Origin: a virus
UHGV virus genome: UHGV-0366526
Reading direction: 5' to 3' (one strand)
Length of the DNA: 37,294 nucleotides
Made by a program: the position numbers and the translations under genes. This document shows positions 1-37,294 of the stretch, piece after piece (position 1 is the first letter of the stretch; the number at the start of each line of letters is the position of its first letter). The notes under the pieces are model-generated. The model was not told the origin of the DNA and did not search any database. It worked only from the letters and a program-made list of their open reading frames with translations.

Positions 1-32
1 TACTCGAACTACGGAAGAAGTGACCGAAGAAC

Positions 33-959
33 ATGAGTAATTATTGGGCGGAACGAGAAGCAAAACATATCGAAGAAATGCTGAAACGACATGTGAATTA
101 CGAACAAGAAATTCATAGACGGTATTTACAGTTATGGAAAACGATAGAAGCAGAAATTCAACAGTTTTACGTCGCTTATGCAGGGAAAGAGAAGATTAAC
201 ATTGATGAAGCGAAACGACGTGCAAGTAAACATGACGTACAAATTTTCGCGGAAAAAGCGAAACGTTATGTACAAACAAGAGATTTTTCAAAAGAAGCTA
301 ACGAGCAATTAAGGTTATACAATTTAACTATGAAGGTTAATCGTTTAGAGCTTTTAAAATCGAAAATAGGTTTGTATTTAACAGACAACACTAATCAGCT
401 ACAGACCTATTTTACAGCAATGTTAACAGAGGAATCTGTAGCGGAGTTTGTACGACAAGCGGGGATATTAGGCGAGTCTGTTCTTTCCGAAGAAACTTAT
501 CGATTGTTTACTAAAGCGATTATTGAGGGGTCGTTTCATAACGCGACATTTTCTCAACGTTTGTGGGCAAACCAAGATGTTTTGAAAGCGAGTATCGATC
601 GCTTATTAACAGTTGGGCTAGCAGCAGGTAAGCATCCAGATGTACTGGCTAGAGAGCTACGGAGATTAGTTGTGATTGACAGCTTGCGAGGAAAGGAAAC
701 GGCTGATTATGTCGCACGTCGGCTAATGATTAGTGAATCTGCAAGAATACAAAGCGAAGTACAAAAGCAAAGCTACGAAAAATATGGGTATGAAGAATAC
801 AATCTAATTGTAGAACCAAGCGCTTGTCCTATTTGTGTAGGAATAGCAAGTGCAAATCCACATAAGGTTTCTGAAATGAGCCCAGGAATCAATGCAAGTC
901 CTATTCACAACTGGTGTCGGTGTAGTACTGCACCTGCTTATAAAGACAAAAAGTTCTAG
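33..959 (+). CDS. Phage head morphogenesis protein (SPP1 gp7 / Mu F-like minor head protein)
   Basis: 308-aa ORF immediately after the apparent portal 3' end. The position (portal then gp7-like then scaffold then capsid) and overall composition are typical of this family. Assignment is from recall of the family, not a search. Confidence 0.7.
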   Translation: MSNYWAEREAKHIEEMLKRHVNYEQEIHRRYLQLWKTIEAEIQQFYVAYAGKEKINIDEAKRRASKHDVQIFAEKAKRYVQTRDFSKEANEQLRLYNLTMKVNRLELLKSKIGLYLTDNTNQLQTYFTAMLTEESVAEFVRQAGILGESVLSEETYRLFTKAIIEGSFHNATFSQRLWANQDVLKASIDRLLTVGLAAGKHPDVLARELRRLVVIDSLRGKETADYVARRLMISESARIQSEVQKQSYEKYGYEEYNLIVEPSACPICVGIASANPHKVSEMSPGINASPIHNWCRCSTAPAYKDKKF

Positions 960-1081
960 CGAAAGTTAGGCTTTTTTTATTTGCCTTCTTACTGCTTACA
1001 GGCGTTAAAGAGAAAGCTGTTTCGATTGATAGGCGTAACCTATTAATTTCGATTAGCCACGTAATGGCTGGAGGTTTTAAC

Positions 1082-1717
1082 ATGAACGAAGAAAAACACT
1101 TATTATTACCGATGGATTTACAATTTTTTGCAGATGAGCCAAATTCTGATGAGCCAAACTCTGACAATTCAAACGAATCTGGGAATTCATCGACAAAGGA
1201 TTCTCAAAATCCCAAAAATGAAAATCCAGACGGAAAAGAAACTGGAAAGACTTTTACCCGTGAAGATGTATCAAAAATGATTGCAGCAGAAACTAAGAAA
1301 GCAGTGGAGCAAGCAAAATCTGATTGGGAAAAGCAAAAATCTTACGAGCAAATGACTGCGGAAGAACGTGTTAAGGCGAAAGAACAAGAAGCCGCTGACA
1401 AAGAAGCACTAGCGGAAAAACGAGAAAAGGAAGCCCAAGCTCGTCTTGACCGTTTAACGCGTGCCGAATCTGTTCGTAATGATTTATCCGAGAATGGCCT
1501 TTCCGACTACGTAAGTGCTGCGCAAGCCGATTTATTGCTTGTGAAAGATACAGACGAGGATACAAAGAAAGCTGTAGACGAATTAAAACAAATTATTTCA
1601 AAAGCTAGAGATGGTATCCAAAAAGAATTGCTGAAAGGTCAAACTGTAAACGTTGCTACAGCAACAAAAGAGACCGATTGGCGCAGCAATTTGACTAAAA
1701 ATTTAGAAAAGAAATAG
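1082..1717 (+). CDS. Head scaffolding protein
   Basis: ORF track starts at 1064. An internal ATG at 1082 is preceded by GGAGG at 1070-1074 with a 7-nt spacer. The N-terminus MNEEKHLLLPMDLQFFA matches the MDLQFFA-type scaffold motif. The protein is acidic, repeat-rich (DEPNSDEPNS) and coiled-coil-like, and lies just upstream of the capsid gene. Confidence 0.65.
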   Translation: MNEEKHLLLPMDLQFFADEPNSDEPNSDNSNESGNSSTKDSQNPKNENPDGKETGKTFTREDVSKMIAAETKKAVEQAKSDWEKQKSYEQMTAEERVKAKEQEAADKEALAEKREKEAQARLDRLTRAESVRNDLSENGLSDYVSAAQADLLLVKDTDEDTKKAVDELKQIISKARDGIQKELLKGQTVNVATATKETDWRSNLTKNLEKK

Positions 1718-1730
1718 GAGATGAAAAATT

Positions 1731-2627
1731 ATGCCAGTTATTTTAGATAGTAAAGATTTAAAAGCAATTGACAAAGAATTTGCCGCAGGTTCGCAAGTTT
1801 GGGATTTATTGAAAGGTGGAGCTGCTGCAGTAACTGAAGCGGATTTTGTAGGCGCAAAAGAAGTCCGCATCAACAAAATGAAAGGTTTTACTGCTAGTGA
1901 TTATAAACGTAACGAAGACAATAAACGTTCTAAAATTGATGTGGCAAAAGAAACGTTCAAATTAGAGAAAGAGCGTTGGTTTGGTTATGACTTAGACACA
2001 TTAGATCAATCAGAAAATGCTTCCTACGAAGTTCAAGCGCTTGTGGAAGAGCATACTCGTTTAATTGCGATTCCTGAAAAAGATCGAACTGCTGTACAAC
2101 GCTTATTAGAAGCGGCATTTGCTGAGGCTGCGGATGATGATAGCGAAGGAAAATACGTTGGAAAAACGGTAAAAGAAACCATTACTACAGAAAACTCTTT
2201 AGCTTCTTATGACGCAGCAGAAGCGTATATGACAGATGCAGAAATTGTCGGTCCGTTTATTATGTTTGCATCCACTGACTACTATTCAGCATTAAAAAAT
2301 GCAAAAGGTGTTTCAAAAACATTTACTACGAACGAGCAACAAATTTCAGGTATTAACCGTAAAATTGCGCAGTTAGACGGTTCCGATACTATTATTCAAA
2401 AAGTTGCAAAATCTCGTTTACAGGTAGATTCTACGAAGAAAATTAATTATATTCTTGTGCCTTTGATGGTTTGTTCGCCAGTTGAAAAATACAACTCTAT
2501 TGATCTAATTCCAGCTTCACAAGACCGTGACGGCTACAGAGATACCATCAAAGGATTAAACTATTATGATGCTATCGTAACTGAAAAAGCTCGTCCTGCC
2601 ATTTACGTTTCTTACGATTCAAAGTAA
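1731..2627 (+). CDS. Major capsid protein
   Basis: 298-aa ORF after the scaffold, with RBS gaaataGGAGatgaaaaattATG. Position and size fit a major capsid protein. Confidence 0.7.
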   Translation: MPVILDSKDLKAIDKEFAAGSQVWDLLKGGAAAVTEADFVGAKEVRINKMKGFTASDYKRNEDNKRSKIDVAKETFKLEKERWFGYDLDTLDQSENASYEVQALVEEHTRLIAIPEKDRTAVQRLLEAAFAEAADDDSEGKYVGKTVKETITTENSLASYDAAEAYMTDAEIVGPFIMFASTDYYSALKNAKGVSKTFTTNEQQISGINRKIAQLDGSDTIIQKVAKSRLQVDSTKKINYILVPLMVCSPVEKYNSIDLIPASQDRDGYRDTIKGLNYYDAIVTEKARPAIYVSYDSK

Positions 2628-2697
2628 GCGCCCCGACCGTTAAAAAGGTAACACCAACGGCAGATGGGGCAGTTGTTGAAGCAGAGTAGGTGAAAAA

Positions 2698-3030
2698 ATG
2701 ACTCTTTCAGATTATCGCGTACTACTGGATATTTCAGAGGATACCTACGAAAAAGATAAGGCAAAAATTATCAAAATCTGGGACATTACTGAAAAACAGC
2801 TGCGAGTAAAATTGAAAGCTGATAAAATACCAGAAAAATTGGACTATATTGTTCCGTCAATTGTAGTGAAACGATATAACCGTTTAGGTTTTGAAGGTAT
2901 GGAACAACACTCTCAATCAGAAGAAACAATCTCTTATAATTTGGATGACTTCGGGGAATTTCAAGATGAGATTAACGATTATCTTGAAGAACAAGGCTTG
3001 ATTCGTAAAAGGAAGGTGTCCTTTTTATGA
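2698..3030 (+). CDS. Head-tail connector (gp6-like DNA-packaging/connector protein)
   Basis: 110-aa ORF, first of four small translationally coupled ORFs between capsid and tail genes. Confidence 0.45.
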   Translation: MTLSDYRVLLDISEDTYEKDKAKIIKIWDITEKQLRVKLKADKIPEKLDYIVPSIVVKRYNRLGFEGMEQHSQSEETISYNLDDFGEFQDEINDYLEEQGLIRKRKVSFL

Positions 3031-3302
3031 GAACATGTATTGATTACTACAACAAAAAACACGAGCTAATTTCGGAAAAACTGATAGGTAATGTAACCGA
3101 AGTCGGAACGGAAAAACAAATGACCATTTTCCCTAACATAAAGGAGCAGATGGTCATTTTTCGTTTTAGAGACCGCCTAGCTATTCGTTCAGGATTTCTT
3201 GAATACTACGACGAAGAAGAACAAAAAAATCGAAAATTTACCGTTGTTAAAAATTTGCGTGTTAGCAAAGGAACTTCGGTTTATGGAAGCGAATATCGAT
3301 GA
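3027..3302 (+). CDS. Head closure / head-tail adaptor protein
   Basis: 91-aa ORF overlapping its neighbours by 4 nt (ATGA coupling), in the head-tail joining block. Confidence 0.4.
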   Translation: MRTCIDYYNKKHELISEKLIGNVTEVGTEKQMTIFPNIKEQMVIFRFRDRLAIRSGFLEYYDEEEQKNRKFTVVKNLRVSKGTSVYGSEYR

Positions 3303-3637
3303 CTTACCGAGTAGATATTTCAGGATTGGATGATTTAATCAAAGCGATTGAAGAAGCGAAAAAGCTAGACGATGTAAAAGAGGTCGTCAAAAATGATACT
3401 GCTTATATGGCAAATCAAATTGCAGAAGAAACACCAGTCAGAAGTGGATACTTAAAACGAAGTGAGACACCTTCTATTAAAGATGACGGAATGACTGGCG
3501 AAGTTGAAGCGATGGCTGACTATTCAGCATATGTAGAATATGGAACGCGTTATATGTACGGACGTTTCTATATGAAAAAAGGGCATACAGCAGCAGCTAA
3601 AAGATTTCTTGATAATATGGAGGCGTTAGTAAAATGA
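3299..3637 (+). CDS. HK97 gp10-like head-tail joining protein
   Basis: 112-aa ORF with 4-nt overlap coupling. Size and position match the gp10 family. Confidence 0.45.
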   Translation: MTYRVDISGLDDLIKAIEEAKKLDDVKEVVKNDTAYMANQIAEETPVRSGYLKRSETPSIKDDGMTGEVEAMADYSAYVEYGTRYMYGRFYMKKGHTAAAKRFLDNMEALVK

Positions 3638-4026
3638 CCTTTAAAGACCCGTATTCAGAACTTTACGAAGCGTTATTTGTCACTTTGGAGCAAACAGGCT
3701 ATGAAACCTATGGGCATTTGCCAGATGACGACGCTTCTTATCCGTTTGTTTTCTTAGGTGAACAATGGTCTAAGGATAGACAAACAAAAACAAGAACGTT
3801 AGGTTCAACAAATATTATGATTCATGTTTATGATCATGACGACAAACGTCGAGAATTAAATCAAGTATTAGCCGATGTGCGAAAAATCGTTCATGAATTG
3901 CATCAGACTAAGAACTTTAATTGGTTAGTGACAGAAAGTAGCACAGAAGTAATTTATGAAAATACAACCAATTTTGGTACGAGCCTTGCACACGGTGTAC
4001 TTGACATCACGTTAGAATTTGAATAA
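3634..4026 (+). CDS. Tail completion / tail terminator protein
   Basis: 130-aa ORF directly upstream of the major tail protein gene. Confidence 0.4.
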   Translation: MTFKDPYSELYEALFVTLEQTGYETYGHLPDDDASYPFVFLGEQWSKDRQTKTRTLGSTNIMIHVYDHDDKRRELNQVLADVRKIVHELHQTKNFNWLVTESSTEVIYENTTNFGTSLAHGVLDITLEFE

Positions 4027-4044
4027 GAAAGAAGGAAACTCGAA

Positions 4045-4650
4045 ATGGAAAAAGCAATTCAAGGTAAAAAAATTAAGTTAATGTTTCGACTAACACGTGA
4101 ACGTGCGACAACAGCAGCGAAGTTATTAGCTTTAGAAATTTCACACGAATATAAGTCAGAAACAAAAACAGATACACAATCAACAAAAGACGGGAATGTT
4201 CCTACCTCAGGAATGCCGTCAGCTTCCATCGAAATGGAATTTTTACGGACAGGCACAGAAACTTACAACATGTTGAAATATGCGTATCGTAACGGGCTAG
4301 AAATTGATGTATGGCGCATTAATTTTGATAAAAAAGACCCAAAAACAGGAAAATACGAAGCGGAATTTGGCACAGGCTTGTTGGATTCATTCGGAGATTC
4401 TGCCGAGTCCGATTCTAATTCAAGTATTAAACCAACTCTAGTTTTAAATGGTGACCTAGTAGAAGGTTGGGCAACGGTTGACGCCGAAAATGAAGAACTT
4501 GCGCGTGCTTTCTTCTACGACACAGTGGCTGGTGCGGAACCAGAAGAGCCTGTAGAAAAATACACACCAAAAACAATTGAAGTACCTAAAGTTGAAAGTG
4601 TAACGCCGACATCAGATGGCGCCGTTGTAAAAGTGAAGGAGGAAGAATAA
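4045..4650 (+). CDS. Major tail (tube) protein
   Basis: 201-aa ORF upstream of the chaperone pair and tape measure gene. Its C-terminal peptide VTPTSDGAVVKVKEEE is duplicated out of frame after the capsid gene (see findings). Confidence 0.65.
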   Translation: MEKAIQGKKIKLMFRLTRERATTAAKLLALEISHEYKSETKTDTQSTKDGNVPTSGMPSASIEMEFLRTGTETYNMLKYAYRNGLEIDVWRINFDKKDPKTGKYEAEFGTGLLDSFGDSAESDSNSSIKPTLVLNGDLVEGWATVDAENEELARAFFYDTVAGAEPEEPVEKYTPKTIEVPKVESVTPTSDGAVVKVKEEE

Positions 4651-4652
4651 TC

Positions 4653-4961
4653 ATGGCAATTACTTATCGTATTTACAAAGGTAGTGAAAAAGTAGTTGAA
4701 GGAGCAAGTCCATTAACTATTACAGGACTTGATGCAGGAGCAAAAGTAGCAGCAGGAACGTACCATATTGTACGTGTGCAAGATGAAAAAGAATCTGAAA
4801 AAGTAGCTATTCCAGCTTTTACCGTATTGGTGGGGCGCTCTTTGGAAAATAAACCAACAGAAGCAAATACTATTCCTGAAATCAAAGAATGGTTAACCGC
4901 TCACGGTATTGATTTTACAGGAAAAACAACGAAAACAGATTTATTAGCATTAGTACCATAA
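4653..4961 (+). CDS. Ig-like domain protein associated with the tail tube
   Basis: 102-aa beta-rich ORF with its own strong RBS (AAGGAGGaagaataatcATG). It lies in the -1 frame relative to the major tail gene, and frame 0 is open from 4596. Phage Ig-like decoration domains often occupy this position. Confidence 0.45.
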   Translation: MAITYRIYKGSEKVVEGASPLTITGLDAGAKVAAGTYHIVRVQDEKESEKVAIPAFTVLVGRSLENKPTEANTIPEIKEWLTAHGIDFTGKTTKTDLLALVP

Positions 4962-5023
4962 TTAAAAATCAGGAAGTAGGCGGCAATGTGAAGGCATTGT
5001 CGCTTTTTTAGGAGGAATTTTAC

Positions 5024-5422
5024 ATGTCAACAAACGTAAAACCTGTCGCAACAATTAACGGAAAAAAATATCCTTTGATTTTCGGTTTTAAATTTTTAAA
5101 CGAAATTAACGCATTAAAACCTGACGTTGAAGAAGTAGACGGCTTCGTTCAATTGGTTGGTGGGTTACAAGATGGCGACGCTTTTGCCTTTCAAAAATTA
5201 ATGCACGCAGCGTTAATTACTTATGATGACTTAACAACGAAAGAAATTGACGACTACTTAGAAACGTCGGAAGAGGCTTTAACGTTGTTTGAAAATTTTA
5301 TCTCTTTCTTGGAGCAAGCACCGTTAACGGCTCTTCGGACGAAAAAATCACTAGAAGCAATCAAAAAAATCATGGCTTACATGGAACAGATACAAGCCAA
5401 TCAACAAGAAACGACAGCCTAG
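5024..5422 (+). CDS. Tail assembly chaperone (gpG-like)
   Basis: 132-aa acidic ORF immediately upstream of the tape measure gene, with A6 and A7 runs near its 3' end. Confidence 0.55.
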   Translation: MSTNVKPVATINGKKYPLIFGFKFLNEINALKPDVEEVDGFVQLVGGLQDGDAFAFQKLMHAALITYDDLTTKEIDDYLETSEEALTLFENFISFLEQAPLTALRTKKSLEAIKKIMAYMEQIQANQQETTA

Positions 5423-5490
5423 ATTATGACGAAATAGTTGTCACTTGTTTTCAACATTTCCCCAATATCACTTTAAAAGAAATTGAGCGT

Positions 5491-5796
5491 ATGACTCCTT
5501 ATGAATTTAATTTACGGATAAAAGCTGTAAATTTACGTGCAATTAACGAAGAAAGGAAACTATACGTTAACGCGTTAGCTACACGTATTTTTACAACACC
5601 AGATGAAAAAGGGCAACGCTATATTTTTAACGAAGTGAAAGATGTCTATGACTTTGAAAAGCTTGAACGCGATGTGCGAGGGGAAATCTCGCAACGAGAA
5701 GTGGAAAAGCTAAGTGAGCTAGAAGAAAACGCTCGTCGATTAGAACAAGCAAGAAAAATTGTTGAGGAAAGGAGGAAACAACGTGACACAAAGTAA
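5491..5796 (+). CDS. Tail assembly chaperone -1-frame extension (gpT-like, probably made as a G-T fusion by programmed -1 frameshift)
   Basis: The ORF is in the -1 frame relative to 5024..5422. That frame is open continuously from at least 5341 to 5796 and overlaps the A-runs at 5342-5347 and 5363-5369. No independent RBS is evident. Confidence 0.5.
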   Translation: MTPYEFNLRIKAVNLRAINEERKLYVNALATRIFTTPDEKGQRYIFNEVKDVYDFEKLERDVRGEISQREVEKLSELEENARRLEQARKIVEERRKQRDTK

Positions 5797-8700
5797 AACG
5801 GTAACAGCTATACTTACAGCACGTGATAACAATTTTACCAGTGCGATGAATGGCGCTGTGTCTTCGCTAAAAAAACTTAATTCAAATGCTTCTGATATTC
5901 CTAGTAATTTGAATACAGTGAATGGTGCGATGAAAAGTTTCGGTGATAAAACCGCAAGTATCGGCCAAAGCATTGAAAAAGTCGGCGGTTCGATGACTAA
6001 AGGTATTACACTCCCAATTGCGGGTGCCGTTGGCGCAGTAACAACCGCAGCGGTAAAATGGGAAAGTTCCTTTACTGGAGTTAAAAAGACCAACGATGAG
6101 ATGGTCGATTCTAACGGTAAAGTCATTTATTCTTATGATGATTTAGAAAAAGGCCTTAGAGATTTAGCAAAAGAATTACCCACTAGTCATGAAGAAATTG
6201 CAAAAGTAGCAGAAGCAGCTGGACAGTTAGGAATAAAAACTGATAAAGTTGTCGGATTTACTAAAACAATGATCGATATGGGCGAATCAACAAATATGTC
6301 TGCAGATACAGCGGCTACATCCCTAGCTCGTTTTGCTAACATTACGCAAATGTCACAAGATAAATTTAGCAATCTTGGTTCAGCGATAGTTGACTTAGGT
6401 AATAATTTAGCGACTACCGAATCAGAGATTACAGAGATGGGCTTACGTTTAGCAGGTGCAGGAAAACAAATTGGCATGACCGAAGGAGACATTGTAGGTT
6501 TTGCGGCGGCGTTATCATCTGTTGGTATAGAAGCCGAAGCGGGCGGATCGGCATTCTCTAGATTAATGGTACAAATGCAATTAGCAACTGAAACAGGAGT
6601 TGAAGCTTTTGCGCCTCTGAAACAAGCAGTAGCAGAGCAAGGCGTGTCTTGGGAATCTTTTGTGCATGCTGTAAACTGGGGTGGAAAAGAACTGACGGCA
6701 GTTTCTAAGCAAATGGGAATACCTACCTCAGAATTAAAGAAAATGTATAAAGAAGCTAGCAAAGCATCAGGTAGTCTGGAAGATTTTGCAAATGTAACAG
6801 GTCGAACTAGTGAAGAGTTTGCACAATTATTCAAAAGCAATCCATCTCAAGCACTAATTGAATTTATCCAGGGCTTAAAAGACTCGGAAAAACACGGAAT
6901 ATCAGCTATTAAAGTGCTCGACGATATGGGAATTACAGAAGTTAGATTACGTGATAGTTTATTACGTGCAGCCAATGCAAGTGATGTCTTTGAAGGGGCT
7001 GTAAAACGAGGTAACGAAGCGTTTAACGAAAATACAGCTCTAGCAGAAGAAGCTGGTAAACGATACGGAACTACAGAATCACAGTTAAAGATTTTACGTG
7101 GTCAATTAAATGATGTAGCAATTACGTTTGGCGGTCCATTAGTAGCCGCATTAAATAGCGCGATAAGTGCTGCTAAGCCTATGATTGAAGCTTTAGCAAA
7201 TATGGCAGAAGCTTTTGCATCAGCTGATCCAAAAACGCAAGAGTTCATTTTGAAAATGGCTGCGTTAGCCGCTTCTGCTGGCCCTGTGTTAAAAGTTTTT
7301 GGGAAAATGACAAGATTTTTCGGCAAAACGATTTCGACAATGTTTGAAACCGCAGGGAATATTGATAGCAAGTGGCAGCAATTTATTACTAAACCTATTG
7401 TTAATGGCTCTGGTAGTGCATTACAAGCTGTAAAAGGGTTTGTTTCTAAATATAAATCAAATCTAGCAGGGCTTGAAAGCGCAGGAGTTAATGTAAATGT
7501 ATTAACAAGATTTACCACGTTAGGAGAGACTATTTCAGGTCTTTTTCCTACGCTAGATACATTTAGAGCAAATCTACGAGCAAGTCAAAGACAGCTAAAT
7601 ATGCTAGGGGAAGGGAATAAAGTTACTAACTTTTTCCGTTCTTTTTCTGCTTCTTTACAATTATCTAACAGCAAATTAGCGAAATTTGCCTCTGTTGTTA
7701 TTAATCCTGTAGGGTCGCTAAGAAACCTATCCTCTGCAGCTGGCAAATCGGGAACGGTTTTATCAGGGCTTGGCGTAGCCACCTCAAAAGCAGGTGGAGG
7801 TTTTAGAACATTTGCGGTAACGGGTATACGATCTATAGCTAGTTTAACAGGAGCTATGTTGAGCAATCCCATAACAGCAATTTTAGTAGCAATAACCGCT
7901 ACGATAGTTGGTGTAGTGCAAGCTTGGAAATCCAATTTTATGAACATTCAAGGCTACGTGAAAACTGCTTTTAGCGGAATAGTAAAATCGTTTAAAAGTG
8001 TACTTCCTAGCTCTGCGAGTGTTACTAAAACAATAAAAGGATTAGGAAATACATTTAAATGGTTAGGTACTGGCGCAATTGTTGGTGTCACTTTTGCAAT
8101 AGCAGGTTTTGTAGATGGCTTACGTACTATCGTTACTGTAGGAAAAACGGTAGTAAATGCAATAATGGCAATTTCAAACGGTGTAAAAGGACTTTGGAAA
8201 CGATTAAAAGGCGATTCTAAAGGTGCTGATAAAGCATTTAAAGATATGAAGAAAAGCTTATCTGATATTGAAAAAGATTGGGATACAATGTTTTCTGATT
8301 CTGCCTTAAAAAAAGCTGCTAAAAGCACCGAAGAATTAGGTAAAAAGTCCAAAGACACTACTAAAGCAATTTCGTTAAATATGGAAGAAGCCTCTTCAAG
8401 TGTTGAAAATTATTCTTCAAAACTTGATGAAGCTAAACAGGCAATGACTGAACTTTTCTCACAGCAAAATGGTAGTACGGCTGGCGTAGAAACTTATTTC
8501 AAGAATACACTTGATTTAGTTACGAATTTAAAGGAACAACAGAAAAAGGCTGTTGAAACCTATAACAAGCAAATTGAAGCGGCAGAAGGAAAATCAGAAG
8601 CAGAGAAGCAAAAGATTTTTGCCAATGCTTCAAGCCAGTATATGAAAGCTGTTCAAACGAATAATAGTGATTTATTGAAGGTATATACTGATTATTCTAA

Positions 8701-10237
8701 CCAATTGAAGAATAATAAAACAGTAGAGGGTCAAGAATTGACAGAACAGCAAAGAGCTACTTTGCAAAATCAAACGAATATTATTCGTGATCAATTATTA
8801 CAACAGAACCAACAATTTGTTGAGGCTGGTATGAATAAGTTGGCTAATAAACAAGCATTAAGCGAGCAAGAAAAAGAACAAACTTTGACAAGCTTGCGAA
8901 CGCTTGGGGAAATTCAAGCGCAACAAGTGCAAGAAAATAACGCCCAAATTCAGCAACTAGAAACACAAAAGAACCAAGCAAAAACAGAATCTGAAAAAGC
9001 AGCTTTCCAAAATCAAATTACACAATTACAAACGCAAAATGCTCAAATACGACAAAGTGAATTAGAGCAAGGAGCTCAACTTCTATCGATTATTTCACAA
9101 AATGGTGCAAATAAAATTGCAGTGACAGCTGATAATTTAGCACAACTTAAAGGCGTTACAGACCAACAGCTTTTAGGCATTTATCAATCTTATGTAAATA
9201 ATGGTGCTAGCATTGACCAACAAATGGCTTTATTGGCAGGAATGCTACGTCAACGAGGGATTGATGGCTCTAACGGACTGGTTCAGGGATTGCAAAGTAA
9301 TGATCCAACGAAGTGGGCGAATATGTCAAGAGCTGACATTGTGAATACTTTACAAGCGTTGCCTCCTGACTTATTTAGAAATGGTCAAGACGGGAAAAAC
9401 CAGTTAATTGATGGATTAAACTCTGGAAAAACACAACTTAATAATGTTGGTAAAGAATTGATGTCTTCGATGAATAGTGGTCAATCTTCGCAAAAATCTA
9501 ATTCTAAGAAAGCTGCCGCTGATAATAGTAGTGCAGCTGCTTCTGGAACAAGAAGTAAAAGTAATGAACATAAAAATGCTGGTAAAAGCAATGCTCAACA
9601 GACAAATGCTGGAATGAATTCTGAAAAAGGAAATGCGAAGAATTCTGGAAGTCAGCTAGGTGCGGCAACAATTCAAGGATATTTAACTCAGTTACCCCCT
9701 GCAAATAATGCTGGAAGGTCTTTAGGAAATGCGGTAAGTCAGGGTGCAGGTTCTGTAGATATGAGCCCTGTAGGTTCAAATATGGCTAGAGGTGTTGCTT
9801 CTGGTATTCGTGCAAGTCAGGGCGAAGCAGTGGCTGCTATGCAAAATTTAGTAGCCGCCGTTAATGCAGAAGCACAGAAAAAAGCAAAAATTAAATCACC
9901 ATCACGCCTATTGAAATATGATGTTGGTGTTTTCCTTGCACAAGGTGTAGCTGCAGGTATTCGAGAAGATACGTCGGTTGCCGTACAAAGTGCAAAAGAT
10001 ATGATTTCAAGTATTCATCAATCTATTACGGATAGCCGTTTGATGAAACGTTCAAATGCAATTGAGGTAAAACACTCTATAGATAATACGCCAATGGGAA
10101 AAATGGTAGAAATTTTAGAAGAAATACGACATTTAACTGTCGTGATGGATACTGGCCAAGTAGTGGGAGCGCTAGGTAGCCCAATGAATCTTAATTTAGC
10201 AGAACAACAAAAGCAAGATGGGAGGTATCGTAGTTGA
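5783..10237 (+). CDS. Tail tape measure protein
   Basis: Roughly 1.49-kaa ORF with a long Q/E-rich coiled-coil centre, Gly/Ala-rich hydrophobic segments and an S/N-rich C-terminal tract. ORF track start is TTG 5759, but GTG 5783 sits 7 nt after AGGAGG. Confidence 0.9.
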   Translation: MTQSKTVTAILTARDNNFTSAMNGAVSSLKKLNSNASDIPSNLNTVNGAMKSFGDKTASIGQSIEKVGGSMTKGITLPIAGAVGAVTTAAVKWESSFTGVKKTNDEMVDSNGKVIYSYDDLEKGLRDLAKELPTSHEEIAKVAEAAGQLGIKTDKVVGFTKTMIDMGESTNMSADTAATSLARFANITQMSQDKFSNLGSAIVDLGNNLATTESEITEMGLRLAGAGKQIGMTEGDIVGFAAALSSVGIEAEAGGSAFSRLMVQMQLATETGVEAFAPLKQAVAEQGVSWESFVHAVNWGGKELTAVSKQMGIPTSELKKMYKEASKASGSLEDFANVTGRTSEEFAQLFKSNPSQALIEFIQGLKDSEKHGISAIKVLDDMGITEVRLRDSLLRAANASDVFEGAVKRGNEAFNENTALAEEAGKRYGTTESQLKILRGQLNDVAITFGGPLVAALNSAISAAKPMIEALANMAEAFASADPKTQEFILKMAALAASAGPVLKVFGKMTRFFGKTISTMFETAGNIDSKWQQFITKPIVNGSGSALQAVKGFVSKYKSNLAGLESAGVNVNVLTRFTTLGETISGLFPTLDTFRANLRASQRQLNMLGEGNKVTNFFRSFSASLQLSNSKLAKFASVVINPVGSLRNLSSAAGKSGTVLSGLGVATSKAGGGFRTFAVTGIRSIASLTGAMLSNPITAILVAITATIVGVVQAWKSNFMNIQGYVKTAFSGIVKSFKSVLPSSASVTKTIKGLGNTFKWLGTGAIVGVTFAIAGFVDGLRTIVTVGKTVVNAIMAISNGVKGLWKRLKGDSKGADKAFKDMKKSLSDIEKDWDTMFSDSALKKAAKSTEELGKKSKDTTKAISLNMEEASSSVENYSSKLDEAKQAMTELFSQQNGSTAGVETYFKNTLDLVTNLKEQQKKAVETYNKQIEAAEGKSEAEKQKIFANASSQYMKAVQTNNSDLLKVYTDYSNQLKNNKTVEGQELTEQQRATLQNQTNIIRDQLLQQNQQFVEAGMNKLANKQALSEQEKEQTLTSLRTLGEIQAQQVQENNAQIQQLETQKNQAKTESEKAAFQNQITQLQTQNAQIRQSELEQGAQLLSIISQNGANKIAVTADNLAQLKGVTDQQLLGIYQSYVNNGASIDQQMALLAGMLRQRGIDGSNGLVQGLQSNDPTKWANMSRADIVNTLQALPPDLFRNGQDGKNQLIDGLNSGKTQLNNVGKELMSSMNSGQSSQKSNSKKAAADNSSAAASGTRSKSNEHKNAGKSNAQQTNAGMNSEKGNAKNSGSQLGAATIQGYLTQLPPANNAGRSLGNAVSQGAGSVDMSPVGSNMARGVASGIRASQGEAVAAMQNLVAAVNAEAQKKAKIKSPSRLLKYDVGVFLAQGVAAGIREDTSVAVQSAKDMISSIHQSITDSRLMKRSNAIEVKHSIDNTPMGKMVEILEEIRHLTVVMDTGQVVGALGSPMNLNLAEQQKQDGRYRS

Positions 10238-10956
10238 TTGAAATTGTAGAATATATGGCCAAAGGTCGTTTTAATAGCAAAGAACATGGTTTCTACATTA
10301 TTGAACACGATGCTCCTTCAGCGGAAGAAGTGGAAATTATTGAACAGATCCCTTTCATGCAAGGTCAGTATGATTTTTCCATGCTTACAGGAGAACGAAT
10401 TTTTAGTAATCGCATTGTCACTGTTACTTTTTGGCGACCTAATACGCCATACGAAGAACGAAAGGCATTAGAGGCGAAAGTAAAAGAAGAGTTGATGATG
10501 GATGGAATTGATTACATTGATGATTCTTGGTTACGTTCAGGGCTTCGCTGGTATGGAAAATGCAAAAGTGTGAAAGCAGAAGATGACTCGTCAAGTAATT
10601 CATTAACGTTAACCGTAGAATTTGACGTGTATCCTTTTGCTTTAAGGGAAAATATTTCTTATTCCGATGTCTTTGACGAGGACTATTTCACAGACGATAG
10701 CGCCGACAATTGGACAGGCTACTATATTCACGGAAAAAGAGAAATTTTTCTTATCAATATGGGAGCGAATGCTTCTAGTCCAACAATAAAGGCAACGTCT
10801 ACAATGCAATTAACTACTGATGACGGAACAACAATAAAAGTTCCGAAAGGCGAATCGCAAGATTATTTCTTTAAATTAAAAAGAGGGACCAACCACTTAA
10901 CTATTTATGGCGAAGGTCATATCTCTTTCTTTATGTCTAGTGAGGTGATGGTCTAA
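10234..10956 (+). CDS. Distal tail protein (Dit)
   Basis: 240-aa ORF that overlaps the tape measure stop, the canonical siphovirus position. Confidence 0.65.
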   Translation: MIEIVEYMAKGRFNSKEHGFYIIEHDAPSAEEVEIIEQIPFMQGQYDFSMLTGERIFSNRIVTVTFWRPNTPYEERKALEAKVKEELMMDGIDYIDDSWLRSGLRWYGKCKSVKAEDDSSSNSLTLTVEFDVYPFALRENISYSDVFDEDYFTDDSADNWTGYYIHGKREIFLINMGANASSPTIKATSTMQLTTDDGTTIKVPKGESQDYFFKLKRGTNHLTIYGEGHISFFMSSEVMV

Positions 10957-12401
10957 TGTATCGAGTATTATTGTTTGATAATCCGAACAGAAAGAATCCA
11001 AAGATTGTTCATGAGCCATATAGCTATGGTGAGAAAATCAAAGATAGTGAAGTATATTTATCGCTTAACGGATTAGGAATTTCTACTTTTGAATTTACCT
11101 TTAATATTAACAATAAATACTATCAAAAGATTGAGCCGATTATTCACTTTATCCAGATTCTGGATGTTACAAGAAATAAAGAAATTTTTTATGGTAGAGT
11201 TGCTAAAATCACGAATAAAATGGAAGCATCAGGAAGCTTTTCTCAAACTCTTTTAGCGGAGGATGAGAAAGCTTTTTTATATGATTCTGTTCAAACCTAT
11301 ATGAAACCAACACGGATGACTGTATCTGCTTATTTACAAAAAATACTCGATGCACACAATAAACAAGTTGAAGCGCATAAGCAGTTTCGGCTTGGTGAAG
11401 TGAATGTTGTAGATAATGGGGACTTGCTAAGAGGATTAGGCTATCAAAGTACAGCGGATACCATTAAAGAAAAATTGTTGGATAGGCTGGGCGGTACGTT
11501 AACACTTCGACGCGTTGGAAATATAAATTATTTAGATTATCTATCTAATTATGGTGTGAACAGTGAAACTCCTTTACAGTTAACCAAAAATCTAAAAAGT
11601 GCTACTCGAGATATTGATATTTCTGAATTGTTTACAAGGATTGTGCCCGTCGGTCAAGATATTGAAGATACGTCAAATACTGATATTGAAGTGGGAACAG
11701 ATTTTTCACGACCTAAATACACCATCGAAAAAGTAAATGGCGGTAAGAATTACCTTGATGATGAAGCGTTAATCAAAAAATTTGGATTAAACACGGGTAT
11801 TGTAGAATTTTCAAATGTCAAAGACCCATCAATTTTAAAACGTCGAGGGTTGCAATGGCTAAAAGACCAAAGCTTGATGCTGGTAACTTGGACAGTTGAA
11901 GCCATTGAGTTAGGGCTATTGGATAAACGGTATGAATTAATCACTTTAGGAAACAGTTATAAAGTAGATAATCAATTTATTTATGCTGTAGAACGATTAC
12001 AAGTGATTGAGAAAAAATTTAGTATTTTAGAACCGCAAAAGGTTACTTTGACTATTGGTTCGAAAAAGAAAAAACTGACCGATTATCAAAACGAAATAAA
12101 AGCTATTCAATCCAATTTAGTAAACGTAAAAAAATTTGCGACGGCAGGAGTTCAAAACATATCAGAGTTGATAAAAAGACAGGAAGAATTTGACAATGAT
12201 TTATCTGTTCAAAGTAGTAAAGTTAGTTCTTTGGAAGACTTAACCAGTGAATTATCAACAACCGTGACAGAATCGACGGAAGCCTTTAAACAATTAGCAA
12301 GTGATTTAACAAATACAGTCGAATCTGTAGGTACTGCTCAAACTGAGATGAAAAAGGCGTTAGACGATTTAATTAAGCGCGTAGAGAAATTAGAAAAATA
12401 A
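10956..12401 (+). CDS. Tail-associated protein (Tal; 'prophage endopeptidase tail' N-terminal domain type) with coiled-coil C-terminus
   Basis: 481-aa ORF directly after Dit, with ATGA-type coupling. The C-terminal 100 aa are heptad-like (LSVQSSKVSSLEDLTSELSTTVTEST...). Confidence 0.6.
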   Translation: MYRVLLFDNPNRKNPKIVHEPYSYGEKIKDSEVYLSLNGLGISTFEFTFNINNKYYQKIEPIIHFIQILDVTRNKEIFYGRVAKITNKMEASGSFSQTLLAEDEKAFLYDSVQTYMKPTRMTVSAYLQKILDAHNKQVEAHKQFRLGEVNVVDNGDLLRGLGYQSTADTIKEKLLDRLGGTLTLRRVGNINYLDYLSNYGVNSETPLQLTKNLKSATRDIDISELFTRIVPVGQDIEDTSNTDIEVGTDFSRPKYTIEKVNGGKNYLDDEALIKKFGLNTGIVEFSNVKDPSILKRRGLQWLKDQSLMLVTWTVEAIELGLLDKRYELITLGNSYKVDNQFIYAVERLQVIEKKFSILEPQKVTLTIGSKKKKLTDYQNEIKAIQSNLVNVKKFATAGVQNISELIKRQEEFDNDLSVQSSKVSSLEDLTSELSTTVTESTEAFKQLASDLTNTVESVGTAQTEMKKALDDLIKRVEKLEK

Positions 12402-12415
12402 GAGAGGTGAGACGG

Positions 12416-13147
12416 TTGGCACAAGAATTTAAGGATACTCGACCAACAAATGAACCAAATACAACAGTTGATTATCAAGACCCGACCGATGTCGATGAGG
12501 TGCAAGATGAAATAAAAAACGGTGTGATTGATCCTATTTCTCAAACGTTCGCTTTGTGGATTCGAACAAAGATGTATCGACGACATGTTCGAGAATCTTT
12601 AGCTCGTATGATGGAGTATACCAGTGTTTTATTTAATAAAATAAAGGCTATTTCTGAAAATACAGAAAAACGCCAATCCAAAGTAGAACAACGTCAAACC
12701 AATTTAGAGGAACGTTTTAAAGATGTAATCGCAAATGCTACAACAGATAGCGAAGTTATCGATGCTCGAAGTAGTGAACGTTTGGGGAATTTTAAAACGT
12801 TGGATGAACGGCTAGAATATTTTGAAAATATTATTGCTTCTGTAATTCCAGTTGGTTTTGATGTAACTATTGTTCACAATTTAGGAGCTCAACCAGTCGT
12901 TAATGTTCGTACTTGGACACATGGTATAGGTGTACTGCCTTTAGGTACAGAACCAACAGGGTTATTTGGCGGTAGTGCTTCTCAATCAATTCAAAGCACT
13001 GTAAGACATGTTAATTCTTCAGAGTGCATTGTATCTATTCCTTTGGATTATACAACGGAATTTTTACCAGTAAAAATTAATGAATATAAATATTTACTTA
13101 TAGATGAAAAAAATAGTCGATCCATAGTGTTTGATTTAATTATATAG
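12416..13147 (+). CDS. Hypothetical tail tip / receptor-binding candidate
   Basis: Track start is GTG 12407, which overlaps the SD. TTG 12416 lies 8 nt after AGAGAGG. Product is about 243 aa and follows Tal. Confidence 0.4.
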   Translation: MAQEFKDTRPTNEPNTTVDYQDPTDVDEVQDEIKNGVIDPISQTFALWIRTKMYRRHVRESLARMMEYTSVLFNKIKAISENTEKRQSKVEQRQTNLEERFKDVIANATTDSEVIDARSSERLGNFKTLDERLEYFENIIASVIPVGFDVTIVHNLGAQPVVNVRTWTHGIGVLPLGTEPTGLFGGSASQSIQSTVRHVNSSECIVSIPLDYTTEFLPVKINEYKYLLIDEKNSRSIVFDLII

Positions 13148-13163
13148 AAAGGATGTTGAGAAT

Positions 13164-13616
13164 ATGGAATTAACCAGAATTTATCGAGGGATGGAGAACG
13201 GAGCAGAAGCTATTGAAGAAAATTTTGATAGTCTTGAAAAGTTACTAAATAAGTTATCTGAAACAAATATTTTAAATGTAGGTAAAAAAGTTTGGTCAGG
13301 AGCATGGTATATGGGGGAAAATCAATCAATTAATCCGAGTTTACCATTGGATCAATGTCTTTCTGGCTGGTTATTTTTATATCAACCATATAACACAAGT
13401 ACAAGCCTAGGAGACAATTGGGATTTGAACTATGTATTTGTTCCAAAAACGCATATAGTGGAATTTGGAGGTCGTGCGGTTGTTCATCATTTAGAAACAT
13501 TGAATGGAGCAAAATACAACAAATATATTTATATAAGCAATACGCAAATTTTAGGCCATAAAAATAATAATACTGCTTCAAAAACTTTTGTATTGACACG
13601 GGTGTATGCAATTTAA
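13164..13616 (+). CDS. Hypothetical tail fibre-associated protein
   Basis: 150-aa ORF with RBS aaGGAtgttgagaatATG. Confidence 0.35.
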   Translation: MELTRIYRGMENGAEAIEENFDSLEKLLNKLSETNILNVGKKVWSGAWYMGENQSINPSLPLDQCLSGWLFLYQPYNTSTSLGDNWDLNYVFVPKTHIVEFGGRAVVHHLETLNGAKYNKYIYISNTQILGHKNNNTASKTFVLTRVYAI

Positions 13617-13634
13617 GAAAGGAGAAAGTTAGCT

Positions 13635-14030
13635 ATGAAAATTTGGATTGAAAATAGAATTGGCTATTTAGAAGGTTATTCTACAATGGAACAACCAGAT
13701 AATGTTGAGCTTGAAGTGAAAAAAGAACCGTTTGATTTTATGAATTGGCGTTATGATGGCGCACAATTGATTCATGATCCAGAAAATGCACCACAACCAG
13801 AGCCAACACCACCAACCGACATTGAGGTATTACAAGCCGAAAATGCGGAATTAAAACAATTGAATTCAAAACTCATGGTTAATGACGTGAATTTAAAAAA
13901 AGAGCTTTCAGAAGTAACGAAAAAAGCAGATAATTTTGCGCAAATTAGTGCAAAATCAATGCTTGCGATTAATCAATTAACCAATCAGGTAAAAGAAATT
14001 AACGAAAAATTAGCAGAAGGAGTGGAATAA
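13635..14030 (+). CDS. Hypothetical protein (XkdW-like position), coiled-coil C-terminus
   Basis: 131-aa ORF with RBS AAGGAGaaagttagctATG. It precedes the XkdX-like peptide gene. Confidence 0.35.
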   Translation: MKIWIENRIGYLEGYSTMEQPDNVELEVKKEPFDFMNWRYDGAQLIHDPENAPQPEPTPPTDIEVLQAENAELKQLNSKLMVNDVNLKKELSEVTKKADNFAQISAKSMLAINQLTNQVKEINEKLAEGVE

Positions 14031-14031
14031 A

Positions 14032-14154
14032 ATGTTTACATTTGATGACATTAAAATGATGTATGACTGGGGCTGTTTTACAGATGAACAAGTAATGGAG
14101 TTTGTCCCACTTTGCATTACAGAAAAAGAAGCGAAAGAAATTGTCGGAAAGTAG
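14032..14154 (+). CDS. XkdX-family small phage protein (not in ORF track, 40 aa)
   Basis: ATG at 14032 lies 9 nt after AAGGAG (14017-14022). Peptide is MFTFDDIKMMYDWGCFTDEQVMEFVPLCITEKEAKEIVGK, with stop tag at 14152-14154. The W/F...T.EQ...FV....IT.EEYKEI pattern matches XkdX-like peptides upstream of holin genes. Confidence 0.45.
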   Translation: MFTFDDIKMMYDWGCFTDEQVMEFVPLCITEKEAKEIVGK

Positions 14155-14164
14155 GTAAGTAGTA

Positions 14165-14374
14165 ATGATTGAAGAGTTTGTGAGAGGTTTATTAACGAAT
14201 CCAGAGCAAGTAACGTTTACTACTCTATTTGTTGGTTTATTTATTTGGGTGATGAAACAAAATAGTGATCGCGAACGTAATTATCAAGAAACAATTGGAA
14301 AGCTTGCGGACTCGTTAAAAGATGTTGAGGACATCAAGACGACAGTAGAAAAAATTCATGAAAAATTAAATTGA
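14165..14374 (+). CDS. Holin
   Basis: 69-aa ORF with one predicted transmembrane helix (VTFTTLFVGLFIWVM) and a charged coiled C-terminus, immediately upstream of the endolysin. Confidence 0.55.
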   Translation: MIEEFVRGLLTNPEQVTFTTLFVGLFIWVMKQNSDRERNYQETIGKLADSLKDVEDIKTTVEKIHEKLN

Positions 14375-14400
14375 GGTATGGCTCTAAGCCATGCCTTTTT
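14375..14400 (+). terminator. Hairpin plus U-run between holin and lysin (attenuator/terminator-like)
   Basis: Stem GGTATGGCT(14375-14383) / AGCCATGCC(14387-14395), 9 bp with one G-U pair and a 3-nt loop, followed by TTTTTATTATT. Confidence 0.35.
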
Positions 14401-14426
14401 ATTATTAATTTTAGGAAGGTGTTTTT

Positions 14427-15533
14427 ATGAAAAAAACTGTTAAATTATTAGTAGCTGGCGCAATGACCTTAGGTTTGATGTTACCAGTTGGCGTAGATGC
14501 TTATCAAATTGAACAAGACCCAATCAATTTTGGCGGTTATTTTCCTGGCTATGCAACCAATGAATTGATTGTATTGCATGAGTCAGGAAATGGAAACAAT
14601 GTCGGTCCAAATAGTTTAGACAATGAAACAGCATATATGAAACGAAACTGGCAAAATGCGTACGTTTCATATTTTGTTGGTTCTGGTGGACGCGTGAAAC
14701 AATTAGCACCAGCTGGTCAAATTCAGTGGGGCGCAGGACCAACAGCGAATGCAAAAGCCTATGCTCAAATCGAATTAGCACGAACAAATAACAAAGAAAC
14801 GTTCAAGAAAGACTATGCAGCCTATGTTAATTTGATTCGTGATTTAGCAACTCAAATCGGCGCAACATTTGATTTAGATGATGGTACAGGTTATGGGATT
14901 GTAACTCACGATTGGGTTACCAAAACTTGGTGGGGAGATCACACCGACCCTTACGGTTATTTAGCAAGTTGGGGAATTAGTAAAGCACAATTAGCACAAG
15001 ACTTACAAACTGGACTTCCAGAAGACGGTCATGATGTTATTGTAAACCCCGGCAAACCAAACAAGCCTAAATATAAAGTAGGGCAGAATGTTCGCTTTAC
15101 AACAATCTACAAAACTCCAGATGCGCCAATCGAGCAACATATCAATGCAAATACTTTATGGACACAAGTTGGTACAATCACACAGAAATTAGATGGTCGT
15201 AAAAACCTATATCGGATTGAAAATAGCGGTAAATTATTAGGCTATGCAAACGATGGAGATATTGCGGAGCTTTGGGAAAATAGCAAACCGAAACCAGCTA
15301 AAGTTTTTACTATCGGTGTAAATGAAGGAATTGTATTACGTGCTGGCTCACCTAGTCTATATGCGCCAGTATATGGTATTTGGCCAAAAGGCGCACAATT
15401 CCGATATGATTCTGCTCACGTGGCAGATGGCTATGTTTGGCTAGGTGGAACAGACTCAAACGGAACAAGAATTTACATTCCGGTTGGTCCAAATGATGGT
15501 GATCCAAATAATACTTGGGGAACTGGTTATTAG
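14427..15533 (+). CDS. Endolysin: N-acetylmuramoyl-L-alanine amidase (PGRP/Amidase_2-like) with N-terminal signal peptide and two C-terminal SH3b-like repeats
   Basis: The N-terminus MKKTVKLLVAGAMTLGLMLPVGVDA-YQ has n-, h- and c-regions with an AXA-like cleavage site. The central block HESGNG...WVTKTWWGDHTDPYGY is an amidase_2-type catalytic region. The C-terminus carries two roughly 65-aa repeats (YKVGQNVRF... / FTIGVNEGIVLRAG...) typical of SH3_5 wall-binding modules. Confidence 0.85.
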   Translation: MKKTVKLLVAGAMTLGLMLPVGVDAYQIEQDPINFGGYFPGYATNELIVLHESGNGNNVGPNSLDNETAYMKRNWQNAYVSYFVGSGGRVKQLAPAGQIQWGAGPTANAKAYAQIELARTNNKETFKKDYAAYVNLIRDLATQIGATFDLDDGTGYGIVTHDWVTKTWWGDHTDPYGYLASWGISKAQLAQDLQTGLPEDGHDVIVNPGKPNKPKYKVGQNVRFTTIYKTPDAPIEQHINANTLWTQVGTITQKLDGRKNLYRIENSGKLLGYANDGDIAELWENSKPKPAKVFTIGVNEGIVLRAGSPSLYAPVYGIWPKGAQFRYDSAHVADGYVWLGGTDSNGTRIYIPVGPNDGDPNNTWGTGY

Positions 15534-15559
15534 AATATGCATAAATTGGAGTGATTGAT

Positions 15560-15643
15560 ATGTTAGCGGTCATACTTTCAATAATCGCATTGGCGTTAAG
15601 TTGTTTTTCGTGGGGATACAGAATTGGTAAAGAGAGTAAATAA
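15560..15643 (+). CDS. Candidate small hydrophobic peptide (27 aa)
   Basis: ATG at 15560 lies 7 nt after GGAGTG. Peptide is MLAVILSIIALALSCFSWGYRIGKESK: one transmembrane segment followed by a short charged tail. Confidence 0.25.
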   Translation: MLAVILSIIALALSCFSWGYRIGKESK

Positions 15644-15663
15644 AATTTCTAATCATAGAAGTA

Positions 15664-15761
15664 TTGAAAAATCTCTCAAAATTTTTTATAATATCCTTAC
15701 ATTTGGTGCATTATTAAATTTCTCGTTCACACTCTATCAATGATTGATAGGGTGCTTTTTA
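15664..15761 (+). ncRNA. Candidate small RNA unit 0 (promoter to terminator)
   Basis: TTGAAA at 15664-15669, 17-nt spacer, TATAAT at 15687-15692. Then about 60 nt ending in the hairpin CACTCTATCAA(15730-15740)/TTGATAGGGTG(15744-15754) plus CTTTTTATT. No ORF. Confidence 0.35.
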
Positions 15762-15764
15762 TTG

Positions 15765-15895
15765 TTGAAATTTAGAATAAATAGGTTTAAAATATAGTTA
15801 CCTTTTAATAAATTCATAGTATGACCTTCTTTTATTAATAATACAAGAAGGGTGCACCTATCTTTTTCCAAGTCCTAAGATAGGTGCATTTTTTT
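15765..15895 (+). ncRNA. Candidate small RNA unit 1 (promoter to terminator)
   Basis: TTGAAA at 15765-15770, 17-nt spacer, TAAAAT at 15788-15793. The transcribed segment has an internal hairpin CCTTCTT...AAGAAGG and the terminator TGCACCTATCTT(15853-15864)/AAGATAGGTGCA(15877-15888) plus T7 (15889-15895). Confidence 0.4.
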
Positions 15896-15896
15896 A

Positions 15897-16010
15897 TTGA
15901 AATATTTCTAAAGCTTGTATAAAATAGTAATAGGCCTTTTTGGTAAAGGTTGCATGGTTTTCTCAATTGTAACGGAGCTCTCTATGTTTTATAGAGAGCT
16001 CTCTTTTTTT
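15897..16010 (+). ncRNA. Candidate small RNA unit 2 (promoter to terminator)
   Basis: TTGAAA at 15897-15902, 17-nt spacer, TAAAAT at 15920-15925. Small hairpin CCTTTttggtAAAGG, then terminator GAGCTCTCTAT(15975-15985)/ATAGAGAGCTC(15991-16001) plus TCTTTTTTT. Confidence 0.4.
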
Positions 16011-16011
16011 G

Positions 16012-16116
16012 TTGAAATTCAAAAAAGAAAGCGGTAAAATATATTCACCAAACAATTTTATTTTTCATTTTATTACTACCTCTTGCCGCCTTTCCCCAAT
16101 GAGGCGGCATCTTTTT
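16012..16116 (+). ncRNA. Candidate small RNA unit 3 (promoter to terminator)
   Basis: TTGAAA at 16012-16017, 17-nt spacer, TAAAAT at 16035-16040. Then about 70 nt of U/A-rich sequence containing ACCUCU, ending in TGCCGCCT(16084-16091)/AGGCGGCA(16102-16109) plus TCTTTTT. Confidence 0.4.
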
Positions 16117-16212
16117 ACATAAAGTTAAGCAAAAATATTAATTTTAAAGTTAGTAACAGCATAGAAGTTGATAAAAATTTATAGTATAATTTTTAAAAGA
16201 GAGGTGCATATT

Positions 16213-16401
16213 ATGAAACAATTTAAAGCTCGAAAGAAACCTGTTACAGTTAATGCGTATCAAACTAGTAAAAAAATAGAAATCAAAACAATAGAAGGGA
16301 TACTTACTGCTCAACCAGGTGATTATATAGTTACTGGCATCGATGGTGAACAATGGCCTGTAAAGAAATCTATTTTTGAAAAAACATATGAACGTATTTA
16401 G
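16213..16401 (+). CDS. Hypothetical small protein (62 aa)
   Basis: Track start is TTG 16168. ATG 16213 lies 8 nt after AGAGAGG. Product is MKQFKARKKPVTVNAYQ...AQPGDYIVTGIDGEQWPVKK... Its stop abuts the stop of the convergent TIR-like gene. Confidence 0.45.
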   Translation: MKQFKARKKPVTVNAYQTSKKIEIKTIEGILTAQPGDYIVTGIDGEQWPVKKSIFEKTYERI

Positions 16402-16995
16402 TTATTTAGGTCTAACTTTGGTTTTACTTGCTATCTTTTCAGAACGTTTGTCATATGCTTTATCAATATATTTTTCAGGATTATTTTTGAAATTTTCCCA
16501 AGAAACAAGAACACAGTATCGTTCCTCTTCAGACCAACCACATCCTGAAGTTTTAGGTATATAGTAGTTGTAACTAAACTCTTTAACAACTGTTGAATCA
16601 TCAATAACTACAGTGTTTATTTCATGGCCCTTTCCGCATGAACAAGTATGTTTACCTTGATAGATTTTGTCTTGCGTAGATGGCAGAACTACACCGAGAA
16701 TTCCATTTTTTGGATTATCTTTACTAGTATAAAGAGACGCTTGTAATTCTCGTTTGATATAATTTTGAATTTCAAAAGGATCATTTTCTGAACTATGGGA
16801 TCCAATCAAATGAATTGTCACTGTTGAGTCAGAAAGATAATCTTCTCTTATTTTCCTCATGATATAATCTTCGTCATCAGAATTTATCGGAATATTTAGA
16901 GATTTATCAACCATATCAATATTTAAATCTTCTTGGATTATCCTTTTAAATTCAGCATCTTCTGTTTTAAAAGAAATAAAGCATTTATGCCCCAT
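16402..16995 (-). CDS. TIR-like domain protein (ThsB / DUF1863-like)
   Basis: 197-aa ORF. N-terminus GHKCFISFKTEDAEF and block STVTIHLIGSHSS...GILGVVLP parallel the ThsB-type TIR-like pattern (VFFSFHYQD ... SVTCVLIGSQT ... KIIGIHI). Strong RBS on the minus strand (GGAGGAGtgacttaaATG). Second gene of a two-gene operon. Confidence 0.65.
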   Translation of the reverse strand: MGHKCFISFKTEDAEFKRIIQEDLNIDMVDKSLNIPINSDDEDYIMRKIREDYLSDSTVTIHLIGSHSSENDPFEIQNYIKRELQASLYTSKDNPKNGILGVVLPSTQDKIYQGKHTCSCGKGHEINTVVIDDSTVVKEFSYNYYIPKTSGCGWSEEERYCVLVSWENFKNNPEKYIDKAYDKRSEKIASKTKVRPK

Positions 16996-17011
16996 TTAAG
17001 TCACTCCTCCA

Positions 17012-17440
17012 TTATTTTTTATTATGTTCTTCATTTTTATTCAAGCTAGCCCAATTAAGATTTTCTTGTGATATAATACTTTCAATTCTTTCAACAAAAT
17101 AACTGAAATTACCATCGGCATATACACCAGATTGGCACAAGTACATGTATTTCTCATGTCTAAGGGTTTCACATACAGTACGATATTCAATCCATAGTTC
17201 ACTAAACTTATTAAAGTTAGATATGCCTTCTGTAATAGTAATAACCACACCTAAACAACTAATTGCTATTTTAAAAATTAGGTTCTGCGAAGTGAAGTTA
17301 GCAACAAAAGGTATTAACGCAGCAACAAGAATAACAATTGTTTTGCAAATAGTATTTCTTCTTTTAGCTTTTTTACTTTTTGTATCATACCATTCTATTT
17401 GCTGATCTACTCGGTCTCTTAAATAGTCTTTTTCATCCAT
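17012..17440 (-). CDS. DUF4231 / SLATT-type two-TM effector-like protein
   Basis: 142-aa ORF. N-terminal YLRDRVDQQIEWYDTKSKKAKRR, then two hydrophobic helices (ICKTIVILVAALIPFVANF and LIFKIAISCLGVVITITEGI), then an 60-aa cytoplasmic tail. RBS AAAAGAGGGGGAGattataATG on the minus strand. Confidence 0.6.
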   Translation of the reverse strand: MDEKDYLRDRVDQQIEWYDTKSKKAKRRNTICKTIVILVAALIPFVANFTSQNLIFKIAISCLGVVITITEGISNFNKFSELWIEYRTVCETLRHEKYMYLCQSGVYADGNFSYFVERIESIISQENLNWASLNKNEEHNKK

Positions 17441-17461
17441 TATAATCTCCCCCTCTTTTAA

Positions 17462-17477
17462 TAGTTTAATTATATCA
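17462..17477 (-). promoter_or_regulatory. Candidate extended -10 promoter (TGnTATAAT) for the SLATT/TIR operon
   Basis: The minus strand reads ...TTTACAAATGATATAATTAAAC... The TATAAT is the complement of plus 17469-17474, with TG at plus 17476-17477. It lies about 30 nt upstream of the ATG at 17440. Confidence 0.35.
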
Positions 17478-17539
17478 TTTGTAAATATATTTTCTAGGTA
17501 TATTTTTTGATTTGATAAATAAGAACATTTTTGCTTTCA

Positions 17540-17613
17540 GGACCATTAGCTCAGCTGGTTAGAGCAAACGGCTCATAACCGTTCGGTCACAGGTTCGAGT
17601 CCTGTATGGTCCA
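17540..17613 (+). tRNA. tRNA-Met (anticodon CAT; elongator-type; tRNA-Ile2(LAU) cannot be excluded)
   Basis: 74-nt cloverleaf. Acceptor GGACCAT/ATGGTCC with discriminator A. D-arm GCTC-AGCTGGTTA-GAGC. Anticodon stem AACGG/CCGTT with loop CTCATAA. T-arm ACAGG-TTCGAGT-CCTGT. G1-C72 is paired, so it is not an initiator. No encoded CCA. Confidence 0.85.
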
Positions 17614-17687
17614 TATATATTTATTTGCAAATAAAATAATAGAGGAGTAGACTTAAAGTATCAAATATTTAAGGAGTGTTATCTATT

Positions 17688-17939
17688 ATGTCAAACTATG
17701 AAGAAAAAGAAGCAAAAGCATTAGTAAAAATTGCGGATGTTTTGAACAAACTGGATTCGAATTTAGAAGAATTAGATTCTCTAAATGAAGATGCAAAAAA
17801 ACATAGTATGAAAAAATGGATTGTTGAGAAAAGAGCCATGCATGAAATTAAAAAGATTGCACATGAAGCTGGTAAGTATGATAAATACGATGAAAAAGAA
17901 TTGCAAAAAGAAATTGAGCATGTAGAACACTATATGTAA
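17688..17939 (+). CDS. Hypothetical charged coiled-coil protein (83 aa)
   Basis: Track start is GTG 17676. ATG 17688 lies 11 nt after AAGGAG. Followed by a bidirectional terminator. Confidence 0.4.
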   Translation: MSNYEEKEAKALVKIADVLNKLDSNLEELDSLNEDAKKHSMKKWIVEKRAMHEIKKIAHEAGKYDKYDEKELQKEIEHVEHYM

Positions 17940-17945
17940 AAATAA

Positions 17946-17976
17946 AAACTATTCCTTTTTTAAGGAATAGTTTTTT
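17946..17976. terminator. Bidirectional intrinsic terminator
   Basis: Stem AAACTATTCCTT(17946-17957)/AAGGAATAGTTT(17962-17973), 12 bp with loop TTTT, flanked by A-run and T-run, between convergent ORFs 17688..17939(+) and 17960..18211(-). Confidence 0.55.
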
Positions 17977-18211
17977 GTATTTTCCGCACACACATTTTCA
18001 CCACAACTAGTTGCCTTTTTTGATTATACCTACCATAAACAGCAAGCTCTGTGCCATCAGGTAACATGAGTAATTCATCCGCCAATTCTTTTTTAGAAAT
18101 AATGCAGTTGATAGTCTCTTTTTGAGTTTGCAAAGAAAAGCGGACTAACATTTCTGGATAAGTAGTTAATACCTTAATTTTATGAATTGTTCCTACATAA
18201 TTTGGTTTCAT
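17960..18211 (-). CDS. Hypothetical protein (83 aa)
   Basis: Track start is TTG 18220. ATG (plus 18209-18211) lies 9 nt after AAGGAG on the minus strand. Confidence 0.4.
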   Translation of the reverse strand: MKPNYVGTIHKIKVLTTYPEMLVRFSLQTQKETINCIISKKELADELLMLPDGTELAVYGRYNQKRQLVVVKMCVRKIQKTIP

Positions 18212-18280
18212 AGAAATCAACTCCTTGCTAGTAGTTAACTATATTATAGTAAGATTATTTTTATTCGTCTAGGTATGAAA

Positions 18281-18518
18281 TGACCATACTTTGACCATAC
18301 TCTTTAAGAAAATATAAAAACTATCAGAAGATAGAATTTAATACAAACGCCTATTTTATAAGTGTTGAAGAAAGTTAGAAGTTATTAGAAAAAATAAATC
18401 TTAAAGTATCAGTTTATCCAGTAGCTAACTAGTGTAATAGCTCAAGCCTTTGTTTATCAAAGGTTTGGGCTTTTTTTTGTTGGTTTGAAAAATATTTGAC
18501 CATACTTTTGACCATACT
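18281..18518. repeat. Two pairs of tandem TGACCATACT decamers (candidate integrase arm sites / attP region)
   Basis: TGACCATACTtTGACCATACT at 18281-18301 and TGACCATACTttTGACCATACT at 18497-18518, about 200 bp apart. The second pair abuts the integrase stop (18521). The AT-rich interval contains a stem-loop plus T8 at 18447-18478. Confidence 0.5.
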
Positions 18519-18520
18519 AG

Positions 18521-19675
18521 TTAAAAGCCGATGTATTTCGATAGTTTTTCGGTAGTTTTTTCTTTTCCATCATTTGTTAGATGTGTATAAGTATCTAAAG
18601 TTGTTTTTATGTTTGCATGTCCTAATCGTTCCTGAACTTCTTTATGATCTGCCCCAGCATAATATAATAAAGATGCATGCGTGTGTCTAAATCCGTGAAG
18701 CCCAATGTTTGGTAAGTTAGCCTTTTTACGATAAATATTATATCTATCTGTAATAGCTTGATTTATTGTAAATTCATTTTCTTCATTGGTGAAAATATGT
18801 GAGGGTTGTGTATAACCAAGTTTAAGAAGATATTTTTTTTGCTCTAATTTCCATTTTTTTAAGATAGTTATTGTTTTTGCATCTAATATTAGTGTTCTGT
18901 TTGATTTTTTTGTTTTTGGAGTATTTGATACATAATAATGGTCAGATTTAGCAATTGTTTTGTTGATTTGTAGTTCACCAGTTTTAATGTTTAAATCGTC
19001 CCAAGTAAGAGCTAACAACTCCCCTATCCTACATCCACTAAAAGCTAATAATCTGAATAATGTATAATCTCTTATTGTAATGTAGGTACTTTCGCTTTGT
19101 TCAATACTTTTTAAAAATATTTGAAGTTGATCTTTTGTATAAAATTTAATTTTCTTTTCTGATGTAATAATATCTTGATTTTTAGGAACTATTACATTAA
19201 TCACTGGGTTTTGATTGGTAACCCCTATGTTAATAGCGAATTTGAAGACTTGATTCATATAATTTATAAAAAGGGGATATTGTTTTGAACTACCTTTTGA
19301 ATGCCATGTATTCACGATTTTCTGACAATAAGCAGTTGAAATTTTTGATATTTCAATTTTTCCAAATGAAGGTAGTATGTGTTTTCTGAAAATTATTTCT
19401 GTTCGAGAGTAGCTACTTTCTTTTACGGTATTTTTATAATTTTCTAGCCACATAAATGCTACTTCTTGGAATGTTATATTAGTAGAAGAGGGAATACCAT
19501 TTTTTTGAATTTCCATTTCTAACCTTGCTAATGCAATTTTAGCCTCTTTTTGAGTGCGAAATCCTCTTTTAGTTGTATACTTCTTTTTTCCAGTTAGCGG
19601 ATCGGTACCAAGATATATTTTGAAGTACCATGCTTTTTCACCATTTTTCTTTTGATATTGTTTTATCATTGCCAT
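18521..19675 (-). CDS. int: Tyrosine site-specific integrase
   Basis: 384-aa ORF. The C-terminal catalytic region HGFRHTHASLLYYAGADHKEVQERLGHANIKTTLDTYTHL fits the R...HxxR...Y motif. N-terminal SAM-like/arm-binding domain. Confidence 0.9.
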   Translation of the reverse strand: MAMIKQYQKKNGEKAWYFKIYLGTDPLTGKKKYTTKRGFRTQKEAKIALARLEMEIQKNGIPSSTNITFQEVAFMWLENYKNTVKESSYSRTEIIFRKHILPSFGKIEISKISTAYCQKIVNTWHSKGSSKQYPLFINYMNQVFKFAINIGVTNQNPVINVIVPKNQDIITSEKKIKFYTKDQLQIFLKSIEQSESTYITIRDYTLFRLLAFSGCRIGELLALTWDDLNIKTGELQINKTIAKSDHYYVSNTPKTKKSNRTLILDAKTITILKKWKLEQKKYLLKLGYTQPSHIFTNEENEFTINQAITDRYNIYRKKANLPNIGLHGFRHTHASLLYYAGADHKEVQERLGHANIKTTLDTYTHLTNDGKEKTTEKLSKYIGF

Positions 19676-19743
19676 TTACAAAACCTCTTTTCGAGAACGT
19701 GTGTTTGTTTTTTGTTTTTTAAGAAAAGCCCGGAGGCTAGTCT

Positions 19744-20313
19744 TTATATTTTTTCCATTGTTCCGTTATTCATATCCCATTGAGCATGAACAGAATTAAG
19801 ATTTGCACCAGCAGAACTCATTATTCCAGTGAATTTTACCTTATCACCAGTTTTAAAATCTTTTGTATTATTTAGATCTTTTACAAATATTACATAAGAA
19901 GCTAAAGGGCTAGAAGAAATTGAATTAGTCCATGTTTCATTAGAAAATTTATTATTAGCAATAACGGCAACTCTTTTGCCCATAGGTTCAATTACGGTAC
20001 CTGTGAATGTAAAAGATTTTCCTTTAATTAATTCTGAAAATACTTTCGATTGGTCTGTAGTTGGAGTAATTGAATAATACTGATCCACAAAGCTTTCAAA
20101 ATCTTGTGGATTTGTTTGAAGGTACTCCTGGAATTTTGTAATATTGGTATTATTAATATTCGAGCTACTAGTATGTTTTTCTTTTATAGTTGCTTCTTTT
20201 TTTACAGAACTTATTTTAGTAGATGAGCTACTAGAATTTTTTTCCTCTTCTTTGTTTCCAGAACATGCAGTAAGAAGTAATAATGATAAAAATACTAAAG
20301 AAACTTTTTTCAT
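19744..20313 (-). CDS. Surface lipoprotein (candidate superinfection-exclusion protein)
   Basis: MKKVSLVFLSLLLLTAC-SGN has a signal peptide with an LLTAC lipobox, followed by an S/N-rich linker. It is a separate transcription unit between int and the ImmA/cI genes. Confidence 0.65.
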   Translation of the reverse strand: MKKVSLVFLSLLLLTACSGNKEEEKNSSSSSTKISSVKKEATIKEKHTSSSNINNTNITKFQEYLQTNPQDFESFVDQYYSITPTTDQSKVFSELIKGKSFTFTGTVIEPMGKRVAVIANNKFSNETWTNSISSSPLASYVIFVKDLNNTKDFKTGDKVKFTGIMSSAGANLNSVHAQWDMNNGTMEKI

Positions 20314-20349
20314 TTAATAATTCCTCATTTCTAAAAAATATTTATATAA

Positions 20350-20385
20350 AAACCACCTAGCCAAATTGGTCAGGTGGTTCTTTTC
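20350..20385. terminator. Bidirectional terminator between lipoprotein gene and ImmA/cI operon
   Basis: Stem AACCACCT(20350-20357)/AGGTGGTT(20371-20378) with a 13-nt loop. A-rich upstream and CTTTTCT downstream. Confidence 0.45.
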
Positions 20386-20493
20386 TAATTTATGAAACCA
20401 CTTTTCCAACGACTCTAAATTCGTGTTTATGTGTTAGTTTAAACAATAGGTTTGTTGTCTGAATATGGAAGATATTTTTATTATTAAATCAAA

Positions 20494-20925
20494 TTACAAA
20501 TACCTTCTTAGTTCAGGAGGCAAACCTAGATAATCCATTATTTGAAATTCAGTTAAATTTTCTAAAACATCTTGGTCTTGCATATATATGAGCAACTTCA
20601 TAGCTAAAGAATTTGCTTCACATTCCATTTTTGATATAAAAGAATCTAATCCAAGAGATCTATAAAAAGGTGTACTGGAACTGCTGTGTAATTTGATGTG
20701 ACTAAATTCATGTAGTATCACAAATTGTTGATAATATTCAGACCAGTTTGCATTTACAATAATTGTATGGCAACGATTATTTGTTTGAGTACAACCTCCT
20801 GTTTCATCATCTAAATCAGCATATAGTAATTTGCAATTCGCTTCTTTTATTAATTGATAAACGCTGTGCGGATGATATAAATTAATTATTTTGTTAAATG
20901 TTTCTTCTACATAATAATTCATCAT
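20494..20925 (-). CDS. ImmA/IrrE-family zinc metalloprotease (repressor-cleaving anti-repressor protease type)
   Basis: HExxH motif in ILHEFSHIKLH. Encoded immediately downstream of and co-oriented with the XRE repressor gene. Confidence 0.7.
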   Translation of the reverse strand: MMNYYVEETFNKIINLYHPHSVYQLIKEANCKLLYADLDDETGGCTQTNNRCHTIIVNANWSEYYQQFVILHEFSHIKLHSSSSTPFYRSLGLDSFISKMECEANSLAMKLLIYMQDQDVLENLTEFQIMDYLGLPPELRRYL

Positions 20926-20939
20926 ATCCCCCCGCTAAA

Positions 20940-21353
20940 TCAATTTCTATAATCCTTGCGAGTGAATTTTTTCTTTGCTTCTTCTTTATTCATTTCCATT
21001 GCAGTACGTATAGCAATTAAAAGACGGTCTTTCTGATCTTGTGTAGCTGGTTCACCATAGAAATTGAGATTTTCACCGTTAGTTAGTCCCTCAATTAATT
21101 CTTCAGCTTGGATAGCTATATCTTTTTTTTCTTTGTCATTTAGTTCGTAATATTTTTTCTTTTCGGTACGACCTAGCAAGTAGTCGGTTGAGACATCAAA
21201 AAAATCTGCAACTTTTTGTAATTTTTTTATTCCTGGTGGTTGTTTGTCCCATTTTCGAATACTGCTTTGGCTGAAATCAAGTTTTCTCTCTAATTCTGTT
21301 AAAGTCATTTTCTTTTGTGAAGCTAGCATCTTTATTCTATCTACAATACTCAA
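20940..21353 (-). CDS. XRE-family HTH repressor (cI-like)
   Basis: N-terminal HTH KKMTLTELERKLDFSQSSIRKWDKQ. TTG start with SD GAGGTG 7 nt upstream. Divergent from the cro-like gene. Confidence 0.8.
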   Translation of the reverse strand: MSIVDRIKMLASQKKMTLTELERKLDFSQSSIRKWDKQPPGIKKLQKVADFFDVSTDYLLGRTEKKKYYELNDKEKKDIAIQAEELIEGLTNGENLNFYGEPATQDQKDRLLIAIRTAMEMNKEEAKKKFTRKDYRN

Positions 21354-21396
21354 ATTAATTCACCTCAAAAAAACCTAACAAAAATCGGAATTTATT

Positions 21397-21425
21397 CTTG
21401 ACAATCGGAATAAATTACTTTATGA
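21397..21425 (+). promoter_or_regulatory. Rightward early promoter (TTGACA-17-TATGAT) flanked by ATCGGAAT operator half-sites
   Basis: TTGACA at 21397-21402, 17-nt spacer, TATGAT at 21420-21425. AATCGGAATTTATTC at 21382-21396 and AATCGGAATAAATTAC at 21402-21417. Confidence 0.5.
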
Positions 21426-21537
21426 TGTGTTTGTAGGTAAGATATTTAAAGTATACAGAAAATTAAAGCAATATTTAAACAGTCTCCCCAGACGTTAATA
21501 AAGCTTGTTTTTTGTGTACTGTATTACTTATGTCTAC

Positions 21538-21566
21538 ATTATGGAATATATTCCGATGTTTGTCAA
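21538..21566 (-). promoter_or_regulatory. Leftward promoter for cI-like gene (TTGACA-17-CATAAT on minus strand) overlapping palindromic operator GGAATATATTCC
   Basis: -35 is the complement of plus 21561-21566. -10 is the complement of 21538-21543. The 12-bp perfect palindrome GGAATATATTCC at 21544-21555 lies in the spacer. Confidence 0.45.
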
Positions 21567-21618
21567 TAGGTCGGAATAATAAAAATGAATAAATTACTAT
21601 CGGAAGAAGGTGTTACTT

Positions 21619-21819
21619 ATGATTTATGAAAAAATTAAAAAGCTTGCTATTAGTAACCACGTTTCAATCAATCAAATTGAAAAAGATTTAGGATTCAGCT
21701 CTTCAACGATTTCCAAGTGGAATAACTCTAATCCAACATCTATTAAATTGAAACAAGTTGCTGACTATTTTGGAGTATCAATGGAGTATCTACTAGAAAG
21801 CGAAAAACAGGAGGTGTAA
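21619..21819 (+). CDS. Cro-like XRE-family HTH protein
   Basis: 66-aa product (track start GTG 21610; ATG at 21619). HTH VSINQIEKDLGFSSSTISKWNN. Confidence 0.7.
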   Translation: MIYEKIKKLAISNHVSINQIEKDLGFSSSTISKWNNSNPTSIKLKQVADYFGVSMEYLLESEKQEV

Positions 21820-21822
21820 CTT

Positions 21823-22107
21823 ATGCAGCTAAACATTCCTGATGAAATTGTTCAAAACGAATTAGCAAATAATATTACTTTCATAGTATTAAAAGAAATT
21901 GAAAATCGTTTGAATTTATTAACTAAAACCATTGAATTACCGCCATATCCTAACAAATCGCAAATAAGAAAGATTTTAGAGATTGGCGATGAAAAATTGA
22001 ATAATTGGATTTCAAAAGGTTTAAAAATTCAACAATGGAGTAATCAGGATATTCGGATTGAACGATCTGAATTACAAAGATTTCTAAAAGAAACTTTTGA
22101 AATTTAA
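21823..22107 (+). CDS. Hypothetical protein (possible excisionase/DNA-binding; unverified)
   Basis: 94-aa ORF coupled to cro (AGGAGGTGtaacttATG). Confidence 0.35.
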   Translation: MQLNIPDEIVQNELANNITFIVLKEIENRLNLLTKTIELPPYPNKSQIRKILEIGDEKLNNWISKGLKIQQWSNQDIRIERSELQRFLKETFEI

Positions 22108-22120
22108 AGGAGGAAAGAAG

Positions 22121-22843
22121 ATGGAGAATCTAGTAATTATGAAAAAACAACAAGCAGTAACAACTAGTTTGCAAGTTGCTGAAACATTTAATAAAAACCA
22201 TCGCGATGTTTTAGCAGCGATTGATGATTTAAAAGAGGGGGTTGCGGAAAATTACGCAGACCTATTTTACGAAGATAGCTATATTCATCCACAAAACAAA
22301 CAAAAATATAGACAAATTATTATGAACCGTGACGGATTCACACTACTAGCAATGGGATTCACTGGTCAAAAATCTCTTAAGTTTAAACTGAAATACATTG
22401 AAGCTTTTAACCAAATGGAAGAATTGCTTAAAACTCAATCAAACTTACCGATGAATAACACAGAATTATTATTAGAAGCTGCGCTAAAGCATGAACGTGG
22501 ATTGACTCTTGTAAATCAACGTTTAGATAAGCTAGAAACAGAAACTACAATTAATAGAAGCCAACAACGAAAGATACAAGGGCTAGTTTCATCAACTGTT
22601 ATCAAAGTATTAGGTGGCAAAAAAACATTGGCTTATCAGGATTCAAGTATTAAGCAATCAGCCTTTAGTAATTGCTATAAACAATTGAAAGCATTATTCG
22701 ATGTAGCCTCTTATGTAGATATTCCAAAAGTTCGATATGAAGAAGCATTAGCTCTAATTCCTAAATGGAAGCCTGAATTGGAATTACAAGCAAGAATTGA
22801 TATGGCTAATGGGAATGGAGATATGTTTAAAAAAATAGGCTAG
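22121..22843 (+). CDS. Rha-family phage regulatory protein / antirepressor
   Basis: ATG 22121 lies after AGGAGG (track start 22097). The N-terminus ENLVIMKKQQAVTTSLQVAETFNKNHRDVLAAIDDL is the characteristic Rha N-domain. Confidence 0.7.
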   Translation: MENLVIMKKQQAVTTSLQVAETFNKNHRDVLAAIDDLKEGVAENYADLFYEDSYIHPQNKQKYRQIIMNRDGFTLLAMGFTGQKSLKFKLKYIEAFNQMEELLKTQSNLPMNNTELLLEAALKHERGLTLVNQRLDKLETETTINRSQQRKIQGLVSSTVIKVLGGKKTLAYQDSSIKQSAFSNCYKQLKALFDVASYVDIPKVRYEEALALIPKWKPELELQARIDMANGNGDMFKKIG

Positions 22844-22868
22844 TAATGATAAAAGGATAAGCCTTAAC

Positions 22869-23057
22869 TTATCCCCAGTTAAAAGTAGTGTCAACAATAA
22901 TAGCTTTTTGATCCATATCACTTTTGATGGATTCAATAATTTCTAAAACAGAAGATTTATAGTAATAAGTCTTACTTGATGCGATTACTTCATTTTCTTC
23001 GGTTTTAATTACAAAATAGTATTTTTTATTAGAAGCTTTCTTTATTACAAAAAACAT
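22869..23057 (-). CDS. DUF1508 / YegP-like protein
   Basis: 62-aa ORF KKYYFVIKTEENEVIASSKTYYYKSSVLEIIESIK, the UPF0339 repeat pattern. It is opposite-strand to the early operon and has its own extended -10 (TGaTATAAT, complement of 23081-23089) and a terminator hairpin GGATAAG/CTTATCC at 22846-22867. Confidence 0.55.
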   Translation of the reverse strand: MFFVIKKASNKKYYFVIKTEENEVIASSKTYYYKSSVLEIIESIKSDMDQKAIIVDTTFNWG

Positions 23058-23111
23058 TTTGACACCCCACTTTCAACTGAATTATATCAAAAAAATTATA
23101 GGAGGGTAAAT

Positions 23112-23306
23112 ATGAAAGCAATACGTGAAGCACGATTGATAGGCGCATTTTTAGTGATGATTGCGCTAGGTGTGTTATTGAAAAATCACTTTTCAATGCC
23201 AATACTAGCAACGCTAAGTTCACCTTTCTTTATCCATTGGTTTTTTAACTGGGATGAAGCGAAGTATCAATACTCTAAAAAAGGAGGCGATAAAAAATGT
23301 ATGTAG
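23112..23306 (+). CDS. Small membrane protein
   Basis: RBS GGAGGgtaaatATG. Two hydrophobic segments. Upstream TTGACA at 23059-23064. Confidence 0.4.
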   Translation: MKAIREARLIGAFLVMIALGVLLKNHFSMPILATLSSPFFIHWFFNWDEAKYQYSKKGGDKKCM

Positions 23307-23482
23307 CTGTAGGTGAAGCTAGTAGAGAAACATATGTGATTGGAGAAACACAAGCGGAAGTCATGCGAAAGTTGTTTGAAGAATATCCGTATGTTTCAGC
23401 TGATAAAAATGTTTATCCAGAGAGATTAAGCATAGTAGAAAAAGAGCCCCGAACGTCTGCAAACGAACAGGGCAAATATTGA
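23297..23482 (+). CDS. Hypothetical protein
   Basis: RBS AAGGAGGcgataaaaaATG. 61 aa. Confidence 0.35.
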   Translation: MYVAVGEASRETYVIGETQAEVMRKLFEEYPYVSADKNVYPERLSIVEKEPRTSANEQGKY

Positions 23483-23526
23483 ACCAAAAAATTAAAAAAA
23501 TGACTAACTAAGGAGAGTATACCAAA

Positions 23527-23862
23527 ATGAACGATAAAATTCAAAAAATGATTAAGAAACTAGCAAAAGAATGCCAGAAAGAGGATATAGGTTTATCTTT
23601 GGCCACTATCGATTCAGAAGGAGAATTGGCAATGGCTCAAGTTGGAGAAGATGCGATGGTAGCTATTGCTGCACATAGCCAATATACAGTAGTAAAAGAA
23701 GAACTAGCTGAATTAGATTGTGATTGTCCAATGCATCGTCACTTGAAAGAAATGTACGGTATTGAAACAGAAACTACAGCTAAAAATAAACATACTTTTG
23801 TAACAGATGATCCAAACGATTTGATAGATATATTATCGAAAATTTCTCGAGGTGAGTTGTAA
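23527..23862 (+). CDS. Hypothetical protein (CDCPMHRH motif)
   Basis: 111-aa ORF with RBS AGGAGagtataccaaaATG. Confidence 0.4.
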   Translation: MNDKIQKMIKKLAKECQKEDIGLSLATIDSEGELAMAQVGEDAMVAIAAHSQYTVVKEELAELDCDCPMHRHLKEMYGIETETTAKNKHTFVTDDPNDLIDILSKISRGEL

Positions 23863-24089
23863 TGATTGAAGTAAGAGGTTTGGGTAACGACATTTACGAA
23901 TTAATGTTAGCAAACGCACAGAATAACATTATTCAATCTGTTCGGACATCTGCATCTTATGGCAATACAAGTTGTGTGGTAAGCAGTAAAGGAGCTACAA
24001 AACCATTTTTAGATCAATTACAAATGCAAGGTGTCGATTATATCGAATTGGAAGATGAAAAAATAAAACTATTTTGGGAGGGATTGTAA
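23862..24089 (+). CDS. Hypothetical protein
   Basis: 75-aa ORF with ATGA coupling. Confidence 0.35.
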   Translation: MIEVRGLGNDIYELMLANAQNNIIQSVRTSASYGNTSCVVSSKGATKPFLDQLQMQGVDYIELEDEKIKLFWEGL

Positions 24090-24190
24090 TGCCTGAATTT
24101 GATTCGCTAGGGGCAAGACAAGAGCCACCCGAAGAAAAAGAAGTATTAGAGCCGATGTGGGAATACGATGAGGAGGAAGACGAAAGATGA
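24089..24190 (+). CDS. Candidate small acidic peptide (33 aa, not in ORF track)
   Basis: ATG overlaps the upstream stop (TAATG). Peptide MPEFDSLGARQEPPEEKEVLEPMWEYDEEEDER. Its stop overlaps the YqaJ start (ATGA). Confidence 0.25.
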   Translation: MPEFDSLGARQEPPEEKEVLEPMWEYDEEEDER

Positions 24191-25128
24191 TTCAATCTAC
24201 TTTATCCATGAGCCACCAAGAATGGCTTGAGGATAGGCGTAAAGGAATTGGAGGATCAGACGTTGCAACAATCTTAGGCTTGAATCAATATAAATCAGCT
24301 TATCAATTATGGCTAGAGAAAACAGGTCAAGTTGAGCTGAAAGATACAGAAAGCGAGCCAGCCTATTGGGGGAATGTTTTAGAAGAAGTTGTTGCGAAAG
24401 AGTTCCAAGAAAGAACAGGAAAAAAAGTTCGTCGTAGAAATCAAGTCTTCGAACATTCGCTCCATCCTTTTTTAAGAGCAAATATTGATAGAGAAGTGGT
24501 TAGAGAAAATGCCATTCTAGAATGCAAAACTGCAAATCAATTTTTAGCGAAAGAATGGGCAGGAGACGAAGTGCCATTGAGTTATCTTTGCCAAGTTCAG
24601 CATTATATGAATGTTTTGAATAAAGACTATTGTTATATTGCAGTTTTAATTGGTGGTCAGAAATTTATTTGGAAACGAGTAGAACGTGATCAGGAATTAA
24701 TCGATGTACTGACCGAGCAATTAGTTGATTTTTGGGAAAATAACGTAATCAAAGGCGTTGAACCTATTATTGACGGAAGTAAGGCAACAGCTGACTTTTT
24801 AAAGGATAAGTATAGCGACATAGAAGAAACGCAAACTACTTTACCTGCTTCGTTTGACGAATTGATAGATCAAAAAAATGAAATGAAGAAAACCAAAAAA
24901 GAGTTGGATGTAGCTATTAGAAAAATTGAAAATGAAATAAAAAGTGAATTGGGAAAAAGAAATGCAAGTATTGGTATTACCAAAAAACATATTGTTGAGT
25001 GGAAGGAAATACCTACTAAAAGATTGAACAGTAAAAAGTTTGCTGAAAAATATCCTCAAATTGCAGAAGATGAAGAAATATATATGGTTACTACGCCACG
25101 AAGATTAATAGAAAAGGAGATTGAGTAA
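24187..25128 (+). CDS. YqaJ-type viral recombinase exonuclease (lambda Exo-like PD-(D/E)XK)
   Basis: N-terminus SHQEWLEDRRKGIGGSDVATILGLNQYKSAYQLWLEKTG is typical of YqaJ. Paired with RecT downstream. Confidence 0.8.
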   Translation: MIQSTLSMSHQEWLEDRRKGIGGSDVATILGLNQYKSAYQLWLEKTGQVELKDTESEPAYWGNVLEEVVAKEFQERTGKKVRRRNQVFEHSLHPFLRANIDREVVRENAILECKTANQFLAKEWAGDEVPLSYLCQVQHYMNVLNKDYCYIAVLIGGQKFIWKRVERDQELIDVLTEQLVDFWENNVIKGVEPIIDGSKATADFLKDKYSDIEETQTTLPASFDELIDQKNEMKKTKKELDVAIRKIENEIKSELGKRNASIGITKKHIVEWKEIPTKRLNSKKFAEKYPQIAEDEEIYMVTTPRRLIEKEIE

Positions 25129-25224
25129 ATGTGTAAAGTATGCCCAAGATGCAAAAGTAAAGTAAGAGATAAAAATTGGAAGTATTGTTCCATTTGTGGT
25201 TTGAAATTGAAGGAGGAAAAATAA
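25129..25224 (+). CDS. Candidate zinc-ribbon peptide (31 aa, not in ORF track)
   Basis: MCKVCPRCKSKVRDKNWKYCSICGLKLKEEK has two CxxC pairs. Its start directly follows the YqaJ stop and it ends 2 nt before the RecT ATG. Confidence 0.3.
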   Translation: MCKVCPRCKSKVRDKNWKYCSICGLKLKEEK

Positions 25225-25226
25225 TA

Positions 25227-26117
25227 ATGGCAACAAACGAAACCTTAAAAAATCAATTATCACAACAAAATCAAAAACAAGTTCCTGCGAATCAATTAGG
25301 TTTAAAAGGATTAATGAATACTCCTACTATGAAGCGGAAATTTGAGGAAGTTCTTCATGAAAATGCTAATGCTTTTATGTCAAATGTCATGACCTTAGTT
25401 TCTAATGATAGCTACTTGGCAGAAAGCGAGCCAATGTCTATCTTAAGCGGGGCTTTAACAGCTGCTACATTAAATTTAGGATTAGATAAAAATCTAGGTT
25501 ATGCCTATCTCGTACCATTTAATACTAAAAATAAGCAGACTGGCAAATGGGAGAGGAAAGCCCAATTTATTTTAGGATATAAAGGGTATATTCAATTGGC
25601 TCAACGGTCAGGTAAATATAAAGCATTAAATGTTATTGAAGTTTACGAAGGAGAGTTACTGAGTTGGAACAGGTTAACGGAAGAATTTGAATTTGATCCA
25701 AACGGTAGACAATCAGATGATGTAATCGGATATGTTGGATATTTTGAACTATTAAATGGATTCAAGAAAACTGTTTATTGGACCAAACAAGAAATTGAAG
25801 CTCATCGAATCGCAAATAGCAAAGACAAAGAAAAAACAAAATTGAGCGGTGTCTGGGCTACAGATTATAATGCGATGGCTCGTAAAACAGTATTAAGAAA
25901 TATGTTATCAAAATGGGGAATTTTATCTATCGAAATGCAAGAAGCGACAACTTCAGATGAAAAAGTTCAACAAATGCAAGAAGATGGAAATATTATTTCT
26001 GAAACGGAAGTAGAAGAAAATACTACGATGAAAACAGCAGAAATAATTAATGAAGCTGATTCAGATTCATTGAATCAAACAGATTTATTTGATACTAAAA
26101 ATCCACCATTAGAGTAA
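25227..26117 (+). CDS. recT: RecT-family single-strand annealing protein
   Basis: ATG 25227 lies after GGAGGA (track start 25176). Product is about 296 aa and follows YqaJ. Confidence 0.8.
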   Translation: MATNETLKNQLSQQNQKQVPANQLGLKGLMNTPTMKRKFEEVLHENANAFMSNVMTLVSNDSYLAESEPMSILSGALTAATLNLGLDKNLGYAYLVPFNTKNKQTGKWERKAQFILGYKGYIQLAQRSGKYKALNVIEVYEGELLSWNRLTEEFEFDPNGRQSDDVIGYVGYFELLNGFKKTVYWTKQEIEAHRIANSKDKEKTKLSGVWATDYNAMARKTVLRNMLSKWGILSIEMQEATTSDEKVQQMQEDGNIISETEVEENTTMKTAEIINEADSDSLNQTDLFDTKNPPLE

Positions 26118-26130
26118 AGAAGGAGATGTA

Positions 26131-27093
26131 ATGGCAAGACCTGCAAAAGAAGGTTTGGATTATTTTCCTCTTGATGTTGGAATTTTTGAAGACGAAAAAA
26201 TAGAAGCTATTGCTGGGGAATTTGGTATTAAAGGAGAACTTGCGGTAATCAAACTGCTTTGTGCGATATACAAAAAAGGATATTTCATTTTGTGGGATGA
26301 TTTATCGCAAGCAACTCTTTTAAAACGCCTGCCTGGAGTAAGTAAGGAAATGCTCAATCAAATAGTGAACCGCTTAGTCTTATGGGGATTTTTTGATAAA
26401 GAACTGTTTGACTCGGTCAAGGTGCTTACGAGTGAGAATATCCAAGCGACATTTTTCGAAGCGACAAAAAGACGGAAAACACCAAAACCAACTAAATATA
26501 TAGTTAATGTCAACAGTAACTCTCAAAGTGAAACAGTTAATGCTGACATTAATACACAAAGTAAAGTAAAGGAAAGTAAAGTAAATAAAAGTAAAGTAAA
26601 CAAAAAAGAAACAGAAAGTAGCATCAATCCGTCGTCACCTGAAACGTCGGTTGAGAAAGCATTCTTTGAAGAGCCGTTAGGTGAAGAAAAACTAACGGAG
26701 TTAATCCGCTATTATTCACAGAATGTAAGTCCTGCTACTCCTGTTAATATCACTGATTTACAATATGATCTTGCTGATTTTGACGGAGATCTCGAGTTAT
26801 TGAAAGAGGCTGTTAATATCTGTGCTAGAAATAATGAACGAAGATATAGCTATTTTGCTGGTATTTTGAAAAATTGGCGAGCAAATGGTGTAAAAACATA
26901 TGCTGATTATCTAAATAACGAGAGAGAACGAGCAGATAAAAAAACACAAAATAAGCAATATCAAAATAAACCTGTTCGGCAAGAAAAGGTGCCTGAATGG
27001 ATGAATCAAGCGAACGGTGAAGAAGAAAAGCTATCACCAGAAGAGCAAGCTGAATTTGAAAGACAAATGCAAGAATTGTTGGGAGGAGAGTAA
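26131..27093 (+). CDS. Replisome organiser (phage replication protein N-domain plus DnaD-like C-domain)
   Basis: N-terminal MARPAKEGLDYFPLDVGIFEDEKIEAIAGEFG. C-terminal DnaD-like YFAGILKNWRANGVKT. Contains internal DNA iterons at 26558-26600. Confidence 0.75.
   Translation: MARPAKEGLDYFPLDVGIFEDEKIEAIAGEFGIKGELAVIKLLCAIYKKGYFILWDDLSQATLLKRLPGVSKEMLNQIVNRLVLWGFFDKELFDSVKVLTSENIQATFFEATKRRKTPKPTKYIVNVNSNSQSETVNADINTQSKVKESKVNKSKVNKKETESSINPSSPETSVEKAFFEEPLGEEKLTELIRYYSQNVSPATPVNITDLQYDLADFDGDLELLKEAVNICARNNERRYSYFAGILKNWRANGVKTYADYLNNERERADKKTQNKQYQNKPVRQEKVPEWMNQANGEEEKLSPEEQAEFERQMQELLGGE
26558..26600. repeat. Three direct repeats AAAGTAAAGTAAA, 15-bp period (candidate origin iterons)
   Basis: Copies at 26558-26570, 26573-26585 and 26588-26600 inside the replisome-organiser gene (they encode SKVKESKVNKSKVNK). 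Confidence 0.45.
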
Positions 27094-27096
27094 ATC

Positions 27097-27399
27097 ATGA
27101 TTGAAATGAGAGTACTTGATTATCGAATTACTAGCGATGATAGGCAAGTAATCGTAAATAAAGCGAGACGAAATGAACACGGAGAGTTAACCATTTTGAC
27201 TGATAAAGACGGTACACAAAAAGAATCACTCGCTTTGATTGGTTATTATGGCAATTTAAATAAGGCTCTCGTCGCAATAGAACGCGATTATGTGCTTTCT
27301 AGTGGTAAAACAATACAAACAGTCAAAGAATACAAGAAAGAGCTAGAATCGATTCACAGCAAGCTAAAACGTGAATTAGATTTCGGGGAGGAATTTTAG
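27097..27399 (+). CDS. Hypothetical protein
   Basis: 100-aa ORF with ATGA coupling to the replisome organiser. Confidence 0.4.
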   Translation: MIEMRVLDYRITSDDRQVIVNKARRNEHGELTILTDKDGTQKESLALIGYYGNLNKALVAIERDYVLSSGKTIQTVKEYKKELESIHSKLKRELDFGEEF

Positions 27400-27699
27400 A
27401 TGAATGAATTAGTTAAATTAGTGGAAGAATGGGCGAAAGAAAAGCGTTTAGATAAAGCAGAGCCTGAAAAGCAAATGTTAAAAGTGATTGAGGAAGTCGG
27501 AGAAGTTGGCGCTGCATTGGCAAGAAACAACGAAAACGATTTAAGAGATGGTATTGGTGATGTAGTTGTGACGTTAATTATTCTCGCTATGCAAAATAAC
27601 ATGGACTTATACGAATGCTTAAATCAAGCATATAGCGAAATCAAAAATCGCCAAGGGGAAATGGTAAACGGAGTATTCGTCAAAGAAGCCGATTTGTAA
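27400..27699 (+). CDS. MazG-like nucleotide pyrophosphohydrolase
   Basis: EEVGEVGAALARNNENDLRDGIGDVVVTLIILA matches the MazG EExxE...D motif region. Confidence 0.7.
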   Translation: MNELVKLVEEWAKEKRLDKAEPEKQMLKVIEEVGEVGAALARNNENDLRDGIGDVVVTLIILAMQNNMDLYECLNQAYSEIKNRQGEMVNGVFVKEADL

Positions 27700-27716
27700 G
27701 GTTCGAGGTGGAAGAG

Positions 27717-28142
27717 ATGCGAATTATTTTGCCGATTGAACCTAAGCCACAAAGTCGCCCTAGGTTTGCAAGACGTGGGAATTATGTTCAAACGTACGAA
27801 GATCGAGCGATGAAAGAATACAAAAATCAAGTAAAAAATTATCTTCGTAAATCAAGAGCAAAGTTGATTGAAAAAGGGCCAATTTCCGCACATGTGACGT
27901 TTTACATCCATCCGCCTAAATCAGCTCTAAGCAATAAACAAAAGCGATTAAAGGTAAATATGGAGCGAATGTATTGTGATAAAAAGCCCGATTTGGACAA
28001 CTATTTCAAAGCAGTGACAGATGCTGCTGAAGGTATTTTATATAAAAATGATGGTCAAATTGCTGTGATGGTTTGCCAAAAACTGTATAGCATGCGACCA
28101 CGAACAGAAATTGAAATTATGAGTTTGGAGGAAAAGGAATGA
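27717..28142 (+). CDS. rusA: RusA-family Holliday-junction resolvase
   Basis: ATG 27717 lies 6 nt after GAGGTG (track GTG 27708). PKPQSRPRFARRGNYVQTY is the RusA N-terminal signature. Confidence 0.75.
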   Translation: MRIILPIEPKPQSRPRFARRGNYVQTYEDRAMKEYKNQVKNYLRKSRAKLIEKGPISAHVTFYIHPPKSALSNKQKRLKVNMERMYCDKKPDLDNYFKAVTDAAEGILYKNDGQIAVMVCQKLYSMRPRTEIEIMSLEEKE

Positions 28143-28279
28143 CGAAAAACAAACTCAGAGAAACAAAAAGAGCCATTCGTCAGAGAATTCTTTTTTTGAC
28201 TGGTGATGATGAATCATGGATGAATAATCCAGAAATCGTGGAAGAGGTCCAGAGATTAATCAAAACGACTGAATTCTAA
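28139..28279 (+). CDS. Small ORF (46 aa, not in ORF track), possibly N-terminal part of a frameshifted gene
   Basis: ATGA coupling to rusA. It ends at TAA 28277-28279 just after an A4 run (28262-28265). A long start-less open frame lies downstream in the +1 frame. Confidence 0.3.
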   Translation: MTKNKLRETKRAIRQRILFLTGDDESWMNNPEIVEEVQRLIKTTEF

Positions 28280-28493
28280 CCTTATAAACGATAAGCGACC
28301 ATTACCAAAATTAGAGCCTGACAAGCTGACGAAAGAAGAATATCAGCACTTATTAGACTTAGGTTATCAAGTAAACGATATTAAGAAAGCTCTCGGACTT
28401 GGAACAACCACATTTCAAAACTGGCGAAAGGCAAACGGCATAGAAAACATAATTAAGCGAAAAGAAAATAACAAAGTAGAGGAGACAAAACAC

Positions 28494-28901
28494 ATGAAAT
28501 TTAATTTAAATACAGCAACGTTACTTATTTCAGGAAATTTTGGAGTAAAAGCAGAGGAATGTTTAACGATCTCAAAAAGCGGTCTGGCTTTAAGTGGTCC
28601 AGTAGTTCAACGATTGAACAAACCAGAATGGGTCCAACTGTATTTAGACGAACAGAACAAAGCGTTATTTGTTTTACCATGTGTGGCAACTGCGGAAGGT
28701 GCAAGAAGTTGTGTAAGTCCTAAGGCAAATAAAAAAACGGGCTATCGAAAAAGCTGGAATGGTCATGTGTTAAAAAAAGCTGCCGAAGTTGGAGGCTTTA
28801 ACATTGAAACAGATGTTTACCATGTAAAACCAGAAGAAGTGGAAGGATATCCAAATGCTTTAGGATTTGATTTGACAAAGGCGGTCAAAGTGAATGGGTA
28901 A
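28494..28901 (+). CDS. Hypothetical protein
   Basis: 135-aa ORF with RBS GAGGAGacaaaacacATG. Its frame is open for 78 codons upstream (from 28260) with HTH-like translation but no ATG/GTG/TTG. Confidence 0.4.
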   Translation: MKFNLNTATLLISGNFGVKAEECLTISKSGLALSGPVVQRLNKPEWVQLYLDEQNKALFVLPCVATAEGARSCVSPKANKKTGYRKSWNGHVLKKAAEVGGFNIETDVYHVKPEEVEGYPNALGFDLTKAVKVNG

Positions 28902-29127
28902 AACTAAATCTAAAATCAAAAAGAAAAAACGTAGATTAAAAGAAAAAGCTATTGCAAATGGCACATACAGTAAGCGAGGGAAAAGTGATGGTATGTATAA
29001 AATGCAAGGGACAGATGATTGTCTGGGAAAAAGATAGATTCGGTCATTCAAAAGCAACTTCTTGTCCGTTATGCAACAAAAGTGGGCAGAATGTTGCGAA
29101 AAAGTTAGCTGAAATAAAGAAGAAATA
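28894..29127 (+). CDS. Basic zinc-ribbon protein (77 aa, not in ORF track)
   Basis: MGKTKSKIKKKKRRLKEK...CIKCKGQM...CPLCNK: a Lys-rich N-terminus plus CxxC...CxxC. It overlaps the upstream stop by 8 nt. The antisense 138-aa ORF in the track is F/L-rich junk. Confidence 0.4.
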
Positions 29128-29180
29128 AATGAAAGGAGTGGAGGTTTGGTCGACCACAAAGAATTCTTTACTCCTTTGGA

Positions 29181-29648
29181 ATGATGAAAAAAATACTTGA
29201 TGTATGCTGTGGTAGCAGAATGTTTTGGTTTGATAAGCAAAACGACCAAGTTTTGTTTATGGATAACAGAAAGCATTACGAAAAATTAGACAGTGGGCAT
29301 GTTATCGATGTTAATCCTAATCTAGTTGCAGATTTTAGAAAGATGCCTTTTGAAGATAACTCGTTTTATCATGTTGTATTTGATCCTCCGCATTTATTGA
29401 GGTGTGGTAATAACAGCTGGTTGGCTAAAAAATATGGCAAGCTAAACGAGAAAACTTGGAAAGAAGATATACAAAAAGGTTTTCATGAGTGTATGAGGGT
29501 TTTGAAGCCCAATGGGACGTTAGTTTTTAAATGGAACGAGGAACAAATCAAGTTATCTGAAATATTAAGCACAATTGATTGTGAGCCATTGTACGGCAAT
29601 AAAAGAGCAAAAACACATTGGTTAGTATTTATGAAAGCGAGTGAATAA
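29181..29648 (+). CDS. Small SAM-dependent methyltransferase (putative DNA MTase; motif I LDVCCGSRMF, motif IV-like VFDPPH)
   Basis: 155-aa ORF. An alternative TTG start at 29145 lies 7 nt after AAGGAG. No adjacent restriction-enzyme candidate. Confidence 0.5.
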   Translation: MMKKILDVCCGSRMFWFDKQNDQVLFMDNRKHYEKLDSGHVIDVNPNLVADFRKMPFEDNSFYHVVFDPPHLLRCGNNSWLAKKYGKLNEKTWKEDIQKGFHECMRVLKPNGTLVFKWNEEQIKLSEILSTIDCEPLYGNKRAKTHWLVFMKASE

Positions 29649-29649
29649 G

Positions 29650-29970
29650 ATGAATGAGCAAATAAATTTGCTTGAGTTAGATAATGATAAACTTTGGCAA
29701 TTTTATGGGCATTATTGTAATGACGATTGGTCCGCTAAGACAGAGACCGTGAATGGTGATGCTGATATAGTGCTAGGTTTTAGAGTTAAACTATCGAAAA
29801 ATGAGCTGAGAAAAATATGCAGAGATGCCATTGAAATAAGCAGAATTAAGTATGGATATTCTGTCAGGTTTTTAACAAATAATGTAAAGAAAGAGCTGTT
29901 CGTTCGTTTTGACAACTACACCACTAGTAAAAAAAGAGATGTCTTTGAACATATAAATTTATATTTTTAA
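29650..29970 (+). CDS. Hypothetical protein
   Basis: Track start is GTG 29641. ATG at 29650 follows the MTase stop. Confidence 0.4.
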   Translation: MNEQINLLELDNDKLWQFYGHYCNDDWSAKTETVNGDADIVLGFRVKLSKNELRKICRDAIEISRIKYGYSVRFLTNNVKKELFVRFDNYTTSKKRDVFEHINLYF

Positions 29971-29990
29971 GCGGAAAGAGAGTAAAGAAG

Positions 29991-30359
29991 ATGATCCCAA
30001 AATTTAGAGCAAGAGATCAAAGAGGTAACTGGCATATTGGACTTCTAACTTTTATGTTTGGCCAGTATGCCATCGTAAATGAATCAGATGAAAATTCGGT
30101 TTATCTGATTGATAAGGAAACAGTCGGACAATCAACAGGGTTGAAAGACAAGAACGGCGTTGAAATTTTTGAGGGTGATGTATTATATTATGATCCTTTC
30201 AAAACACATATGAATGATAGCATTGTTGTATTTGAAAAAGGTTCATTCTGCAAAAAAACGATAAGAAATGGAAAATTAACATCTGTTAGATTCATTGACA
30301 GCGAAGAATATGAAGTTATCAGAAATGTTTGGGAGGACAGATGGAACTATGGCGATTAA
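29991..30359 (+). CDS. YopX-family protein
   Basis: MIPKFRARDQRGNWHIG...GLKDKNGVEIFEGDVL is the YopX pattern. Confidence 0.6.
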   Translation: MIPKFRARDQRGNWHIGLLTFMFGQYAIVNESDENSVYLIDKETVGQSTGLKDKNGVEIFEGDVLYYDPFKTHMNDSIVVFEKGSFCKKTIRNGKLTSVRFIDSEEYEVIRNVWEDRWNYGD

Positions 30360-30657
30360 AGGAAGAAGCAAGTTTGACTTTGAAGTGTTTAAAGGGGATT
30401 TCAATAATTGGATGGGCTTCAATAAACAAAAATATACCAGGGAACAAGCAATAGATGAATGGCGGTCAGAACTAATGCTTGACGAAAATACACCTTATAT
30501 CATAGAAGATGCATTTGTTAGATATCGTTTCGGAGTAGACGAAGACAATGAGAACCGTAGTTGCTGGTGGTTAGAATGGCGAGATTGTGGTCATAGGTCT
30601 GTACCTGTCTGGTCCATTAGAACGCCTTTTCCGTGGGAATTGGAGGGAACAGAATGA
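30349..30657 (+). CDS. Hypothetical protein
   Basis: Internal ATG 30349 (MAIKGRSK...) overlaps the YopX stop. The track start 30295 would overlap YopX by 65 nt. Confidence 0.4.
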   Translation: MAIKGRSKFDFEVFKGDFNNWMGFNKQKYTREQAIDEWRSELMLDENTPYIIEDAFVRYRFGVDEDNENRSCWWLEWRDCGHRSVPVWSIRTPFPWELEGTE

Positions 30658-31013
30658 GTACAGGGCGATTAGTAATTAATGGCAAAACGTGGGGCGAATT
30701 TGAGTCAGCTAAACGTATTAAAGGCCATATTGTCATAAGTGGCTATGAATCGTATGGTGGATGTCACACTGTTAGAGGAATCAAACAACAAAAACTCAAC
30801 GAAAATCAGCAGATTGTGCTTGATTGGTTGAAAGAATCATGCAAATTATACGGATTACGTGAAGTTATTGAAATCATGGGATTTTTATCAACTACTGGTG
30901 GAAAAATGAAGTATAAGCAAGTAGCTTATGCATATGGTGACTTAAATGATGATGAATTGAAGCATGTCTTACAAGCGTTTAGCCGGTGGGCTATTGAACA
31001 GGAGGAAGGATAA
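30654..31013 (+). CDS. Hypothetical protein
   Basis: ATG 30654 lies 6 nt after GGAGGG (track start 30633). Confidence 0.4.
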   Translation: MSTGRLVINGKTWGEFESAKRIKGHIVISGYESYGGCHTVRGIKQQKLNENQQIVLDWLKESCKLYGLREVIEIMGFLSTTGGKMKYKQVAYAYGDLNDDELKHVLQAFSRWAIEQEEG

Positions 31014-31150
31014 TGGGAGAAATTGCAGAAATGATGTTGGAAGGTGTCTTATGTGCAAGTTGTGGAGTATTCCTTGATGTAGATGGGAATGGGTATCCTG
31101 AATATTGTGAAGATTGCCAAGAACAAATAATCGAGGAGGACCATCGATGA
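31013..31150 (+). CDS. Candidate zinc-ribbon peptide (45 aa, not in ORF track)
   Basis: RBS CAGGAGGAAGGAtaATG. MGEIAEMMLEGVLCASCGVFLDVDGNGYPEYCEDCQEQ has two CxxC pairs. ATGA-coupled to the next gene. Confidence 0.3.
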   Translation: MGEIAEMMLEGVLCASCGVFLDVDGNGYPEYCEDCQEQIIEEDHR

Positions 31151-31653
31151 TTAAACAAGAATTGATTGGTATTTTAGAAGGTTTAGAAGGTGATTCATTC
31201 ATCGAAAAGTACAACGAAGGATATGATCAAGCAGTTCGTGACTGTTTGATTGCAGTAAAACAACTTGACGAATCGAAAAAAACTGTATTGCCCAAAAAGG
31301 CCGATGACTTTATCAAAGAAGGCGAAGGCCTAGGTTCTGATAAAGTTGATATTATTGATTCAGCAATTTCTTTCGCAAGAGCAATGCCAAATGATGAATT
31401 TTCTTTGTGGTTTAAGTCGAATAGAAATTTATTTGTTAATGCATTAGCTAACGGCTACGAAGTCGAGAAGGAACCATTATATCATGTTTTATTACCAGAC
31501 AAAGGGGCGACTAACACAGGATATACTTTTTTAAATTTAACGGGAACAATTGATTTTACGATATGTAAGGAAAAGGTGGATATGTTAACAGAAAATCAAA
31601 TCAAAGCAATTGATGAGCGCTATTGGGCTTTTGCTGTGAAGGTGGAGGGATAA
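31147..31653 (+). CDS. Hypothetical phage protein (DUF1642-like by recall)
   Basis: ATG 31147 lies 7 nt after GAGGAGG (track start 31114 lacks an RBS). Product is 168 aa. Confidence 0.4.
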   Translation: MIKQELIGILEGLEGDSFIEKYNEGYDQAVRDCLIAVKQLDESKKTVLPKKADDFIKEGEGLGSDKVDIIDSAISFARAMPNDEFSLWFKSNRNLFVNALANGYEVEKEPLYHVLLPDKGATNTGYTFLNLTGTIDFTICKEKVDMLTENQIKAIDERYWAFAVKVEG

Positions 31654-31656
31654 TAA

Positions 31657-31857
31657 ATGGAAAAATCAAAAAGTTTGATCATATGGCTACCGACTGGTGA
31701 AACAATGAAGTTTGAAGATGTTAGGCATGTTGAAACAGTTACAACTGATTTAGAATGGGATGTTTTAAAATTTAATTATCTAGGTATTTCAACTGGAGTA
31801 AGACGAAATGTAGTATTTGAAATGAGTAAATTAATGGGATGGGCATTGGAAGAATAA
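31657..31857 (+). CDS. Hypothetical protein
   Basis: 66-aa ORF with RBS GGAGGGataataaATG. Confidence 0.35.
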   Translation: MEKSKSLIIWLPTGETMKFEDVRHVETVTTDLEWDVLKFNYLGISTGVRRNVVFEMSKLMGWALEE

Positions 31858-31860
31858 TAA

Positions 31861-32061
31861 ATGATCAAATTTAAAGAATTCAATACTCAACCTTACGATG
31901 TTCACATTACTAGATTTTTTGAAGATTTAAACAGAAACAACCCAGATGGTGTTTTTGAATATGTTGACTTGAAATGCGTTGATAGAAATTTAGTGATATT
32001 AGTTTACCGTCAAACTAATAGAAGCATACGTCAGCTCGGAAATGTACTTAAGGGAGGATAA
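31861..32061 (+). CDS. Hypothetical protein
   Basis: 66-aa ORF, closely packed. Confidence 0.35.
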   Translation: MIKFKEFNTQPYDVHITRFFEDLNRNNPDGVFEYVDLKCVDRNLVILVYRQTNRSIRQLGNVLKGG

Positions 32062-32064
32062 GCA

Positions 32065-32268
32065 ATGCTAAGTTATCCAGAAGTTTATATTTTAGGGCGA
32101 CAAGTCGATGACGTTTATGTTGAATACCTGCGCGGATCAGAGCAAGCCGATTTATTTTTCGATTATACGATAGCTCGTGATGAAAGAAATCATATGAATA
32201 AAACCAATACAAAAGATGGCGAATGGAGAATTTTAAAATATGGGAGGCCAAGTACATTGGAGTTTTAA
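32065..32268 (+). CDS. Hypothetical protein
   Basis: 67-aa ORF with RBS AAGGGAGGAtaagcaATG. Confidence 0.35.
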   Translation: MLSYPEVYILGRQVDDVYVEYLRGSEQADLFFDYTIARDERNHMNKTNTKDGEWRILKYGRPSTLEF

Positions 32269-32657
32269 CTTATTGCAACTTTTTTACAATAACTAGCTGA
32301 TTTTTTGCAAACAAAAAGCCAGCCGACCAATGGCTGACTAATGTGGTAGTTAGCACTTTTCCCAAGTAAAGTGCTAATAGTGCCAACAAATAAGGTTGAC
32401 ATTGTGTCTCTGGTGGAGACAGGAACTATCGATAACTGTTTTCCGCCAGTTATCATAGAAAAGGAGAAATTTATTTCAGAAATAAAATCCCCAAGAAAGT
32501 TAATATGATTATATCATGAGTAAATGTATTTGAAAATACTATCTCATAGTACGTATTGTAAAAAGTTTATTTAGTAGAAAATAAAAAAAGCCAGATTGCT
32601 CCGGCTGTGAGAAATATTTTCGACATAGTTATTATACCACAAAAGGAGCGATTTCAC

Positions 32658-33074
32658 TTGATTAAATTGCTAAAAGAAGTAGATTTTCGACAAACAAAAG
32701 CGAATGCTAGAAATGTGTTGAAGAATTTTAGACGTTTAGAGCGAATAGCTGGTCGCTCTTTGATAGATTTAAAATCACCAATTATTACAGATATGCCTAA
32801 AAGCCAAAGTCATGGGAACAAAGCAGAAGATGCGCTAGTACAATTAGCAGATGCAGAAGCAGAAAGAGACGCAATTTTATCTGCGCTTATGGCATTAAGC
32901 CTAACTAGCAGACAAATTTTGCATTATAGTTTCTGTGTGCAGGACCATTACTCTAATTACAAGATAGCTAGGGAAGTTGGATATTCCGAAAGAAGTATTC
33001 AACGAATGAAATCAGAGGCTTTAATTGAATTTGCCGAAGCGTATCGAAATGGAAAAATAATTGCATATAAATAA
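32658..33074 (+). CDS. ArpU-family phage late-transcription regulator
   Basis: TTG 32658 lies 9 nt after AAAGGAG (track ATG 32607 lacks an RBS). The C-terminal ERSIQRMKSEALIEFAEAY is sigma-70 region-4-like. It is the last gene before the packaging module. Confidence 0.65.
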   Translation: MIKLLKEVDFRQTKANARNVLKNFRRLERIAGRSLIDLKSPIITDMPKSQSHGNKAEDALVQLADAEAERDAILSALMALSLTSRQILHYSFCVQDHYSNYKIAREVGYSERSIQRMKSEALIEFAEAYRNGKIIAYK

Positions 33075-33079
33075 AATTT

Positions 33080-33108
33080 TTGGCGGTTTTTTGGCGGAAA
33101 GTTGGCGG
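33080..33108. repeat. Three TTGGCGG repeats phased at 11 bp
   Basis: TTGGCGG at 33080-33086, 33091-33097 and 33102-33108, within 6 bp of the ArpU stop. Spacers are TTTT/AAAG/TTTT. Confidence 0.45.
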
Positions 33109-33452
33109 TTTTTATTAATATTTAGATGTTATTATGGTAGTGTCGAAAGATAAGGAGACGAGGGTAAGGCATGCATTACCTTTCTTAGCTCCGTTTCCTT
33201 TATCTTTTGAGGCTACCTATAAAAAATAAAGAATAAGGATGTGGAAAGTCCAGTTCTTTCTGTCTCGTTTAGTCTAGGTAGCAAATATTGCAATACACTT
33301 GGCATTAAGCTTACACGTAGACGTACGCCGAAAGCACTTGTCAAGATAGCGCTATGTAGTTTGCAATGATCACTCACAAATCAGACGTTCTCAAACTAAA
33401 AGAAATGGGGTGTAATTCCTCTCTCTTTTTTCTACAGGTTTGTGAGTGTTAA

Positions 33453-33524
33453 TGGGATATAGCTTAACTGGTAGAGCAGCGGTCTCCAAAACCGTCGGTA
33501 TAGGTTCGAGTCCTATTGTTCCAG
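33453..33524 (+). tRNA. tRNA-Trp (anticodon CCA)
   Basis: 72-nt cloverleaf. Acceptor TGGGATA/TGTTCCA (U1-A72, two G-U pairs), U8. D-arm GCTT-AACTGGTA-GAGC. Anticodon stem GCGGT/ACCGT with loop CTCCAAA. Variable loop CGGT. T-arm ATAGG-TTCGAGT-CCTAT. Discriminator G, as in bacterial tRNA-Trp. Confidence 0.75.
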
Positions 33525-33695
33525 TAGGTAGCATAGCTACTTAAATAAAAGAATCGTCAATAAATGTTTCTTACTTTAACGATCGGTTCACCTCCTTTCA
33601 GAATTAGCCAGCCTGCGGAAACAGGATAAAGTGGCTAGCAACCTAGTATTGTTAAATAAGTGTTAGATTGGCTAGGCAGTCTAATATAAATCTTT

Positions 33696-33728
33696 AGACT
33701 ACTCAATAAAAATGAGTGGTCTTTTTTT
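33696..33728 (+). terminator. Intrinsic terminator downstream of tRNA-Trp
   Basis: Stem AGACTACTC(33696-33704)/GAGTGGTCT(33714-33722) with a 9-nt loop, then T6. A second 9-bp hairpin AGCCACTAG/CTAGTGGCT at 33740-33767 follows an A6 run. Confidence 0.55.
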
Positions 33729-33889
33729 GTACATAAAAAAGCCACTAGACTATGGGATCTAGTGGCTAGGTAGCATTCGTGCACAATTTTTGTTGATTAC
33801 TATTTACAAAAAGGAGTTGCTACCCATAAATAGTATAGCAAGAAGTGATTTATTGAATCAAGTACATAAAACAACTAGGAGAGAAAAAT

Positions 33890-34120
33890 ATGAAAAGCTA
33901 TTGGTACGTATCGCTAACACATAAATATCCACAGTCGAACCGCTCAACTGTTTCGATGCGTGTTGTAATGTCTGTGCAGATAAAAAAGAATGCATCTATT
34001 GTTGAAATGACGAGAGAAGCCACGCCGAAGGAAATTGATGCGTGCAAGCTAGTTTATTGTGGTTATGGTAGTTGGAAAGATAAGCATATACAAGAGAATA
34101 TAGAAATGTATGTGAAGTGA
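33890..34120 (+). CDS. Hypothetical protein upstream of terminase
   Basis: 76-aa ORF with RBS AGGAGagaaaaatATG. Confidence 0.4.
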   Translation: MKSYWYVSLTHKYPQSNRSTVSMRVVMSVQIKKNASIVEMTREATPKEIDACKLVYCGYGSWKDKHIQENIEMYVK

Positions 34121-34142
34121 TAAATTATTAGACAGAAAGGCG

Positions 34143-34586
34143 GTGAATAACATGCGAATGACCGAGAAACAGAAACGATTTTGTGACTTTTACATCGAGA
34201 CAGGAAATGCCAAAGAGGCTGCTATCAGAGCGGGATATAGCGAAAAGACTGCAAAGCAGATAGGACAGGAAAACTTGACTAAACCTGACCTCAGAGCTTA
34301 TATAGACGAACGCCTCGCAGAACTGAAAAACGAACGAACAGCCGATGCCCAAGAGGTGCTAGAGTACCTAACAGCTGTTATGCGTGGCGAGTACAAAGAA
34401 GCAACGCTAATTGGTGTAGGCGAAGGCGCACAAGCCGTTGTAGACATCGATGTGGGCGCAAAAGACCGTTTAAAAGCAGCCGAGCTTCTTGGTAAACGTC
34501 ATGCGCTGTTCACTGATAAAGTCGATTTACAAACGGGCGATATTGTGATTAAGGTTGGTGAGTGGGATGCAGACGAAGAAACGTAA
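34143..34586 (+). CDS. terS: Terminase small subunit
   Basis: MTEKQKRFCDFYIETGNAKEAAIRAGYSEKTAKQIGQENLTKPDL is the Terminase_2-type N-terminal HTH. Confidence 0.8.
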   Translation: MNNMRMTEKQKRFCDFYIETGNAKEAAIRAGYSEKTAKQIGQENLTKPDLRAYIDERLAELKNERTADAQEVLEYLTAVMRGEYKEATLIGVGEGAQAVVDIDVGAKDRLKAAELLGKRHALFTDKVDLQTGDIVIKVGEWDADEET

Positions 34587-35850
34587 TATCGTTTTAGAGT
34601 TTAACTTCCCGTCAAGAGTTTTTAACAAATCGTTTTATGATCGATTGGTGGATTATTCTAAATTCACCGAGGTTTATTGGGGCGGCGCTTCATCTGGCAA
34701 AAGTCACGGTGTCGTTCAAAAGGTTGTTTTTAAAGCATGTCAAAGATGGAAGAAACCAAGAAAGATTTTATTTACAAGAAAAGTAGGGCGTAGCTTAAAA
34801 GACTCTATTTTCGAGGATGTGAAAGCGTGTCTTTCTGATTGGGGACTGCTAGACAAGTGTAAAGTAAATAACACTGATTTTAGAATCACGTTACCAAACG
34901 GCGCAGAGTTTCTTTTCAAGGGAATGGATGACCCAGAGAAAATAAAATCCATCAAAGGGCTGTCTGACGTCGTGATGGAAGAAGCAACAGAATTTACACT
35001 AGAAGATTATACACAGCTTACTTTGCGTTTACGTGAACGTAAGCATGTGAAACGTCAAATCTTTTTAATGTTTAACCCAGTTTCTAAACTGAACTGGGTA
35101 TATAAATCTTTCTTTGATGAGGAAGCAGAAGTCGATCAACGAAGAACGGGTATTTATCACAGCACCTATAAAGACAATCGGTTTCTTGATAGTGAAAATA
35201 AAAAGGTGATTGAGGATTTAGCCAAACGAAACCCAGCGTATTATCGCATATATGCTTTAGGAGAATTTGCTACGCTAGATAAACTTGTATTTCCAAACTA
35301 TCAGAGAAAACGATTAGACAAGCACGACGAACTGTTAAGACAGATTGATTCAGATTTTGGCTTAGACTTTGGGTATGTAAACGACCCTTCCGCTTTTGTG
35401 CATGCAAAGGTAGACGAGAAGAACAAACGTATTTATGTTCTTGAAGAATACGTCAAAAAAGGCTTGCTGAATGATGAAATCTCAACGGTTATTAAAGATT
35501 TAGGCTATGCAAAAGAAGTTATCACTGCAGATTCAGCTGAAAAGAAATCTATTGCAGAAATCAAGAAGAACGGAATTACTAGAATACGTGCAGCTAAGAA
35601 AGGCCCTGATTCAATACGACAGGGGCTTTCTTTTTTATTGCAATATGAGCTAATCGTAGACGATCGTTGCGTAAAACTGATTGAGGAATTAGAAAACTAC
35701 ACATGGGCTAAAGACAAGAAAACAGGGGAGTACACCAATGAACCTATTGATAGCTATAATCACGTGATAGATGCTTTACGATACGCAGTAGAACATCGTA
35801 GTAAAAAAGCACGAGGAATTAAGCTACAGAGCGTGAAGGGGGTTATTTAA
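34567..35850 (+). CDS. terL: Terminase large subunit (PBSX/SPP1-type)
   Basis: Walker A-like YWGGASSGKSHGV, then a nuclease domain. Track start is TTG 34555; ATG is at 34567. Overlaps terS. Confidence 0.85.
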   Translation: MQTKKRNIVLEFNFPSRVFNKSFYDRLVDYSKFTEVYWGGASSGKSHGVVQKVVFKACQRWKKPRKILFTRKVGRSLKDSIFEDVKACLSDWGLLDKCKVNNTDFRITLPNGAEFLFKGMDDPEKIKSIKGLSDVVMEEATEFTLEDYTQLTLRLRERKHVKRQIFLMFNPVSKLNWVYKSFFDEEAEVDQRRTGIYHSTYKDNRFLDSENKKVIEDLAKRNPAYYRIYALGEFATLDKLVFPNYQRKRLDKHDELLRQIDSDFGLDFGYVNDPSAFVHAKVDEKNKRIYVLEEYVKKGLLNDEISTVIKDLGYAKEVITADSAEKKSIAEIKKNGITRIRAAKKGPDSIRQGLSFLLQYELIVDDRCVKLIEELENYTWAKDKKTGEYTNEPIDSYNHVIDALRYAVEHRSKKARGIKLQSVKGVI

Positions 35851-37294
35851 TGACAGAAAAAGTAAGTAGACCAAATACTGAAAGTAAAATACGTGAATTC
35901 GTTGACCTTTTAGGAAATCGTGTCTTTTATTGTGATAAAAACGCAAAGATTGACGAACGCTTGGTGGATAAATACATTAATAAGCATCGGAAATTAATTG
36001 GGTTTTACGAAGAATTAGAAAAGCTCTACAACGGTCAACATGATATTTATTATCAAAAAAATAAAGGAATTGGAAAACCTGACCATCGAATTGCAGTCAA
36101 CTTTGCCCGTTATGTTGTAGACAGTTCTGCAGCTTTCTTTAACGGTAAACCAACAAAGATTACTCATCCAGATGGTGAGGTAAAAGAATTTGTTCAAGAT
36201 TTCCGTAAACGAAACGACGAAGAAGACAACGACGCGGAGCTTTCTAAGCTAACTGCTATTTATGGACATGCTTATAAGCTTTTATATCAAAACGAAGAAG
36301 CGGAAACGTGTGTAACTTATTTAAAACCTACACAAGGATTCATTGTTTACGCAGATGACTTATTAAAAGCGCCTATGTTTGCGGTTCTTTACAACAAAAT
36401 GACAAGGGACGAGTTAACGGCAACTGTTTATCCACAAAATAGCACAGAAACGTTTATTTTTACACAAGACAAGACTTCTAAACGATTGGAAACTAAGAGA
36501 GGACCAACCGTTTTTCAGAAAGCCTTGTCTTATTTATTAGGTGGAAAAGAGGCAATCGCTAATCCGTACGGTGAAGTGCCTATGATTGAGTTTATGGAAA
36601 ATGACGAACGACAAGGACGTATTGAGTCTGTGTGGTCGCTGATTAATAATTACAACGAAGCTCTATCAGAAAAAGCGAACGACGTGAGTTATTTTGCGGA
36701 TGCCTACTTAAAAATGATAGGGGTAGATTTAGCTGACGAAAACGTCGCTTCCTATTTACGTGATAACCGAGTGATTAATAGTGCTGAGCCTTTAAATGAA
36801 GGCGAATCGGTAGATATTAATTTTTTAGATAAACCTAGTTCAGATACAACACAAGAAAATCTATTAGACCGATTAGAGCGGTTAATTTATCAAATGTCTA
36901 TGACTTATAATGCAAACGATGAAAGTTTTAGCAATAACGCTTCTGGGATTTCGCTAGAATTTAAAATGCAAAATCCTAGGAATTTAGCACAAGCGAAAGC
37001 TAGGAAGTTTAAAAAAGCATATGCGCAAATGTACAAAATGATTTTTTCATTGCCTACGAATGTACCTGCCAATAAAGCTAAGGAATGGTTTAATTTAGAA
37101 TACACTTTTGACTTTAATATTCCGCGCAATATTAAAGACGAAGCGGAAACTGCACAAAAACTTGAAGGGATTGTTTCAAGAGAAACGCAATTAGGCGTAT
37201 TATCGATTGTTCCTGACGTAACTCAAGAAATGGAACGTATAAAGGACGAAGAAACGGAAGAACGTTTAAATCCACAAGTTGATTTCGGTAAATT
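35850..37294 (+). CDS. Portal protein (SPP1 gp6-like), 3' end runs off the window and apparently continues at 1..40
   Basis: ATG at 35850 overlaps the terL stop (TAATG). The frame stays open through 37294 (481 codons plus 2 nt). Joining to position 1 gives an in-frame ...FTRTTEEVTEEHE-stop ending at 40, overlapping the gp7-like gene start at 33. Confidence 0.8.
   Translation, partial: MTEKVSRPNTESKIREFVDLLGNRVFYCDKNAKIDERLVDKYINKHRKLIGFYEELEKLYNGQHDIYYQKNKGIGKPDHRIAVNFARYVVDSSAAFFNGKPTKITHPDGEVKEFVQDFRKRNDEEDNDAELSKLTAIYGHAYKLLYQNEEAETCVTYLKPTQGFIVYADDLLKAPMFAVLYNKMTRDELTATVYPQNSTETFIFTQDKTSKRLETKRGPTVFQKALSYLLGGKEAIANPYGEVPMIEFMENDERQGRIESVWSLINNYNEALSEKANDVSYFADAYLKMIGVDLADENVASYLRDNRVINSAEPLNEGESVDINFLDKPSSDTTQENLLDRLERLIYQMSMTYNANDESFSNNASGISLEFKMQNPRNLAQAKARKFKKAYAQMYKMIFSLPTNVPANKAKEWFNLEYTFDFNIPRNIKDEAETAQKLEGIVSRETQLGVLSIVPDVTQEMERIKDEETEERLNPQVDFGK

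What the first reader, a model, noticed from the sequence alone, without database searches (positions are those of the whole stretch)
15664..16116. Four tandem consensus promoter / hairpin / terminator mini-units with no ORFs (candidate phage sRNA cluster)
Within 450 bp after the lysis genes there are four consecutive units. Each has a TTGAAA -35, an exactly 17-nt spacer and a TATAAT or TAAAAT -10 (at 15664/15687, 15765/15788, 15897/15920 and 16012/16035). Each is followed by 55-95 nt and then a strong GC-stem intrinsic terminator with a U-run (ending near 15761, 15895, 16010 and 16116). None contains a plausible RBS-led ORF. Each terminator's T-run runs directly into the next -35. Units 0 and 1 share GGTGCATT and GATAGGGTGC/GATAGGTGCA motifs. 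Unit 3 has an exposed CU-rich ACCUCU stretch that could act as an anti-Shine-Dalgarno. Four perfect-spacing near-consensus sigma-A promoters in a row are very unlikely by chance and imply abundant short transcripts from the lysogen or the phage. Possible roles are regulatory RNAs, antitoxin-like RNAs or decoys.
Basis: seen in the sequence. Interest (0 to 1): 0.6.

Follow-up and report, generated by a model that had tools for sequence, protein, structure and literature searches.

The report
Prophage array of small-RNA genes
Four self-contained small-RNA genes sit back to back after the lysis genes of an Enterococcus faecalis temperate phage; relatives of two of them are already mapped as abundant transcripts in a lysogen, and one copies the 5' end of a core host regulator, but what they regulate is unknown.

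Summary
TTGAAA-N17-TAWAAT occurs four times in the 37-kb window, all on the + strand at 15664-16040 (0.2 expected). Each promoter is followed by a 62-96-nt ORF-free stretch and an intrinsic terminator whose T-run abuts the next -35.

The window is a temperate E. faecalis phage. The array lies in its cargo region between the lysin and attP/integrase.

Related phages carry 2-8 such units. Whole promoter-to-terminator cassettes are swapped at the T-run/-35 junction.

U1 has 19 variants with conserved hexamers, a fixed 17-nt spacer and compensatory stem changes.

Published dRNA-seq of strain V583 (Michaux 2020) maps primary start sites at the predicted +1 of the U1 and U3 homologues. These are sRNA_087 and sRNA_086, ranked 8th and 13th in abundance. 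So discrete short transcripts exist for these two families. U0 and U2 have no such evidence.

U3's first 26 nt match the conserved single-stranded 5' end of core Enterococcus sRNA 84. U3 does not meet that Rfam family's threshold.

No target was found. Antitoxin, leader, peptide and insulator readings fit worse.

Verdict: catalogued but uncharacterised prophage sRNA genes, organised as a shuffling cassette array. Moderate interest.

The parts
15664..15760 (+). Unit U0. Promoter 15664-15692 (TTGAAA-17-TATAAT); predicted start about 15699; roughly 62-nt RNA; terminator stem 15730-15754 with T-run 15756-15760. It is also the first terminator downstream of the late (lysis) operon.
   Evidence: Nearly identical copies follow other lysins in L005, L009, L013, L179, L180 and L187. 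No expression data.
15765..15895 (+). Unit U1. Promoter 15765-15793; start at A15800 (ACCUUUU...); 96-nt RNA with an internal hairpin at 15825-15851; terminator hairpin about 15852-15889 with the conserved loop CCAAGUCCUAAG; T-run 15889-15895.
   Evidence: Found in 44 loci with 19 distinct variants. Six of 20 pairs have compensatory changes, 97% of cells are paired, and the covariation score is 0.265 against 0.140 in shuffles, 0/500. Promoter hexamers are 0.95/0.92 identical against 0.71 for the spacer. The V583 homologue is sRNA_087; its TSS 1926408 has the type-B U1 promoter upstream.
15897..16010 (+). Unit U2. Promoter 15897-15925; predicted start about 15932; roughly 79-nt RNA; 13-bp terminator stem 15974-16002; T-run 16004-16010.
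   Evidence: Identical copies in L184, L187, L188, L190 and L194. One diverged homologue in L195. Absent from IMG/VR by exact pattern. No expression data.
16012..16116 (+). Unit U3. Promoter 16012-16040; start at A16047 (ACCAAACAAUUUUAUUUUUCAUUUUA...); 70-nt RNA made of a 37-nt unstructured, U-rich 5' tail with a CU-rich stretch (16076-16085) and a terminator hairpin 16084-16109 with a C-rich loop; T-run 16112-16116.
   Evidence: Present in more than 20 phage or prophage loci and on plasmids. The V583 homologue is sRNA_086; its TSS 1924736 has the U3 promoter upstream. The 5' 26 nt match the 5' end of sRNA 84.

Best explanation
The interval is an array of four separate small non-coding RNA genes. 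Each is a cassette made of a housekeeping-sigma promoter, a 62-96-nt untranslated transcript and an intrinsic terminator. The array sits in the accessory (moron) region of a temperate E. faecalis siphophage, between the lysis cassette and attP/integrase.

Shown here: the signals are real and non-random. The units are exchanged among phages as whole cassettes at the shared T-run/TTGAAAT junction. U1 is under selection for RNA structure. The U1 and U3 homologues are abundant, discrete primary transcripts in a growing lysogen.

Inferred: the RNAs are made constitutively from the prophage. They act in trans by base-pairing through their unstructured 5' tails, their CU-rich stretches that resemble the 16S anti-Shine-Dalgarno sequence, and their C-rich terminator loops. 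The likely binding sites are translation-initiation regions of host mRNAs, or of rival phages. This would amount to lysogenic conversion at the RNA level.

Also inferred: U3 carries the same 5' tail as the core regulator sRNA 84, so it probably contacts part of that RNA's target set, the cell-wall WxL/LPXTG/mucin-binding operons. The U0 terminator additionally ends the late operon.
For: Signals:
- Exactly 4 TTGAAA-N17-TAWAAT sites in the window, all here, against 0.2 expected.
- Four terminators, and fold z-scores of -3.3 to -5.4.

Modularity:
- Upstream of an identical PGDYG-TIR-SLATT cassette the arrays read U0-U1-U2-U3, U1-U2'-U3 or U1-U3.
- Other phages carry 7-8 units.
- The 99.5% block shared with phage IME197 starts at 16012, the first base of the U3 -35.
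- A strict two-unit pattern hits only 19 places in 2.9 million viral contigs, and 17 of them belong to this family.

Selection:
- U1 hexamers are 0.95/0.92 identical against 0.71 for the spacer, and the spacing is always 17.
- Six of 20 U1 pairs show compensatory changes, and 0 of 500 shuffles reach the covariation score.

Expression (Michaux 2020, PMC7724050, Tables S1 and S7):
- The 50 nt upstream of V583 TSS 1926408 and of TSS 1924736 are the U1 and U3 promoters.
- The transcripts, sRNA_087 (88 nt) and sRNA_086 (78 nt), end at predicted terminators and rank 8th and 13th in coverage.
- The neighbouring genes (hemH, cspC, a minor head protein gene) place them at the end of a V583 prophage.

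Non-coding: indels of 1, 3 and 8 nt separate variants, and no start codon is conserved.

Link to sRNA 84:
- The top Rfam hit is RF02846.
- Twenty-six identities over the first 32 nt of E. faecalis sRNA 84; score 39 against 19.6 +/- 3.4 in shuffles, 0/2000; it is the only such site in the window.
- The match is also the reciprocal best in 197 kb of Enterococcus DNA.
- That 5' region is the conserved single-stranded part proposed as the binding site (bioRxiv 10.1101/2025.11.10.687296).
Against: - No target was identified. Nothing else in the phage is complementary beyond chance by BLAST.
- The best RNAduplex leads are not consistent. U1 against the PGDYG ribosome-binding site gives -28.9 kcal/mol, but other U1 variants give -20 and -15.8 against the same site.
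- U0 and U2 have no expression evidence. U2 is rare.
- Some U3 variants lack the CAU or the CCUCU stretch, or have a different first 14 nt. The 'seed' is therefore not universally kept.
- The sRNA 84 similarity is short and A+T-rich. It is not significant by nhmmer (E 0.36) and is far below the Rfam gathering score (27.7 against 52).
- In V583, sRNA 84 is about 25-fold more abundant than the U3 homologue.
- The host genome could not be searched for targets.
Confidence: 0.6

Rival explanations
1. Insulators with no RNA function. The hairpins are a stack of terminators that stop late-operon read-through into the cargo genes. The promoters are leftovers of morons whose genes were lost. The short RNAs are by-products.
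For: The U0 terminator is the first one after the lysis genes. The region is a recombination hot spot full of swapped modules. Some U3 variants look decayed. No target was found.
Against: The internal, non-terminator hairpin of U1 keeps pairing through 5 double changes in 8 pairs. Promoter hexamers and spacing are conserved while the spacers drift. The transcribed 5' tails are among the best-conserved parts. The V583 transcripts are among the most abundant sRNAs. One terminator would be enough to insulate.
Confidence: 0.15
2. RNA antitoxins or anti-defence decoys. The RNAs neutralise a small toxic peptide, either the adjacent 27-aa hydrophobic ORF or toxins encoded elsewhere, or they counter an RNA-guided or RNA-sensing host defence.
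For: A 27-aa hydrophobic peptide gene with a strong ribosome-binding site lies directly upstream at 15560-15643. The complements of the U1 and U3 5' tails resemble translation-initiation regions, with a Shine-Dalgarno sequence plus AUG (sequence reading). Defence genes lie next door.
Against: No unit shares more than 9 complementary nt with the peptide gene. U0 occurs without the peptide in L005, L009, L013, L179 and L187. Arrays occur without the TIR-SLATT cassette, as in L010. There is no Rfam match to known antitoxin RNAs.
Confidence: 0.08
3. Cis-acting leaders or precursors. The units are attenuators or processed 5' leaders of whatever lies downstream, either the PGDYG-TIR-SLATT genes or the phage tRNA-Met.
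For: The annotation pipeline of Michaux 2020 assigned the U3 and U4 start sites to tRNA-Met-8 as 5'UTRs of 270 and 155 nt. The PGDYG gene has only a weak -35 of its own. The U1 5' tail can pair with the PGDYG ribosome-binding site.
Against: The same units precede different downstream features: PGDYG, U4 plus tRNA-Met, a csp region, or plasmid DNA. In V583 the transcripts end at their own terminators, and the tRNA has its own start site at 1924522. Each unit has a strong terminator and there is no alternative antiterminator fold.
Confidence: 0.07
4. The units encode very small peptides on either strand.
For: Mechanical ORFs of 30-44 aa overlap the array on both strands. The complement of U3 contains AAGAGG-N9-ATG followed by 7 codons.
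Against: The ORFs start with TTG, lack ribosome-binding sites and cross cassette junctions that differ between phages. Variants differ by indels that are not multiples of three, and they lose the ATGs.
Confidence: 0.03

Closest known systems
E. faecalis V583 sRNA_087, sRNA_086 and sRNA_085 (Michaux et al. 2020, PMC7724050; the first two flagged there as previously reported)
   Same: The promoter sequences printed upstream of their start sites are those of U1 (type B), U3 and the U3 paralogue U4. The start sites fall at the predicted +1. The sizes of 88, 78 and 66 nt fit. They lie at the end of a V583 prophage next to hemH.
   Different: They are listed only as catalogue entries without function. 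They are not described there as a phage-borne cassette array. V583 has a U1-...-U3-U4-tRNA arrangement spread over 1.9 kb. The window has four contiguous units including U0 and U2, for which there is no counterpart in that data set.
Enterococcus sRNA 84 (Rfam RF02846, Ref84; V583 sRNA_081)
   Same: The first 26 nt of U3 align with nt 2-32 of sRNA 84 (ACCA..AACAA..UUUUAUUUUUCAUUUUA). A CU-rich stretch and a terminator follow in both. Both RNAs carry this block at or within 2 nt of their 5' end.
   Different: U3 lacks stem-loop 1, a 15-nt deletion. It scores 27.7 bits against a gathering score of 52. It is phage-borne and strain-specific rather than core and syntenic. It has a different promoter and terminator. 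No canonical sRNA 84 copy exists in 2.9 million viral contigs. Shared descent and convergence cannot be told apart.
Sibling sRNA arrays of Firmicutes, for example Listeria LhrC1-4 (own knowledge)
   Same: Tandem same-strand sRNA genes, each with its own promoter and terminator. CU/C-rich motifs that could pair with ribosome-binding sites of surface-protein mRNAs.
   Different: LhrC copies are near-identical paralogues in the core chromosome under one regulator. Here the units are mostly unrelated in sequence, phage-borne, and vary in number and order between phages.
Prophage-encoded trans-acting sRNAs and anti-sRNAs (S. aureus SprD in the Sa3 phage immune-evasion cluster, E. coli DicF, EHEC AgvB/AsxR of Tree et al. 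2014; own knowledge)
   Same: Small RNAs carried in phage accessory regions, expressed in the lysogen, acting on host mRNAs or host sRNAs. The position downstream of the lysin mirrors SprD.
   Different: Those are single genes with demonstrated targets. Here there is an array of 4 (up to 8) cassettes with no demonstrated target.
Phage morons (a promoter-gene-terminator unit inserted in a late region; own knowledge)
   Same: Autonomous promoter and terminator, location at the end of the late operon, and mosaic distribution among related phages.
   Different: The cargo is a non-coding RNA rather than a protein gene.

Membership tests
Rfam RF02846 (Enterococcus sRNA 84) | Covariance-model score at or above the curated gathering score (52 bits) | tested here: not met
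   U3 at 16046-16116 scores 27.7 bits, E 0.37. There is no hit at the gathering threshold anywhere in the window.
Rfam RF02846 (Enterococcus sRNA 84) | Conserved single-stranded 5' region | tested here: met
   Twenty-six identities with 2 gaps over the first 32 nt. Score 39 against shuffles of 19.6 +/- 3.4, 0/2000. Reciprocal best hit in 197 kb. nhmmer alone is not significant, E 0.36.
Rfam RF02846 (Enterococcus sRNA 84) | Two stem-loops (an internal hairpin plus a terminator) | tested here: not met
   U3 has only the terminator hairpin. The 15 nt of stem-loop 1 are absent.
Rfam RF02846 (Enterococcus sRNA 84) | Core, syntenic chromosomal locus across Enterococcaceae | tested here: not met
   U3 lies in phage cargo regions and on plasmids. 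Canonical sRNA 84 is absent from viral contigs.
V583 sRNA_087 family (U1) | Same promoter, start site and two-hairpin transcript | tested here: met
   The 50 nt upstream of V583 TSS 1926408 are identical to the type-B U1 promoter in L006 and L008. The window U1 is a type-A variant of the same alignment.
V583 sRNA_086 family (U3) | Same promoter, start site and transcript | tested here: met
   The 50 nt upstream of V583 TSS 1924736 equal the U3 promoter of L007. The window differs at 3 positions in the promoter region shown.
Autonomous bacterial sRNA gene | Own promoter, own intrinsic terminator and no coding capacity | tested here: met
Autonomous bacterial sRNA gene | A discrete transcript detected from this very sequence | not testable with these tools
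   Only homologues of U1 and U3 have published dRNA-seq evidence. There is none for U0 or U2.
Trans-acting base-pairing sRNA | An identified mRNA target with a complementary site | tested here: inconclusive
   Within the phage there are only leads: U1 against 16183-16229, U2 against 31605-31644, and U3 against 23848-23884. The host genome was not available.
Type I toxin-antitoxin (RNA antitoxin) | Extended complementarity to the mRNA of an adjacent small hydrophobic toxin | tested here: not met
   At most 9 nt are shared with the peptide gene at 15560-15643. U0 occurs without the peptide.
Sibling sRNA array (LhrC-like) | Tandem units that are paralogues sharing a seed | tested here: inconclusive
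   The tandem layout is met. U0 and U1 share their terminator arms, and U3 and U4 are paralogues. The terminator loops of U1, U2', U3 and U4 share a YCCCAAK-like motif. The 5' regions of U0-U3 are unrelated.
Phage moron | A promoter-and-terminator-flanked insert in the late region that varies among related phages | tested here: met
   The cargo is RNA rather than protein.

The most novel reading that the evidence does not exclude
E. faecalis temperate phages carry a recombining library of sRNA cassettes. A common junction sequence (terminator T-run plus TTGAAAT) lets phages gain, lose and reorder the cassettes. At least one cassette, U3, mimics the seed of the most abundant core regulator, sRNA 84. 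A prophage could then rewire, or compete for, the host's cell-surface adhesin and colonisation regulon at the RNA level. That would be a form of lysogenic conversion, or of superinfection control, not yet described in Gram-positive bacteria.
Probability: 0.15. Interest if true: 0.75.

Novelty: new member of a known kind. Interest (0 to 1): 0.45.

Why it matters
Prophage-encoded regulatory RNAs are well studied in enterobacteria but barely at all in enterococci, where prophages contribute to colonisation and virulence. Three points follow from this work.

- Several abundant but unexplained 'sRNAs' of E. faecalis V583 turn out to be phage cargo that comes in exchangeable cassettes.
- The cassettes are common in clinical-type strains. 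The linked PGDYG-TIR-SLATT module alone is indexed in 720 blocks of the public assembly collection.
- One cassette shares the proposed binding region of sRNA 84, which was recently linked to mucin adhesion and gut colonisation.

The last point gives a directly testable hypothesis: lysogeny may modulate the sRNA 84 regulon. If the RNAs prove inert, the array still documents how promoter/terminator junctions serve as recombination points in phage mosaicism.

Tried and rejected
- Rfam at gathering thresholds found only two tRNAs in the window and only tRNAs in nine related loci. Permissive Rfam searches gave sub-threshold hits only. The Ref84 hit was followed up. The Ref1C hit to another unit in L013 (22.9 bits against 90) was dismissed.
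- nhmmer with a profile of 19 sRNA 84 sequences does not give a significant hit to U3. The claim rests on the pairwise shuffle test and the covariance model.
- BLAST of the four RNAs against the window found no extended antisense partner.
- The type I antitoxin reading was rejected for lack of complementarity. The coding reading was rejected on indels and junction-crossing ORFs.
- A link to the neighbouring TIR-SLATT defence genes was rejected, because arrays occur without those genes.
- Extra sRNA-84 copies in other Enterococcus species are not in recognisable prophage contexts.
- One viral scan used too loose a pattern and returned mostly chance hits.
- Exact searches for U2 found nothing in IMG/VR and one metagenome contig identical to the window.
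- Canonical sRNA 84 is absent from viral contigs.
- Literature searches found no paper describing these arrays. The Grad-seq paper and the two older V583 sRNA papers do not discuss these loci in their main text.
- No covariance model was built. The Rfam model and the direct alignments answered the question.

Full report
OBSERVATION. The four promoter-like sites lie at the stated coordinates: 15664-15692, 15765-15793, 15897-15925 and 16012-16040, all on the + strand. The pattern TTGAAA-N17-TAWAAT occurs exactly four times in the 37,294-base window on either strand, and all four are here. Dinucleotide shuffles give 0.20 on average and never reach four. Each site is followed by an intrinsic terminator. 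The stems are at 15730-15754, about 15852-15889, 15974-16002 and 16084-16109. The second was missed by the simple scan because of its 12-nt loop, but RNAfold finds it. The predicted transcripts fold better than their shuffles, with z from -3.3 to -5.4. The T-runs touch the next -35. Only TTG-started ORFs without ribosome-binding sites overlap the interval.

CONTEXT. The window is a temperate Enterococcus faecalis siphophage, apparently a circularly permuted whole genome.
- Order of features: structural genes; BhlA-type holin (14165-14374); amidase/SH3_5 lysin (14427-15533); a 27-aa hydrophobic ORF (15560-15643); the array; a 62-aa PGDYG protein (16213-16401); a ThsB-like TIR protein and a SLATT/DUF4231 protein on the minus strand (16402-17440); tRNA-Met (17540-17613); two small ORFs; an integrase on the minus strand (18521-19675); then the lysogeny, replication and terminase genes.
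- In chromosomal relatives the DNA after the two small ORFs is host DNA (L188). This places attP between about 18221 and 18520.
- The array therefore lies in the cargo region between lysis and attP.

COMPARATIVE ANATOMY. U3 and U1 occur in dozens of IMG/VR prophage contigs, in isolated phage IME197, in NCBI chromosomes and on plasmids. The arrays differ by whole cassettes.
- Upstream of an identical PGDYG-TIR-SLATT module I found three arrangements. One is peptide-U0-U1-U2-U3 (the window, L184, L188, L190, L194), or U0-U1-U2-U3 without the peptide (L187). Another is U1-U2'-U3 (IME197, L185 and others). The third is U1-U3 (L189).
- Other phages carry seven or eight units (L005, L009, L013, L179).
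- In many phages U3 is followed by a paralogue U4. A TTGAAA-17-TAAAAT promoter then drives a phage tRNA-Met.
- Junctions always fall between a T-run and (G/A)TTGAAAT.
- The 99.5% identical block shared with IME197 begins at 16012, the first base of the U3 -35, and ends at the 3' end of the tRNA.
- A strict two-unit pattern finds 19 places in 2.9 million viral contigs. Seventeen belong to this Enterococcus family and two are unrelated coding repeats.

SELECTION ON PROMOTERS AND STRUCTURE.
- Among 13 distinct U1 promoter regions the -35 and -10 hexamers are 0.95 and 0.92 identical. The spacer is 0.71 identical and the upstream 12 nt are 0.58. The spacing is always 17.
- The 12 distinct U1 transcripts aligned fall into three subtypes. 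All keep an internal hairpin and a terminator hairpin. 97% of cells are paired, 6 of 20 pairs have changes on both sides (5 of 8 in the internal hairpin), and no shuffle reaches the covariation score. These changes stem from about three lineages, so they are few events.
- U3 is a long unstructured 5' tail plus a terminator, with little informative covariation.
- Indels of 1, 3 and 8 nt and the loss of ATGs among variants argue against coding.

EXPERIMENTAL EVIDENCE FROM THE LITERATURE. Michaux et al. 2020 (PMC7724050) mapped primary 5' ends in E. faecalis V583 and printed the 50 nt upstream of each start site.
- The sequence upstream of TSS 1926408(-) is the type-B U1 promoter, with the start at the A of ACCUUUU.
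- The sequence upstream of TSS 1924736(-) is the U3 promoter, with the start at the A of ACCAAAC.
- TSS 1924621(-) has the U4 promoter. TSS 1924522(-) has the promoter of tRNA-Met-8.
- The neighbouring genes are EF1989 (ferrochelatase), EF1991 (cspC) and EF2015 (a minor head protein gene), which places these sites at the end of a V583 prophage.
- The corresponding sRNA_087 (88 nt), sRNA_086 (78 nt) and sRNA_085 (66 nt) rank 8th, 13th and 18th in coverage among about 150 predicted sRNAs. The first two end at predicted terminators and are flagged as already reported earlier.
- Homologues of two of the four units are therefore discrete, abundant primary transcripts in a growing lysogen. The promoter sequences of U0, U2 and four other cassette types are not in that table.
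- These RNAs are not discussed in the main text of that paper or of the other enterococcal sRNA papers I could read.

LINK TO sRNA 84.
- The best Rfam match of the interval, though below threshold, is U3 to RF02846, Enterococcus sRNA 84 (27.7 bits against 52).
- I retrieved sRNA 84 from E. faecalis and 18 other enterococcal loci.
- The first 26 nt of U3 align with nt 2-32 of sRNA 84, with 26 identities and two gaps. The score is 39 against 19.6 +/- 3.4 for dinucleotide shuffles (0 of 2000). Only windows that overlap U3 reach that score anywhere in the phage. In 197 kb of enterococcal DNA the sRNA 84 sites are the top hits for the U3 tail.
- U0, U1 and U2 show nothing, and U4 is marginal.
- U3 lacks stem-loop 1 of sRNA 84. 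nhmmer alone is not significant. No canonical sRNA 84 copy exists in viral contigs.
- The shared block is the conserved single-stranded 5' region that the sRNA 84 study proposes as the target-binding part. That study links sRNA 84 to WxL/LPXTG/mucin-binding surface proteins and to gut colonisation.
- In V583, sRNA 84 (sRNA_081) is the most abundant sRNA, about 25 times the U3 homologue.
- Some U3 variants have lost parts of the block.
- I file U3 as resembling sRNA 84, not as a member of that family.

MECHANISM.
- Shown: these are autonomous, conserved transcription units. Two of the families are expressed.
- Inferred: they act in trans by base-pairing. The candidate contact sites are the unstructured 5' tails, the CU-rich stretches that resemble the 16S anti-Shine-Dalgarno sequence (U1 ACCUUCUUUU and CACCUAUCUUUU; U3 CUACCUCUUGCC), and the C-rich terminator loops shared by U1, U2', U3 and U4.
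- Inside the phage there are only leads. The U1 tail pairs with the ribosome-binding site of the PGDYG gene at -28.9 kcal/mol. That is the second-best of 6,206 genome windows once the trivial matches to U1's own antisense strand are set aside. Other U1 subtypes pair much less well with the same site. U2 pairs with 31605-31644, and U3 with 23848-23884.
- The host genome could not be scanned, so the likely real targets are untested.

RIVALS.
- A terminator stack with orphan promoters does not explain the covarying internal hairpin, the conserved tails or the abundance.
- An antitoxin role lacks complementarity to the adjacent peptide gene, and U0 occurs without that peptide.
- A leader role conflicts with the variable downstream partners and with the discrete 3' ends seen in V583.
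- Peptide coding conflicts with the indel pattern.

VERDICT. The thing is a prophage sRNA cassette array. Two of its members belong to families already catalogued, without function, in V583. The cassette organisation, the phage linkage and the resemblance to sRNA 84 appear not to have been described in the papers I could search.

Noticed in passing
window 15560-15643 (+): A 27-aa hydrophobic ORF (MLAVILSIIALALSCFSWGYRIGKESK) with a GGAG ribosome-binding site lies directly after the lysin and before U0. It is also present in L180 and L184 but absent from other arrays that start with U0. There is no Pfam or PHROG match.
   Followed up: partly
window 16213-17440: A cassette of a PGDYG small protein (+), a ThsB-like TIR protein (-) and a SLATT/DUF4231 membrane protein (-). 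It looks like a Thoeris-like defence module. It is linked to at least five different lysis modules in E. faecalis prophages and is indexed in 720 blocks of the assembly collection. An Abi_2 gene often lies nearby.
   Followed up: partly
window 17540-17613 (+); L010, L183, L199: A phage-borne tRNA-Met. In relatives it is driven by the same TTGAAA-17-TAAAAT promoter type, through a roughly 60-nt leader whose hairpin loop resembles those of U3 and U4. In the window that promoter and U4 are replaced by the TIR-SLATT cassette. In several prophages a hybrid tRNA-like sequence sits at the junction with hemH.
   Followed up: partly
window 18282-18303 and 18496-18517: Direct repeats of TTGACCATACT flank a terminator just upstream of the integrase gene. 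They are candidate arm-type integrase-binding sites of attP.
   Followed up: no
window 16183-16229; 31605-31644; 23848-23884: These are the best in-phage duplex partners of U1 (the ribosome-binding site of the PGDYG gene, -28.9 kcal/mol), U2 (just upstream of the Shine-Dalgarno sequence of ORF 31657, -34.6) and U3 (the initiation region of ORF 23862, -25.5). All are outliers against genome-wide windows but none is validated.
   Followed up: partly
L182 2280-2720 (plasmid LR962543.1 and three similar 235-240-kb conjugative plasmids): A block of a U1 terminator remnant, U2', a U3 variant (83% identical, with a degraded -35) and U4 sits on large conjugative E. faecalis plasmids.
   Followed up: no
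L139, L142, L143, L149, L155, L158: Enterococcus larvae and two unnamed Enterococcus species each carry three copies of sRNA 84. The 5' 55 nt are identical but the promoters and terminators differ. The flanking genes look chromosomal, not phage.
   Followed up: partly
V583 coordinate 1924816 (+), from Michaux 2020 Table S1: A weak antisense start site lies in the spacer between the U2' and U3 homologues and points back into U2'.
   Followed up: no
window 33453-33524 (+): A second phage tRNA gene (tRNA-Trp) lies in the early/late regulatory region.
   Followed up: no

Follow-up and report, generated by a model that had tools for sequence, protein, structure and literature searches.

A prophage-borne cassette of probable type VII Thoeris identity with a conserved PGDYG-family third gene in an Enterococcus phage

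How does a temperate phage that bears an abortive-infection system avoid self-abortion? This question is raised by a cassette in the UHGV virus genome UHGV-0366526 (37,294 nucleotides; this whole stretch is referred to as the window), which comes from a temperate phage of Enterococcus. The cassette lies in an accessory slot with the endolysin on one side and the integrase on the other, and the domain annotation agrees with the location that an earlier note, made from the sequence, had described. We consider it very probable that the window carries a prophage-borne type VII Thoeris cassette, which probably shields the Enterococcus lysogen from other phages through abortive infection. The features of the region are as follows.

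14427-15533: endolysin (Amidase_2 and SH3_5), flank of the cassette
16012-16123, plus strand: left boundary element, a promoter-like TTGAAA-17-TAAAAT and a hairpin terminator at 16084-16109 (scan, comparison)
16162-16212, plus strand: putative promoter and leader of the small gene, TAGAAG, 17 nt, TATAAT at 16185-16190, RBS AAGAGAGG (read from the sequence)
16213-16401, plus strand: 62-aa PGDYG-family small protein, putative third component (Pfam, phrog_419, AF2, neighbourhood)
16402-16995, minus strand: thsB, 197-aa ThsB-type TIR with a Cys/His-bearing C-terminal extension (Pfam, PADLOC)
16996-17011, minus strand: intergenic spacer between thsH and thsB, 16 nt, with the Shine-Dalgarno sequence GGAGGAG at 17010-17004 (read from the sequence)
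17012-17440, minus strand: thsH, 142-aa SLATT/DUF4231 effector with two TM segments (Pfam, NCBIfam, homology, AF2)
17469-17496, minus strand: promoter-like site for thsH-thsB, TAGAAA, 16-nt spacer, TG-extended TATAAT (consensus scan, 10/12 matches plus TG)
17540-17613, plus strand: phage tRNA-Met (CAT), right boundary of the shared block (ARAGORN; Rfam tRNA, 71 bits)
18521-19675: integrase, opposite flank of the cassette

The two minus-strand reading frames of 142 and 197 aa described earlier are present in the ORF list at these coordinates and form a tight two-gene unit running opposite to the late operon. The stop codon of thsH (TAA, 17014-17012) is followed by GGAGGAG and, 8 nt later, by the ATG of thsB at 16995, so that the claimed 16-nt gap with its ribosome-binding site can be seen directly in the sequence. 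An Rfam scan of the region matched nothing except the tRNA.

The earlier note had proposed a system that resembles Thoeris but differs from types I and II, and the profile searches bear this out, with a TIR and a SLATT protein and no SIR2, SLOG or Macro domain. As in types I and II, a ThsB-type TIR would make a signal upon infection and a separate effector would read it. However, no SIR2-SLOG ThsA was found beside thsB, whose neighbours are the SLATT protein, the PGDYG protein and the tRNA, and there is no TM effector with a Macro domain; the 142-aa partner is a bare SLATT protein with DUF4231 and SLATT as its sole significant matches and no Macro domain. The description of this pair as a novel minimal arrangement has been overtaken, since TIR plus SLATT has meanwhile been validated as type VII Thoeris, with ThsH as the effector and canonical cADPR as the signal, in a preprint of December 2025 (bioRxiv 10.64898/2025.12.03.692087). 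The two-gene core is therefore one more member of type VII and by now ordinary.

The profile match anticipated for the 142-aa protein was obtained both in Pfam (DUF4231, E 2.7e-24; SLATT_1, E 3e-12) and in NCBIfam (SLATT_1, E 2e-37). It contains two hydrophobic segments (approximately residues 30-48 and 54-74), whereas the TIR protein has none. The AF2 model of ThsH (pLDDT 88) is all-helical, with helices at 3-48, 54-77, 79-101 and 112-139, and forms a helical hairpin, consistent with the two TM helices expected. The tail that follows them, which had been called short, is in fact a conserved helical domain of 65 residues. In an alignment with 38 homologues, 22 residues were invariant, and all of them except P44 lay outside both hydrophobic segments. 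A sequence search of the PDB with the SLATT protein gave no significant match, and a Foldseek comparison of the model with PDB structures yielded nothing beyond generic helical bundles.

The closest link to a validated system is provided by Bacillus licheniformis. Over its full length (142/144 residues aligned), ThsH of the window shares 48% identity with the B. licheniformis protein P0168, and the TIR encoded downstream of P0168 (L003:4432-4836) is the sequence given in Table S1 for the validated type VII ThsB of B. licheniformis SCCB 37. Both loci have the SLATT gene directly upstream of a ThsB-type TIR gene with tight spacing, both sit in prophage-like surroundings with lysis genes next door, and in both a homologous PGDYG gene, encoding 65 aa in B. 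licheniformis, abuts thsB. The TIRs differ: that of B. licheniformis has 134 aa and belongs to another subfamily, whereas the window TIR has 197 aa with the Cys/His extension, and BLASTP detected no significant similarity between them. The SCCB 37 system is reported to show infection-dependent signalling and defence and to be activated by cADPR, and no defence was reported for three of the four Bacillus type VII systems tested (bioRxiv 10.64898/2025.12.03.692087). The pairing itself recurs widely. Of 80 species-representative loci, at least 32 have a TIR gene neighbouring the SLATT gene on the same strand, and so do 76 of 79 viral SLATT loci from IMG/VR. The pair of a long TIR and a SLATT protein was also found in one prophage each of E. 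faecium and Companilactobacillus and in Streptococcus Javan277, and gene spacing suggests the same pair in other Javan records.

The proximity of lysis genes invites another reading, in which the SLATT membrane protein serves lysis by the phage itself, either like a holin or by setting the timing. The cassette starts about 870 bp from the endolysin, an amidase or holin gene adjoins the cassette in B. licheniformis and in three further loci (L089-L091), and the upstream neighbour of SLATT relatives is a Phage_lysozyme gene in 12 of 55 genome loci. A holin gene would be expected next to the endolysin gene and co-transcribed with it, but thsH is encoded on the other strand, some 1.5 kb past the endolysin stop; this orientation, together with the promoter-like site and the TIR partner, led us to rule out a holin identity. 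The same cassette occurs elsewhere at integrases, distant from lysis genes, and related phages without the cassette at this site are still complete phages. A role in lysis is thus barely credible.

The downstream gene gave the expected ThsB-type TIR matches in Pfam (ThsB_TIR, PF08937, E 4e-8, residues 6-108) and over its full length in PADLOC (ThsB, E 1e-15), while a sequence search of the PDB gave no significant match. Across 14 ThsBs drawn from types I and VI-IX, three alignment columns are invariant, and Glu83 occupies one of them, in line with the conserved Glu of every validated ThsB compared; it is also invariant in 121 close relatives. From what is known of BcThsB, we take this position to be catalytic. 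The Cys/His cluster noted earlier is present but was wrongly regarded as inserted, since C118, C120, H124, C152 and C161 are near-invariant among the 121 family members and thus belong to the whole TIR subfamily.

Which signal would this TIR produce? Canonical N1-cADPR is most likely, because the effector is homologous to the cADPR-specific ThsH and, independently, because the nearest TIRs pair with the cADPR-responsive ThsI of type VIII. ThsH answers cADPR and not 2'cADPR or 3'cADPR, and ThsI is likewise cADPR-responsive (bioRxiv 10.64898/2025.12.03.692087). The nearest TIR relatives, from gut Clostridia and 72-74% identical, lie in operons with a MAP3K_TRAF_bd/TPR-S protein corresponding to ThsI; among TIRs listed as type VIII-associated, IMG 2638011284 is 73% identical over the full length. 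The likeness to the type VIII ThsBs (IMG 2638011284; the TIR-ThsI-TIR operons of Dorea and Coprobacillus) includes the Cys cluster and Glu83, whereas their effector is a 408-aa MAP3K_TRAF_bd/TPR-S protein ('CMP hydrolase + TPR') rather than a SLATT protein, and no such ThsI (CMP hydrolase/MAP3K_TRAF_bd plus TPR-S) was found beside thsB in the window. A type VII cassette whose TIR is of a kind otherwise paired with a type VIII effector is consistent with the two types sharing a signal and swapping sensor modules.

The same architecture could instead operate with another signal, if ThsB made 2'cADPR or a different ADPR-derived molecule to which this ThsH lineage had adapted. The window TIR falls in the preprint's cluster 2741407742 alongside three tested type VI TIRs (E. 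coli S1, E. coli ACN001 and a Gammaproteobacteria scaffold), to which it is 31-32% identical, 32% in the case of the two E. coli proteins. It shares with these two the length, the YIMRKIRE and CxC motifs and a long Cys-bearing C-terminal extension with YCxxV...EKYID, although the type VI effector is DUF6650 (ThsG) and the type VI signal is 2'cADPR. Production of 2'cADPR is reported for three type VI TIRs that are not named in the text, and no member of this cluster is documented as a cADPR maker (bioRxiv 10.64898/2025.12.03.692087). The window ThsH is, moreover, just 48% identical to the validated one. Against this, the type VIII-associated TIRs are far closer, types VII and VIII both answer canonical cADPR, and all three type VII TIRs assayed made cADPR despite belonging to different TIR clusters (bioRxiv 10.64898/2025.12.03.692087). 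We therefore regard a different signal as unlikely.

Some bacterial TIR proteins are NADases that deplete NAD+. The TIR could accordingly be the executioner itself, with the SLATT protein as a membrane anchor or sensor, and neither protein has an evident sensor domain. We give this reading very little credence. External cADPR alone arrests cells carrying homologous type VII systems (bioRxiv 10.64898/2025.12.03.692087), which places ThsH downstream of the signal, and the location of the conserved ThsH residues, bar P44, outside the hydrophobic segments fits a ligand-binding effector.

In the mechanism that we favour, infection by a heterologous phage would cause ThsB to convert NAD+, through the Glu83 site, into a cyclic ADP-ribose isomer. 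This signal would dock on the conserved charged cytoplasmic face of ThsH, formed by R10, Q14, Y18, D19, K21 and S22 of the N-terminal helix together with R87, E91, E96 and K97 and with E117, R118, E120, S124, E126, N127 and W130. ThsH would then oligomerise and breach the membrane, leaving the cell dead or arrested ahead of the maturation of the invader; SLATT proteins are presumed to be membrane-breaching toxins (bioRxiv 10.64898/2025.12.03.692087). Defence, the identity of the signal and membrane damage are ascribed to this cassette by homology to the validated systems.

The small gene on the plus strand bears on the opening question. It is convergent with thsB and end to end with it, with 0 nt between the stop codons. 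The earlier note was right that the 3' end of the operon abuts a convergent small ORF, but its view of that ORF as a mere source of antisense transcription does not hold, as the ORF codes for a conserved protein and forms the third member of the cassette. The 62-aa product matches Pfam PGDYG (PF14083) with E 2.4e-6 and 28.3 bits, above the gathering cut-off of 27 bits and covering one half of the 102-position profile, and it matches phrog_419 with E 2e-20. Its AF2 model (pLDDT 91) is an SH3/Tudor-like barrel. PADLOC and NCBIfam have no model for it, a PDB search with the PGDYG profile gave no significant match, and literature searches returned nothing relevant to the third gene, which also goes unmentioned in the available description of type VII as a two-gene system (bioRxiv 10.64898/2025.12.03.692087).

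The association of this gene with the cassette is extensive. In 78 of 79 phage-borne IMG/VR loci, the SLATT gene has a PGDYG gene as its neighbour on the other strand; this gene follows the TIR in 40 loci and lies between SLATT and TIR in 36. The background frequency is about 1.5% of phage records. It was also found in 15 of the 17 TIR-bearing Bacillota loci of the species-representative set, and at least 31 of 34 SLATT-holding phage records recur among the top PGDYG matches listed. Across all loci inspected, the stop-to-stop distance ranged from a 4-nt overlap to 13 nt. The small gene is thus a conserved third component of the cassette in Bacillota phages, whose type VII systems are three-gene modules.

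Association might nevertheless arise if the system had two genes and the PGDYG gene were a common phage gene hitch-hiking without functional link. PGDYG-like proteins, with 23,377 cluster representatives, indeed occur in over 700 phage records, SLATT being absent in most cases, and such genes are present in phages including virulent ones, commonly without any Thoeris link. A longer paralogue is present in the early region of staphylococcal prophages. The gene was missing from the non-Bacillota type VII loci examined and was not found beside type VIII (ThsI) operons, and two validated type VII systems of proteobacterial origin are listed in the preprint as TIR and effector gene IDs only (bioRxiv 10.64898/2025.12.03.692087). 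From these two absences, outside Bacillota and in the proteobacterial listing, we conclude that the third gene is dispensable for the core mechanism, and the missing PADLOC model also suits a hitch-hiker. However, the enrichment beside viral SLATT genes is far above background, and two layouts are kept, one with the gene inserted between SLATT and TIR. The gene travels with the cassette whether on the lysin side or the integrase side, and it persists whichever of three TIR subtypes is present, in phages and satellites that are not related to one another, and at varied genome positions. The short clade of 62-66 aa was found beside SLATT only, and the indel that distinguishes the window from phage SEsuP-1 includes the small gene. 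On this evidence, mere hitch-hiking seems improbable, albeit with a real share of the probability.

The small protein tracks the effector and not the TIR type, which would also suit an addiction module of the toxin-antitoxin kind, with a ThsH toxin of the presumed membrane-breaching sort curbed by the PGDYG protein or by antisense RNA, stabilising the prophage without sensing infection. The convergent, abutting genes with overlapping transcription are in keeping with this. However, 76 of 79 viral loci keep a TIR whose catalytic Glu is intact, the B. licheniformis homologue of the system shows infection-dependent signalling and defence (bioRxiv 10.64898/2025.12.03.692087), and non-Bacillota loci persist without the small gene. 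We consider an addiction module very unlikely.

A defence cassette with a built-in modulator or self-immunity factor is the reading that we prefer for the small gene. Our best guess is that the PGDYG protein would bind the signal or ThsH and thereby damp the system or switch it off, so that the phage might escape its own Thoeris in lytic growth or leaky activation might be buffered. There is no space for terminators between the convergent genes, so transcription of the thsH-thsB unit and of the small-gene unit must collide.

A further hint comes from known anti-Thoeris proteins. Tad1 and Tad2 block classical Thoeris signalling but not type VII, and Tad1 and MoTad2 failed to neutralise type VII or type VIII (bioRxiv 10.64898/2025.12.03.692087); a type VII inhibitor that is yet to be discovered is therefore to be expected. 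In one case a PGDYG-like domain precedes a genuine Tad1 (E 2e-39) as an N-terminal fusion, and in another a genuine Tad2 (E 7e-17). Both fusions lie in phage early regions with adjoining DNA methylase genes, and only these two were found among the 23,377 family representatives. When 63 longer PGDYG-like proteins were scanned with Pfam, their extensions proved diverse and for the most part unknown, and no fusion partner turned up repeatedly. An apparent adjacency of PGDYG and Tad2 genes in Ruegeria phage 45A6 was discarded, the upstream gene having an hhalign probability below 1%. Like Tad1 and Tad2, to which Crn2/AcrIII-1 of type III CRISPR is analogous, the window protein is small and of a kind widespread in phages. 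In contrast to them, its gene lies inside a defence cassette rather than an anti-defence cluster and its ligand binding is only putative; comparison with Tad1 and Tad2 (DUF2829) revealed neither sequence likeness nor significant fold likeness, so it does not belong to either family.

Through two independent fusions, the PGDYG family is linked to both known anti-Thoeris sponges, which makes it a tangible candidate where an inhibitor or regulator of cADPR-based Thoeris is still missing. We tentatively propose that PGDYG proteins are a hitherto unrecognised group of Thoeris modulators or anti-Thoeris proteins, possibly sponges for canonical cADPR or inhibitors of ThsH. In prophage cassettes they could serve as an off switch, aided by convergent transcription colliding with that of thsB-thsH, while free-standing and Tad-fused relatives could act in counter-defence against cADPR-dependent Thoeris types beyond the reach of Tad1 and Tad2.

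The extended -10 promoter claimed for the operon corresponds to a promoter-like TAGAAA-16-TG-n-TATAAT at 17496-17469 on the minus strand, a consensus match in a region where such sites are not enriched overall (21 found versus 17.6 expected). The RBS AAGAGGGGGAG lies between this site and the ATG of thsH at 17440. The promoter of the small gene is putative, its site standing outside the consensus-scan listing. The leader of the small gene resembles that of thsH, the two forming an inverted repeat (I2, 16180-16204 and 17450-17474) with 76% complementarity.

The boundaries of the cassette argue for its mobility. A block from 16012 to 17615, ending just past the tRNA-Met, is shared with Enterococcus phage IME197 at 99.5% identity. 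At the same site in SEsuP-1, all three genes are missing, and the left boundary element (94% identical to SEsuP-1 L002:4001-4111) is there 195 bp off the tRNA-Met. The same tRNA-Met is found in phiFL4A, EFC-1 and SEsuP-1. The shared block and the SEsuP-1 indel are better evidence for horizontal acquisition, which the earlier note had proposed, than its argument from AT-richness. The cassette does have a low GC content (0.29-0.32, versus 0.33-0.41 in the late genes), but this is not distinctive, as the entire lysogeny module is comparable (0.26-0.32); AT-richness was thus dropped as a sign of foreign origin. The cassette already carries a TIR/DUF4231 annotation in a RefSeq phage, and in IME197 an annotated Abi gene adjoins the shared cassette.

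The accessory position of this Enterococcus faecalis temperate siphophage was found where the earlier note had placed it, between the endolysin and the integrase module. The features of this region are:

14427-15533, endolysin (Amidase_2/SH3_5)
16012-16123, left boundary element
16213-16401, plus strand, PGDYG small gene, 62 aa (ATG at 16213, stop at 16401; Pfam PGDYG just over threshold; phrog_419)
16402-16995, minus strand, thsB, ThsB-type TIR protein, 197 aa (ORF and profile matches)
17012-17440, minus strand, thsH, SLATT/DUF4231 protein, 142 aa (ORF and profile matches)
17496-17469, minus strand, promoter-like site with a TG-extended -10 (promoter scan)
17540-17613, phage tRNA-Met
17676-17939, plus strand, small ORF
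17944-17975, both strands, bidirectional terminator
17960-18220, minus strand, small ORF
From 18521, tyrosine integrase, then ImmA-like protease and cI-like repressor

Reading of the sequence confirmed that thsH and thsB are linked across a gap of 16 nt, with GGAGGAG within it 8 nt ahead of the thsB ATG. The profile matches proposed for both products were also recovered: the 142-aa protein matched Pfam DUF4231 (E 2.7e-24), Pfam SLATT_1 (E 3e-12) and NCBIfam SLATT_1 (E 2e-37), and the 197-aa protein matched Pfam ThsB_TIR (E 4e-8) and, over its full length, the PADLOC ThsB models (E 1e-15). By a hydropathy scan, the SLATT protein has two hydrophobic segments, whereas the TIR protein has none. 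In the AlphaFold2 model of the SLATT protein (38 homologues as input, pLDDT 88), a long N-terminal helix leads into TM1, which a tight hairpin connects with TM2, and two more helices follow, in agreement with the claim of exactly two transmembrane helices. The expected extended -10 promoter corresponds to the promoter-like site at 17496-17469. However, the AT-richness ascribed to the cassette is shared, at equal GC content, by the entire lysogeny module and so is not specific to the cassette.

A December 2025 survey of TIR operons named the TIR and SLATT pairing type VII Thoeris, with ThsH as the effector (bioRxiv 10.64898/2025.12.03.692087). In that study, three type VII TIRs made canonical cADPR in a phage-dependent manner, cells with type VII systems showed growth arrest specific to cADPR, the sponges Tad1 and MoTad2 left type VII unaffected, and one validated system came from Bacillus licheniformis SCCB 37. 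A homologue search with the window SLATT protein recovered P0168, a B. licheniformis DUF4231 protein with 48% identity end to end, and the translation of the gene downstream of P0168 was identical to the validated SCCB 37 TIR (Table S1 of the preprint). This makes the window effector homologous to a validated ThsH, and the gene order is the same in the two systems. The ThsH family has 22 invariant residues (R10, Q14, I15, Y18, D19, K21, S22; R87, E91, L93, E96, K97; E117 through W130), and all except P44 lie outside both hydrophobic segments. In the published AF3 model of ThsH, positively charged pockets lie between protomers in the cytoplasmic region (bioRxiv 10.64898/2025.12.03.692087). The Thoeris-like reading of the earlier note is thus supported, and the core two genes probably work as a new member of type VII Thoeris, an already named system.

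At loci L050-L086, mostly Acidobacteriaceae MAGs, Phage_lysozyme (PF00959) made up 12 of the 55 upstream neighbours of SLATT relatives. An adjacent TIR was missing at most Acidobacteriaceae SLATT loci, the 12 lysozyme neighbours being counted without assignment to individual loci. The pairing of a SLATT-like two-TM protein with a lysozyme may be a separate, lysis-type use of the fold.

Most close ThsH relatives are accompanied by a short TIR of 130-140 aa, whereas the window encodes the 197-aa form. In the alignment, its Glu83 matched the Glu conserved in all validated ThsB proteins compared, and it was invariant in 121 family members, among which C118, C120, H124, C152 and C161 in the C-terminal extension of long ThsB were near-invariant. 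This Cys/His cluster (residues 118-161) may bind metal and serve as a sensor module; type VI E. coli TIRs also have Cys at the aligned CxC and C161 positions. The closest TIR in the preprint table, IMG 2638011284 (73% identity), is listed with a type VIII effector, and homologues at 72-74% identity in gut Clostridia lie in TIR-(MAP3K_TRAF_bd+TPR-S)-TIR operons. Canonical cADPR activates both types VII and VIII, and some operons hold both (bioRxiv 10.64898/2025.12.03.692087). The window combination looks like a sensor-module exchange between systems with a common signal, and canonical cADPR is therefore the likeliest signal, by a modest preference. The main alternative is 2'cADPR, the signal of type VI Thoeris (bioRxiv 10.64898/2025.12.03.692087), whose E. 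coli TIRs are more distant from the window ThsB (32%). The combination of long TIR and SLATT was also found in an E. faecium prophage, a Companilactobacillus prophage and the Streptococcus satellite Javan277, and gene spacing suggests its presence in further Javan phages and satellites. In gut metagenome contigs with P0103 (L005-L008), two ThsB genes (136 and 194 aa) flank a ThsI-like gene in a type VIII-like operon, which lies between IS66 elements and adjoins an 837-aa TIR_2+TPR protein.

The small ORF noted earlier as convergent with thsB proved to be a real gene, and its stop codon abuts that of thsB. All the Bacillota prophage contexts inspected had the small gene, always on the opposite strand, and its spacing to the neighbouring stop ran from an overlap of 4 nt to a distance of 13 nt. 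Neither the location of the cassette, beside lysis genes or beside the integrase, nor the TIR subtype made a difference. Among 80 species-representative genome loci, an HMM built from six copies detected the PGDYG gene at 15 of the 17 TIR-bearing Bacillota loci and at none of the non-Bacillota loci; it also found none at the type VIII operons L005-L008. The gene was present at 78 of the 79 IMG/VR viral loci holding SLATT, 76 of these also with a TIR, in the layouts SLATT>TIR><PGDYG (40) and SLATT><PGDYG TIR> (36). In a curated phage collection, at least 31 of the 34 records with SLATT were among the top PGDYG matches listed, typically with 0.4-0.65 kb between the two genes, against a background of any PGDYG match in ~1.5% of phage records. 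The PGDYG gene follows the SLATT effector rather than the TIR type. The preprint text makes no mention of a third gene (bioRxiv 10.64898/2025.12.03.692087), and PADLOC has no model for the small protein. For the phage-borne system, a three-gene variant is the better description, with a third component that the literature searched does not mention. Javan277 (L097, 4498-5715) carries the module as SLATT, 197-aa TIR and convergent PGDYG, and in phage satellites of Streptococcus intermedius and S. oralis it directly follows an XRE regulator.

AF2 models the small protein (pLDDT 91) as an SH3/Tudor-like barrel of six strands, with a short helix at the C-terminus, and fold searches with this model returned generic barrels only. 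Two fusions bear on its role. In one, a metagenomic phage protein of 216 aa, a PGDYG-like domain is fused to a complete Tad1 (E 2e-39 against PDB 8kbe/7uav). In the other, which is 182 aa long and comes from Latilactobacillus phage TMW 1.2272 P1, the partner of the PGDYG-like domain is a complete Tad2 (E 7e-17 against 8wjd, 9eib, 8sme). Both genes lie in an early region with a DNA methylase gene just downstream. Tad1 and Tad2 have mutually unrelated structures, yet both are anti-Thoeris sponges, and neither stops type VII (bioRxiv 10.64898/2025.12.03.692087). The fusions support, without proving, an action of the PGDYG domain on Thoeris signalling, for example by binding cADPR or ThsH; the prophage protein could then protect the phage against the abortive-infection system that it carries, or dampen leaky activation. 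However, only two such fusions were found, no partner recurred among 63 longer family members scanned, and non-Bacillota type VII loci do without the gene. The family is also large (23,377 cluster representatives) and common in phages, virulent Herelleviridae included. We consider a specific anti-Thoeris or self-immunity role possible but rather doubtful. A third PGDYG-Tad case, apparent at first in a Ruegeria phage, did not stand up to verification. The virulent Herelleviridae phage vB_AviM_AVP of Aerococcus (L187) encodes a 143-aa annotated "PGDYG protein" (2255-2686). The gene for a PnuC nicotinamide-mononucleotide transporter is ~350 bp away and one for a nucleoside 2-deoxyribosyltransferase is close by, an isolated, anecdotal connection with NAD-related genes. 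Staphylococcus prophages (L183-L185) carry an 86-aa paralogue, about 41% identical and with a ~25-residue insertion, between dUTPase and RinB in the early region, with neither SLATT nor TIR nearby.

The end-to-end convergent layout leaves no space for terminators, from which we predict that the small-gene and thsH-thsB transcription units must interfere. A terminator scan found no plus-strand terminator-like site between the small-gene stop (16401) and tRNA-Met, so transcription on the small-gene strand could run antisense through thsB-thsH. Transcripts from the promoter-like sites at 16012 or 16162 could thereby feed tRNA-Met and the ORF at 17676-17939, ending at 17944-17975. TATAAT...TTAAAAGAG(A/G)GG is present in the leaders of both the small gene and thsH, and the -10/RBS regions of the two convergent units are therefore alike. 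The leaders (16180-16204 and 17450-17474) also form an imperfect inverted repeat of 25 nt, which could be chance in AT-rich DNA.

The stretch 16012-17615 is 99.5% identical to Enterococcus phage vB_EfaS_IME197, in which RefSeq names the counterparts "TIR domain-containing" and "DUF4231 domain-containing", and the flanks diverge. Phage SEsuP-1 has only 195 bp between the left boundary element and tRNA-Met and lacks all three cassette genes there; the cassette is therefore a discrete insertion in the endolysin-integrase accessory slot. In IME197 an annotated abortive-infection gene adjoins the cassette after tRNA-Met (L001, 6751-7713), whereas the window has two unrelated small ORFs (17676-18220), neither with a Pfam match. 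The slot is a variable accessory or defence hotspot.

Between endolysin and cassette, 15664-16110 holds four promoter-like TTGAAA-17-TA(T/A)AAT sites (15664, 15765, 15897, 16012) alternating with three hairpin terminators (15730, 15974, 16084). Two of these units form a 46-nt direct repeat (15757-15802 and 16004-16049, 76% identical). The units, which had no Rfam match, could represent small RNAs or micro-ORFs. The SEsuP-1 counterpart of the 16012 promoter/hairpin element is just 195 bp from tRNA-Met, on its upstream side. A tRNA-Trp (CCA) gene at 33453-33524 on the plus strand, remote from the cassette, is the second tRNA that the phage encodes.
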